A DNA stretch of 63,892 nt, counting the filler, from Dirinaria sp. TL-2023a (Eukaryota): the NCBI GenBank assembly GCA_051941275.1. It is 28 parts of 28 records of this genome, joined end to end, with 100 filler letters (N's around TTAATTAATTAA, not from the genome) between each part and the next. Parts side by side here need not be neighbours in the genome. Positions count along the whole stretch, not along the records: positions 11,552 to 13,754 come from JAVEBF010002354.1; positions 13,855 to 16,055 come from JAVEBF010002355.1; 26 more parts are not named here. One strand, written 5' to 3'. Both the position numbers and the translations under genes were made by a program. This document shows, one piece after another, positions 1-63,892 of this stretch. The notes under the pieces were generated by a model, which searched no databases, was not told the DNA's origin, and was given only the letters and a program-made list of their open reading frames with translations. Numbering within the stretch: the stretch's first letter is position 1; every line of letters begins with the position of its first letter.

Positions 1-21
1 AAAAAAAAAAAAAAAAAAAAA

Positions 22-527
22 GGAAACTCAAAATAACAAACCCCGGGATCCATCCACTGCCTCCGTTTCGTTTCCATTTGGCCGAAAAAGTCCTCGCAGA
101 GCTCTACATTGGCTCCATCGGGATACGGGATCTTGACCCCGTCGCAGCGCTCCTTCTCCGCTTTCTGCTCCGGCGTGAGTTTGCACGGGACCTGCCATTT
201 GGCAAAGCCTACTGTCTTTCTACATTTCGGCTTCAGCACCAATCTTTTATTGACAGCGTCACAAGCTGGCGAGGGAGCGGGGCTGGGTTGGGTAGGAGAT
301 ATCACGCACCCCGTGGCGAGTTCAACAGCTTTGAAGTACTGCGCGCCATTGAGATGCCGCTCGTTGAAGCTCTTGGAGAAAGACTGCACGTCGCGCGCGT
401 GCTTGATGTCGGCGGGGACATCGGGCATCAGGCGTCCTACGATCGGGTCATTCGCGAATGCGGATTGGAAGACGGTCACGAGGTCGGGCATGTCGGATAG
501 TTGGCAGGGTTGGATGTCGAAGGCCAT
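22..527 (-). CDS. GNAT-family N-acetyltransferase, N-terminal part, 3'-truncated; intron 220..309
   Basis: Manual translation: MAFDIQPCQLSDMPDLVTVFQSAFANDPIVGRLMP...YFKAVELATG, intron GTGCGT...TAG, then KTVGFAKWQVP...ANVELCEDFF. This is a typical fungal GNAT N-terminus and is missing from the ORF track. Confidence 0.75.
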
Positions 528-1157
528 GTTCGAGGATCTTGATGGGTTAAGCGATACATGCACAATACATTTTTGATCATCTATCACTCAGTGGTGGAAG
601 TCGATGCAGCATTTCAAAAGCTCTGTTTGATGGTCAGCAGCAAAGGTTGCTGTGCAGGAGCCAAAGATCCAGTAGGTAGGCTATGACATCATCGGTATAC
701 GATTGTGGTGGTTGTGAACGAATTGTAAGCCTTGCGGTTTTTGATACTTACCTTGACCTGGCACGCATAAAGAATCTGGGCCAGACTGACGGCCAGCAGA
801 ACTAGGTTTTGATTAAAGAGAATTTCTTTTTCTGTCGGGTTGCTGCTGAGATATGATATGCCATCGCCTGGATTTTAGCCATTTCCCGCGGGCTATAGAG
901 GCACTCGGCGGTAAGGGATATCCTAAGTACGAGTACCCGTACACAGGTCCCTAACATACTACTCTAAACTCCGCCCAACTGCACAACCCCTGCAGACCTG
1001 GACAACATGTATACAAAGTCAGGTAGAAATCCCTCTTCAATCTTCATCAAAGTTCCCCTTCTCCAATCACTCTTATCACTCAATCAATCCCCAATCCCCC
1101 ATCCCAAAAGACAGAAAAAAGAAAAGAAAATTCCCTTCCATCCAACCACCCATAATA

Positions 1158-1946
1158 ATGTCCGACAACTTCACCACCATCCTCATCGTAGGCGCAAGCT
1201 CCGGCCTCGGCGAAGGCTTCGCCCGGCGCTTTCACGCCCAAGGCAAGAAAGTAATCGCAACAGGCCGACGCCTAGACCGCCTGCAATCCCTCCAGCGCCA
1301 GCTCCCGGGCCTCGCAATCCACCAAATGGACGTCTCAGACACATCTTCCATCGGAGCACACATGGCGTCGCTCACCAAAACCCACCCGACCATCGACGCC
1401 GTGATCGCCATGGCGGGGATCCAGCGCAGTTTCTCCTTCCAAGAGCCCAGCGCCACATCCCCTGAATCCATCGCGCAGGAAGTAACCACGAACGTGACAG
1501 CCCCGATGGTCCTGGCGCACGCCATCCTGCCACATCTGCTCTCTCTCCCCTCACCCGCCACCTTCGTCCTCGTTTCCTCGGGCCTCGCTTTCGTCCCCAT
1601 CCCGCTGTGCCCCGTGTACTGCCCCACGAAATCGGCCATCCATTCCTTCGCCCTCATGCTGCGCGCCCAGATGCGCGGCACGAATGTAAGGATCGTGGAG
1701 CTGGCTCCGCCGTATGTAGATACCGAGCTCGATGTGAGGCACCGGGAGATGAATATCCGGCAGCAGGGGGGCGAGGAGAAGGCGGTGAAGCCGATGGTGT
1801 TGGAGGATTATCTGGATCAGAGTCTGGCCGGGTTGAAGGAGGAGGGGAAATTGGAGGTTGCGGTCGGGTTTGCGGATATGGGGTTGACGGCGTGGAGAGG
1901 TGCGTTTGGACCGATTTTGGAGAAGTTCGGCATGCAGGGTGTTTAG
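1158..1946 (+). CDS. Short-chain dehydrogenase/reductase (DltE-like)
   Basis: GASSGLG Rossmann motif, VSSGLAFVP and catalytic YCPTK in a complete intronless 262-aa ORF. Confidence 0.93.
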   Translation: MSDNFTTILIVGASSGLGEGFARRFHAQGKKVIATGRRLDRLQSLQRQLPGLAIHQMDVSDTSSIGAHMASLTKTHPTIDAVIAMAGIQRSFSFQEPSATSPESIAQEVTTNVTAPMVLAHAILPHLLSLPSPATFVLVSSGLAFVPIPLCPVYCPTKSAIHSFALMLRAQMRGTNVRIVELAPPYVDTELDVRHREMNIRQQGGEEKAVKPMVLEDYLDQSLAGLKEEGKLEVAVGFADMGLTAWRGAFGPILEKFGMQGV

Positions 1947-2221
1947 GTGCTAGGTTCGCAGAATAGGATGCGGTGTGTGGGATAGTAATGTAGATAGTAT
2001 GTCGTTATTTCATTCTTTCTTGCATTTTCTCTTTTTGTTTTTTTCTTTCTTCCCCTGTTCTGAAAGAAATACCAACACCGAAAACCCCCCATTTCAAAAG
2101 ACCCCAAAAAATGAAAAAAAAACACAGCATTTCAAAATTCGACAACAAGAAAAGAACATCGATCCATCTATCTACAAACCCATCGCGAAAAATAAAAAAA
2201 TCTTCCACTCTATTCCACACC

Positions 2222-2321
2222 NNNNNNNNNNNNNNNNNNNNNNNNNNNNNNNNNNNNNNNNNNNNTTAATTAATTAANNNNNNNNNNNNNNNNNNNNNNN
2301 NNNNNNNNNNNNNNNNNNNNN
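2222..2321. other. Artificial contig spacer (44 N + TTAATTAATTAA + 44 N); first of 27 identical spacers
   Basis: The same 100-bp spacer recurs every ~2.3 kb. TTAATTAATTAA gives stops in all six frames. Contig lengths fall steadily from 2221 to 2149 bp. Confidence 0.99.
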
Positions 2322-3475
2322 CCTTTGGATTTCGTTAAGTTCTACACCTTACAGAACCTGGTGGCAGCGGTATCATCGTTCATCCGCGAGACGCTTCGGG
2401 ATATCGCCTATAATTTTACTGGATGAAGGGTTTGTACATTAAACTTGAACAAGGCCGAACGTCGAGGTCTGTGAGGTTTGAGCCTCCAACTGTTGGGCGA
2501 TGCGTCCGATGTGGTTGGAAGATAGGTACCTCCTATCGCTCTGTTTGATGAAGTAGTAGTCAAGCTCATACGCCTGATGAGTTTCTTTCTTTCTTGTCGG
2601 TTCTAAAGTAGCCTGTACTTTATCTTCTCATCGATGAACGAGCAACGCCAGGTGAAATCCCGTTGTGAATGACCTCAGGTTGCATTAACAGTGCACTGAT
2701 GTGATTCATAGGCTCAAGGCTCGCATGTTTTATTGCCGAGCCTAATGGGGGCTTGTGAACGGCAAGCTGCAATGTGCTTCCGTCAGATTTTATGATAGGC
2801 TACGTAAGATGCTGCCTTGGGAGCAAGAAATCTCTAAAAGTACTCTGCTAATGTAGTTCGAGGATCACCAAGCTTATCCGACCGGCTACGACAAGCGCTT
2901 GAGTTGACTCCAATCTCATCAATGAAGTTGGGTAGCTGAATCCAATGAATGGACTTTTTTGGGAGGCTCGGGCATGTCCGTCGTAGCCTCCAAGTTGGTG
3001 GAAGAACACGAACAGTGCTACTTATTCTTCAGTCAGCGCTAAAAGATGTCATAGAGGGACTCTGAAAGACAGCGATACCATTTCCAACTGATAGGCCATC
3101 CTGATTACAGTAATGCTAGAAGGCGTTGCTCGGAAGCGATCACTTGCTTGGATTGAATTTTTAACTTACTCAAGAGCGGCTTGAAGTGTAGTATAGGGAA
3201 GCTGGACCCCCAATCCCGATTCTGCTAATCACGAAATAAGCTGCGCATTGCACAGTCGAAGTCTCAATATCGACAAGAGTTAGGCAACCACAGCCTACCG
3301 ATGCAAAAGGCCTGAGTACCACAGCTGCGGTATAATGCACAACACACTTCCTGATTATACCTAATCAGGCCCTTCTATACTGTCGTTGCAGAAAGTACAA
3401 CTTCGCTGCGCTCGCTTCAATTTGTCAGCGAAGAGCGCTATTTTCTATCAAGATATCGTCGACTACCGGCCACTT

Positions 3476-4537
3476 ATGGCCGAAAATCGAGGCGCGTCGG
3501 TGCTCTCCTGGATCGCTACGGGACTCATCGTGAGATATTTGGGCTGGTATCTATGGACTTTCAAACTTGCCTCGGTTTGAAGACCACAGGAGCCCAAACC
3601 TTTGCCGTACTTTGTCCCATGTGAGTAACTCTTGCTAGCTAGTGGTTCTATATTGATCATTATGGATTCATTGGTGATAGCCCCTTCTCTATACCCTGGT
3701 AGTCGATCTTGGCTGATATGTTGGATCAGGGCACGCACGATGGTTCTTCAAGCACCGCGACGCCCTTTTCACACATGAGCTCTTTTCACACATGGAAGGT
3801 ATGTTGTTCGTACTGCAATCACTTAGCTCCTAGTCACATTTCCCAGAGCATCCAATTAAACACTGACCTGGAACTCCTAATCAGAGAGTACTTCAACAAT
3901 GAGCCGTGCACACTTACTATTGCAGCCGATAAGCTATACATGGTGACCTTACCGCAACGTATCTCTGAGATCTACAGAAATACAGCGACCTTGTCATTTG
4001 ATCTATTTATTCGAGGCTTTCATGAAGGTTTTGGCATGTCTTCAGCTGGCGTGGAAAAAATGTGGGAGGTCCCCATGGCGCACGAGAAGCACCTCGACTC
4101 AGTGGGTCGCAAACACTTAGTACAGCGTTCAGCAGACTTTCATCGACTTCAACTCTTCCCCGGACCTCATCTAGAGAAGCTCAACAATAGAATTCTCGTC
4201 AGAATCGAACACGGAACGCAATGGCGCACTATTCCAAAATCGTGCATTCTTTCATCTACATCCGAAGAGATGATTGTTTCACTCTACAAATGGTGCGGAG
4301 AGGTCTTGGTGGATACCTCCACACGGGCTTTCTATGATGATGTACTCGTTGATACTGAGCCCTCCGTGATTCATGATTTTCTTGAGTTTGACGAAGACAG
4401 CTGGATGCTTCTATATCAGTATTCTTCCCTGCTTGCTAAGAAAATGACCGCTCCACGAGAGAGAATTCTGCAGTCGTTTGACCGTTATGTGGCACTGCCG
4501 TCGCAGAGAAAAGGGAAAACGGCGTTCTATACACAAG
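3476..4537 (+). pseudogene. Cytochrome P450 (CYP7/prostacyclin-synthase-like fungal group), N-terminal half, disrupted and 3'-truncated
   Basis: TM anchor followed by EPKPLPYFVP and GH, then REYF...LYMVT...IYRNTATLSFD. Intron donor at 3621 and intron 3799..3884. In-frame TGA at 3578-3580 and a 17-bp duplication at 3765-3794. The heme motif lies outside the contig. Confidence 0.7.
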
Positions 4538-4637
4538 NNNNNNNNNNNNNNNNNNNNNNNNNNNNNNNNNNNNNNNNNNNNTTAATTAATTAANNNNNNN
4601 NNNNNNNNNNNNNNNNNNNNNNNNNNNNNNNNNNNNN

Positions 4638-6845
4638 GGGAACGAGTACGGGGAAACCCGTCTACCGATACTGCAACTGAGTTTGATGCACTGGCATTGT
4701 CAGACATGTTGAAGTCGACGGTAACATGGATAGGTCGGCTCCCATAGCGTTTGCAGCTATCGAGTCCGGACTTCAAAACTGCAAGTTTGCGCGTCAGTTG
4801 GTCACGCTCTGCTTGACTTTCTTCTGGTTCTGCGGCTATGGCAGTTACTAGAGCGGCGTCCATTTCAAGAATTGAGGCTGGAGATAAAATGTCGCTGAGT
4901 GTAGCGAGGAGGCAGGCCTCAATTACTTGCGCTGCGACGTTGTCAACCAGGACTTTCATGGCAACCTGTTCATATTAGCCCCACCCCAAAAGAGTCCTCA
5001 TTTCATCAGAGAGGTTGCTTTGCTGCATGGAAGAAATTCAATCTCTGAAGAAACATGTCTAAAGTATTTGGGACAGTAGGATGCTCGGTAGTGGTCTGCG
5101 ATCAGTGACGGGGTTCTAGAGCCCTGTGCTTACCTTGTAGTATGCTTCCGTGCATAACAAGATCTCTGAAGCGGCATACTTATCCATGTCTGCTTCATTG
5201 CGAGATGCCAATGAAGACGCCAGGTCAGAAATCTTCATCCCATTGAGACAATGAGCTGTGTCACAATCGGTTTTAACGAAATTGTTGGTGTTCAATCTTT
5301 GAAGCCGTTTCATCATATCCTTCTCTTGGCGCTTCTTGCGAACGTCCTGGATAGTTTCGGTGAAGTAGTGGTTATATGTAATCGGATGTCCTTGAATGTG
5401 AGGCGCAAGTACTTCACCTAGCTTCTCATTAACGCGCGTCGCATCAACTTCGAGATGAGGGTCGATGACATCGCGTAGAAGATTAGAAGACGTATGTTCA
5501 TCAGCCAAGTGAGATACTGTCAATTCTAGAAAGACCTTCACAGCCTTGCATACAGCATCGGTATGTTCTCGGGCTATGCCCTCCCAAAGGCTGGACTGCT
5601 GATGGAAGACGTCTTCTACCAAGAGAGGATTAAACATGCCCGGTAGTTCTCGACCTCTGCTTCGTTCGAGCAACCCAACAATCTCATCCTCGAAGTCGGC
5701 GCGACTGATTTTTGTGGTTCTGTACCCCATATTCTTTAACTGCATGGCATTACCGACGGGCTTTTTGTCTAAAATAAGCCGAGTTTGACCGTTTTCCCGC
5801 ATTTCTTGGGCGTATGACTTGTTCGCTTTTACCACAACAGCACGAAGGCGCTTAGTGTAGCCTTCATCCGTGTTGGCGTCACCGAAGAATGGATCAGTAT
5901 AGACCCCATCTACTGCAGCTTTACATAGGGATTGGAAGGACTGCGCGATGCGCAGTAGGAAAAGTCGCTGTTCGTCCATAGTCGCCCGCTTGGTGCCGAG
6001 CTTACTTAACCTCTCTTCGCTAACTTCAACCGCTTCCTGGATGTCGTTGACCAACATGGGAAGCTCGGCCGTAATCTGCTCAAGCAATACCTTGCTCAAG
6101 CGTCCTCGAAGAGGGGCTATGCCGACCATGGAGCGTGTCAAAGTTTTCCACATGCCTTGGTCGAAGAACTCGGTCTCGGCGGTGTTGCGCTCCTCGGTAG
6201 AGTTATCTCTTGTCTCATAGCTTCGATTCTTGAGGACGTGCCACCCTAGACGAAATTTGACGTCTTCGTTCCTAGCGAGCTCCATAAAGGCAGCCTCGCT
6301 CTCGGAGCCAACAGAAAGAGTATCCGGTTTAGTGATGATCCCGAGCGTCCGGTTTCCACTAGCGTCTACCTCTTTCGCCAGCTTGAGTACGATCTGATTA
6401 GCATAATCGTTCTTGGCCGAGATGACAGCGAGGATGATGCTCCGCTTGTTTTTCATATAACCCCGAACCATGTCCCACACTAATGCGACATCAGCTGAAC
6501 TCTGCAACTTATTCTCGGAGTGGATAAGGCCCGGTAGATCTACAATGGTGAGATGAGGCCGATCGGGCCCAGAGACTTCGACACGCAGGACATCGTTGGA
6601 GAACGCGCTTGTTAATGCGAGTATTCCCATCTGCTCTTTGGCTTTTTCAACTAGAGAAGAAAACTGTGAGAGATCCTCCAGGGTCTCTGAGAATCCCAGC
6701 AGGCGATTGCATTCCGCCTCCGAGCGTGTTTGGCTCGGGACAATACCGACAGATACAGTTGCAGTGGCTGCTTTCCGAAGAATCACCTCGGTTGCAAAGC
6801 GTGTGCACAGAGTGTCCTTAGTGGGGAAAGCGATTCCAGATATAG
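4638..6845 (-). CDS. Mx-like dynamin-family GTPase with middle and GED domains, truncated at both ends; intron 4966..5133
   Basis: G2 LCTRFATE, G3 DLPG, G4 TKPD, LGWHVLKNR and RGRELPG; after the splice, the GED segment YYK|VAMKVLVDNVAAQVIE. Confidence 0.92.
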
Positions 6846-7957
6846 NNNNNNNNNNNNNNNNNNNNNNNNNNNNNNNNNNNNNNNNNNNNTTAATTAATTA
6901 ANNNNNNNNNNNNNNNNNNNNNNNNNNNNNNNNNNNNNNNNNNNNTGAGGGTCCTCATGATAAAACAGGGAAAACAGCTGTTTCAGGTCTTTCAGTAAAC
7001 AGGTCTTTCAGATCTTTCAGCATTTCAGTGTTTCTCGAAATCCTAATCTGAATACCCCTTGTATACCGCTTCTTTTCCGAGTCGCACATTCTAGCTTTCG
7101 TCCCCCATCAGTCTTGTATAGTAGTTAGCGATATTTGATGATAAGTTTGGTCGAAGTAAGGTTGCATGGCCAGCTACTAGTTATCTACGAACAAGGATGT
7201 GGGGGTTTACTTTGGGAGGGAGCTATCTAGGCTTATTGTAGGGATAAATACTGCATGATGACCAACATACTTAACGTGGCCCTCGGGTGGGGTTCTGTTC
7301 GAGTCGAACGAGTTCTGTTGCGGGAGCAATTCTTGCAATCAAAATATCGGAGCTCAGTAAGATGCTATACGACCCGCTTGAAGAAGGGATTTTCGACAGA
7401 TTTTGACCCAACCCAAACAAAATAATAGATGGCCTAACCTATATGGCACGTTGCTAAAGCGGCGATCAACCATAGGTACTAAGATTTTGAGCAGCATGAG
7501 AAGTTCACGAAGATTTTCTGTGCTCTCGGAATGCGGAAAACACCATTCGGGCCCAAACGCATACAATACCCTCGGATGAGGAATTGCGCTCCGTCGCCAC
7601 TTTAGGAGCAAAACCAGCAAATGTTGAGAACACCCAATTTACTTCCTTTTCTGCACGGTATCAAACCAGATTATGAAAGCCACTAGCGAGTTTTAGAGCG
7701 GCGAAGTTGAGCATTTTTCTGCATAATTTCAACAACTAATATTTTGTGAAATCTTTTTATGTGACTCACATGAGCGAAATTGGGCGAATTTGCCGCTGGC
7801 TTCCGCCTGGTGCCGTTGCCCATTTATATATTTGAATTACTTCCCCCATTGAAATTAGATGTCTATCCTTCGAAACGCCAGGCTCTACTCTCTTTTCCCA
7901 ACAGCGGCTTTCTAAGTTATATACATCAGCTCTTCACCCAGCATATTTGCTCTCACT

Positions 7958-8329
7958 ATGTCGGGATATCTTCGCGGAGCAGCTATTTCGCGTTTGAATT
8001 CACGCCTGCTGGGCCCACTAGATTATACCCCACTTTTATTCTGTCTGCTCGGTATAGTTCTCATAGTCCTGATCAGGTTGATACTCGAGCGATTCGAAGG
8101 TCATGCTACAGAACATAATCCGCGTACGGACGATGGAGGTGCCCAACTGCCCGGTTGTCCTCGACCAGAGCCGCAGAGCACACCGCTTGAAAGGGTCGTT
8201 GTCAAGCCAAACACACATCAGACTAAGCAGTTCGTTTTGGGCAACTATCCAGGCGTAGTCCCCAACAAACCCAACGATCCTCGGGACCGCGTGTCTGTTT
8301 GCCCTTGGGATCAATGCCCTGAAAGCTAA
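7958..8329 (+). CDS. Hypothetical small protein with one hydrophobic segment, possibly the start of a decayed gene
   Basis: 123-aa ATG ORF with LLFCLLGIVLIVLIRLIL. Downstream ORFs are fragmented and no family is recognisable. Confidence 0.25.
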   Translation: MSGYLRGAAISRLNSRLLGPLDYTPLLFCLLGIVLIVLIRLILERFEGHATEHNPRTDDGGAQLPGCPRPEPQSTPLERVVVKPNTHQTKQFVLGNYPGVVPNKPNDPRDRVSVCPWDQCPES

Positions 8330-9441
8330 GATTCTAAGACATGCCGGACCATTACCGCCTACACCAGCCAAAGTGCGCGCTTTCCTAAGCGAGATCCCTC
8401 TTGAGCTCCCAAAAAAACAGTCTACGGGCATCTTCTCCTGGCAAACGGCCAAGGTGGCTCGCCCGGAAGCAATGGCAGTGCTTTTGACTCAAGCTCTAGA
8501 TGCCCCATTTACCCGTCCATTCCACGAACATGTCCCCAAATCTGCTACAGATACATTCCTGTTCTCTACGCAAGAGCTTGATTCAGTTTCGCAGCGGTGT
8601 ATGGACTTGAATCACTCATGAGAGACGGTTTATAAGGACGTCTGAGTCAGATTATCTCGCCCTTTCTATCGGATGAAAATTTAACATGATATCAAAGTAG
8701 TTGAAGAGTACGATTTTGGCCACCTCTTCCGCTCCGCAATTCCGGCAGAAGAAAAACCACTGATAATACGTAGCATCTCCCTCACGATCGCAAAAGGAAA
8801 AAACTTCAGAGACAGACATACAGAAGCAATACGAGCTTGTCGATGGATGGCAATGTGAGACACGTCAAATTTCCGCTGCTCGAAATCCGAGAGCTGATAG
8901 TAAAGTAGCTTCCCTGCATCACTTTTAGAAAAGTCCGAGAGAGAGTCAAAATTCGTTTAGTTGAGGGGAGGGAAAAACGGCGCATTCTCAACCATGGTTC
9001 TCGTACACTCGGGAAGACCAACAAAAATTAAACCTTCCCCCCGTCTCCCATACGATGAGTCATGCCTCATACCTTTGATACAAGTAGTCTTCGTCCCTCC
9101 CTTCAAAAGATATAGATCTAGATCCCCTACCAGCGTCGCTCTCCTTCCNNNNNNNNNNNNNNNNNNNNNNNNNNNNNNNNNNNNNNNNNNNNTTAATTAA
9201 TTAANNNNNNNNNNNNNNNNNNNNNNNNNNNNNNNNNNNNNNNNNNNNCTATAGAGCATCTTCGGAAAAAGAGTCAATTCCTTATTCAAGAATTAGGGAA
9301 AAGAGGATGCGAGAAACTGTCTCGCAGAGTCTAATCGGATTATCACAACCATTTCCAGGAACCTCGCTATTTAATGCATGAACGCCATCAGCTTTCCAAT
9401 TGCTGTATTGCCTATTCTCTTTTTCTACTACCTAACCAAAT

Positions 9442-10682
9442 CTAATGCACCATGTTCTTGCCTATCTTACTCTCCCACCCGGCGGCACGTTCGAAGCCAT
9501 TCGAATGTGATTGATAATCGAGCATGGCCTGATAGACTTGCTCTTGAGAGTTCAGAACGAACGGGCCATATTGGAAAACTTTCTGATCCAGCGGAAGACC
9601 AGCAACGAGTACTGAAGACGAACGGTCAGCAAATTCTTTTACTTGAAGTCGACGAAGGAAGACTCACCGAATTTACCATCTTCTTCCGCACTTGGATCGG
9701 CTTCGGCGGAGACAGCGTCTCCCTTCTGATCGAACACTACATTATGGTATGGCCCGACCGTCCGCTGATTGCCTTTGCTACCAAAGAGTGTGACGCCACC
9801 CAGTGTATATGCAAAAGCATTCCACCCAATAGGTAACTCCTGTGTGACTTTACCACCCGGTTTGACGGTAATGTCAAAGATCCAGACCGGCGTGTATGCC
9901 AATTCTTGTACGCTGTCTGTGCCGTGACTTCGGCCTGAGATGATCTTGATACTCGCCTTGCCGCCGTCGACTTCGATTTGAGGGATCTCCTTGGCTCTCA
10001 AATCCCGATATCGAGGCTCGCATGCTTTCAGCTTTTCAGGGAGGTCAACCCACAATTGCATACCCACATTGGGGCTGCCATCCAGATTCTGCCGTGGCAT
10101 CTCGGCGTGCATGATACCTCTCCCGGCGGTCATGAACTGTAAATCCCCTGCTTCGATAGTGCCGGCATTCCCAGCAAAGTCCTCATGGTCCATAGCGCCC
10201 TCGAGAAGGTACGTGATCGTCTCTTGGCCGCCTTCAGGCAATTTGTCAGAACACAAGCTAACATCGCTGGAACACTACTTACGATGTGGATGGTCTGGGA
10301 ATCCAGCTCCTGGAGAAACGGTGAAATGATCCAGCATCAGGAAAGGTGAGAAGTTGCGTAACTTTGGGGTGCCAATGGATCGGCGAACTCGAGCACCGGC
10401 ACCTTCGGACTGCTCGACGGCTAGAAAGACTTGCTTGATTGCACGTAGGGCTGTCATATTCGCTGACTTGCGGGGATTCAATAGATTGGATGTAATACAG
10501 CGAACGCCTGAGAAATTGAATTCGAGGTTTGAGCGAAGCAGACCTGGTGCCTGCTGTATTGACAGATAGTTTGCAAGTGGGAGCTGTAGGAAGAAAGCAC
10601 CGAACAGAGTAAACTTAGGATAGTTGTTGTAGAGTAAGAGAGCTACAACAAAGGCGAGGAAAGATGTGAGAAGATACTTCAT
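9442..10682 (-). CDS. Pirin (bicupin); introns 10232..10282 and 9612..9667; alternative start at 10457
   Basis: EGAGARVRRSIG, PFLMLDHF, FPDHPHR|GQETITY, QFMTAGRGIMHAEMP, QLWVDLP and QYGPFV; stop TAG at 9442-9444. Confidence 0.95.
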
Positions 10683-11551
10683 TCGTGAACAGCGGTCGCT
10701 TTATACGAAGCTGGAGAGATTGTCTCGAAGGTTCCTTGACCTATGGGAAGCACTAATTAATGGGATACATCAGCGATGACTACGACCTTAGCAATGTTCT
10801 CATCATATCGACTGCTTGCCGGCAATATTCATTATTACGCTACGAGAACTACTATCTTAGGTAAGGAAATGTCAGCATCGGAAGATTTCCATCGCCGGCA
10901 ATCGCACCCGGCTTTCCGTGAGTCGGTCCAGTCTTCCAGATTTCTCGACCTTGATGACTAAGAAGTTAATTGGAAATGTCATTAATATTATTCGGATCTG
11001 ACGACATTCCTTGCGCTTCTGCAGATCCGACAGTGATAGCAACTTGGGACAGTTTTTGCTAGACGAGTTTGAAGATCTTAATATATATACACTGGAGGTA
11101 GATTGCTAGGTTTCTCAGACAACATTATCTATTTATCAAGACTTAGAGCTTCGCAGGGCAGAACTTGAAAGTCAAATTCCTTTTCCACGAAAAAGGGTGA
11201 TATCCCAATTCAAGCTGTTTCGTGGTTGCCAATCATCAAGCAAGCCGAATTATTTTTTACTCTATCGAAACATTGAAAATTTCGACACCACTCCACATCA
11301 AGCAACCTCAACCGCGGCGCCCGAGTAATGCGGGTAGGGCGCATGCAAAAGCAGCTGGCAATTCGCCAACCAGAAACTCGAATCCAGGACGTCGAATTCC
11401 GCTTCCTGAAATCCGTTTTCCTTGATATACTCCTGCAAGGTCTTGAGCGTGNNNNNNNNNNNNNNNNNNNNNNNNNNNNNNNNNNNNNNNNNNNNTTAAT
11501 TAATTAANNNNNNNNNNNNNNNNNNNNNNNNNNNNNNNNNNNNNNNNNNNN

Positions 11552-11673
11552 CTTCTAGACGACGCTAGCCATGCTTCAGACCCCGAAGGATTGCCTCTGA
11601 GCACCCCCGGCTGCCAAGCGGCGCTAGTCTGCATTGGTCAATATATATCAATGTATCAGATATCACTGTTACA
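11552..11673 (+). mobile_element. End of LTR family A (…CACTGTTACA), inserted into a Ty3 pol relic
   Basis: Nearly identical to 25919..26040. Ends in TTACA and is followed directly by integrase C-terminal coding sequence. Confidence 0.8.
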
Positions 11674-12240
11674 AAAACTCACAAATCAAAGAAATACGTC
11701 GTCGAAGAGCTGATGCTGCTTTCGACTAAAAATTTTAAGCAAAAACGATCGAGCAAGAAATTATCTCATAAGTTTGTTGAATCATTTCGAATAGAGAATA
11801 AAATAGAGACGCAGACGTACAGATTGACGCTGTCTTCTATTTATCGAATTTATAATACTTTTCACGTTTCGTTTTTGGAGTCATATTGTCTCATAAATTT
11901 GTTGAATCATTTCGAATAGAGGATAAAATAGAGACGCAGACGTACAAATTGACGCTGTCTTCTATTTATCGAATTTATAATACTTTTCACGTTTCGTTTT
12001 TGAAGTCATATTGTCATCGAGTCGACGCGAAAGCGAATCATGAGTTTATGCAGACTTTAGAGCTCATTGAGAACGAGAAAATGTAAGAGATGAAGCAAAT
12101 TGTGAATAAAATTTACAATCAGAACGAAATTTGATACAAGATGAAATGAGCAGATTGAGACGATGAGTATAATCAGTGACTTTCGAAGAAGAAATTTAAT
12201 ACTGCGTCTCAGTTACGAGACGAGTATAATATGCACGAGC
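11674..12240 (+). mobile_element. Degenerate Ty3/gypsy (chromovirus) pol end: integrase C-terminus and chromodomain
   Basis: LLSTKNFK..KKLSHKFVESFRI..YRLTLSSIYRIYNTFHVSFLE corresponds to the GPF/Y module. The chromodomain follows (YKMK*AD*DDEYNQ*L) with TGG->TGA stops. Confidence 0.88.
11764..12013 (+). repeat. Tandem duplication of 125 bp (units start at 11764 and 11889)
   Basis: Two near-identical copies of TCTCATAA...GTCATATTG that differ by a few G/A transitions. Confidence 0.9.
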
Positions 12241-13098
12241 AAATCAATGAGAAGCAGAGAGAGTCTGCGTCGTCGTCGAGCAAACGCAGAGACGAGTCGA
12301 CGCAGAATCAGCGCAGATCAAAAAGAAGAAAAAATAATTAATCTACTTCTTAATAAAGAAGGGAAAAAAACACACAGAGCAAAAAAAAAGAATAATCTCT
12401 CAAATGAAGAGAGTACTCAACTCGTGTGAGCAGAAAAGAGCGACTCACGTCGATCTCATCGTAATCGTCGCGAGACAGTTACGATGTGAACAGCAAAAAA
12501 TCTCTGCTGCTCATTTTCGTCGTCGTCGTCGTCTTCTCTTTTTTTCTTTTTCTCTCTCGATAACGAGCGCGACGCGCACGTTTCTCGATCTGTCGAATCA
12601 GAAAACTGCGTGTTCGTTTCGTCATCATTTTCGAATTCTTCTTTATCTCTTTCTCTCTCGTCGATTCGTCGACGAATTCTTCTCATTTTTTTTTCTTCAT
12701 CTCTTCTTTCTTTTTTTCGCTCTCGAGAGAGTCTCAGTTTATTTTCTTTTTCTCTTTTTCTCTTCTCGACTTCGTTTTCGCAGAGTCGAAGAGCACATTC
12801 ATCTCTTTTTTCTTCTCATCATTCTTCTTCTCGTTCTCTCACATCGCGATAGCTCGCGCAGTCAGTTGATTACGAGTATCAGCAAGCTGATTCTCGAGAT
12901 CTTTTAGCTGCACTCGCAGCGTGTTTATCTCATCTTCGAGATGACGAATACGATGATAACTGATATTCGTCGTGATCGAAATATGATCATGAGACGTTCT
13001 TCATTGACGAGATAGTTTACGAATTTGCTTCATTCGCTGATCGATTTTTCGTCGAAAAGCTCGAATGAGATTCGTCTTTCAAAAAACAAACAAACGCA

Positions 13099-13754
13099 TA
13101 TCAAAGACCCAACCTTGGTTAGATAGATTTCTCAATGGTAAAAGTCCCGGCAGCGTCAAAAGACTAACTAAACCAACTCAAAGAACTTGATGTCTATCTT
13201 ATTACTTGATTTTGTTTTCAGGGTCGTAACACTATTCGGATCTCTCTCTGAGCTTCGTCTCGAAGCTCAGCGCTCAGAGTGTGATAAGAGGTTCGTCTTA
13301 GTGAAAACGATTAAGTAGTCGCTTCGAGTTTAGTAAATTCTCAGTCGTAAAGTCTCGTCGAAAACTCGAAAATCCTTCAAACGTTCGAGCTGAGAATCGA
13401 ACTTAGAATCTTGCGACCGTGTTGACTTAATTTAATGTCAAAGATTTAACCTTGATTAAATAAATTTCTCAATGATTAAAGTCCCGACAGCGCCAAAAGA
13501 CTAACTAAATCAAGTCAAAGAACTTGATGTCTATCTTACTACTTGGTTTTGTTTTCAGAGTCGTAACACTATCCGGGTCTCTCTCTGAGCTTCGTCTCGA
13601 AGCTCAGCGCTCAGGGTGTGATAGAAGGTTCGTCTTAGTGGAAACGGTTAAGTAGTCGCCCCGAGCTTAGCAAGCTCTCAGCCGTAAAGTCTCGCCGAAA
13701 ACTCGAAAACCCTTCAAACGTTCGAACTGAGAATCGAACTCAGAATCTTGCGAT
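13099..13754 (-). mobile_element. Tandem array of a non-coding miniature LTR retroelement (TRIM-like): LTR 13099..13231, interior 13232..13435, LTR 13436..13568, interior 13569..contig end
   Basis: 337-bp period. The 133-bp repeat is bounded by imperfect inverted termini TGTCAAAGACCC...GGGTCGTAACA. A purine-rich tract precedes the LTR on the minus strand. No ORF. Confidence 0.8.
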
Positions 13755-13854
13755 NNNNNNNNNNNNNNNNNNNNNNNNNNNNNNNNNNNNNNNNNNNNTT
13801 AATTAATTAANNNNNNNNNNNNNNNNNNNNNNNNNNNNNNNNNNNNNNNNNNNN

Positions 13855-15267
13855 GCGTTACAGAATACATGAAAAATTTTTCACGAACACAACTGAGAGA
13901 TACTCATCACTAAAAGATAAATCAAAATCTCTCAAGTCTTTCTCAGACTCATATAATCGACGAGAATACATTCTCGTAAATAAGAGTGATTTTTCATATT
14001 GAGAAGAAAATTTACAGCGACAAATTGTCAGAATTCGAGAACTGTGAACAAGATCATTTCTAAAATTCGATAAACTGTTTTATCAATATCGATTCAGAGA
14101 ATGTTTAGACGTGTGTATAACTCTTTCAGATTCTCACGCTGAAAGTTAATGTTGTCAAAATACGAGTCAATTCTGTCGAAATCGACGATCGTTTTTTGAT
14201 CGAATGTTTGAAATATTATTGTATCTTAAACGAAGAAGCTGTTGACATTCATCGATGCATGTCAGATTTTAACATCTTTTTTGATCGTGTTAATCATTTT
14301 CTTTCGTTCTGAAATCATTTGCAAAATAAATTTCACAGAACGATCTTTCGTCTGTCTAATCTGCTCAATCAGATAACATTTTCAATATCGAAATTTTAAA
14401 TCTGAGATCTTGAAAATACATTTCATAATTATTCTTTTCGCATTTGTTGACGATCGCTCATTCGTGAATGAAAGACTGAGAAATTTCTCTTCGTGATTTT
14501 GAAATACTATTGTCATATCATCGACATTGATGATGATTGATTTAGAAATCGACTTCAAAACGATGTCAGTGCTAAAAAGATGAGAGCTTGACGAGTTTTC
14601 GAATAAAGAGACATCGAAGAACGATTTCACGACACTCACAGCTGAAAAAACATCGACGAAATTAATTGAGACGTTTTTTTCATTTGAATTAGTTTTTTCG
14701 AAATCATTTTTCATGAAGACGTTTTCTTCGTGAGACTTTTTGATGTGAAAACATTATCGAGCTCGAAAAATCGATGATTTTAGTTTGTTTATCTTTTTTT
14801 CGATTTTGTTTTGAGAGAGCTGCTTTTTCGATCGCATATTCGATCAGATTTCAGATAATGAGATCACACTTCGATTCTGAATAATCTTTATCATAGAGTA
14901 AACTCGTGATCGTAATTGAATTTTCGCGTTTTAGATCGTGAAATAGTAATGTTTTGTGATCTGTGACATTTCATCGCTTCTTTCTAAAAGTTTTGATAGA
15001 GTATTTGATTAAATTAGTTTTCTCGCTCTCATTGATTCGATTCATCACATTGCGAAGATTCGCGTCTTTGAGACGCGAACGTTTCTTTTTCGCTCAAGTC
15101 TCTTGATCTGTTTTCAGAAAATCTTTTACATACGTGATTCAGTAAGACTCAAACATATCGAACTTTAAAAAATTCGTCATTTCTGTTAGATCTTTGAAAT
15201 CTAATTCGAATCAAAGAACGTTTCGATTGAAATTATCTGCGTGACGAGCACTCATATTGATTGACAT
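13855..15267 (-). pseudogene. Hypermutated unknown ORF of a multicopy element
   Basis: From ATG 15267 the frame reads MSINMSARHADNFNRNVL*FELDFKD...ESY*ITYVKDFLKTDQET*AKKKR...RKKR*NV...LII*NLIE. Every stop in this ~150-codon stretch is TGA (inferred TGG). A frameshift occurs before 14714. Confidence 0.55.
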
Positions 15268-15344
15268 GATTGATGCATATAATAACGAGACAAAAAATGC
15301 TGCGAGTGATGACAAAATGAATGAGAGCTAAAAAGATGTAAATG

Positions 15345-15652
15345 AGAAATGAGTAAATTTTGAAAAGAACGCGAAAGTCAGACACTCATGATTCACTGCA
15401 CAGATTCACAATTTTGAGATTTGAGAACATTTGAAATTCACACACATCGTGAGATTCTGAGACTATTAGTAATATATATCAACTTACTTCGAATTAGATC
15501 TAATATAGTTTTTCTATAAGACTCATTGACTTTTTAAAGATAAAAGTTTGATTTTTCAATTATCTTATGTTATCGATATACAGTGAGCAGAAAGTTTAAT
15601 GTCGAAAGAAATAAATCACACGACGTTGCTGAGCATCTGTCTATTTTACAGT
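15345..15652. repeat. Dispersed repeat, reverse complement of 31823..32126
   Basis: ~305-bp alignment whose differences are mostly transitions, plus one small indel. Confidence 0.9.
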
Positions 15653-16055
15653 TGTCAAAGACCCAACCTTGATTAGATAGATTTCCCAATGGTAAAAGTC
15701 CCGGCAGCGCCAAAAGACTAACTAAATCAAGTCAAGAGACTTGATGCCTATCTTACTACTTAGGTGTTTCAGGGTCGTAACACTATCCGGGTCCCTTCCT
15801 GAGCTTCGTTTCGAAGCTCAGCACTCAGGGCGTGGGTAGAAGGTTCGTCTTAAGTGAAAAGGTTAAGTAGTCGCCTCGAGCTTAGACAAGCTCTCAGTCA
15901 CAAGTCCTCGCCGAAACAATTCTTTAAGCGTTCGAACGAAATCGAACTCAGAACTTTGCGATCGAATTGACTTGATTTAATGTCAAAGACTCAACCTTGA
16001 TTAGATAGATTTCTCAATGGTAAAAGTCCCGGCAGCGCCAAAAGACTAACTAAAC
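15653..16055 (-). mobile_element. Second locus of the TRIM-like element: LTR 15653..15782, interior 15783..15980, LTR 15981..contig end
   Basis: Same LTR and interior as 13099..13754. The boundary TGTCA at 15653 is fixed by comparison with the empty site at 31823. Confidence 0.82.
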
Positions 16056-18453
16056 NNNNNNNNNNNNNNNNNNNNNNNNNNNNNNNNNNNNNNNNNNNNT
16101 TAATTAATTAANNNNNNNNNNNNNNNNNNNNNNNNNNNNNNNNNNNNNNNNNNNNTCGCGACAGCGTACGTCTCGAGCTTCGGGATAAAATAGAAGCTAC
16201 CAGAGACCCTCTACCGAACATGCGCAGGATGTTCTGTTATTCGCTCGGTATTTTTTTAAGCAATTTCAGAGCTCGTTTCCTGTTCTCTTCTATCAGCGTC
16301 TCTGCCAGCTAGTCAACCTTGCCATTCAAATTTCAATTCTGAGGATGGCGAAACTGTGTGCATCGAAGTATTCGTTTCGGATGCTTAGTAGGACTTTTTC
16401 ATTATTCCTAGCTGAGTTCCAGTTCGGCATCAGAATAATGAATTCTCTTTAAGTACGACAGGGCTGCACTGCGAGGCGATCCCAGCGGCACTCGCCGATG
16501 TGCTCCCGTATCTGGCACCGGAATATGCAGTTTCTACCGGCCTACTCTTTGATGTTTCATATATGATTTAATTGTCTATCCAAGCCGTGCTGGATGAGTA
16601 TATTGTAGATGGAATTGAAGTTTTTCGCTTTAGATTCCATTCGAGCTCTGCAATTCGATTCTGTCGAGTAGAGGACAAACAGCGACGAGATACGATCTGA
16701 GATCCTGGTAGAGAATTGGTTCACTGCGAAATTAACCATCGAGCCATATAGTAAGAAGTGAAATGAGATTGATCTTTTCAAAGCTCTGAGCTTGATATCT
16801 TAGACGTGCGATCAGAGACTCGTGGGAAGAGTTTTCGCATCGAAGAGGTAATTTACTTAATTCCCAGTCTACACGTCCATTGAAAAATTCGGAACTTTTA
16901 GGTAGAGTGTGATAAGAATCATGAATGGAGAAATAAAATGTTGTAGCAGTGTGAGAAAGACTTTGCTCAATTGTCAAGTCATTCGTGTATGTTGTATTAG
17001 GATCTTCTTAACTTTAGGTTGTATAAGAAAGGAAAATCTAGGTGATGAATGTTGGGCTTGAGCCGAACGAGAATCAGAAAACAAGAGATCGTTGAGATTG
17101 TTCTGAGAAACTGAGCTTTACGCAGAACAACATTCCTGTCTTCTTTTTCCATAAGATATGATACCAAAAAATTTTCAAATACTCGATCAAGGTTGCATGT
17201 AGCTCCAGTAGCATCGAGAAATGTATGATATCTCAGCTTGTTAGCTTTCTAAGTCTCTTTAATTTGATTATGAATTGCACTGCTCGTGATCATTGTAAAA
17301 TCATATAATATAGCCAATAGATCTCAATCTCACAGGTGATAACCAGATACACGTAACATTAGAGAATTGAGAATGACTCTTTTTGTTCGCGATAAAAGTA
17401 GAGTTCTCACTTCCTTAACGAAGAGTATAAGTTTCAGATATATGAAAAGATATCTTCTTCTCCACGTAGCTGTATTTGTATTTCATATTAACGACATCTG
17501 CGTAATGAAATCTAGAGATGCTCATTGGAAAATATCTAAAGAGCATTTATATCATTCCAAGGGTAAATAGGCCATAGGCCTTGCTCGCGAATTGAAAAGA
17601 AGTCAAGGAAAAACAAACGTGTAACCCAAATTGTTGTTACCTTGAGGGCGGGAAGGCGCAGATAGATCCTGTACCTTTTGAGGAACCTCGAGATATCTAT
17701 TATCTAATCAACATGAATCGTGCTCCCACGATGAAATTGTATATATATGAGTTTTTGGAGGGAGTTAGTAGACGTGCGGTTCCAGTCCCTGCACAACCTT
17801 GACATACTATCGAGTTCTAGTAGCTGACCGAGCCTGCGCGTCAGCGATAGGTATGTGCTACAGCATTGAATTCTTAATAAATACCACTTTAGTCTCTGAG
17901 CTCGGTTCAGGGAGTGGAAAGACCATAGCCTTTAATCAGTGAAGGCGTAGAGGATTGCTGTCAAAGGTGAAACCAGCTCTACTATAATTGTTAGGAGATG
18001 TGTTAGGTACATTCTCTTATTCTCGATCAACAGAGAATAACATGAAGAGTAGCTTTGAGGAAAGGACCGAAGGGCTATTTTGTTATCAAATGACATAGGA
18101 CGAAACGTCGTCTTGAAATATGAATTGCTCATGCGATGATGCGGAATCTGAACATGAATGTAGCGGCAAGATGAAATGGCTTTGCTCAGATGCTTTGTAA
18201 TTGTCATGGGAGATAGAAACCAGCTCTCGACACACAATGACGGATGGAAAAACCAAATGCGAGGAACAAGTGAAGCGAGCTTTAAAGGCTGTGAAATTGA
18301 GAGGCAAGGGCACTACCATTTGATATTCCTGACTTGCGAGCTACGTTCACGCTNNNNNNNNNNNNNNNNNNNNNNNNNNNNNNNNNNNNNNNNNNNNTTA
18401 ATTAATTAANNNNNNNNNNNNNNNNNNNNNNNNNNNNNNNNNNNNNNNNNNNN

Positions 18454-19626
18454 CGCGCCTTGAGGACGCCGGCCATTTCTTCTTCTTCTCCTTCTTCTTC
18501 TCCCGGGGGGATTCTATTGTGCCCTGCTCCTCCTCCTCCACCCCCCATCTTCCTCCTCGCCCATGCCAACCCATCACCATCACTCAACCGCCACAGCTCC
18601 ATCCCAAGCACCAGCCCGCTCTCGTAGCTGTACACGTTGAAATCGAAGCGCGAGCTGAGAGCCAGCAGCTCCGACGCGCGGACGCTGTACGTCGATTCCA
18701 GACTGCCCATCAGCGGGTTCAGCGTCAGCGTCATCGTGTAGGGGAACCCCGGGTGCGGCGCCAGCGTGCTGAAGCGCAGGCCCGTGCTCAACCCGCCGGA
18801 TTTGTTGAGCGGGGAGAAATACGCTTCTGCGCCGAGGGAGAGGCGCGCTGCTGCTTGTGCCGAGGAGGAGGAGGAGGATGAGGTGATGGTGGGATGTAGA
18901 TCGTGCGCAGCAGTGTGTGGTGAAGGAGGAGGAGGAGGAGGAGGAGGGGGACCGAAATTATACAGCCCGCGCAGGCCTAGCAGCGCGCTGTCGGTGCTAT
19001 ACAGCCCCTCGGTCGAAAAGCGGCCTGTATCGTGCTGCAGCAGCGCGAGCACGGTGCCCCCGTTCGGCAGCCGGCTATCGCTCACGCAACTCACTTTCAG
19101 CTGACTGCGCGGGCTCAGCCGGCGCAGGTAGAACGCCTCGAGCGTGCTGCGCGGGAGGAACAAGCGGCCGTAGAGGAGCGTGTCGCGCTTATCGATCCGG
19201 CGCCCGCGGTACCAGGTTTCCCACAACCAGGGCTCGTCGGGCTGGTGCAGGGACGAGAGGACCCGGTAGCCGGGGACTATGTGGCTGAGGGGGAGGGAGG
19301 AGCTGGCGGAGGGCGCGGAGAGAGGGAGCGACGAGTACAGGTACGAGAGCGAGCCGTCGACGAGGCCGAGAGAGCGCAGCATGTAGGATGTTGCGAAGGT
19401 CGGGGTTGAGAGGGAGGAGAGGGAGAAGCGAAGACCGAGCGGGGTCGGGAAGTCGAGGAGCGCTGCATGTTATACTCATGTTACTTATATGTATCTGCTG
19501 AGATATTGAGGGAGGGGGGGGAATGATACCTCGAGAAGTGGCCGTCAAGGCGCCGTAGGAATTATCCCGGTCCCAGCCTGAGGCGGAGTAGAACGCGTTC
19601 TGCACATATTCCATGAAATCCAGCAT
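18454..19626 (-). CDS. MDM10: Mitochondrial outer-membrane beta-barrel Mdm10 (ERMES/SAM), 3'-truncated; intron 19463..19529
   Basis: MLDFMEYVQNAFYSASGWDRDNSY..|ALLDFPTP..GLVDGSLSYLYSS, TLLYGRLFLP, PYTMTLTLNPLMG and SRFDFNVYSYES. Confidence 0.95.
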
Positions 19627-20751
19627 CTTGCCGGCTCCGTCACGGGGATTTCCTCTGGATCATTGCGTGGCCTGGTATGGAGCTCTGGCGCTACTGCAAT
19701 CCATTTCATGGCGGAAGCTATGGCAGGCTATAGAGCTTTACTTCGGAGCCGTGCCTGCTTTTCACGTTCATCAAGGGGAAAAAAAAAAACCAACGAAACC
19801 CAGGATACTAAAATCGCAATACCGTGAATCTCAAAGAAAACCGCAGTCCCACGGGGAAAATCTTGGCATCTCTTGGCACCAAAAGAAGACAGAAATCTGC
19901 CCCCAGCTCAGTCAGGAGCTCTCCCGGGGTGGCCGCTTTTAGTGAGTCGGCTGGGTGAGCGGGGGTAACTCGACACCTCATCAGGGTGATCAGTGTCTCA
20001 GACCGGGTGAGCAAGCTCATGCTTCATCTTTTCACTCACTCAATTCTTTAACGTTCGAGCAGCCAAAAAAGTGCGCGCACATTCTCAGGCTCTTTAACAT
20101 AGCCTCATTCATGTGATCTTGAAAATAAATGTCGTGATGAAGACAAAAGAGAAGCGATGCGTCGTCAATTCTCGCTCTATCGACCTCAAAATCGTCATCG
20201 TTCTCTTTACTTTACTCATTCTCAACATTCTCATCTATTCTATACGATCACGTGTGAGGTGATGCGATTGTGTGACACGTTGTATAAGCAAGCCCACAGT
20301 AGACACGATAGCAATGAGTACGAGTTATAATAGTATTAAACCGTGAGGAATTCTAAAGGAGGGTTTCGGGGTGAAAACTCTGCACTGCCAAGGCGCCGCC
20401 AGGGCGCCGGTACGGCGAAGGTCAAACACGTCATTACTGGCCCTGGAAGACTTCGGGTTATACTACTTAGGGTTGGATGCTTGTATTACATTACAACACG
20501 AAATACATTGATTGTTATGGATTTTCACATGCTTCTTCCTGTGCTTCTGGGACTAGCATTTTGGTACTAGCTTTTATCTTTTACTTCTATGGCTTTGCAC
20601 CATGCACTTGGCGCATTTCCGCACCAATGCCGGTTTCAGATGCTTCCGGGCNNNNNNNNNNNNNNNNNNNNNNNNNNNNNNNNNNNNNNNNNNNNTTAAT
20701 TAATTAANNNNNNNNNNNNNNNNNNNNNNNNNNNNNNNNNNNNNNNNNNNN

Positions 20752-22110
20752 TTTGAAAATGCTTTTTTTTTAAAACTTAAATATCATTTCAAAACGACGT
20801 TTGAGTTTATTATATTTACGATATTGATCACTGATAATTTTGGTATTAATCAACTTTGATCAGATGCTCATAGTCGTTATTGAGATTTGTTGTCTCGCAA
20901 TATGATATGCTTCTATCTTTTGTCAGAGATTGTGTATTTTTAGTTAAGTTCTACAGTTGCAGTCTGAGTTCTGACAGAATTGAAGATTATTTTAAAATAC
21001 GAAATCTTTTGAATTTAGAAGAGAGAAAAAAACAATTTTCTGCGCGTGAAGATTATGTCAAAGAACGTAGTTAAATGTAACTCGAATTATTGATCAAATG
21101 CTGTAAGTAAATGATTTAAAGATGTTTTTTCGCGATGTATATATCGAACTCGTCAATACTCGAGCTATCAATAAACAAAATCAGTTTATGTTATTTATTT
21201 CAACTTTAAAATTATTCATGATCACTATCTCAAAGAGTTCTGCTGTACTCATGTGACGTTAGAAATCTGTTTTATATTCAAAAAGTCACGAATTCAACTA
21301 TAAAACAACATACAAAAAATGAAACTCTTAACTCACTTTAACGCTTTTTCCCGCAAGAGTAATTTCTACGAATTTTCGAGATGTCAAATTGACTACGATC
21401 TCCGACTCTAGAGACGTAAATATAACTGTAAAAAAGCTGCGCACATTCAATCCAACAATGAAGATCTGATCGAAGTAATGATGTAGGATGAGAAAAGATC
21501 GAAAATCGAAGTCATACTGATCGTTGAAGAATTTCGTGAAGCGATGTTTCTTTTCGTATTCAATGTCTGATATAAAAACGAGACGATTAAGCACGCTTTT
21601 TCGCGTCTTTGATGCGAGCTCTGTGTTTTTCAAGTTAAAATCAGATCGCAACGAGCGAAAAATCTTAAATGACTCCTTTCTCTCTGGATTCAAAATATTC
21701 AAATCCGCTTTGAAGTTGAAGAAGATTGGGTTTCGAAGTTTCATGAGATCATCATAGAGAGACATTATTCAAAAAAATCTGCATAGACACTCAGAAAGAC
21801 TGTATTCAAAGTCGATCATAAATCGAAAATCGAACAGTCTGTCTAAAAACGTGAAAAAATCGTTTGTGAATAAATTCTGACTTATTTGCAACGAAAGTCT
21901 TGGAGTGTCCGAATTATTGAGAGATCATGTTAGGATTATCGCTGCCATGTGATACAGATTGATAATGTCGAGAATACGGGGAATATACCTAGAAGTCTTG
22001 TGAAAGACAGTAAGTTCTTGAATCTTGTGAAATGAAATCCAAAGATGAGGTCCAGTCAATAGCATGAATTTTTTCTCGAATGTCTTAAGCTCTTTCAGAA
22101 AGATCAAATG
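20752..22110 (-). pseudogene. AT-rich hypermutated coding relic of unknown family
   Basis: CC/GG-poor and TC/GA-rich sequence with interrupted minus-strand ORFs at 21925..22107 and 21328..21765. Confidence 0.35.
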
Positions 22111-23746
22111 ACGATACGACGAGGTATCAAATACTTATTCGCTCAAAGAAGATATAGTTTGAATAAAGACTGTTTCGTTGCTCTTTATGAGCGTGTCTCT
22201 GTTCTGAAGTTCACAGAAAGAGATCTAATTGACATCATTCTACATCTTCTTGTAATAGATGCTGCGACTGCGATGCTGCTTTTGATATCAGAGGAGATCT
22301 AAACTGTCGAAGGAAAAAGCGAAAATCCAGTTCTGCATTCTTTGCCAAAAAAATAATTAGAGGGGATGAGGTTCGAGTTGATATACTTTCCGCTTTTTAG
22401 AGTCAAGCGCTCTGCAGAATTATGATTGTCTTCAAGTTATTCTTTTGCAGAGGGGATGAAAGTATTCGTTCGAACTTACGAAGTGAAGACACACCACGCA
22501 AGAATTTGGAGTCTCCCAGAAGTGTAGTCATCGTTCGAGATATCTCACTTAAGTTATGTGTAACGTTATGGACTGGATGTTCGCAAGGGTGGAAGATGGT
22601 AGGTTGCTTTCTCCCTTTTCTGGCGGTGAAGAATCTGATAGGATCTTTGTTGCTTCTGGTGGAGGTGATGATGGTAGGTTGATGTTTTGTGTCTTCGCTG
22701 TTAGAGCATCCCACAACGTGTCTATGCATACAGATGTAGAGTCCACAACCTTGAGTATGTCATGGATACTGGTAGTAATGAAATGAAAAGAAGATTATAG
22801 CTTGACAAACGCGCCCGAACACGAGGCAGCTAATGTTGTTGATTTTTCCCTGCAACTTGACCATATGAGTTGCCAGTAAATAGCACGTGCAGCAACACGC
22901 TGCCGAAGATTCTGCAATCTCTTGACGAGTGACTTTGTCTAACTGCACNNNNNNNNNNNNNNNNNNNNNNNNNNNNNNNNNNNNNNNNNNNNTTAATTAA
23001 TTAANNNNNNNNNNNNNNNNNNNNNNNNNNNNNNNNNNNNNNNNNNNNTGTTAGGATTGCAAGAGTGCAAAGCAGCAATGACAATTAGGTGCATAGTATT
23101 GACTTGTGTAGAGACTATGGAGCAGGTAAGGAGCAGGAAAATACTATGTACACGGTGTGCGGGTGCCAAGGCGCTAGTGGAGACACTAGGCCCCTTTGGT
23201 CAAACCATATTGGTAGGTGGTTATTGCTGTTTCCAACAACACCTCTATATCGGCAGAGGAGTACTATTTTGTTGCGGAATAGCTGTCGGCTGGCTGTCGG
23301 CTGGCTGTCGCAAGCCCGTTGCTTGGCCGACACCCAGGTAAACACCCGATAGGTCGCAAGTTCGTACAGCAGGCACAACACCAGGAGGTTCTTTGATCAC
23401 CTACGACACAGAGGTATTGCGACATAGGTTTGCCACCGTGTAGCAGGTAGCAGGTAGCGTATAGCAAGCAGCAGGTAGCAGGCCGCAGCAGGGAGAACGA
23501 CACGCCAAGGACGCTATGTATATTAGGAGGCGTTGGCCCACGCCCACCATTCATCCTTCATCTCCTGTCTCTTGTTAGGGAAGGGCCTTAGATAGCCAAT
23601 AATGCATCTGAGTTGACACGTAACACGCTAGCACAAGCTGGAAATCCAAACTTCTACGTCTGCATGTTGGAATACCTTCTTTTCTCCATTCTTTACTATT
23701 GAGCCACCCCATCCACATTATTTCTAACCCTAAGCTCATCTCATCA

Positions 23747-24476
23747 TTAGCGTACCTGCTGCAACCCAATCAAAGCAACCGCGCTTGGCATTAAATTGAA
23801 ATAAAAATTCAACTTCCACTTCTTTCGAAAGTCCTGCCCACAAAGCTCATACGCCATATCTATAGCGAAGCTGTGGCAATTCTTAAACCAGGCATTATAG
23901 CTAGCAGATGAGCGGTCTTCATGAAATTGCTGGCCCATCATTGATTTTTTGGAGAAGGCCTTACTGAGGACCTTCAGCTGCACATGAGCGGCGCGAGCCG
24001 TAATGTCGAGTTTGGATTTCCGGAGGCGGGTAACAATGTACTGTGCTATCACCAACCATGTTAGCTTATAGAGACTTTATACTTATGACCTAAGCATATG
24101 TACCTTTTTTATCGATCTCCTTATCTGTGAGGGTAGTTGTACCCAGCTTTTTTTCCGAGGCCTTGATGATGTGTTCAGGGCTCGAGTACTCCCAGTGCCC
24201 AAAATCATACTCTAGTTCCCAATTTGTTGCCGCCACGGGCTTGATCTCCCATACTAAGCCTGATGAAGAGCCTGGGATGCGTATCTCAATTGCCCAGTGC
24301 GCGATAGGAGGGTACCTAGCGAGTTTGGATAGATAACGCTTTTTCCCATTCCATGACTGTTTAAGCGGTTTGCGCCGGAGGTAGACACCTCGTTCATTGC
24401 CTTGCGGGTTTGTCTCGTCGGAGTCGCGGAACGGAGCTCGAGATATCATGCTAGGTACGACATAGCAGTCGCCCAT
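23747..24476 (-). CDS. Putative permuted papain-like (PPPDE/LRAT-like) protein; intron 24046..24103
   Basis: Exon 1 has AHWAIEIR...WEI and KLGTT. Exon 2 has YNAWFKNCHSFA, resembling the YxxxxxNCxxF motif. The GTACAT...GCTAAC...TAG intron keeps the frame. Confidence 0.6.
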
Positions 24477-25344
24477 ATTATTGGCGGGAAGGTAAATGGT
24501 ATTGCAGCAAATGCGACTGTATGGATAGGAATTCCTAGGTAAAGACACTATCATACAGAGCGGAATATGTAGCTTTTGTTGTAGATATAATCCTTGTCAG
24601 GGGCTCAGCTGGCAACCAGAACCAAGTTTCAATCACGCCTTGCGTGGCAACGTTGACGGTCTTGGCAAGTCTGGCAGCGGCCAATCACTGTAAGATTTGT
24701 TCACTTTCTACAATGGGTGGTGGAGAATCTGAGGCGTGGAACTAACCGGACCTGCGGTGGAGGGTGAAGGTAAAAATCATTCGCACAATTAGCGCTCGGG
24801 TACAGCCTCCATCTCTATTTTGCCACCACTTAGGCACCGTCTCTGTCGTATTACTTGCAAAGGCGCATTCGCAATCATGTGGACACTTTGGTTGGTGGGA
24901 TGGTAGATAAGCAGCTAAATAAATGAAGACCAATAGCGGAGCCAAGCGTGACGGTAATTTCCGGCTTGGGTTATCGGACTGATCTCTTAAAAAGAGTTAA
25001 ACAAGTTAGAGTGCACTTGATCTTCTATGTAGCTAACAAAAATAAATTATTCGATTTAAAAGTTAACCCGCTACGATATATCATAATAAATATATGTCGT
25101 TGTCCATCAGGCCAAAAGTAATTCTTAGACGATTCAACAGGCTTTTTAAAACAGACACTTGCTTGAGGCACGATTATCAAAATGTCTGGCGTTACGGAGG
25201 CCCCAAATGTACGTCGCCACCTTAAGTTCGCTTGAATTGGAGAGNNNNNNNNNNNNNNNNNNNNNNNNNNNNNNNNNNNNNNNNNNNNTTAATTAATTAA
25301 NNNNNNNNNNNNNNNNNNNNNNNNNNNNNNNNNNNNNNNNNNNN

Positions 25345-25686
25345 TGACGATTCTCTTCTTTCAGATCTCGCAATCGTTGTTGATTTCGTAACAGCTGATT
25401 TTAAGATTTCAAGTCGTGAATGCGTTGAGCGAGCTCATCTCGTAAGATATTTGAGCTGTTGTTTGACTCAGCGTCGTTTGATAAAGTCGCGACGACGAAG
25501 AGCGAGCGATCGCTCGAAACGACTTCAAAATCGTTTTTCGATTGTTGAGACTCTGACATTTCACGCGAGAACGTCATCATTATTACACTTCGAGTCTTTC
25601 TCTTAAAAAGATTGAAGTGATTAGAACTGTAAGATCGTATGCGTCGATTATTCGTCGACGCAGTATTTATGTGAAAGACGTGACAG
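25345..25686. mobile_element. Hypermutated sequence next to LTR A, probably the element interior
   Basis: CC/GG-depleted sequence ending in purine-rich GTGAAAGACGTGACAG directly before TGTAA. Confidence 0.45.
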
Positions 25687-26040
25687 TGTAATAAATTATA
25701 TGACTATCTGATACTGTATTTTCTGCTAAAACTAATCACTAAGAACTTTTCTTCGAAAGAGTGAGTGATTCTCTATACTTAATCGCGAGCGTCAACATTG
25801 TCTCATCATGACGAGCTTCGCGCTGACGGGTCACGAGCGCTCGTAGACACAATGCTCTATAAGCGTCAACTGCTCACTGACTTCTAGTTAGTCTCGAGAT
25901 TCAATCTTCCGACGCTGACTTCTAGACGACGCTAGCCATGCTTCAGACCCCGAAGGATTGCCTCTAAGCACCCCCGGCTGCCAAGCGGCGCTAGCCTGCA
26001 TTGGTCAATATATACCAATGTATCAGGTATCACTGTTACA
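25687..26040 (+). mobile_element. Full LTR of family A (~354 bp)
   Basis: Termini TGTAA...TTACA. The last ~120 bp match 11552..11673. Confidence 0.72.
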
Positions 26041-26957
26041 AATTTTACTCGAAACGAATTTAACGTTTTTTGAATAAGAAACGAAATCTCTCCGTGGTGC
26101 TGACTACGAACCTACTGGTATTGCTTGCAATACTCAACAGAGTCAAATGTTCTAGCATCGTCGTCGTCACGATGCGATCGTCGCAGCAATTCAGTCTTTC
26201 TCCCGATCGACAACGATAATACAAAACAACACGCATCACCAATTCATCTGTATTCTTCGAAGAGAGGGCACGCAATTTCAACATTATAACTATCTCCTTC
26301 CCCCTCTTCGTACGCGTTCGTTGCTGTCGTCGCAGTCGCCTCCCTGTCACGATCGCAAGGAACACGTTTTGAGATACCGCGTACTAGCCGCGAAGTGCTG
26401 TGCGTGGATTTAGGAGCGCTGGGAATGGGTTATACACGCGTACATCGCACAGGGAAGTGTGCGTGAATGTACAGATAAGAGTTGAGATTGAGTTTGGGCA
26501 TTGGAACATAGGGACATACACTCGGTTATTACGCTTTAAGAGGCGATCTTCGTATGACTACGGTCTACAAAGAATGACCTCGCGTGATGAGACACGAGGT
26601 CATTTGGAGCTCTCGTCGGCGTGCTTTACATGACTACGATCTATAAGAGGTGACCCGAAGCCGCTGCTAGCTCTTGACGTGCATAAATCTCAGGAAGACT
26701 GAGTCAATTGCTGAACGTGATTGCAATATTCGTTCGAATATCGCATTTCACATATGAAGAATTCCCAGCGTGAGATGGCAAATCAACACGATTTTTACAA
26801 AGTATTGCATTCTATGATAGAGCTTCCTAGTATATGGCGGTTTAAAAAGGTGTATTCTAGAGCGATGATTAGTACTGCAACTATCACGTGGGTAGTTAGT
26901 CTGGCATTATATATAGGTCTCGCATGGGCCCTTAAATGGGTGTCAAGTCGAGTATGA

Positions 26958-26988
<31 letters not shown>

Positions 26989-27000
26989 CGAAATCTCTCA

Positions 27001-27346
27001 ATGTTGAGTAATTTTACTCGACATTTATCGAACGATTTTTAAACAAATTCGAATCTGTTAAAATCGAATAAATATACTCGACACGTCATCAATGAATTAT
27101 ATTTTTAAATAAAATGAGTGAGAGTTGATCATGAGCATGAGAGCAAATGAGAGCTGAGTAAATTTGCTCGACATGTGAGAGTCGAGTAATTTTACTCGAC
27201 GCAGTTTTGAGAGCAGAGTAATGAGTAAAATAATCATTTGAAAACTCTGAAAGATGACATAAATGTCAAATAAGAGTGTTGAAAATTTTATATGCTGATT
27301 TTCATATCACGTGTCGAGCAATTTTACTCGACACGTGATCGACTCT
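27001..27346. repeat. Cluster of palindromic GTCGAGTAATTTTACTCGAC-like motifs, probably the end of a DNA transposon or MITE
   Basis: Copies near 27001, 27062, 27156, 27181 and 27306-27339; half-site at 26041. Confidence 0.6.
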
Positions 27347-27639
27347 TTGTATATTATAGATGAGTCGCTCCCCCAGCTTCTAGATAATAATTATGCGTTC
27401 TATCGTTTAATCTTGTCAAAATGTTGAAAATGTAAATAACAGTGACGATAATTTGTATTTATATATTTTGATATTTGTTTTGTTGCAATTTTTTAATCGA
27501 TTTATTTCGATTTGAATCACATTTCGATACATGTGCGAGNNNNNNNNNNNNNNNNNNNNNNNNNNNNNNNNNNNNNNNNNNNNTTAATTAATTAANNNNN
27601 NNNNNNNNNNNNNNNNNNNNNNNNNNNNNNNNNNNNNNN

Positions 27640-28254
27640 ATCCGCCTGCGATTGCTGCATAGGATTTAACCGTTTATCCCATGCCATCGCTCCCACATCA
27701 TCCCCGTATTTCTCCACCAGCCTCTCGATCCATTCCTGTTCCCGCTGGCTCTGCTTCCTCGGCTTCTTCCTCCTCTTCACATCTGCGAGCTCGGCTGCCG
27801 CGGCTGCTTCGAGCGCGTGTATTACGCCCTCGTTCCCATGATTGTGGATATTCACATTCTCGGTTTCGAGGGCCATTAAGGGATCATTGAGAGGATTAGA
27901 AATTTTCTCGTCATGGATGACCCGGGAGATGTTTCCCTTCTCGTCCCTGACCACCTTCGCGGTTTTTAAACTCGTCTCTGCAGGCCTTTTCACGCCCACT
28001 GCTAACGGGTCGTGCGTCTGTGAACTCGTTCCTTCCCCCTGATTGGCCTTGGAACCGGGTTCCGTGCCTCCGCTGCGTGCATTGATTTTGCTGGCTAGTC
28101 CGAGCTTGCGGTAGTTTTGAGACAGTGTGAGATGCTTGTCCCAGTGTGCGGCGATTATGGGCGACGCTTTGATGGGGAGGCGTTTGGATTTTGGTTTTTG
28201 GGTGGCGCGCGGGATGGATGAGCGGTTCTTCTTCTTCTGGAGCATGCGCCCCAT
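27640..28254 (-). CDS. NOP16: Ribosome biogenesis protein Nop16, 3'-truncated
   Basis: MGRMLQKKKNRSS, HWDKHLTLSQNYRKLGL and WIERLVEKYGDDVGAMAWDKRLNPMQQS. Confidence 0.93.
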
Positions 28255-28493
28255 TGTAGGATGTTGTGAAGGTCTTTGGTTGGAAGGATGGGGGGTTTAT
28301 TGGAGGTGCTTTTTTGATAGCAGGATTTCGGCTGGCACGAGCCGCATAGGCTGTGGCTTGCGAGCTTGCCCAGGGGTTAAGCTTTGTAGGGCTGCATATC
28401 TCCGAGACGGCAGCTTCAGCCCCTGAATCGCGCTCACGTGTGCTCCAAATCTGATAATCGTGAATTGCGTTGACCATCATCGCAAAGACGACG

Positions 28494-29833
28494 ATGACAT
28501 ACTCTTACTCCTCTCTGCGGTTCGCACTACTTTCAATTCTCGCCTTCTCAATAGTTCTGATATATAATGTCGCCGCGGAATCTTCCAGTAGCCAATCAGT
28601 GGCTCACATGAGCAGCAGCGAAATTGAAGATGCCCTACATGTAAGCTCGTCTTAAGATTCCTGACTCGATTGTCTGTTAACCATTCAAGGAATGTCCTCT
28701 CGTCCAGAACCTCGATAGGCACCTAGCTAGCTCCAACCCTCCAACATCCTCTCTCGCTTCACAACTCTTCGCGATCATCTTCCCTGCCAGTCCCGCTGTC
28801 AATGCTCTCCTTGCAACTCTATACATTTCTGGACCACCAAGTACTGTGTATTTTTCCCGCTTATTACAAACCCAGTCTAACAAACGAAAGACTTTCTCCT
28901 CGCACTATGCCCTCCAAATATCGACCCTTCGTCCCTCAGCATCATGGTCGCCTTCGCCGTCGGCGGCTTGCTGGGCGACACACTTTTCCACCTACTACCC
29001 GAGATCTTCCTGGGAGAAGCCGAGGCCGACCATGCTCGCTTTGTGCTTGTAAACCCGAACAAGAACCTCCTACTGGGTGTAGCCATCATGGTCGGCTTCC
29101 TCACATTTGTGGCAATGGATAAAGGGCTTCGGATCGCCACGGGAGGGGAAGGTGGACACGATCACAGCCATAACCACGAAAAGGCAGAATCGAACGTAAA
29201 GGGAAGCGCAACGACCAGCAGCGCCGCCCCTGAACCCGCCAAGGGGGAATTGAAATCGCGCAAATCCGCAACTGCAACAACCCCAGGTCCAGCATCAGCC
29301 GGAGATAAAACGCCCGAGCCAACGACCTCGATCCGGCTCTCCGCGTACCTCAACCTGATCGCCGACTTCACGCACAACATCACCGACGGCCTCGCGCTCT
29401 CCTCCTCCTTCTACGCCTCCCCCACCCTCGGCGCAACGACGACGATGGCGGTGTTCTTCCACGAGATCCCGCACGAGGTAGGTGACTTCGCGCTTCTCAT
29501 CCAATCAGGGTTCAGCAAGCGGATGGCGATGGGAGCGCAATTCATCACCGCTCTCGGCGCCTTGCTGGGGACCGTCCTCGGAATTGTGGTCCAGGAAATG
29601 GGCGCTTCTGGTTCAGCTACGGATGGAAGCGGGAATCCAGGGACCGCGACCGAAAAAGGACTGGCAGGCACGGGCCTTGGATGGGGCGATCTCTTGTTGC
29701 CCTTCACGGCCGGCACGTTCTTGTACGTGGGCACTGTAGCTGTCATCCCGGAGTTGCTGGAGACGGGCTCGGATAAAGCGGTTGAGGTGAGGAAGACGGC
29801 GATGCAGTTTCTGGCTATGGCTGTTGGGGCGGG
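28494..29833 (+). CDS. ZIP-family zinc transporter (Yke4/ZIP7-like), 3'-truncated; introns 28641..28689 and 28841..28890
   Basis: Signal-like N-terminus, TLYISGPP|NFLLALCP, FAVGGLLGDTLFHLLPE, HDHSHNH, ADFTHNITDG and FFHEIPHEVGDFA. Confidence 0.93.
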
Positions 29834-29933
29834 NNNNNNNNNNNNNNNNNNNNNNNNNNNNNNNNNNNNNNNNNNNNTTAATTAATTAANNNNNNNNNNN
29901 NNNNNNNNNNNNNNNNNNNNNNNNNNNNNNNNN

Positions 29934-31605
29934 GATACATTTCGACGAACTGTTTCGTGAACTTTTTTCTGAGATGCAACTGATCATAAAGATTTATCAG
30001 ATAAAAACGAGTGTAATTCAATAAATTGAGATTCAATGAATTAATCTCGTGAAATTCACATAGTCGATCGATTACAATCAACTAAATTAACGCATCTGCG
30101 TTGAATCAGTTTTGAGTTTTGTCAACAATTATGTAAGAATCATACATTTGAGAAATTTAAAAGTCTTTTGAGAGAGATCTTCGATGTTCACGAAAATTAC
30201 ACTGAAAACGAATGCTGTTTTCACTCAATAAATGTTTAAATCTCGTTGAAACTCGCGTTTCAATTGTTTGACTGTTCGAAATTCAATTAAATAGACTGAT
30301 TTGTCATTTCGCGTCATCGACATTCAAATTTGTCGAATCTTTTTTACAGTCTTGAGAACGATCATTTTTCACATCTTGTAACAGATCTGAACTCGTTTTC
30401 TCAGAGTTTTGTACGTCTCATGAGTTGTTTTGATTCTGAGCAACACTCGTCGTATCGACTCATTCAGCATTTCTCGAGAAAAATACGTTAAATAATAACG
30501 ACGAACTCACATGTTGAGTTTTAACACTGTTTGATTTTCGATTTTGACAAGATCATTGATATAACGAGCGTCGAATGATGATTTAAGCGACGAAAAATCG
30601 ATTTGAATATCATGCGTTTGAAATTGATTTTCTATTATGTTTGAGAACTCATGTTGACTGTTCTCATTACTCGTTCGACTCACTGTAATAAAGAAAACAC
30701 GTCGATTTCGTGATGTTTGAAGATTTGTATTCTCAAAATCTCTAACATTAGAAACGATCTTGTTTTTGTTTACGAGAGATTTGCTCGAAAGTTTTTTAAT
30801 CATGCTGTCGCTGATTTTTAATGCGAGATCTTGATCTCGCGATGATTCAGATTCAGCATTCTTGTTGATGCGAGAATTTAAAAATTGTAACTATGTTTTT
30901 TTGCGAGATTGAAACGCTTTGAAAATCTTTTTTGCATTCGAATTGAGCTCTGTGTTTTTTCGCGAATCGTTCTTTTCGAGAAACGTTTTTTCTCAACTCG
31001 AACGTTCTAACAATCTTTTCTGAAAAACGCTCTTTCTCATGTTCGTTATATCATGATCAGATTTATCGTTTTCGTACGTCTGATTTTTTTGAGATTTCAT
31101 TTTGAATTCATTCACTTTTGAGATCTCGTTATCAAAGTTTAAATATTGATTCTCATCTCGCGACTGAATTGTGTTGAACGTCGCGAAGATTTCATGCAAA
31201 ATATTCGACGTCATTGATTTCAAAAAGAATACGAAGATTTTAAAACGTTTCGTGATCTGCAAAAGATTAATTTGACTAAAAAACTTTTCAATGTTTTTTT
31301 ATTTGAACATTAAAAGACTGCGATGAATCTGAGTTCTCTGTTTGAGAACAATCATCGTTATCATCATTTATCGCTCGTTTTCGACGACGAGCGTCATGAG
31401 CGAAAACTGTTCTGATTAACTCGTCTCGTGAAGAATCGTGATCAATTGATTGTTCATAATAATCTGAAATCGAGCGAGCGTTTTTCTGAGAGAACGAACG
31501 AGACTGTTTTAAATTCTTAAATTGAGAATTTAAAATTCGAGAATTTTTTGACTGAGTATTATTGTCGAAAATGTTTTTTCGAGTCTGAGATTGACTTTCA
31601 GTCAT
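29934..31605 (-). pseudogene. Hypermutated unknown ORF of a multicopy element
   Basis: Successive minus-strand ORF pieces at 31288..31605, 30993..31262 and 30507..30803, each ending in TGA. CC/GG are almost absent. Confidence 0.5.
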
Positions 31606-31822
31606 ATTTTACACAAGTTTGCAAAAACGAAAAACAACGAGTGAGCGAGTTCAGATGCTGTCAAAATTGAGAGACGAAAAAAAATCTGCACTGCGATCGA
31701 GAACGAATTATTAATTATCTCATGTACATACGAATTTTATGATATTAGCATTTAAAGCTAAATCATATTTGTTTCAGCGAGATTGAGAGAGTGATACGAT
31801 TTTATCGTCTTGAAGTTACTTC

Positions 31823-32126
31823 ATTGTAAAGTAAACAAATGCTCAGCAACGTCGTGTGATCTATTTCTTTCGACATTAAACTTTCTGCTCACTGTATATC
31901 GATAACATAAGATAATTGAAAAATCAAATTTCTATCTCTAGTCAATGAGTTTTATAGAAAAATTACACTAGATTTAATTCGAAGTAAATTGATAAATATT
32001 ACTAGTAATCTCAGAATCTCACGATGTGTGTGAATTTCAAATGTTCTCAAATCTCAAAATTGTGAATCTGTGCAGTGAATTATGAATGTCTGATTTTCGC
32101 GTTCTTTTTAAAGTTCACTCATTTCT
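31823..32126. repeat. Dispersed repeat, reverse complement of 15345..15652 (copy without the TRIM)
   Basis: Direct alignment of the two segments. Confidence 0.9.
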
Positions 32127-33055
32127 NNNNNNNNNNNNNNNNNNNNNNNNNNNNNNNNNNNNNNNNNNNNTTAATTAATTAANNNNNNNNNNNNNNNNNN
32201 NNNNNNNNNNNNNNNNNNNNNNNNNNGTGTAGCTCCCTCCCGCTTCCTTCCCTAAGAGATGTACTTGAACCATTCTAAGGTGGATTATTTCCAACTCAAA
32301 CCTCCGTCGCCTAGCAGAACTCACAACGCATATATAAAGGGATGGAAAATTGCAATATAAATTTTAATTGCGATTAATTAAGTACATTCGGCCATAGGCA
32401 ACTGAAAAATGAGGATCCCGTCCGCTTTCCACCCATAACCAGTTGACCGGTCAATTAGTAGTTGGGTCGGTGACGACCAGCGAATCCTGGCTGCTGAATG
32501 TACAATTATCTTTTGCCTTTTTTTCCCTTTTTCCTTTTCCCCTTTTCATTTCCCCCACCCAACCTACATTTTCTGCTCAAGGGACGTGTAGCAGTACATA
32601 ATGACCAAGCTCTGAATTGAGAAATCGTATGTATATTCGGAATTTGATTCTTCAGCCTGGCGACTCCAGATCCTGAGGCAGGGATGAATGCGGGGCTTAC
32701 GTTTCTCATCTTTTCTTTCTCTGCACCGTAAAGTACCGGAGCATCGCCCACGTCCCTTAAAAGTATTGAAAGAGCGAGATTGTATGGCTTACCTTGGTTC
32801 TCAAGATAGGTAGGTACTTCACATATCCGTTCTCTTCCGCGTCTCAAAACTCAAATACATTTCAAGAACCTCTGAGTATATCTCCTTTAGCCTGACCACC
32901 CATTCTTTCCAAAATTACATATATTCAAGCTTGTTCATTTCAAAGACGAAAACAGCACTCCCTCAATGAGATCCACGTTCTAGCTGGCACTTTGATGTCA
33001 ATCCCACAATAAGTACCACATCAAACTATCTTAGTCAATCTATCCCACGGCATCG

Positions 33056-34147
33056 ATGTCTGAAAAACATTCCCTCGAATCTCTCATACGCCAATCGCCA
33101 CCTCTTGACACCAGCACTCCGATCAACGAGTCCTGGCTCAAAACCAAAACAATTCTGATCACAGGCGGAGCCTCCGGCTTTGGCGCCGGGTTTTTCAAAC
33201 GCTGGGCCGCAGCCGGCGCAACCGTCATAATCGGCGACATCAACCGTGCAAAAGGCGAATCACTGACCCAGGAACTCCGGACCGAAACCAAGAACCAAGC
33301 CCTACATTTCATCCACTGCGACGTGACATCCTGGGCGTCGCAGGTGAACCTGTTCAAACAAGCCACGAAACTCAGTCCGCACGGGGGGATCGACAGCGTG
33401 ATCGCCAACGCAGGCATCGCCTCCTCCACAAAACGATTCGAAGACCCCCCCAACCTAAGTACAGACGAGCCTCCGCCGCCGGATCTGCAGGTCCTGGACG
33501 TCAACCTCACGGGAGCCGTCTACACCACGCATTTGGCGCTATGGTACCTCCCCCGCAACCCAGGTTCCCTGCCCTGCGACCCGATCCGCGATCCCGCCAC
33601 CACGTCGCCGCGGGATAGGCATCTGCTGCTCATGAGCTCCGCGGCGGGTCTGATGCCCATCCCCGGGGAGGCCCTGTACGGCGCCTCGAAACACGCGCTC
33701 GTGGGCCTGTACCGCAGTCTACGTAGCAGCGCGTTCGTGCACGGGGTAAGGATTAACATGCTCTGTCCGTATTTCATCGATACGCCGCTGCTGCACGCGG
33801 GAGCGCGAGCGGTGCTGGCCGGGGGCACGATCGGGCAGTTGGAGGATGTGGTGCGCGCGGGCACGAGGTTGGTGGCTGATCCGAATGTGGTGGGCAGAGC
33901 GGCGTTTGTGGGGCCTAGGATGAGGGTTAGGCAGGATGATGGGGGGGAGTGGAGGGTTGTTAGGGAGGGTGAGGAGAAAGCCGTGTGGGAGATCTACGTG
34001 CATGATTTCGAGGATTCGGATCTGTTCATGAGGAAGCTTGTGGGCTTGCTGAATGCGGCGATGAAGTTGAGGGGATGGATTGGGTGGGGAACGGATCTGG
34101 TCGGGGCTGTTGGGTATGGGTTTCGGAGCTGGTTGAAGAAGGGTTGA
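33056..34147 (+). CDS. Short-chain dehydrogenase/reductase (15-hydroxyprostaglandin dehydrogenase-like)
   Basis: TGGASGFG, HCDVTSW, IANAGI and YGASK in a complete 363-aa ORF. Confidence 0.93.
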   Translation: MSEKHSLESLIRQSPPLDTSTPINESWLKTKTILITGGASGFGAGFFKRWAAAGATVIIGDINRAKGESLTQELRTETKNQALHFIHCDVTSWASQVNLFKQATKLSPHGGIDSVIANAGIASSTKRFEDPPNLSTDEPPPPDLQVLDVNLTGAVYTTHLALWYLPRNPGSLPCDPIRDPATTSPRDRHLLLMSSAAGLMPIPGEALYGASKHALVGLYRSLRSSAFVHGVRINMLCPYFIDTPLLHAGARAVLAGGTIGQLEDVVRAGTRLVADPNVVGRAAFVGPRMRVRQDDGGEWRVVREGEEKAVWEIYVHDFEDSDLFMRKLVGLLNAAMKLRGWIGWGTDLVGAVGYGFRSWLKKG

Positions 34148-34517
34148 TATTTCTACTTTCACATTCCCATCCTTTTGGGCAGTATTTGATAAAAAAAAAA
34201 AATCGACCACATATAGATATCCAGCACGAAATCTGAACGAAGATTAATAAGTCTACTCCACCTACTGAATCCAATTGTGTCCATTACTTCAAATTTTGTA
34301 GATTACTTCCCTCTCCAAAAAATAAAAAAACCGAAACACGAAACAATAATCCCCTAAAAAACCCAAGCGAAGCTTTCCCCTTTCTCTTCTCACGCAGCAA
34401 CCCACGCCCCTCCCCCANNNNNNNNNNNNNNNNNNNNNNNNNNNNNNNNNNNNNNNNNNNNTTAATTAATTAANNNNNNNNNNNNNNNNNNNNNNNNNNN
34501 NNNNNNNNNNNNNNNNN

Positions 34518-34886
34518 ACCTGGACCTCTTTTGTTCAGCTTTATATCTTTGCGGAAACCCACGGCGTACCTGGGCTTCAAAATGATATAATGGATCTTCT
34601 CTTCTCTTTTTTGGACATGGGATATCCCGTCGCATTCTCGTCGATCACAGATGTTTATAACGACTGCTCCAGCGGAAGTCGACTGAGAAAATTCGTCGTC
34701 AACATGTGTCTACAAGCGTCGCTGGGAGAGATGGGTTTGATCGACGAGAACGTACTGTCGCTGTGTCCGAAAGAGTGGCTTGCAGATGTCGTTGTGGCGC
34801 AAGATGAATTTATCGGCGAGGGGGTGACCAAAGCATTTAAGCTTAAACATAAGGATTATTATGTCAAGGTCGAAGAGAAGGAGTAG
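34518..34886 (+). CDS. C-terminal part of a fungal BTB/POZ-domain protein, 5'-truncated
   Basis: LFVQLYIFAETHGVPGLQNDIMD...VYNDCSSGSRLRKFVV pattern. Confidence 0.65.
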   Translation, partial: TWTSFVQLYIFAETHGVPGLQNDIMDLLFSFLDMGYPVAFSSITDVYNDCSSGSRLRKFVVNMCLQASLGEMGLIDENVLSLCPKEWLADVVVAQDEFIGEGVTKAFKLKHKDYYVKVEEKE

Positions 34887-36166
34887 TGAGGCGGATTTCT
34901 AGCGCGGCAGAGCTCAGTCATATTTCCTTCTTAAGCTCACCGGACATTGGAAGTTCAGGCTGGACATATCCGCAGCATGAAAGCGCGAGTATTTATGTGA
35001 CTATTCTCTCCAACCTGAACGGCCAACATGGAGCTTGAGATCGAGATAGCATTACTAGAATCCGCATGCACATATGAGATCGGGGACATTTTTTGACTTT
35101 CTTAACGCGTACGTCAGCATTGAACGCTGTTCGTTACTGACCATCTCGACAAGCGATGGGTGGAGAGCTGTCTATCCAGTTACTGATGATTCTCGCCAAG
35201 CCGCATCGCTAGGGAACATTAGAAACTGGGCAGTAAAAGAGATCCCTTTGCCCACCGGCCCACTATCTCTACCCAAATCTGCGCTCCAGAGCGTAGACGG
35301 AGCGAACCTAAAGACACGAAGGACCTGAAATGATGTATCGAAAGTTTCGCTAGGTTTCGAGTTATGGTGCGAAATCCAGCTATCGCTACTCCTCTGCGGC
35401 AGTATAAACTATACATCTCGATGTCGAGTAGACTCTCAGCTGCCAGCGGATCCTTCAGACGCCTTTCAATGCTCGTAATCCCCTTCGAAAAATAGCCTCT
35501 CTAAGAGCTAGCCATCAGGGATACCTAAGGCCGCGAGATGAGTCGACTACAAACCAAAAGCAACATGGATACTTACAGCCATAATGATACAGCACAACGA
35601 AACATAAGGACTCAAGCGCTCCCCTATCCTCGCGCATTTCCAGAAGATGCCGAAGACCCTATTTCCCCCCGCAAAACAAACGTCAGCTTGGCACTGATAC
35701 ACTTGATCAATGGCCCCAGAGACTAATTAAAAAAACATACCCATCCCGATTCCTATCCATGATGCCAGGGAAGACGTAGTGTGCATAGGCACTTGTACAT
35801 ATCAGGAGCAGCAGTGCCAGGAGCAGAGACTGGAAATTGAATAGAGCGGACTAAATATAGGCAAGCTATGTTAGCACCACTCACATACAAATAAAAAACC
35901 TCTCTTCTTTCTAGAACACAGGTTTCACAGTTCTGGAACCTACCATATTAAGTGCTTGACAACCTGCCAGCAATTCAGAAGCCAGATCCGGTCAAGGCCC
36001 CATGAATTGAGCGAGAAATTTAGTTAAGGACAGCATCCTTGGGTGAAGGACCACTAGGGTAGTATTTAAGCAGCAACCTTAGCCGCGTTAACCGCTTCTT
36101 CCTTCTTCCCTCGTATTTCTCCGAACTTAGCCGCCCGGAAAAACTTTAAACCATCCACTCACAGCC

Positions 36167-36667
36167 ATGGTTCCCCCCAAGAACTCGCTCGAGGGGCGCT
36201 TCTGCTTCCGCGCAAACTCCACAACAGCCGAGCAAGCTCAAGCATTTACTGGTTCCCCAGAGCCAGTCGCATCCTCGGAAATCACACCCGAGTCTTACAT
36301 CGCAGCCGCACTTACCGCCGCCATGCAGGGCTTTCAAGTCCCTACCCAGCAGGAATTTAATTTCGGTGGCAACCAATTCGCAGCTCTCGGACTGAACTTT
36401 ACTGGTGATGGTGATATCGCGGAGACCAATTTCGCGGAGACCAATTTGAACACCATCATCAATTTCGGTACCGATACCGGGACCTCTACCGATAATACTA
36501 CCGATTCCAATACCGATACCAAGACTAAGACCAAGGCCAAATCTAAGTCGAAGGCCAAGTCGAAGTCGAAGGCCAAGGCCAAGACGAACACCCCCCAGAT
36601 GGCCGAACCTCGCGCTCGCGCCGCGCGTGTGCCTGGTCAGCTCAATTTCGAAGAGGAGAGTGAGTAA
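36167..36667 (+). CDS. Hypothetical low-complexity protein (T/D- and K/S/A-rich), probably a first exon
   Basis: 166-aa ATG ORF with a KAKSKS repeat and a possible GTGAGT donor near 36660. Confidence 0.45.
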   Translation: MVPPKNSLEGRFCFRANSTTAEQAQAFTGSPEPVASSEITPESYIAAALTAAMQGFQVPTQQEFNFGGNQFAALGLNFTGDGDIAETNFAETNLNTIINFGTDTGTSTDNTTDSNTDTKTKTKAKSKSKAKSKSKAKAKTNTPQMAEPRARAARVPGQLNFEEESE

Positions 36668-37290
36668 TTACCCACGATCAACCCCGCCTTCCCCCACCCC
36701 TATNNNNNNNNNNNNNNNNNNNNNNNNNNNNNNNNNNNNNNNNNNNNTTAATTAATTAANNNNNNNNNNNNNNNNNNNNNNNNNNNNNNNNNNNNNNNNN
36801 NNNGCCATGCTGAAGCTTTTCCGTACTGTTTCGAGCTCCTTAGAACTCAAGCTTGGAGTACAGTCCCGCCAGCAAAGACGCCTCCACAGAGCTCACAAAG
36901 TCTCTATAACCTTTGGAATCCAGAGCGTCCAGAATGAAGCACGTCGGAATTTATGCAAGCATTTCTGATGTTGATTGGCCCAGGTGGTTTTCAAGTGGCG
37001 CTCAGTCTAGTAGCCTAAATTCAAGGCTCAGTTGATCCAGCGAGAATACTCATCAAACCCGCTTCAATTTTTTCAGTCTGTCCAACGATCGCCCAAGGTG
37101 AGAAAACTCTCTCGCTTCGATATCAATCTCATGGCTATGAGTTACAAACAAACGCAATCTATTAACGAATGTCCCTAATATATTGACACGAAAAGACGCT
37201 TGTAAGAATGTACAAGCTGGCCCAAGACGGAACCAAGCTTCTTCAGAGCACACCGGCCTATACACAAAGTCTCCAAACTTCACCAAGAGA

Positions 37291-38079
37291 CTACTCAATG
37301 AACTCATCAGCACACACTGGCTGTCCTTTCCCACCGCAAATCTGGTCATACGTCTCCGACACCATGATATAGCTTGGATAATTCGCATCGAACGCCTCGC
37401 CTGTAGTGCCATTTTCCACGGGGAGAACCTTCAAATTAGCCGACGCGGCATTGAGTCCCCGCACGCCCCCGCATGTGCCCGCCATCGGGGACAAAATGTC
37501 GTTTACGCAGTGATCCAAGCTTGGGTTCGGGGCGCTGGTGTTTTGGGTGGTGGGGAGCCAGGCGCCGAACGTACAGGCGATGCCGCCGGAGCTCCAGATC
37601 CATTGACCTCGAGGCGGGGCATCGGAGCCCTGTTGGGAGAGCATATCACAGAGATTTTGGATGTTAGAGATGCATGATGCGGGATTTATGAAGCCCCCGG
37701 TACCATCTTGAAGGCAGTAGATTGTGCTGACGGAAGGTTGAACATAGTAGCCAATTTGTAACTGATCCGGAGTTAAAGACTGGCCACTGACGCCTTTCCG
37801 AGTCACGTTAAATTGCCCACAAGTTGATGGGGTATCTGGGGGATAGCCGGGAGGTGCGCAATTGGAAGGTTTATTTTTTATTGTACTATTGTGGACGACT
37901 GGGACGACAGAGACTTGGCCATCTGGAGGGTTATCCGTATTCGACCGTGCGAAGAGGTTAGCAGGAACAGTGGCGTGAAGGCCAATGGGCGCTGGAATTG
38001 GTTGTCTAGGTGAAAGTCCGCTCGGATGGGCTGCCGCTGTACCAAGGATTGCCAGCAGGAGATGAAGATACGGGTGCAT
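37291..38079 (-). CDS. Secreted cysteine-rich protein of unknown function
   Basis: Signal peptide MHPYLHLLLAILGTAAA and 10 Cys in a complete intronless 262-aa ORF. Confidence 0.8.
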   Translation of the reverse strand: MHPYLHLLLAILGTAAAHPSGLSPRQPIPAPIGLHATVPANLFARSNTDNPPDGQVSVVPVVHNSTIKNKPSNCAPPGYPPDTPSTCGQFNVTRKGVSGQSLTPDQLQIGYYVQPSVSTIYCLQDGTGGFINPASCISNIQNLCDMLSQQGSDAPPRGQWIWSSGGIACTFGAWLPTTQNTSAPNPSLDHCVNDILSPMAGTCGGVRGLNAASANLKVLPVENGTTGEAFDANYPSYIMVSETYDQICGGKGQPVCADEFIE

Positions 38080-39089
38080 ATCGAACGGACGATGGGTCCG
38101 AATGATAGGCGTAATTTTGTGGGGAATACGAAAACGAGAAACAAGGAAGCATCAAGCGAAAGAGATGCAGCTGCAAGCCTCATTCATATACCTTACCAAT
38201 CAAGCTCCCGTGATGGAACTATTCGACTTTGCTACGCCGGCTTGTTTATGCGGGTGTCACGCGGGTCGGCTGTCGTTTCGCGGCTATTGATGGTGAGTTC
38301 TTAAAGTAGGCACGGAAACGCAAGTGATACGTTGAATTGTTTCTTCTAACCGTTGCCAAGACGCCAGTGGGTCAAGAAATCTAGATATTAAAGCGTCGGG
38401 AGAATAATCCTTTGGGTCCAGAGTCAAGTGACTTTCAATTATTCATACGGGTATACCAACGATCATGTGACCATCAATGCTCCATGACCAAGATCAAGCC
38501 GTGAAATCGTCCTATGAATCTCTTTAGGAAGATATGATGGCACTAATAGAAAGCCATTTTGAGCATCAAATCCATACCTTCTTTGTAAAATAAACCGTGA
38601 CGAAATGATCCCCCTCTTCCACTCCCCCATATCCCCCCTCACCATCTCCTCCTCTATGTACCCTGCAAACCACTCCAATCCTCGCAGACGCGGACGTCGC
38701 CAACGTAGGCCTCTCCCTTTCCCACGATAGCATCAGCAGAGGCTACGAGCCCGCCTCAAAAATACCAGCACAAAATGTAACAAAGTTTATTTTCCCCTTG
38801 ATCAAAAGCCGATTCGAGGGCACGCCGGTCAAGATTCCTCACAAGTACACAAAGCCATTCAAAAGGGAGTACATTATTATAGAGGCCCTCATAAACACAA
38901 AATACGCATGACACGAATTCAATTTTATGAAATTTGGAATGGGTTCCTGTCAGATTGAGGTGTTTTGGGGAGGTGAATTGAACCCAAGTNNNNNNNNNNN
39001 NNNNNNNNNNNNNNNNNNNNNNNNNNNNNNNNNTTAATTAATTAANNNNNNNNNNNNNNNNNNNNNNNNNNNNNNNNNNNNNNNNNNNN

Positions 39090-40594
39090 AAGCCTGTGGT
39101 CGTGTGGAGCATTAAGCGCTTATCCACAGCTTTTGTCCCACCGAGGCAATGCATCCTCAAGGAACATAATATGCGGTCAGCTCGAGAAGGAGACGCCTGG
39201 AATGCTCCTGAGGTAGCGCTGTGGCAACCGGGGACTGACCACGATCTGACCATGTGCGAGGACACTGAAATCGTTGACTGGAATTTTAAAGATGATGAGC
39301 AATCGCCGCACGATTGCAATAGGGCGCGAGGAACGGTTTTAAGTCACGACGGTAGCCTTCTGCTCATAAGCGACGTGAATGGAACACTCAGTATTCGGAC
39401 TGTGCAAGAGTATCGACTTACCTACCGTCTCAAGTATGAAGAGCTTGTCACAGACATGGCCTTTTCACCCGACGGAACTCGATGCTATGACATCCGCGGC
39501 CTTTTCTGCAATGTCTGGGAGCCTGACGCCCTTATCAGGTCACAAGATATAGATTAAGACAGCGCCTCGGGCAACTACGATACAATCCATTCGGAGCCGG
39601 TGATCTCGTTTGATGATACTACCCGTGTTCCCATTACGTCGCTGATTTGCAACTCGTCGAACAACCCTCTACTGCTGTGGGAAGGAGGACGGCACAGTGG
39701 TGGTTTACGAGATATCGGAAGGAAGAAAGTTCGCTAGATCGCCAAACATGGATCGTCTGCATCTGTCATTCAGCTAGCATGGTCTGTTTCAGAGAAGTAT
39801 GTTGTATCCGGAGACGATTCTGGACGGATAATGGTGAAAAGGCTGGAGCCTCCGACAAGCGGCAAAGCCGAATGGGTGGTGATTAAGGTCATCGATAAGC
39901 GTATCGACGAAGCAATCGAGAACTTGCCGTTCCACGCTCAAGATAGACTTCTTCCCATCGCCGGCCGAACCACTGCCTATGTTATAAATTTCAAGACTGA
40001 GACAGAGCTTTGCTGCGCCTGTCACCCAGAGCAACGGGAGGGACTATGGATCAATCACCCAACTTCCCCGACTCTCCTAATCAAGATAGGTGCCGTTCAA
40101 ATTCGGCAATGTTTTTGAAAAAGTCTTCTTCCTCAGGAAGAGTCCATCAGCTCATTTTTTCAAGACGTTCAACTCGCTATCCCACAAGGCAAAGTCCAAC
40201 GAGCAATCCATCTTAGCGAACGCTGGCTCATTCTTGAAGTCCTATCCAGTGACCCAAAACATGCCAATTCCAGAATCGGGATATAGAATTGCTTGACCTT
40301 CAAAAATTGCATGACACCGGCAAAAGCAATCGGACGAAAACTGGTGGCTTACCCAAGCACGTTCGGTGTTTGATCAGCTGCTTCTGAGATCAAGTGGTAT
40401 TTATTGACTATCAATTCTGGCTATGCACATGGGCCATGGAACTGGCATATAGCAAGCACAAGCGGCAATTCTTTCTCTCTAAAGACTAGCTGAGTCCAAC
40501 GGCTCTAAAAGTTATTGTTTTGAATGCGCAAGGGACACTGATTTGCCCAAGGAATGGAGAGGTTGCGATCGTAGGATCAGGCTTGAAGTATTAA
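39090..40594 (+). pseudogene. WD40 C-terminal region of a NACHT-WD40 (NLR-like) gene, disrupted
   Basis: LSHDGSLL, MAFSPDGTRCYDIRG..CNVWEPDAL, CGKEDGTV, VSGDDSGR and terminal CPRNGEVAIV. TAA at 39555 plus several frameshifts. Confidence 0.75.
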
Positions 40595-41375
40595 GTTGCA
40601 CAACAATAGTCATAAGACATTTAATGTCAAAGCGTGGCTCATGTGCTGACGCTTACGCATTTCATCTTCTGCCCGCAACGTATCGAAGTGCGGCGCATGC
40701 ACTGGCCCGAGAATATGCTCAACTCTTGCGACACTGCGGTGAGTGCAGTTCCAGGTACTTATTCAACCTTTCATGTCCATGTCCCACAGAACAGCCAGAT
40801 CAGGATTCTAGTTGTTGATTGCGCCATGGCAATGAATATTTATTTGCTAGCATCTTGCCTTTTTCTTTCGGTGTCGACGTGTCTGCCCAAGGCGCTGCTT
40901 GTAGTCCCGGTTTCACAACCATTGCAACCGTTTGTTCCGAATACCACCATATTCCCATTCCTGAACCGATATCTACATCGGTATGCCTCATAAGACGATT
41001 CATTGTCGTCAAGGCTGCTAAAGGAGAAGTATTGACAGGAACCTCACTGATTGGCCGCCTTTCCCTTACGTCGTCCCCGTGCCAAACCATCCCGGGGCAG
41101 AGCTACGCTTTGGATACGCAGGCGACGTCGGTATAGATGACCAGACGCGCGAAGCTATCGATCTGATGCAGTATGAGATTGCATGGTACTTGGCGCACCC
41201 GCTGCGATGGGGACCCGATCGCATGGTCGCCAAAAAGAAGACTACGCCGATAACTATGCAATGCGAAGAAGTTGANNNNNNNNNNNNNNNNNNNNNNNNN
41301 NNNNNNNNNNNNNNNNNNNTTAATTAATTAANNNNNNNNNNNNNNNNNNNNNNNNNNNNNNNNNNNNNNNNNNNN

Positions 41376-42772
41376 GTGAGGAAACATAGGATGTCCCCCG
41401 GCAACGGCTCCTTGGTGTGGATGGAGAGGATCTGCGATATGCTTGCGTCGAGCCAATTTGCGATCGGTGAGGGGGTGTAGTGCACCGAGACCGGGTATTG
41501 GCGGCCTGCGACGCGGATGGTCGAGATGTGTTGGGAGGAGGAGGAGGAGGATGGTTTGGGGGATGATGGTGGCGGCGGCGGGTCTTGGTTAGGATGGGAT
41601 TTGAGAGGTGGAGTGGTTGATGAGGTTTTGGTTGGTCGAGGTTTACTACGTTCAGCGATCATGGATTCGGTTTTTCGACGGTCCAGGGGTTGGCCGAAGT
41701 CGTAGTCTAGAGGATGGTGGAGGTTGCTCTGTGGTGTGATGGCTTGCTCTTCCTCTTCCTCGTCAGCTGAAGAGAAGCCGGACCATTCTGGTTCTTCTAG
41801 AGTCTCGGGATCTATTTCTTCGTTGGTTTTGTTGTCGTTGTTGTTGGAGGAGGAGGAATCACGCATCTCATGGATTTTAGATGATTGGTCCAGGGTGGTG
41901 GCACAGGAAACAAGGGGTTTTTCTTCTTCTTCTTTCGAGTATCTCATCTGTCTATATCCATCTTCGAAGAATTCTCTGAGATGGTCCGTCTCCGCCGTCG
42001 CACTCATGATGACCACTTTCAGAGGCACTCCTCCCCTCCCTTCTTTCTTGCCCGTGACCATCTGCCTCATGAACCCCAGCAGCAAATCGACGTTGATGCC
42101 TCTCTCGTGCACCTCGTCCAAAACCACGGCGCTGTAGTTGCGCAACCACGGATCGCGCAGCATCTCCTGGAGGAGCATGCCCTCGGTGAGAAACTTGATC
42201 CGGGTGCTGGGCGACACCGACTGATTGAATCGGACCGAGAAGCCCACTTTGCTGGCAGGCGAAGAGGAGCCGAGGGGGGTGGCCATCTCGGTAGCGACAC
42301 GCTCGGCCAGGGCGATGGCGGCGACTTTCCGGGGCTCCGTGACGGCGATGCAGCCGCCGACATGGGGGGGCTGCTTGTGCTGCCGGGTATCCTGGTCCGC
42401 ATCGTTGTAGTTGCGCCGACCGTTGACGGACGCTGCTGCTGCTGCTGCTGATGCTGCTGCTACTGCTGTCGCTTGACGTTGACGCTTACACCAGCCCTCC
42501 TCGACCAGGATCTGCGGTACCTGCGTGCTCTTGCCACTGCCGGTCTCGCCGACTATGAGCATGACATCTTTCTGGGCCAGCCCCTGCCTGATCTCATCCG
42601 CATGACCCCAAATGGGTAAATCTTTCCTCGCCCTTTCCAGGGCAGCTGCTCGCGCTCGGAGGCCGGATTGGGGGTGTGGTGACCGCATCGGGTCGACCAG
42701 CCGCTTCCTCTTTCTGGGGGAATCTTTGAGATCTCCAGAGATCTGGGAAAAGGATTCTTCGCATGTCATCAT
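41376..42772 (-). CDS. DHR2: DEAH-box RNA helicase Dhr2/DHX33-like, 3'-truncated; start uncertain
   Basis: GETGSGKSTQVPQ, TEPRKVAA, TPLGSSSPASKVGFSVRF, DEVHER, MSAT and PLPGDILCFL. Confidence 0.85.
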
Positions 42773-44929
42773 CGACAACTTAAACCAACATCCTTGACTC
42801 GCCCTGTCGAAGTAGGGGGGGGGAGGGAGTTGCTCGCCGATTGGATGAGGTTCGATCTCAGCGAGATCCCCGTCTCAACCTCGCGTAAGGCAGGCCGGTC
42901 TGTCAAAGCGTTTTGACGTGCACGTTCTTGTCATCTTCCCTGTCGTGGAGGTGCACCGGGTCGCCGGGATACAGATGCTGAACCCCAGTGCAGATCCCCG
43001 AGCGTCACCGATCACTGCCACCTCTTGCCCTTTTCTTGGGGGGGCTTTTTTGGCTTTTTTGGCTTTCTTTGCTGTTTTTGCGTTTTTTTACCTTTTAAAC
43101 TACCTTGCTTTTACCTACAGGATGGCTTGCACGTGCATATCCTGTCCGTAATTAAGGTCCGTAATACATAAGGTACCTTGATGTGTGAAGGAAAGCGTAC
43201 CTCGTACCTGACCTTAAAGTATCTTATCTCGCTTAACCAGCGCCAATTCAGGGTTCGGACCGCCCAGTTAGCGTTCCGTCGATTGAAGAGATGAGAGGAT
43301 GAGAGAGGCGAGAGAGAGCCGACAGCGGACAGACGGACATGGGGTCAGGGAACTTCCCCTCGCTTCCCAGCCAGCTACACAGTAAGTGGAGAAAATACCC
43401 TTAACCAGGTTTCTCCCTTCCATGCATTTGCCCTTGCTGGCGGTCGGGGCGCACAGTCTGTTCAAACTCCCACTTCCGCTTTCTTTTCTGTCTCTACCCT
43501 CTACCCTCCCCACCGCTTGTGTCCGAGCTACGTACTTGTACAGTACGTACCTGCTTCCCACNNNNNNNNNNNNNNNNNNNNNNNNNNNNNNNNNNNNNNN
43601 NNNNNTTAATTAATTAANNNNNNNNNNNNNNNNNNNNNNNNNNNNNNNNNNNNNNNNNNNNTCGTGATATTCAATTTATAATAACGCGATCGATCAGATT
43701 ACTTTAATTCAGAGCTCTCCAGGTATTAGAAAGTCACAGCTGGTCTCCCAACTGACACTCTATTTCCTCGCGAGGAAGACTGTCTTTATGATAACATCAG
43801 ACAGCAATGTAGCATTAATATCAATGTCCAGAGACTGCTCGGAGAAGTCAACTGGCTGAGATGAGATGCGAATAGGTGTATCGGGTGATGCCAGATGCCT
43901 TAGGCCAGTGTACAGCAGATCTGGAATTCAAGTCTGACAGGATAATTCCGATGAGGATTTCTACAGTCTGCACCTCGTCCTTGAGGGTTCTCTAAGGAGA
44001 ATCTCGAACTGTCACCTTAAATCAGGTTAGACGACATAATTCGAGCGAGCTTAGCTACTTACCTCCAGTCTCAGCTAAGTAACACCGAAATGGATCACAA
44101 GAGACGACGAGATCAGCTGATCTTTCATAAATTCAAGGACCATGCGAAGCTGTTAGAGTACTTCCCAGATAAATAATCTCAGCATCTTATCGAACGAGCG
44201 TCCATACTCGCATACTACAGAGACAGCTGAATACACTTGAGCGAGGAAAGCCAGACATGGGAAGGAATTTTTCGAAGAGGAACAACTCACAGTGATTCTA
44301 ATATGGCTATCGATGAGCTCATCAAGTGAACCACTCTGCCAGCGAAAGTGCGAAAAGGGTCTTTCGACTCCGAAATTTATGAAAATCTTGAATCGAAGTC
44401 TTTTAAGCTGAAGACACGTCTAACAGAGAACAGATCAGATTCGCATTAAGATGATAAACGCAAAAAAGACGAAGCTTCGATGGATCTTCTGAAGGGTGAA
44501 TCATCGACAAATATTTCTCGATTAAATGACATCGATGCAGAGCTTTCGAAAAGCGACAAACCGAGAGGAAAGTACTTGAGTTACATCAATACTCTTCAGC
44601 ATAAGCTCAGTGATAAGACTAGCGGTCGTTAGAGATAGACCAAATGCAATTCCATGATTTAGCAGTATGCTCGTTCCTAGTGAAGCCCGCACTCAAGTCA
44701 GTACTCCAAGTCGTAGTCTCAAGGTAAACATGGTGAAAGCGTAAGAATGAGATAACGATATCACGATGGACCACCAGCCCAATGAAGAGCCATCGCTAAA
44801 AATCGAAGCCGTTAAAACTGTATCAGGACTACAATCAGAGGGTATCGCCGATGAGGATCTTTAAAAGCAAAATAATGCCCTCCACTTTCCCAAGCAAGCC
44901 AAAAAACGACACGAGAAAAGGTACCAGGT

Positions 44930-45545
44930 TGGCTATCCTAAGAAAACCTCCCATACCGGATTACGATAAGCACTGTAATACTCGTATATGTTCGGCTGGA
45001 AATCCAAGGATTCTTGCTCTGTGACAAGGAGTATGGCCCAGACCGTCCCTTTTCGATTCCCTACCCTCACATCCACAGCGTTCACGGACGGCTGTCCCTC
45101 AGCAGTTACTCTAAGCATATCACAAACAGAGGAAATTTTGCCCTTCGAGAACCGATATTCTGGGTCCACTCCACGATTCAGTTTAACACGCGGATAACAT
45201 CATATCTAGGAGAGGGATATAATTTCATTATGCGTGGGGTTCGACCCGCGTTAGCCTGCTATACTGATGCGAAACAAAAGAGGTCTGTTGAATTACGAAT
45301 CGCTATGACCGCGATCGATGATGTGTCAATAGAAGATGGAGTACTCGATCTTCGACAGTTTTGGTACTCGGAAACATGATGGCAGTAGAAAGCAAGCTGT
45401 GGATCTCCCGTTCAAATTATGGCATATTCTCAAGGTCATGGATAAAGGCAGTCAAAGGTTGCCGGTTGGTTGCACGCTGGACTGGCGCTCGAGTAGTAGG
45501 GGCTCCTCCCAGTACGAGCTACAGCAGTATCTCGAGTGGATCTAA
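44930..45545 (+). pseudogene. Possible decayed gene of unknown family
   Basis: Protein-like overlapping ORF fragments at 45014..45379 and 45336..45545, separated by stops and frameshifts. Confidence 0.25.
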
Positions 45546-46807
45546 TGATTCAAAGCTGGGGCGATGATTTTTCGCGTTGAAGAATTTAATGATGAGATGG
45601 GTTCATGCTTTATTGGTCACTGCATGAGAGATTGAGTGGATTTTGCTCTTCAGGAAACTCATTCTATCCTTTTAGAGGTGGACACAACATTAGCCGAACC
45701 GCCTCGCGTAAACATGCCATCCAGTAAACTATCCATCACCAGCACGACCATGATTTACAACCGTCAAATAACCCTCTCCAAACCAGCCACCATGTCTCGA
45801 ACAACCATCCCTCGCACCATCCTCCCCTTCCGACCTCCTCCATCCNNNNNNNNNNNNNNNNNNNNNNNNNNNNNNNNNNNNNNNNNNNNTTAATTAATTA
45901 ANNNNNNNNNNNNNNNNNNNNNNNNNNNNNNNNNNNNNNNNNNNNTCGGGCCTGCAGCGCTCGACGGTGATGGCTGTGCAGCATGTGGAGAGGCTGAGCG
46001 AGTGTAGTGGTGCCGATGGCGGTGAAGCAGAATAGGAGCAGGGACGGGAACGGGAGATGCATTTTTTCGCGTCGCGGGTTTGTAGGAACAGATAGCAGTT
46101 GGACGATTGATGAAGATTGAAAAAGAGGAGTGTTACAGACAGCTCTATGCTATGCTTCTGTATATATAAACGGGGGTTTCGGTCTGCTCTGTGGCTGGCG
46201 AAATGCGAAAGGGTAGGTAGGTGGGACAGAGAGAGTTGGAATGTGGATACGGAGCGCGCGCCAACCTACCTTTTTATGCAAAATCTACTTACGGTCGCGT
46301 CCCGTATCCTGCTGATTATTGCTCTTTTTTACGCCGCTGTTATTGACTACTGACTGATAGGCGCAAGAGCCGCAACTTGACCGAGCTTGTTGTAACCTGT
46401 AAGCCGAGAGTTGCATATTGGCGTAGAATCTGATACGTTGACAAGTGCGGGATACGGGGTAAGGAAGTTCGGGAATAATTGAATTTTAGCCTTTTTACTT
46501 TTTAGGGTGTTGATTTGTTAGTGCCAAGCGTTTCGCTTAAGATTGAATTTCGCGTCCTTCCGGTTCCAACTTTTCAGGGCGCGCTGAAACGACTACAGGC
46601 GAAACACCCACCTGAGGGGAATATTATTTTCAATAAGGAAATCCCCATGGGTCGCATCGCTTTGACCGGATTTCCCATCTTCTGAGCGGCACGACACGGC
46701 TCGCTTAGTCTCACCTTCACAATTGCAGCTCCATGAGAAAGGCGTCGCGTCTATCCGACGCTTCCAAGCTTCCAAAGACCATGCCCTGAGCTAGCTTCGA
46801 CGCCGCA

Positions 46808-48106
46808 ATGGCGGATACAGAACCTTCCTACATCGATTACGAGACCTTCCTCGACCCGTCCTTCTCGCCTACCAGCTTCGCAAACACCCTTGTTCTGGGC
46901 ACCAACAGCCCCACCGATACCCCTCTTGACCTCTCAACCCCGCTCAGCAAAGTCCTTTTCGACATCCAAGAAATCGACACCCACATCCATTCTCTGACCA
47001 CCAAGAATGCCATCCCGTTGCTGGAGTCGCTGCGGGATGACACCGCGGCTGGCGAGAAGGTTGTTCAAGAGCTAGAAGAGAAGATCGGCAGTCTAAATGA
47101 AGGATACGAGCGACTGGAGAGAGAAGTAGTGGGGCGATACGAAGAGGCCAACACAGTGAGGCAGGTCTTGGAGCGACTATGGACCACCGGTCGAATCGGC
47201 CGCAGCGTGTCGAGATACCTGCAACTATGTCGACAGCTCGAAGCCCAGATGTCGGATTTCATTCCCACGACCGGGAACACAAACACAAACACAACTGCGA
47301 AGCAAAATGACGACCACAGAATAATGCCACGAGCCACCACCACAATCAGCACCATCCAAACCCTGCTCGCCTCCAACAAACCAGGCGAGGAAGGCGAAGG
47401 GTTGTCGCAGATCAACCTCGTCACCTCCCTGCAATCATCCCTCGTCAACCCATCCACGACCACGCTCCGCACGCGGGCACAGCAGATCATCAGCCAATTT
47501 AGCACCTCGTCCCTCTCCTCGGCCCCGAACAACCAAGGCGGGGGGCCAACGACATTCGCGCAGACGGAAGAAACCAAAGCGCGCACCGTCTCCGCCTGCC
47601 TGGCTCTCTGGATCCTCGCCCGGCCATCCTTGCTCCAAGCGCTGCAGACCTACCTGCGCACCGCACTCACCAGCTCCCTGGCATCCGTCGCGCGCGCCCT
47701 CGCCAACCTCCCCACCCTCGACCGCACGCTCCTCGAAGTCTCGGCGCGGTGCCAGAACGTCGTTGCCTTGGAGAGTCTACTGTCGACTATCTCCCCACCC
47801 ATTATTATCCCCGATACTACAACAACTCCATCCACCCCACAGCAGCAGCAGCAGCAGAATCTCCTCCAGCCCTTACTAGCCGCGCTCGATACTTCTTCTC
47901 TCCCCTCCTATTTCTGGCGTTCGCTCGCCGAAGGCCTGGCGCCGAGGGTGCAGGACCTGATCGCGAGAGGCGGAGCCCCAGCACGGGCGTTGCGAGCGCA
48001 GAGGGAGACCGTCAGGGAAGGCGTAAGAGGGTGTGTGCTGAGGGGGAGTAAAGGCGCGGGCGCGGGCGCGGGCGGGGGCGGGGATCGAGGAGGAGGGTGG
48101 GAGAGA
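46808..48106 (+). CDS. COG5: Conserved oligomeric Golgi complex subunit 5, 3'-truncated
   Basis: EPSYIDYETFLDPSFSPTSFANTLV..PLDLSTPLSKVLFDIQEIDTHIH, EVSARCQNVVALE and LDTSSLPSYFWRSLA. Confidence 0.92.
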
Positions 48107-48206
48107 NNNNNNNNNNNNNNNNNNNNNNNNNNNNNNNNNNNNNNNNNNNNTTAATTAATTAANNNNNNNNNNNNNNNNNNNNNNNNNNNNNNNNNNNNNN
48201 NNNNNN

Positions 48207-50366
48207 TGTGACTACAAGGATCATAAGAGACAAACGGCGACGAATCTTCTTGGAAACTTAGTAAAGCAGATTGTGCTACAGCACAAAGAAATGCCCGAAA
48301 ATGTTGCAAAACTACACGCAGAGTGTAAAACCTCGCCGTCACCAGCAAATTGCACGTCGCTACTCCTATCATTGTCAGCCAAGTTCAAGCGCTCTTTTAT
48401 CCTGGTAGATGCATTGGATGAACATTTCAGCAACGGAGATGATGATTTATTGGAGATGACTTTCTTGGACGAGCTGCTGCAACTGCAACATGGAGAGAAC
48501 ATTTCCCCGGGCTACTCAATCTTTCTCACATCGCGGGAACACTTGGTACTTCAAGAAAGACTAGGGGCGTGCGCTCGCGCTCGAATCTACGCTGCAGATG
48601 CGGACATAGAGATGTACTTACGATCCCGCATCTACGATCATACGAAGTTCGGATTTGCTACCAAGATGCGAGAAGATCCTCAGCTCGCTCAGAGCATACT
48701 AGAAAGCCTTTCAAGCAAGGCTCAAGGCATGTAAGTCTGCACCTCAAGTGTCTACCCCTCCTCTCATGTGCAAATGAATGTATAGCTGCTCGGCAGGTAC
48801 ATGATGATCAATCGAGTTTTCTGTAGCTTCTCTTCCTTCGGTGTTTGGTTGCTAGTCACGTATTATTGTTGCAGTGCTTCCTAAATGGCTGCCTTTTCGC
48901 CATCTTGCCTTTTTTGCTTTTTGGTTTTTTTGTCTTTTTTTGGGCTAGGGGAGTTGGAGAATCTATGTTTGACAGATGTTTGGAATGCTAGCGCTGGACA
49001 TCTGAGCTGATCAATCCTGCCTAGGTTTTTATTACCCCGTCTGCATCTGGACCGACTATCCTGCCAAACAAGCGTTCGCAATCTCCGAGCAGCCTTGGAC
49101 TCTCTACCGACCAAATTAGATGAGACCTATAACGAAGCAATGACTCGGATACGGGGTCAAGTATCCCAACATTGTGAGCTTGCAACGCTAGCACTTACCT
49201 GGATATCCCTTGCACTTCGTCCACTCGGAGTGCAAGAACTACAGCATGCGCTCGCTATCAGGCCTAGGGATCGAGAGTTCGATCAAGAGGCACTACCAGA
49301 TATTGCACTCGTTGTTTCAGTCTCCGCCGGGTTAATAACGGTCGATGAGGACGGTCAGGCAGTACGCTTGGTACATTTTACCGTTGAAGAGTATTTCAGG
49401 AAAATGAAGGCCAATTTGTTCCCACGTGCAGATATTCTCCTCGCAGAGGCTTGTATTACGTATCTCTCCTATGACCAAATTACGAACCATTCCCCTCCCG
49501 ACGAAGATATCTTTCCTCTTCTCCGGTATGCCGCAGAGAATTGGGGCCATCATCTCCGTGGACAAGCGGAGCGCACTCTTCAAAACCAAGTCTTCCACTT
49601 CTTGGAGGACGAACGGAATCTAAAGTACCCAAAGTATATTATTTCCCTATTCATTCGTAATATATATTTTGGGGTAATTCACATCGTTGCGTGCCGGCTC
49701 CACCTCCTCGTACATTTTGATCTAGGGTATATTTTAAATTTATATCTAGAAAAGGACCATGTTACGGACATCGAAGATGGCTCCTTCTTCACATCACTTC
49801 ACTTAGCAGCAGCCGAGGGACGCGATGGAATTGTGAAGCTACTACTTGGCCGAGACGATATGAATGTCAATTACTTAGATATGCAAGAAAGAACGCCACT
49901 CATGGTAGCTGCTTACTTAGGAAGAGATGCTATTGTCCGTGTGTTGTTAGATCTAGACGGTGTGCAAGCAGATCGTCAAGACGAAACGAGACGAACTCCC
50001 TTATCTTATGCGGCAGAAGCAGGACACGCAGACATAGTGAAAATGCTGCTCAATCGAGATGATGTGCAAGCAGATCATCAAGACAAATACGGACAAACTC
50101 CCTTATCTTATGCGGCAGGAGCAGGACGCAAAGACATTGTAGAAATGCTGCTCAATCGAGATGATGTGCAAGCAGATCATCAAGACGAATACGGACAAAC
50201 TCCCTTATTTTATGCGGCAGAAGCAGGACGCAAAGACATTGTAGAAATTCTGCTCAATCGAGATGATGTTCAAGCAGATCGTCAAAACGAAGAGAGACGA
50301 ACTCTTTTATCTTATGCGACAGAAGCAGGACATAAAAACATTGTAGAAATGCTGCTCAATCGAGAT
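48207..50366 (+). CDS. NACHT-ankyrin NLR-like protein, truncated at both ends; intron 48731..49024
   Basis: Walker B ILVDALDE, FLTSR, AQGM|FLLPRLHLD, LP..LDETY, RPL...ELQHAL, VHFTVEEYF and YAAENWGHH, followed by ankyrin repeats. Confidence 0.93.
49959..50366 (+). repeat. Four highly similar 102-bp ankyrin repeat units (49959, 50061, 50163, 50265)
   Basis: Exact 102-bp period with near-identical DNA; the array runs into the contig end. Confidence 0.95.
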
Positions 50367-52723
50367 NNNNNNNNNNNNNNNNNNNNNNNNNNNNNNNNNN
50401 NNNNNNNNNNTTAATTAATTAANNNNNNNNNNNNNNNNNNNNNNNNNNNNNNNNNNNNNNNNNNNNAGGTCAAGGAAAAAAAAGTGGTAAAACGCAAACT
50501 AATTCACAAATTCTAAACGATGAAAAAAAAAAATCGAAATGAAAATCAGCGAAAAAATTTTCATCGTTTTAGTTCAAAACTGAAAATATGCGATGGTATC
50601 CAAGAAATATTGGAAAAGGTTTGCAAGAGGACGATCGAGCGGGCAATTAGTATTGGGAAGTAGAGAATAGAAGATTCTCAGAGAGGAAATTCGCGAACGA
50701 ATACGAATTCATCTTCTGATGAGTTTGATATTCGAGACTTTTGTTATTTTGATACAAGTGTTAAGCTGATGATCAGCCCTTGTGGAAAGTGGCGACAATG
50801 CCGCCTGCGTCGGTCCTACCAGTCGGAAGAGGAGGCTGCCCGCTTCCTAATGATGTACTACCGTCAAGTTTCCCAATTACATCAATTCCTAAAGCTAGGA
50901 TTTTTTTGGGTCCGTTCTAAAAGTGAACTTTTCTCATGAGCTCTTCAAGCCTTTTTTCGCTATCATACGTATACCTTGCAGAACAAGCGTGGCGAGATAA
51001 TAGACTCAGGCATTGTCCTTCCAACCTATATAACCTCTTTCAAACCCATCATTTGAATTCCCGCAACTTCCATATACCCTCCCTTGAAGTAAACCGAATC
51101 CACTTCTAGGCATCACATTATTTCGAAACAATTTGATTAGACCCCAGCAATCGAGTCTTTTTCTAAAGCCGAGAATATCAACCCGTTGTGTTCTGCAACA
51201 TTCAGTACGCAGTCAGAATGACCATTCAATGCCCGAGCTTTTGACTTTAGTCAAGCTTTACGTATGTTGCGCGTTTAGATGAACGCTCATTCCCCTCTGA
51301 ATTAGTTTCACCCGCTGTATATGGACTGCTTTCAAGAGTTGAGCCTCTCAGTGAGAGTGAATGGGAATAATTCGCCTCCATCGAAACATATGGAATATCA
51401 CGGGTCCGGCGGGATACTTTGGTGATGTATCATCATGGCTGCTACTAAAACGAAAATCTTGTTATATACACAGGTAAATAATAGAAAGGCGAGGTGAAAG
51501 TTTTACGATATTACAAATCAATTCTCCACTTTGCGCAATCTAGAGCTCGTAAGCAAGTTTCATCAGAAATTTAATAGGGTCATTTAACGAATTCCAATAG
51601 CCATACCTTTCAGTAGCTTTTCCAAAGAATACAATTCACAAACGTCTAGCCTTTTTCAAAAGTTCGACGAGATCAAGATACTTCTTTTCAGTTGAGATGT
51701 GTTTAACTGAGCGTTCTGAGATGATGTCTCTTTCTGCCATTAAGAAGAAAAACCTGCGATTCTTTACGTGGAAGAGGAGATAAAGAACCATTATTTACAA
51801 CCATCCTCGTATGTTCAGGGATACGAACCATACACCACTCCCAGCCACTTCAATAGTCGTCTTGGTGTCTCGTTTTCGAAGATAGAAGAAACTTCAGATC
51901 ATTACGGCTTGTAAAGACTCAATGATCTTGGGATACGATGTTCAAAAAGCGTGGAGCAACTTCTCTAAAAGCCGCGTGTTAGTTGGTACAAGCAACGAGT
52001 TTTTGAAAAGATCGGATGATCGAATGGTTTTTGGCCAATCCGGACTTGTTACAAAATTATCGACATCAGATTAAATCACAAGAAAACCAAAACCAAACTT
52101 CTAACTCAAATCTTCAGTAACAAGTAATCACTCGGTACGACTGTCTTATAACGAATCAGTCAATTTCCCAGCATCGCCTACAAACTTTCAATTTCACTTC
52201 AGAACCATCTTCCCAAAGATCCAGAATCTAGATCCATCATATCTAACGAGTCATAACCCGCGGCATTGTTCGGGAACTCTGGCTGGATGAAGAAAAACCC
52301 GTATCACGATTTCTCGGGAGACGAAGAACTGTCTCAAGTGGTCGTGATACGTACACAAAAGCTAAGAACTACATATATAGCATTCCATGGAATTCCATCT
52401 AAATGAACGCAACCGATGAATAATGACTCAGTGACAATTTTCGCACGCTGCAATTTCCGCATTCTCTCGCGCGCTCTGTTGCGCTATATATCTCTTTTTA
52501 ATAACGATTTTTTTTTCCCGATGATTTTGGAAGACTTGATTTTTGCACAGTCGTTTCTCCATTTTGTAACACGATTTGATGGAACTAGTGTTATTGATTA
52601 TGAGCTGAAGAACACGCGTCAAANNNNNNNNNNNNNNNNNNNNNNNNNNNNNNNNNNNNNNNNNNNNTTAATTAATTAANNNNNNNNNNNNNNNNNNNNN
52701 NNNNNNNNNNNNNNNNNNNNNNN

Positions 52724-53136
52724 CGCGGCCTGCGGGTGCTGGTGCTGGGAGGGGGGGAGGAGCGCAATGGATGCCTGGCAGCGAGATGGGGACCGAGACT
52801 GGGTTTGGAGGAGGAGGAGGAAGAGGTACGGTTACGCATAATTCCACACGGAGCAGCCAGGGCCCTGGTACTACGGCTACGCATCATTCCACACGGAGCC
52901 ATGGCTCTGGTACTCGTACTCAAAGCAGCCGCGGTGGGTTTGGCTCTGGTACTCAAAGCAGCCACGGTGGTTTTGGCTCGACGGGACATGGTGGCACTGG
53001 GAGCAGCAGCCATCATAGTGAAGCGACTGTGGGCCGAGGTCGGGGAAGGGGAAGGGGAAGGGGTAGAGGGCATCAGGGGAGCAGAGTCACGAGGGGCGCT
53101 GCGACGATGGCTAATGATAGTGAGAATGAGGATTAG
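52724..53136 (+). CDS. C-terminal part of a Gly/Ser/His/Arg-rich disordered protein, 5'-truncated
   Basis: Frame is open from the contig start, with internal repeats (HNSTRS/HHSTRS; GSGTQSSxGGF), an RG tract and the end MANDSENED*. Confidence 0.55.
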
Positions 53137-54188
53137 AGGTTTTGGGAGAGAGATTGCTTGGTGAAAGGGAAATTTTTCTGGAGGTAGACCATGTTTTAAA
53201 TTATGAATTGAAGATGTATGTGGTCATGGGTTTGATCTAGCTCTTTTTTGAAGTGACTGTTCGAAAGGGGTTTTAGTGCAGTTGATAGGGTTTGGGAGTG
53301 GAGAAGTAATCGACTGTTCTTATGGAAAAAAAGAGAAAGAATTACCTGTGGATTCACATAGGTTCCCAGTGCCGCCAAACCACGCTACTCTATTGACGCA
53401 TTGCCCTTCCCACTACATACTTATTTTTCCATGGTATTGAATCTGATCCGCTGGATGCCTCGGATTTTCAGTAGATTCGTTTCTCTGCTCTGATAGAGTG
53501 TGAGGTCTAAGCAAAGACGGTTTAGCGAAGTAACGATGGACTGATTCACCACAGAAGTACCACCGGCAAATAGGCAAAACGTTCAATGTTAAAGACGTTT
53601 GAAAATAATACAAAAGAGACATGAATAGATGTAAACGAGTATTGAGGAGGGCGATGGGGCATCAGAATGAAGGTGAACCCGAGAAATACTTTCATGAATT
53701 CAAATCATGAGCGGCGTTGTCTGGAAATTAGGGACTTCATTACCCAGTCCTGAATCTTTTTCCACACCGTAACTAATTTCTTTTTTTCCCACCTACATCA
53801 ATTTAATTGTATTCGTTTTCTTCTGGAGTACTTCCGGAGGGCTTCATTATTCTTATTCCTTGCTATGATTATAGTGTACTTTTCTTCATAACAGAACCTT
53901 TCTGGGATGTGAATCGACAGATTGTTTGCACAAGACCCCAAAACGATAGACTCTTAGTCATGGACATCAATGACTTTCAGAACTTCAATGAACTGGCTGT
54001 TACCATGTAGACCTTCCAAATCTCTTCGTTTGTGACTGTCAGGAACATTTGGAAACGCAATGCTATCAGTCATCCGCATCGTAGCTCTTTAAGTATCGCT
54101 CGCTGCTCTAGCTGTCAAGTTGTTGCTCCTGCTAAGAGATCAACTCCCACACAATTCTAAGTGCTATACCTTACACTAGCAAATCAGT

Positions 54189-54880
54189 ATGGGCAGCTGT
54201 ATGTCCAAGCCCAAGGAGCCATCACCCACAGAGAAAGAATATCATGCTATATGCAAGGCTACCGGCGTGAGACCTTACGACCACCCACTGGAGTTGGACA
54301 TGATTCCACCAGAGTTCGTGGGCGGGCTTATTTGGAATGGGCACCCGGATGCGAACCTGAATAATAACCAGAATTATGACCCGGATCTGCACCCTTGGAT
54401 GATGCAAGGGCAACCGGGAGCCGGGGGTCGGGGACGAGGAGTGGGCTTCAATAATGCGGGGATGGGTGCACATACGCAAGGCGCCGGCATGGGAAGAGGT
54501 GCAGGAAGAGGAAGTGTCCAAGGAAGCCATCATCCAGCCAGTCATGCCGGGGGCGGTTTCGGTATCCCCAGTCACCATGGGCTTTCTTCGAGCGCAAGCA
54601 CACATGGACCGCATGCACAGTCACACATCCACTCGACACACGCTTCTAACCATTGGAGCCAGCATCCCTCGTTAATGAGTAGCGAACAGGCCAGCCATCG
54701 CTCGGGTCAGCAGCAGCGGAGTAGGGGCAGCCGAAGCACACGACAAAGCACCCGGCAATCGACTCATCATTCGGATACTGATCCAGGGAGCGAGTACAGA
54801 AGCAGATACAGGCCTACTGAAGAAGCTGGCACACAAGCCTCTTCGCATCGCTCCTCGCAACGTACTGCGACCCATACTTC
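54189..54880 (+). CDS. Gly/Ser/His-rich protein with an N-terminal MGxCxS acylation motif, 3'-truncated
   Basis: MGSCMSK start, a short ordered segment, then an RG- and His/Ser-rich low-complexity region. Confidence 0.65.
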
Positions 54881-54980
54881 NNNNNNNNNNNNNNNNNNNN
54901 NNNNNNNNNNNNNNNNNNNNNNNNTTAATTAATTAANNNNNNNNNNNNNNNNNNNNNNNNNNNNNNNNNNNNNNNNNNNN

Positions 54981-56698
54981 GACGATCAGCCGTCTTTCGA
55001 TCAAGAAGACTTACGAGAACAACAGCTTACATATATGTTCTCTCCGGCTACGTGGTTAACGAAGCTTGGCCTTAATCAAGGCTTTCATGTCAGCCTCCTC
55101 AGTTCGTCCATTAAAGGATGGAAGTTTGCACTGAACACCTTTCGTGTCGTACCCGATAATTCTCTGGTCTTCAAATACTGTGAAGCCGGAGACTTGGATG
55201 CTGTCAGGCTTTTGCTCACGAGAGGTGGAGCATCAGTCAAGGACGTTGATTCTTTTGGAAGGACGGCGCTCCATGTTAGTTAAAAGACTGCTTTGCGTTC
55301 ACCTGAACCCTCAATAGTCTAATGTTATTGACGTCTGTCCCTAGGTAGCCGCAGGCAATCTTCACCCAAGGCTTTGCAAGTTTCTTGTGAATGCTGGAGC
55401 TGAGACAACCATACGTGACCACAATTCTCGGTCAGTACTATACTACAGCTGTTCGAATCTAAAGAGCCATTACTGATTCAACGCTCAGGACCATCCTCCA
55501 TGGTATTACTCATTTAGGCTACTACGGGTGGATGGAAGCACATAGCGTTTCAGGCTCTGACACGCTCGAAGTCAGGATCATTGACACGCTTCGCATATTC
55601 ATCGAATACGCGGATTTTTCAGGTACAAATTCTGATGGCTGGAACACGCTATCAGCTCTTGCTTGTCATTTGCATGGTCTTACAGGTCATGTTCGAGACA
55701 GCATGTCTGCAGTTGTACTCTGGGCGCTTTCGCAATGCTCTTACGATATCAAGACTAATTTTGACGGCGAAAAAAGTTCATCCTTCTTAGATTGCGCAGT
55801 CGGTGAACAGTCACAAGATATTTGTCGTTCGTTTCTGAGACTCGGTCCTGATGATGCCATCGATTGTCGCGTCTCTCCCGGTGGATGGTCTTATCTTTTG
55901 CGGGCGATAGCTTGGGCTAGGGATTTGAGCTGGTTCCTAGAATTCAATCCAAATCTTCATCTCAGTGGCCGTGGTGTGATGGTATGTGACTCCGAGGAAT
56001 CTCCCACGTCTCTGTCCATGTACTCTTCGCAAGCTTTTGCGAAGTGGCGAAACTACCTCCAACGTTCACAAGTGGACATCTGTGAATTTATCAGGTGCGA
56101 ACTGGTGCAAGGCCCCTTGGCAGAGCGAGGTTGGGATTTCGACACACTACAAAGACTCTTTCGATGGGACTTTGAACAACAATATGACGCGACGGATCAA
56201 AGTTGCTGCTGCGATTGCCATCACCATCGCCATCATTCCCTGGGAATTCAAATACAACCATACTGGCTAAAGCAGCTTGACGAGCTCAAGCAAGGCATTG
56301 ATGTGCAATACCAGCCCACGGTCAGTATAGGAGCCGATCAAGGCTCGAGCGCCGGTATCGGCGACTCGCAGCTTGAAATACCAAACGAAACATCGGAATT
56401 CTGCAATTTCAGGGCTCAACACGGAGACAATCAATTACCAGCCAATGCTACATCCACCTTACAGACTGAGAATGACACTGCGCAGTCAGCCACTGAGTTT
56501 CCTACAGCAAGCACCACTAGTGAGTCATGCGCATATGGGAGAAACAAACTGTTGCATTTGCAGTGTTGGCTCTCCTACCAACGGAACGGTCGCCGGCATG
56601 AACGGTCTTCACACGTATGGCCCTCCTGGGAGACAGAATCGTCAGATACCGACGAATGCTCAGAGGATGAATTCTCGCCTTTTCATATCCACACCTGA
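54981..56698 (+). CDS. Ankyrin-repeat protein, 5'-truncated; introns 55275..55344 and 55431..55488
   Basis: VFKYCEAGDLDAVRLLL..ASVKDVDSFGRTALH|VAAG..LCKFLVNAGA; splicing joins in frame to the 388-aa ORF. Confidence 0.8.
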
Positions 56699-58254
56699 AA
56701 TTCGAGCAGGCGGTAATTCTACGCATGAGCTCAATGCATGAGCTCCCCTGATACGAGAATCAGAACAATGACAACACACTGTTTGCTACGGCTACGTCCG
56801 GAACGCTTACTGACTATTCAATTGTGCATTTTGGGACGGCATCACCACACACGATTCGAATGCCGCATGGTTAAGGAAAAAGGGGGTCTCTTTCCTTCTT
56901 GACATCTATGTTTTAGAGCGAGTGAGTGCCGGGCATTAGGAGAGTGTTCATGGATCGAGAGTTGCCTTTGCGCGGGTTAGAAGGGTCAGTCACTCAATCC
57001 CCTCCTCAAAATCTTCGAAGACTAAAGATCTTCACGCCCTTGAATTTTTCGACTTTCTTTTGAACCAGGTGACGTACAGTATGCCCGTTTCTTTGGGCCT
57101 ATTTGATCGATCATCTGAAAAACATCGACATAGAGTNNNNNNNNNNNNNNNNNNNNNNNNNNNNNNNNNNNNNNNNNNNNTTAATTAATTAANNNNNNNN
57201 NNNNNNNNNNNNNNNNNNNNNNNNNNNNNNNNNNNNATGATGTGCAGCGGCATCGCGGGAATAGATTAAGGGGTTTTCCATCACACACACACAGAGTAAT
57301 TCATGTGGTACATGAAAAATCTCTTTTTTTTTTTCTTCCCTAGCTCCTTTGTCTTGCCATGGGTTAGGACAGGATCCATAGTGTTCTCTGGAACAGTGTC
57401 TAGACATGCACATACTGAACTGTGCAAAGAATGATAGAAGGATACTCATAGAGAACAAGCAAACTCCTGATTCCAGAGTCTTCAAATGTTTCAAAGTAGC
57501 CTCCTCTCTGTGTCAAAACCAAAGGAACAAAGGTGTCCAGTAGATTAGTAGATGAAACCCACTTACCATTGTCAAAGAGTATCACACAAACCATTCCCAC
57601 CCTGTGCTAAGAATATCTCGGCGCAGACAGGTGTACATCTCAGCGCGGCCCACAATTCCAAATTCCGAATCCCCGTCAAAAGGGGGTAGAGGTATATCTC
57701 AGCGCGGTGTACATCTCGGCGCAGCCTACCCCTTCCACCCTTAAAAACTGGCGCTGATCTTGTTTACTTCTTTCTTCTCTTCCTCTCCCTTTCTCTCTTA
57801 CACTGCCACGATCACCCACCTTTTTCTGGCCTTCTTTTCTCATCTCTTCTTTTTTCCTTCTCGGCCTCTTCGCCTTCTCCGATCCCTGACAAGGGTAGGG
57901 GATTTTCGTGTGATCATGGAGGGATAGGTTCGCTTTGTCGAACCATCCCTTCGCTCTTCTTGGGTAGCCAGGGGTGGGCGGCCTCCTAGCTAGGGAGACC
58001 GAGTCTCTGGGCTCCTCCCCAATAGCAGGGGGGACCGGCGTCCTGGGAAAAGCCTGTCCCTACGCTCTTCCCTGAGAGGAGGAGGGAACGGCCTCCTGGC
58101 CAGGGGAAACCCCATCCCTACCTTCCTCCCCGACGGGAAGATAGCGGAGGGGCGGCGCACCGCCGCCGATAATGGCTCCTCTCCCACCAGAGGAGGGAGG
58201 GTCCTACTTGGAAGATCCTGGTAATCGCTCCTCCCTGAGCAGAGGAAACAAGTC

Positions 58255-58600
58255 GTATGTAGATGATCCTGACACTGTCGATGCTCTCGCTCACTGCATG
58301 TAGGAAGAGCCCGTCTTTCCGCTTCTTCCCCGAGAGAAGGGGGGAACGGGGGGATGTTGAGGACCCGGACAATTGCTCCTCCTTGAGAAGAGAAGCGCTC
58401 GTATGTAGAAGATGACGCTCACATTGTCAGTATACCGCTAACTGAATCTAGGAGGCGCGTCCCTACGCTTCTTCCCCGAGAGAAGGGGGAAACGGAGGGA
58501 TGTTGAAGACCCAGACAATTGCTCCTCCCTGAGGAGAGAAGCGGTCGTACGTAGAAGAAACCTCTATCACAGTCAATGCTCTCGCTCACTGGACGCAAAA
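58255..58600 (+). repeat. Tandem 146-bp units, each an intron-like plus exon-like block
   Basis: GTAYGT at 58255, 58401 and 58547; acceptors TAG at 58303 and 58451; similar sequence between them. Confidence 0.75.
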
Positions 58601-58767
58601 TGCAAGGTTGTTGCTGTCTGACAATATCCTTCTCCACAAGAGGGAAGGGTTCCTTCCAGTGGCCGACCGTTTATTTCAATGATCCGCTGTGTCAAGCAAA
58701 TTCTGTCTAGCGGCGCCTCGCCTCGTCGAGTAAAGCTCAAGGCTCGTGCGCTTGTCCAGAACACATA

Positions 58768-59391
58768 GTATGGCAACCATCCCTCTTCCTGCCAACGCCT
58801 GACTAAAGGTTTCCAGTGCATCATCGAAGAAGGCCAGGTCGTCCCAGCTGATGCCCGTCTAATCTGTGACTATGATAACCCAGAGGCCTTTGCCGAATAC
58901 AAGGCTCTGATGGAGCAGGAGACTGGCGAAGACGGATCAACCGAAAAAAAAGGAAGAAGAAGAAGAAAGGCCCCAAGAGGACAAATCCACCTTCTCGTCG
59001 CAAGAAGAAGGGACCGCAGCATCTTCTACCCCCTCAATGGTGGAAAGCCAAATGGATGTTGTAAGTGAAACTCCTTTAGCCATCCCTCTCCCTGCCAAAA
59101 CCTGACTAAAAATTTTCAGTGGATTATGTCTGCTGGCAGCGTTGGTATGACTTATACCCGCCTGATCTGCGATTATGATAATCCAGAGGCCTTCGCTGAA
59201 TACAAGGCTCTGACGGAGCAGGAGACTGGCGGAGACGGATCAACGGAAAAAAAGGAAGAAGAAGAGATCGGGGGGGACGGATCAACGGAAAAAAAGGAAG
59301 AAGAAGAGAACAGAGACGAGTCCATCGAGAAAAAGGAAGAAGAAGAGAGCGGAGACGAATCAACCGAAAAGGAAGAAGAAGAAGAAGAAGA
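58768..59391 (+). repeat. Duplicated intron+exon cassette (~293-300 bp) encoding RLICDYDNPEAFAEYKAL, followed by 39-42-bp acidic repeats
   Basis: Introns 58768..58816 and 59061..59119 share sequence and the exons are homologous. GDGSTEKKEEEE-like units occur four times from 59231. Confidence 0.8.
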
Positions 59392-60018
59392 NNNNNNNNN
59401 NNNNNNNNNNNNNNNNNNNNNNNNNNNNNNNNNNNTTAATTAATTAANNNNNNNNNNNNNNNNNNNNNNNNNNNNNNNNNNNNNNNNNNNNTCGTAAGAC
59501 ATTTGTCACTAAGAAGTTGACAGACGCATTTCGGTATCATGAGCATAAGATACTATCGACGGGTGATGTGAACCCCCTTTTTTTTTTTTTTTTGAAAATG
59601 TTTGAGTGACAATGAAGAAATTGTGATGAATCCCTAACCCTAACCCCTTTTCTACACCTAAAGTAAAGATAAAGGTAAGGGGTGAAAATCGATTGGTCTT
59701 TGAGAGGAGTAATCATTGGATTGCATGAGAAAAACCCCCGTGTGCAGTCACATGATCAAAGGTATTCGAAGCAAAAATTTTTTGTGTCTTTTTTCAAATT
59801 CTTAGGTTCGTTTTCATGCATACGGTAGGCTTTCCTTATCATCGGCAGTAAGGTATGGTGATGGTGTTCCCCCTTTCCCCATCTACCATGAATTGTTTCC
59901 AGCAGATCCAACTGATGCTTGACTTGTTATTTTGGGGGTTCGTTACTCTGGTTACCATCTCATCGTGTTAGGCGTTTTCGTAACATTCATCAGTTAGCAA
60001 AAAGCTCCCCGCTCTCTC

Positions 60019-61172
60019 TCATGAAAGCGTCTTGATCCTCTGTCCGCCTTCCCACGCATCACCCGCTTCGAGGGTGTTCCACGCACCGACGCTCCCCGCC
60101 TCGACGCATATCATGTTTTTATATCCATCCTCGGGCCCGAAGTCGGCCATGCCTTTCGACTTCTCGATCCACGGGTTCCACACCACGATATCGGCTAGCA
60201 TGTCGCGAGTCACCTCAAACCGACCTGAACCTTGTTCGGAGACCGTGATTGGCTGATCTGGAGGAGCGTTGTATACGCGATCGACTTCTGAGCTGATGGC
60301 GAGGGGCTCCTTTGCGGCCGCGGCTTCACCGCCTTTGACCTTGTCTTTGAAGGATGCGTTTTCTAGTCCGCCCACAGAGACTGCGGAGATGTCCTAGCAC
60401 ACGCACAAACAATTAGAATTCGCGTTCATCATTGACTCTCTCTCTCTCTCCTAAAAAGGTCATATGCGACCCGTGGCCTGAGAAGAGGTTCAAACTTACG
60501 TCGACCTTCAGATACGTGTGGAATAAGACCTGGAAGTCGTAATTCGAGGTGCCCGTGTTTCTGACCACGAGACTCGTCTCGAGATCCTTGGGGCTCAGTG
60601 TCACGGAATAAGTCAGGGCGAACTGGTAAGGCCATTTGGCATCGCCGATCATGGTGTCTGAAAGGCCGAAATCCAGTTTGACGGAGGAGTCCCCACTGCT
60701 GTTGGGCAGAGTCGAAGACTCGGAGGAGGTTTTGCCCAGATATTCCCAACGAGAGGTGCGTGCGAATCCGTGCTGAGGGAGGTTTCCAGTTGCATGGTCT
60801 TTGCTGGGTGGCCCGAATACCTGATAGATATTCAGCACAGTCACATTTTCCATTTTTCCAGTCTTCAAAATCCCCCAATGAGGGAAGAAGAGGGTGGGCG
60901 AAAAGCGGAGACGAACTCACAGGAAAGACCAGGGGAATGCCACCTCGCACAGGCTTCGATCCGTCCAGATGGGCTTTGGAGCTGAGGAAGAGGTTTTCTT
61001 TGCCATTTGCAGATGTCCAAGAAATGACCGTGGCACCATGAAGAAGGACCTCCACCCTCTCGCCGGTGGGCAAGCTTGCACTGACACGATCATTGTTGTC
61101 TGAAATGAAGACCTGAGGAGTCGGCAAGACTGGCGAGACTGGGATGGCCGAGGGTTTCTTTGAGCGCTCCAT
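60019..61172 (-). CDS. Glucose-6-phosphate 1-epimerase (hexose-6-phosphate mutarotase); introns 60821..60920 and 60394..60499
   Basis: LHGATVISW, LDGSKPVRGGIPLVFP|VFG, LPQHGFAR, LFHTYL, EVDRVY, VVWNPW and MICVEAG. Confidence 0.95.
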
Positions 61173-61743
61173 GGAGTAGTAGTAGTAAAAAGGGTACACA
61201 GGTAGCTTAGGTATTATTCCGGGACACGAGATCGGTAGTTGCACAAACAGGAAAGGGCTAGCAGAGGCGAAGAAGATGGCCAAGAAGGTTGGGGGGAGGG
61301 GGGAGGGGGCCGAGGTAGAGTAATGTATTAAGGAAGCAAGCAAGCAAGCAAGCAAGCAAGCGTGAAGGACAGCTTGCGAGTGGGCGAATGGAGTGTGAGA
61401 AGGAATGGAGGAATGGTGTGGGGTGAAGAAGGGAAGGAAGGTGGGAAAGAAGCGAGAGAGAGAGAGAGAAGCTGTCAAACAAATGATTATTACTGCAAGT
61501 CCCATCCATCCAGCAGCACCACTACTAGGTAAGGTATCTTACTACTACCACCGACCAGCACCACCACATCCTTGCTGACTACTTACAGTACTACTTTACT
61601 GGTGACAACGATGTAATCATAGTGGGGTGCCAGGGCCCAGGGGNNNNNNNNNNNNNNNNNNNNNNNNNNNNNNNNNNNNNNNNNNNNTTAATTAATTAAN
61701 NNNNNNNNNNNNNNNNNNNNNNNNNNNNNNNNNNNNNNNNNNN

Positions 61744-62244
61744 GGCCCCCCCTTTTCCATGTGCACCCTTCACGTCCTTAGATCCAGGCTTCAGGCTTTG
61801 CCCCTCGGGCACTGCAACTGCTCCATCTGCGCCTTCTGCTGGTTCAAGCTCGACCTTTTTTTCGGGCAAGGCGGCCATGGTTCTCCCACATGCCCCCAAA
61901 GCTGCCACTAATCTCCCCACCTCCGCCGCCTTGTCGGTCTTGTATTTCAGACACGCTCCCGAGACAGGATCGTAAGTTTTCAACGTGAGGAAAGCTTTAG
62001 GTTGTGCGGTTTGAGCAGGTTCCGTAGGTGCAGAGGATGGCGTGGTGGATTTACGGGCAGCAGGCGGAGAGACGGTGTATTTCGTTGTTATCCGCGTCTA
62101 TGAAGCATTAGCAAATTAGTAATGGTCGATAGGAGGCGGAGGATGAGGAAAGGTTGGGAGGGGTTTACAGACGGTTGTGGGTCGGGCTGAGAGGAGAAGT
62201 TGGGATTGCTGGAGCCAGGTCTGAGCGGAAGGGAAATAGGGCAT
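61744..62244 (-). CDS. SRP21: Signal recognition particle subunit SRP9/SRP21, 3'-truncated; intron 62098..62172
   Basis: MPYFPSAQTWLQQSQLLLSARPTT|TRITTKY...LTLKTYDPVSGACLKYKTDKAAEVGRL. Confidence 0.88.
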
Positions 62245-62535
62245 TCTTTCGGGTACTTGATGAGATGAGGAAGGCAGAGAGTCCGTGGCCAGCGTTTTTG
62301 GCGTAATTGACGACTAGGCTGATCAGATAAAATAGCCTGGAAGTTGAAGAAATAACAAATAAAGGTGCATTACCTAGGTAAGATGGTGGGGCGCTTGACG
62401 TCGCGCTTAGATATGATAAGGTTTCACCTTCATGCCCTTCAGCCTTCACTTCGCATTCGAATCTGCTTTTTGAATCTCATGAGTCTTCTAGTGTGGTGCT
62501 GGAATATGGGCCACTGATCGCTCACTAATCCCAAT

Positions 62536-63892
62536 ATGGAGGAGGACCAAGATGGAGGCGCAAGTAGTGTGTTATTGGCCGGTGAAAGTATCACGATTGA
62601 CAGCCTCCTGGCAAGATGCCACAACCTTCTCGATGAGATCCAGCAGTTCCGGGATTTTTTGGCCCAGCACAGGAAGGACAAAGATGTGGATGTACGCCAC
62701 TTTCAGAACGGAATCCTATCTGAGCAGAAGTCTCTGGAGAAGGTATACCTTTCTACCTTCGATCAGAGCAGTTTTATTCTACGATGAGTAGTCGCACTTT
62801 TCCCATATGGCCCTAGGTCAGGCCTGGTTTGTCCACTCATTCGATATCGTTGACAAAATACAATGAATTATCTATTGCTAATTCAATTAGTTCGTAGCCA
62901 CTAATCCGAACAACGAACGCACGATCCATACCCTGCGCTCTTCAAACCTACGCTTCTACTCCGCTGTATGGGACGCCGCGAAACAAACCACTGGTCTTGT
63001 GACCTTCAACAAGCGCTTTTACTGGGATAATTCCACATCTAGAGATCTCAAGCGGCAAGGCAGACCCAAAAAGCGTGGAGCACTGGTGGATATAGTCGCA
63101 GAAGACGGGCAACAATGGATCAAAGTCTCGACTGTGACCGAAAAGCGCCTGCTGTTCGAGTTAGCAAAGCAAGGTTGGGAAGTCGGCAGCTCATCCGATG
63201 ATGATGAGAAGAATGAAGGGAGCATCACGCCCACAAGCAGTAACGGCGTCCTGAACTCATTCAGCAAACCGAACCATACCTCCGATGACGAGGACGACAA
63301 ACTCGAGCTGATCCGGCTCGCTCAAGACCTCCAGAAAGCCTCCCAAGCAACTCGAGTCCGCTACAAACACCCACACGTCCACTTCGTCCTCCCGAACGTG
63401 ATCCCAGGCCGCGTCGCTGAAATCGACCGAATCCTCTCCACAATCCACTCCACAGGCGCCTCCACAAGCTGCAAGCCGGACTTGAACCCTCCACAATCCT
63501 CCTCCCTCCACTCAACCTTCGCCCCAATGCTTCCATTCTCAACCCGCCAGCTATCCTCAACGCTAAACATAGACTGCACGATCCTACTCGCGCTGGTATC
63601 CGATCTCTCGCACTACACCTCGAGCAGCATTCCATTGGAAACCGCCTCAGGAGCCAAAAGCGGCACCCCGCATCCCGCCAGCGTACGGCAGCTGAAGATG
63701 GAGAGTGAAGAACAACTCCTCCCAAGCATCTTGTATCCCCTTCTGCAGGGGAAGAAGCTGGTATGTACATCGGAAGCGGCGAAACGGATGCGGGAAATCG
63801 TGAACGTGATCGGGACCGAGGACGAGAAAGCACGCACACACCTCTTTATCTCCGATCCATCTTTTTTTTCGTCCTCCCCCTCCCCCTCATCC
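62536..63892 (+). CDS. DUF1308 / C7orf25-like protein, 3'-truncated; intron 62743..62890
   Basis: LRSSNLRFYSAVW, VDIVAEDGQQWIKVST, LLFELAKQGWE and LNIDCTILLALVSDLSH. Exon 2 is open to the window end, so it is missing from the ORF track. Confidence 0.8.

Follow-up and report, generated by a model that had tools for sequence, protein, structure and literature searches.

Organization of the repeat-bearing contigs

The window, that is the whole stretch of DNA that was analysed (63,892 nt of the Dirinaria sp. TL-2023a assembly GCA_051941275.1), consists of 28 contigs of 2.15-2.2 kb each with N spacers between them. The host is probably a lichen-forming fungus of the Pezizomycotina, with lichen-formers as its nearest named relatives. 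Contig 6 (11552-13754) and contig 7 (13855-16055) each terminate in a unit of 328-337 nt that is composed of a TG..CA repeat of 130-133 nt (the LTR) and a non-coding interior of 198-204 nt. A blastn search of one unit against all 28 contigs returned matches in these two contigs only, with no related LTR or interior in the other 26. In both contigs the repeat is interrupted by the contig end, and the 5′ flanks lie beyond these ends. The element is oriented on the minus strand, and coordinates are given on the plus strand. The features are:

11569-12086, plus strand: fragment from the C terminus of a dead Ty3-type integrase (Pfam SH3_Tf2-1), antisense to the element; context, not a demonstrated partner
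13099-13231, minus strand: LTR_A, 133 nt; 3′ terminal LTR of the contig-6 array, ending in ..TTTGATA (CA to TA)
13232-13435, minus strand: interior A, 204 nt, non-coding; PBS-like site at its 5′ end and purine-rich tract (13232-13249) at its 3′ end
13422-13434, minus strand: PBS-like site TAAATTAAGTCAA, one base past LTR_B; one G:U in its pairing with the LTR_B primer site
13436-13568, minus strand: LTR_B, 133 nt; common to both contig-6 units
13506-13518, minus strand: proposed self-primer and R start in LTR_B (minus-strand TTGACTTGATTTA)
13569-13754, minus strand: interior B, 186 nt; 5′ end including the PBS lost to the contig end
15345-15652, no strand assigned: DNA bordering the contig-7 element; one copy of an older repeat, free of CC and GG
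15653-15782, minus strand: LTR_C, 130 nt; 3′ LTR of the contig-7 element, outer terminus at 15653
15723-15735, minus strand: primer site in LTR_C, exact complement of the PBS at 15967-15979
15783-15980, minus strand: interior C, 198 nt; purine-rich tract (15783-15799) and PBS-like site (15967-15979)
15799-15821, also 13248-13270 and 13585-13607, no strand assigned: hairpin with a 10-bp stem adjoining the purine tract
15981-16055, minus strand: LTR_D, 5′ LTR, final 75 nt only (contig end)
31825-32126, no strand assigned: flank paralog in contig 14, 91.5% identical over 306 nt; continues past the insertion point without the element

The LTR starts with TGTTACGAC and ends with TCTTTGACA, or with ..GATA in LTR_A; TG is found at all three visible LTR 5′ ends and CA at three of the four visible 3′ ends, the fourth being the TA of LTR_A. 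LTR_D matches LTR_C at 72 of 75 positions. Directly before each of three LTRs, 14 of 18 nucleotides are purines, and the tract (GGAAGGGACCCGGATAG, the reverse complement of 15783-15799) is broken by CCC or TCC. No stop-to-stop frame of at least 50 aa lies inside the unit, save one that runs into an N spacer. The whole element is 470 nt long in contig 6; in contig 7 it comes to about 458 nt. In keeping with TRIMs, its terminal direct repeats are short (about 100-250 nt is typical) and its overall length lies well under 1 kb. An earlier note on this DNA had described a miniature LTR element of ~460-470 bp with a purine-rich tract before the next LTR, and at sequence level the miniature LTR element stands as it proposed.

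Insertion-type boundary and flanking DNA

Both visible array ends, in contigs 6 and 7, stop at the same nucleotide in unrelated flanks, the flanks sharing only three short weak matches (the best of 39 nt at 72% identity, E 0.022). Homology between the contig-7 flank and its element-free paralog in contig 14 ends exactly at 15652|15653. Another sequencing run yielded a contig of 130 nt that corresponds exactly to 15653-15782, and a second contig that begins 30 nt inside the LTR and extends into the interior; these breaks read as assembly-graph branches at both LTR ends. Together these observations place the outer LTR terminus at one nucleotide, with a boundary of the insertion type, and the LTR limits drawn in the earlier note gain support from both the paralog and the breakpoints in the other run.

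The contig-14 paralog covers one side of the insertion only, and its homology might end at this position by coincidence. In the copy from the other run, no difference is listed in the primer site, and the PBS region is without cover. This was the one sequencing run listed as sharing words (share 0.04), and no RNA run was listed; two metagenome scans with conserved LTR patterns gave 0 matches each.

The flank of the contig-7 element contains 0 CC/GG dinucleotides against 90 expected, whereas the element contains 35 against 39 expected, a contrast that fits an insertion later than the mutation of the flank. With regard to dispersal, only two loci are seen, with unrelated flanks, together with the element-free paralogous flank and the LTR-length contigs in one other run.

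Complementarity between the putative primer-binding site and the LTR

When the element is read along the minus strand, one base separates the LTR from a 13-nt stretch that perfectly complements a site ~47-50 nt inside the LTR. Copies of the 13-mer TAAATCAAGTCAA lie at 15967-15979 (minus), 15723-15735 (plus) and 13506-13518 (plus), and one with a single mismatch at 13422-13434 (minus), giving 4 matches in the window against 0.16 expected, a number that none of 100 shuffles reached. Of 20,000 dinucleotide shuffles of LTR_C, 2 produced a complement of at least 13 nt to the first 20 nt past the LTR. Read in the opposite orientation, the element offers a complement of 4-5 nt at most. A plus-strand reading of the element was rejected on the basis of this short complement past the LTR and of the missing purine tract before the LTR in contig 7.

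Classically, a PBS is defined by its complementarity to a tRNA. The site described here departs from that definition in that it pairs with the element's own LTR and that TGG is absent from the first 20 nt past the LTR; a tRNA 3′ CCA end therefore cannot pair there. The earlier note's claim that a 13-nt LTR-complementary PBS stands in place of a tRNA site holds at sequence level. In the Tf1/sushi group, by comparison, the PBS complements the first ~11 nt of the element's own transcript; the complementarity found here is 13 nt exact, or 15 bp with G:U, and the paired site is the putative RNA 5′ end.

For the 104 nt of natural sequence that run from the primer site of LTR_B to the PBS, the predicted fold places the 5′ end on the PBS (15 bp) and encloses an inner U5 stem, with a free energy of -26 kcal/mol (z = -3.63) and none of 200 shuffles as stable; the truncated stretch from LTR_D to the PBS is no more stable than its shuffles (z = -0.01). 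All four LTRs are predicted to form the U5 stem, but a two-sided change is seen in only 1 of 22 pairs, which is no real covariation. Lin and Levin (1998) reportedly described a U5 stem-loop inside the primer-PBS duplex of Tf1-type self-primed elements. Copies also vary between GG and GA in the LTR primer and between TC and TT in the PBS. These variants show no selection for pairing, because the host's CC-to-TC and GG-to-GA bias would produce them anyway, and covariation was accordingly rejected as support for pairing.

Since the primer site pairs with the element's own terminal repeat, reverse transcription most likely starts as in yeast Tf1, as far as sequence and predicted structure can indicate. 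In our view the element is probably a TRIM-like miniature LTR retrotransposon, non-coding and non-autonomous, with Tf1-type self-priming.

Tandem order and alternative explanations

The earlier note had proposed a head-to-tail array with shared LTRs, and this holds for contig 6, where Tandem Repeats Finder reports a period of 337 with 1.9 copies and 90% matches. Of 320 positions compared, 35 (11%) differ between its two units, A and B, and for this reason the tandem is taken to be real, with one LTR in common. Contig 7, by contrast, fits a single LTR-interior-LTR element. Tandem order is demonstrated in the assembled sequence for contig 6 only, and for two units.

The principal rival is that the repeat is satellite-like, of element origin, and is now spread by recombination only, its units not or no longer being retrotransposed. 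Both copies do run off contig ends, A and B, which lie side by side, resemble each other more (89% identity) than A resembles C (82%), and tandem LTR elements are known to expand into satellites (PMC11042837). A satellite might nevertheless be expected to end in arbitrary phases, whereas the two visible array ends are both in phase at the LTR terminus; moreover, contig 7 with its near-identical LTRs fits a single element, and the contigs of the other run break at LTR ends, as several different contexts predict. We regard this reading as unlikely. A slighter chance still attaches to a miniature LTR element that takes a host RNA as its primer, for instance an internal or half tRNA (compare Copia-type elements and fungal Helenus), with the self-complementarity being incidental. 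Fungal Helenus TRIMs mostly use tRNA anticodon-loop primers (PMC10886601), and ARAGORN found 0 tRNA genes in the window to compare with the PBS. Such a coincidence would have to account for an exact 13-nt complement in the canonical PBS position at the low shuffle frequency given above. Rfam gave no match on 11552-16055 up to E = 1; with E up to 10 on 13099-13754 there were three sub-threshold matches, a tRNA match scoring 17.2 bits, where the gathering score is 29, and two that are clearly spurious. A Pol III, tRNA-derived (Helenus-like) reading was rejected, there being no detectable tRNA-like gene in the LTR.

Two further readings concern the assembly and the extent of the unit. The contig-6 tandem could be an assembly chimera in which two loci were joined via shared LTR words in a very fragmented short-read assembly; all 28 contigs are ~2.2 kb, and both repeat-bearing ones break inside the repeat. 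The divergence of A and B argues that there was no repeated pass through one loop, LTR_B carries variants of its own and is continuous with both interiors, and the interpretation as an element is independent of the tandem. We regard a chimera as very improbable. It is harder still to credit that a larger LTR or larger element contains the unit as a sub-repeat. Internal tandem repeats are common in LTRs, and contig 6 has the Ty3-type integrase fragment at a distance of 1 kb, but that fragment is on the opposite strand and the flanks in contigs 6 and 7 have nothing in common beyond their three weak matches. The contig-14 homology also ends exactly at the TG terminus, the 130-nt contig of the other run is the LTR alone, and the plus strand before the contig-7 LTR is not purine-rich.

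Relationship to known elements

The self-priming LTR retrotransposon reading invites comparison with Tf1 and Tf2 of Schizosaccharomyces pombe, Tj1 of S. japonicus and the Tf1/sushi group in general, within which self-priming is usual; shared features are a PBS by the 5′ LTR that complements an upstream LTR site taken as the RNA 5′ end, the lack of a tRNA-type PBS, TG..CA ends and an ascomycete host (PMC4600332, PMC6317226). Unlike these, the present element is without gag or pol, is ~460 nt long with 130-nt LTRs, and has a putative transcript start and a putative RNase H cut. The Gag-PR-RT-IN with chromodomain integrase that serves as a criterion for the group is not encoded by this non-coding element, which could at most be a non-autonomous dependant of the Tf1/sushi group.

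Fungal TRIMs have been described as Helenus in Pucciniales and Agaricomycetes and as RLX_TRIM in Parastagonospora nodorum. They are of similar dimensions to the present element, are likewise non-autonomous, and also have short direct repeats at both termini around a non-coding interior in which PBS and PPT positions can be recognised (PMC10886601, PMC8549362). For fungal TRIMs a target-site duplication of 5 bp is described (PMC10886601). In the present element, by contrast, the PBS finds its partner in the element's own LTR instead of a tRNA 3′ end or anticodon loop, and no tRNA-like gene was detected in the LTR; the interior has only a weak sub-threshold match to a tRNA 3′ half. The earlier note knew of no described fungal example; this does not stand for TRIMs as such, given these published families, but a self-priming TRIM was not found in the literature searched.

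The tandem TRIMs of plants, cestodes and bivalves (TDRx_I(x-1)) show the same order of LTR-interior-LTR-interior with shared LTRs as contig 6, in which only two units are visible (PMC6934838). Tandem Tf1/Tf2 insertions likewise consist of self-priming elements in head-to-tail order with one LTR at the junction, and their formation is integrase-independent and by Rad52-dependent single-strand annealing, as experiments on full-length elements have shown (PMC11042837). Fungal TRIMs, tandem TRIMs and self-priming have each already been published, and the element is a modest, expected variant of them, of modest novelty and incremental gain.

Proposed mechanism and implications

Transcription would start at or near TTGACTTG in the 5′ LTR, and the first 13-15 nt of the RNA would fold back onto the PBS. 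A Tf1/sushi-type chromovirus could then supply RNase H in trans to cut the duplex and create the primer, and the cDNA may be inserted by the integrase of that chromovirus. The window holds no autonomous partner; its sole chromovirus piece is the mutated integrase fragment, which has no DNA likeness to the element. Units that share LTR_B, as in contig 6, might arise by unequal LTR-LTR recombination; alternatively, cDNA might be joined to a resident copy through Rad52 single-strand annealing, a route demonstrated for Tf1 (PMC11042837).

A TRIM that primes itself would mean that non-autonomous dependants can take over the tRNA-independent priming of Tf1, and the element would be a very small (~460-nt) natural substrate for the cis RNA needs of a self-priming reverse transcriptase and capsid. 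A broader proposal, which we advance tentatively and with more doubt than conviction, is that self-priming TRIMs form an unrecognised, widespread fungal class that parasitises Tf1/sushi chromoviruses and grows LTR-sharing arrays via PBS-directed annealing, as Tf1 does. Because a single copy is so short, such elements might largely escape host CpC-directed repeat hypermutation and be among the last mobile elements where larger repeats are destroyed. From the contrast between this near-intact element and its fully CC/GG-purged flank, insertions in a lichen-type fungus could be dated relative to an episode of genome defence.

Structure of the element

The gene-less, TRIM-like LTR element is read on the minus strand and lies in contigs 6 (11552-13754) and 7 (13855-16055). 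The repeat and interior structure that the earlier note described in these contigs is borne out, with LTRs of 130-133 nt and interiors of 198-204 nt mapped. At its end, contig 6 carries 1.9 copies of a 337-nt unit (one LTR plus one interior) at 90% identity, and the end of contig 7 holds 1.2 copies of a 328-nt unit. A blastn search with one unit against all 28 contigs matched contigs 6 and 7 only; the other 26 have no DNA in common with the element.

Features of the element
13099-13231, minus strand: LTR_A, 133 nt
13232-13435, minus strand: interior A, 204 nt
13436-13568, minus strand: LTR_B, 133 nt
13569-13754, minus strand: interior B, 186 nt, cut by the contig end
15653-15782, minus strand: LTR_C, 130 nt
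15783-15980, minus strand: interior C, 198 nt
15981-16055, minus strand: LTR_D, 75 nt, cut by the contig end

The LTRs start with TGTTACGAC and end with TCTTTGACA, except that LTR_A ends in ..GATA; flanking DNA follows LTR_A and LTR_C in the minus-strand reading. The purine-rich tract previously reported before the next LTR is present at all three visible LTR 5′ ends, where 14 of the preceding 18 nt are purines. A hairpin with a perfect 10-bp stem and a 3-nt loop (13248-13270, 13585-13607, 15799-15821) adjoins this tract in each of the three interiors, with variation confined to the loop; it could serve as a signal for packaging or dimerisation.

Primer-binding site and proposed self-priming

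The 13-mer TAAATCAAGTCAA (15967-15979, minus strand) is located one base past the LTR, and its exact complement occurs inside the LTR at 15723-15735 and 13506-13518, as had been claimed. The transcript's 5′-end would anneal to this primer-binding-like site (PBS) in place of a tRNA. The PBS of interior A (13422-13434) carries a single C-to-T change, leaving a G:U pair. Four matches to the 13-mer were observed in the window against 0.16 expected, and 2 of 20,000 dinucleotide shuffles of LTR_C yielded a complement of at least 13 nt to the 20 nt that directly follow the LTR; the real sequence read in the opposite orientation gives a complement of just 4-5 nt. TGG is absent from those 20 nt.

For the 104-nt segment running from the LTR_B site to the interior A PBS, the predicted fold places the 5′-end on the PBS around an inner stem, forming a 15-bp PBS duplex that includes two G:U pairs (-26 kcal/mol; z = -3.63; none of 200 shuffles as stable). 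The predicted fold of the LTR_D-PBS stretch, in which LTR_D is incomplete, is not better than shuffles. In each of the four LTRs a U5 stem is predicted; it shows no real covariation. The changes that distinguish the copies, in the LTR from GG to GA and in the PBS from CC through TC to TT, preserve the pairing; a CpC/GpG mutational bias explains them, and they do not point to selection for pairing. The feature is real and the first reading of it is supported: the sequence supports a TRIM with Tf1-type priming, an apparent variation on two kinds that are each already known.

A weak, sub-threshold Rfam match at 13719-13754 on the minus strand aligns to positions 37-71 of the tRNA model, its 3′ half (17.2 bits, gathering score 29; E = 1.1). 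This stretch includes a T-arm-like hairpin directly downstream of the PBS, disrupted in interior C, and may be a tRNA relic.

Element ends and copy arrangement

The arrays of contigs 6 and 7 end at the same nucleotide in unlike flanks, which share three short weak matches only (the best covering 39 nt, 72% identity, E 0.022). Over its final 306 nt (15345-15650) the contig-7 flank aligns at 91.5% identity with the end of contig 14 (32126-31825), and this homology breaks exactly at 15652|15653, where LTR_C has its TG terminus. For 1.9 kb beyond the break, contig 14 (29934-32126) continues without the element; it looks like a paralogous empty site with one side of the insertion visible. The homology may instead end there by coincidence. 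One other public run contains part of the stretch, in two contigs: one is exactly 130 nt, corresponding to 15653-15782 with 5 differences (none of those listed within the primer site), and the other spans 15753-15871, sharing 30 nt with the first. We infer from these contig breaks, in a 31-letter-word assembly, branch points in the assembly graph at both LTR ends, with the LTR in more than one context there. Judged by these alignments, the LTR boundaries mark true termini of the element.

The order in contig 6 is interior-LTR-interior-LTR with LTR_B common to both units, so that the proposed head-to-tail array with shared LTRs stands for this contig; contig 7 (LTR-interior-LTR) fits a single element of ~458 nt. 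With 35 differences between units A and B over 320 aligned positions, contig 6 is not one assembly-graph loop walked twice; a chimeric join inside the LTR is an improbable source of its tandem. LTR_A and LTR_B are identical at 117 of 133 positions, and LTR_C and LTR_D at 72 of 75.

Insertion context and relative age

The terminus of contig 14 (31825-32126) is an inverted copy of the contig-7 flank, which places the element, on sequence comparison, in a member of an older repeat family. A Pfam search of ORFs from this family gave no match. The flanks and the element differ in their content of CC and GG.

CC+GG dinucleotides, observed and expected
Contig-7 flank (13855-15652, 1,798 nt): observed 0, expected 90
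Contig-6 flank (11552-13098): observed 18, expected 117
Contig-7 element: observed 35, expected 39
Contig-6 array: observed 35, expected 56

Since the contig-7 flank has no CC or GG and its element is near-intact, this element was most likely inserted into already mutated DNA. The contig-6 tandem is older and has been partly struck by the same CpC/GpG mutation process: copy-private C-to-T/G-to-A changes in the array (13099-13754) affect 13/22 CpC/GpG sites versus 12/115 other C/G sites (Fisher p = 2e-6). The observed/expected ratio is 0.00 in contig 14, and depletion is partial in contigs 10 (0.49) and 12 (0.48). CpG is retained in the contig-7 flank, contig 14 and the contig-6 flank, where CC and GG are lost or nearly so.

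The contig-6 flank contains a dead Ty3-type integrase C-terminus (11569-12086; Pfam SH3_Tf2-1, E = 9e-13) on the strand opposite to the element, with an internal 125-nt tandem duplication (11760-12015, 96% identity). The first 124 nt (11552-11675) recur in contig 12 (25919-26042) at 96.8% identity.

Comparison with known elements

Elements of the Tf1/sushi group are described as self-priming as a rule, and many fungal elements have been proposed to prime in this way (PMC6317226, PMC4600332, PMC6934838). TRIM tandems with shared repeats are reported to be common (PMC6934838), and Tf1 cDNA is reported to enter beside a resident copy through Rad52 single-strand annealing, producing tandems with one LTR between, ten of which were counted in 17 wild isolates (PMC11042837). 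The suggestion that no fungal example had been described does not hold for TRIMs as such. The Helenus TRIMs comprise 113 families in Pucciniales, with mostly tRNA anticodon-loop primers and 5-bp duplications (PMC10886601), and the Parastagonospora nodorum TRIM families average <400 bp and may escape RIP (PMC8549362). For self-priming TRIMs, full-text literature searches, judged by the listed titles and abstracts, found none described.

The host

The window (63,892 bases) consists of 28 separate contigs, each 2.15-2.2 kb long, ordered by size and joined by N44-TTAATTAATTAA-N44 spacers. Other contigs have fungal Pfam matches (MDM10, Nop16, COG5, and an ankyrin protein with a GPI inositol-deacylase winged-helix domain), and the best named relatives of the MDM10 fragment are lichen-forming Lecanoromycetes (60-68% identity), with one further protein at 83%. 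These matches point to a Pezizomycotina fungus without a close sequenced relative, probably lichen-forming. Within the ankyrin-repeat ORF with the winged-helix domain, a 102-nt unit occurs four times in tandem at 89% identity (49961-50366); the ORF resembles an NLR-like protein of fungi whose repeats were duplicated very recently.
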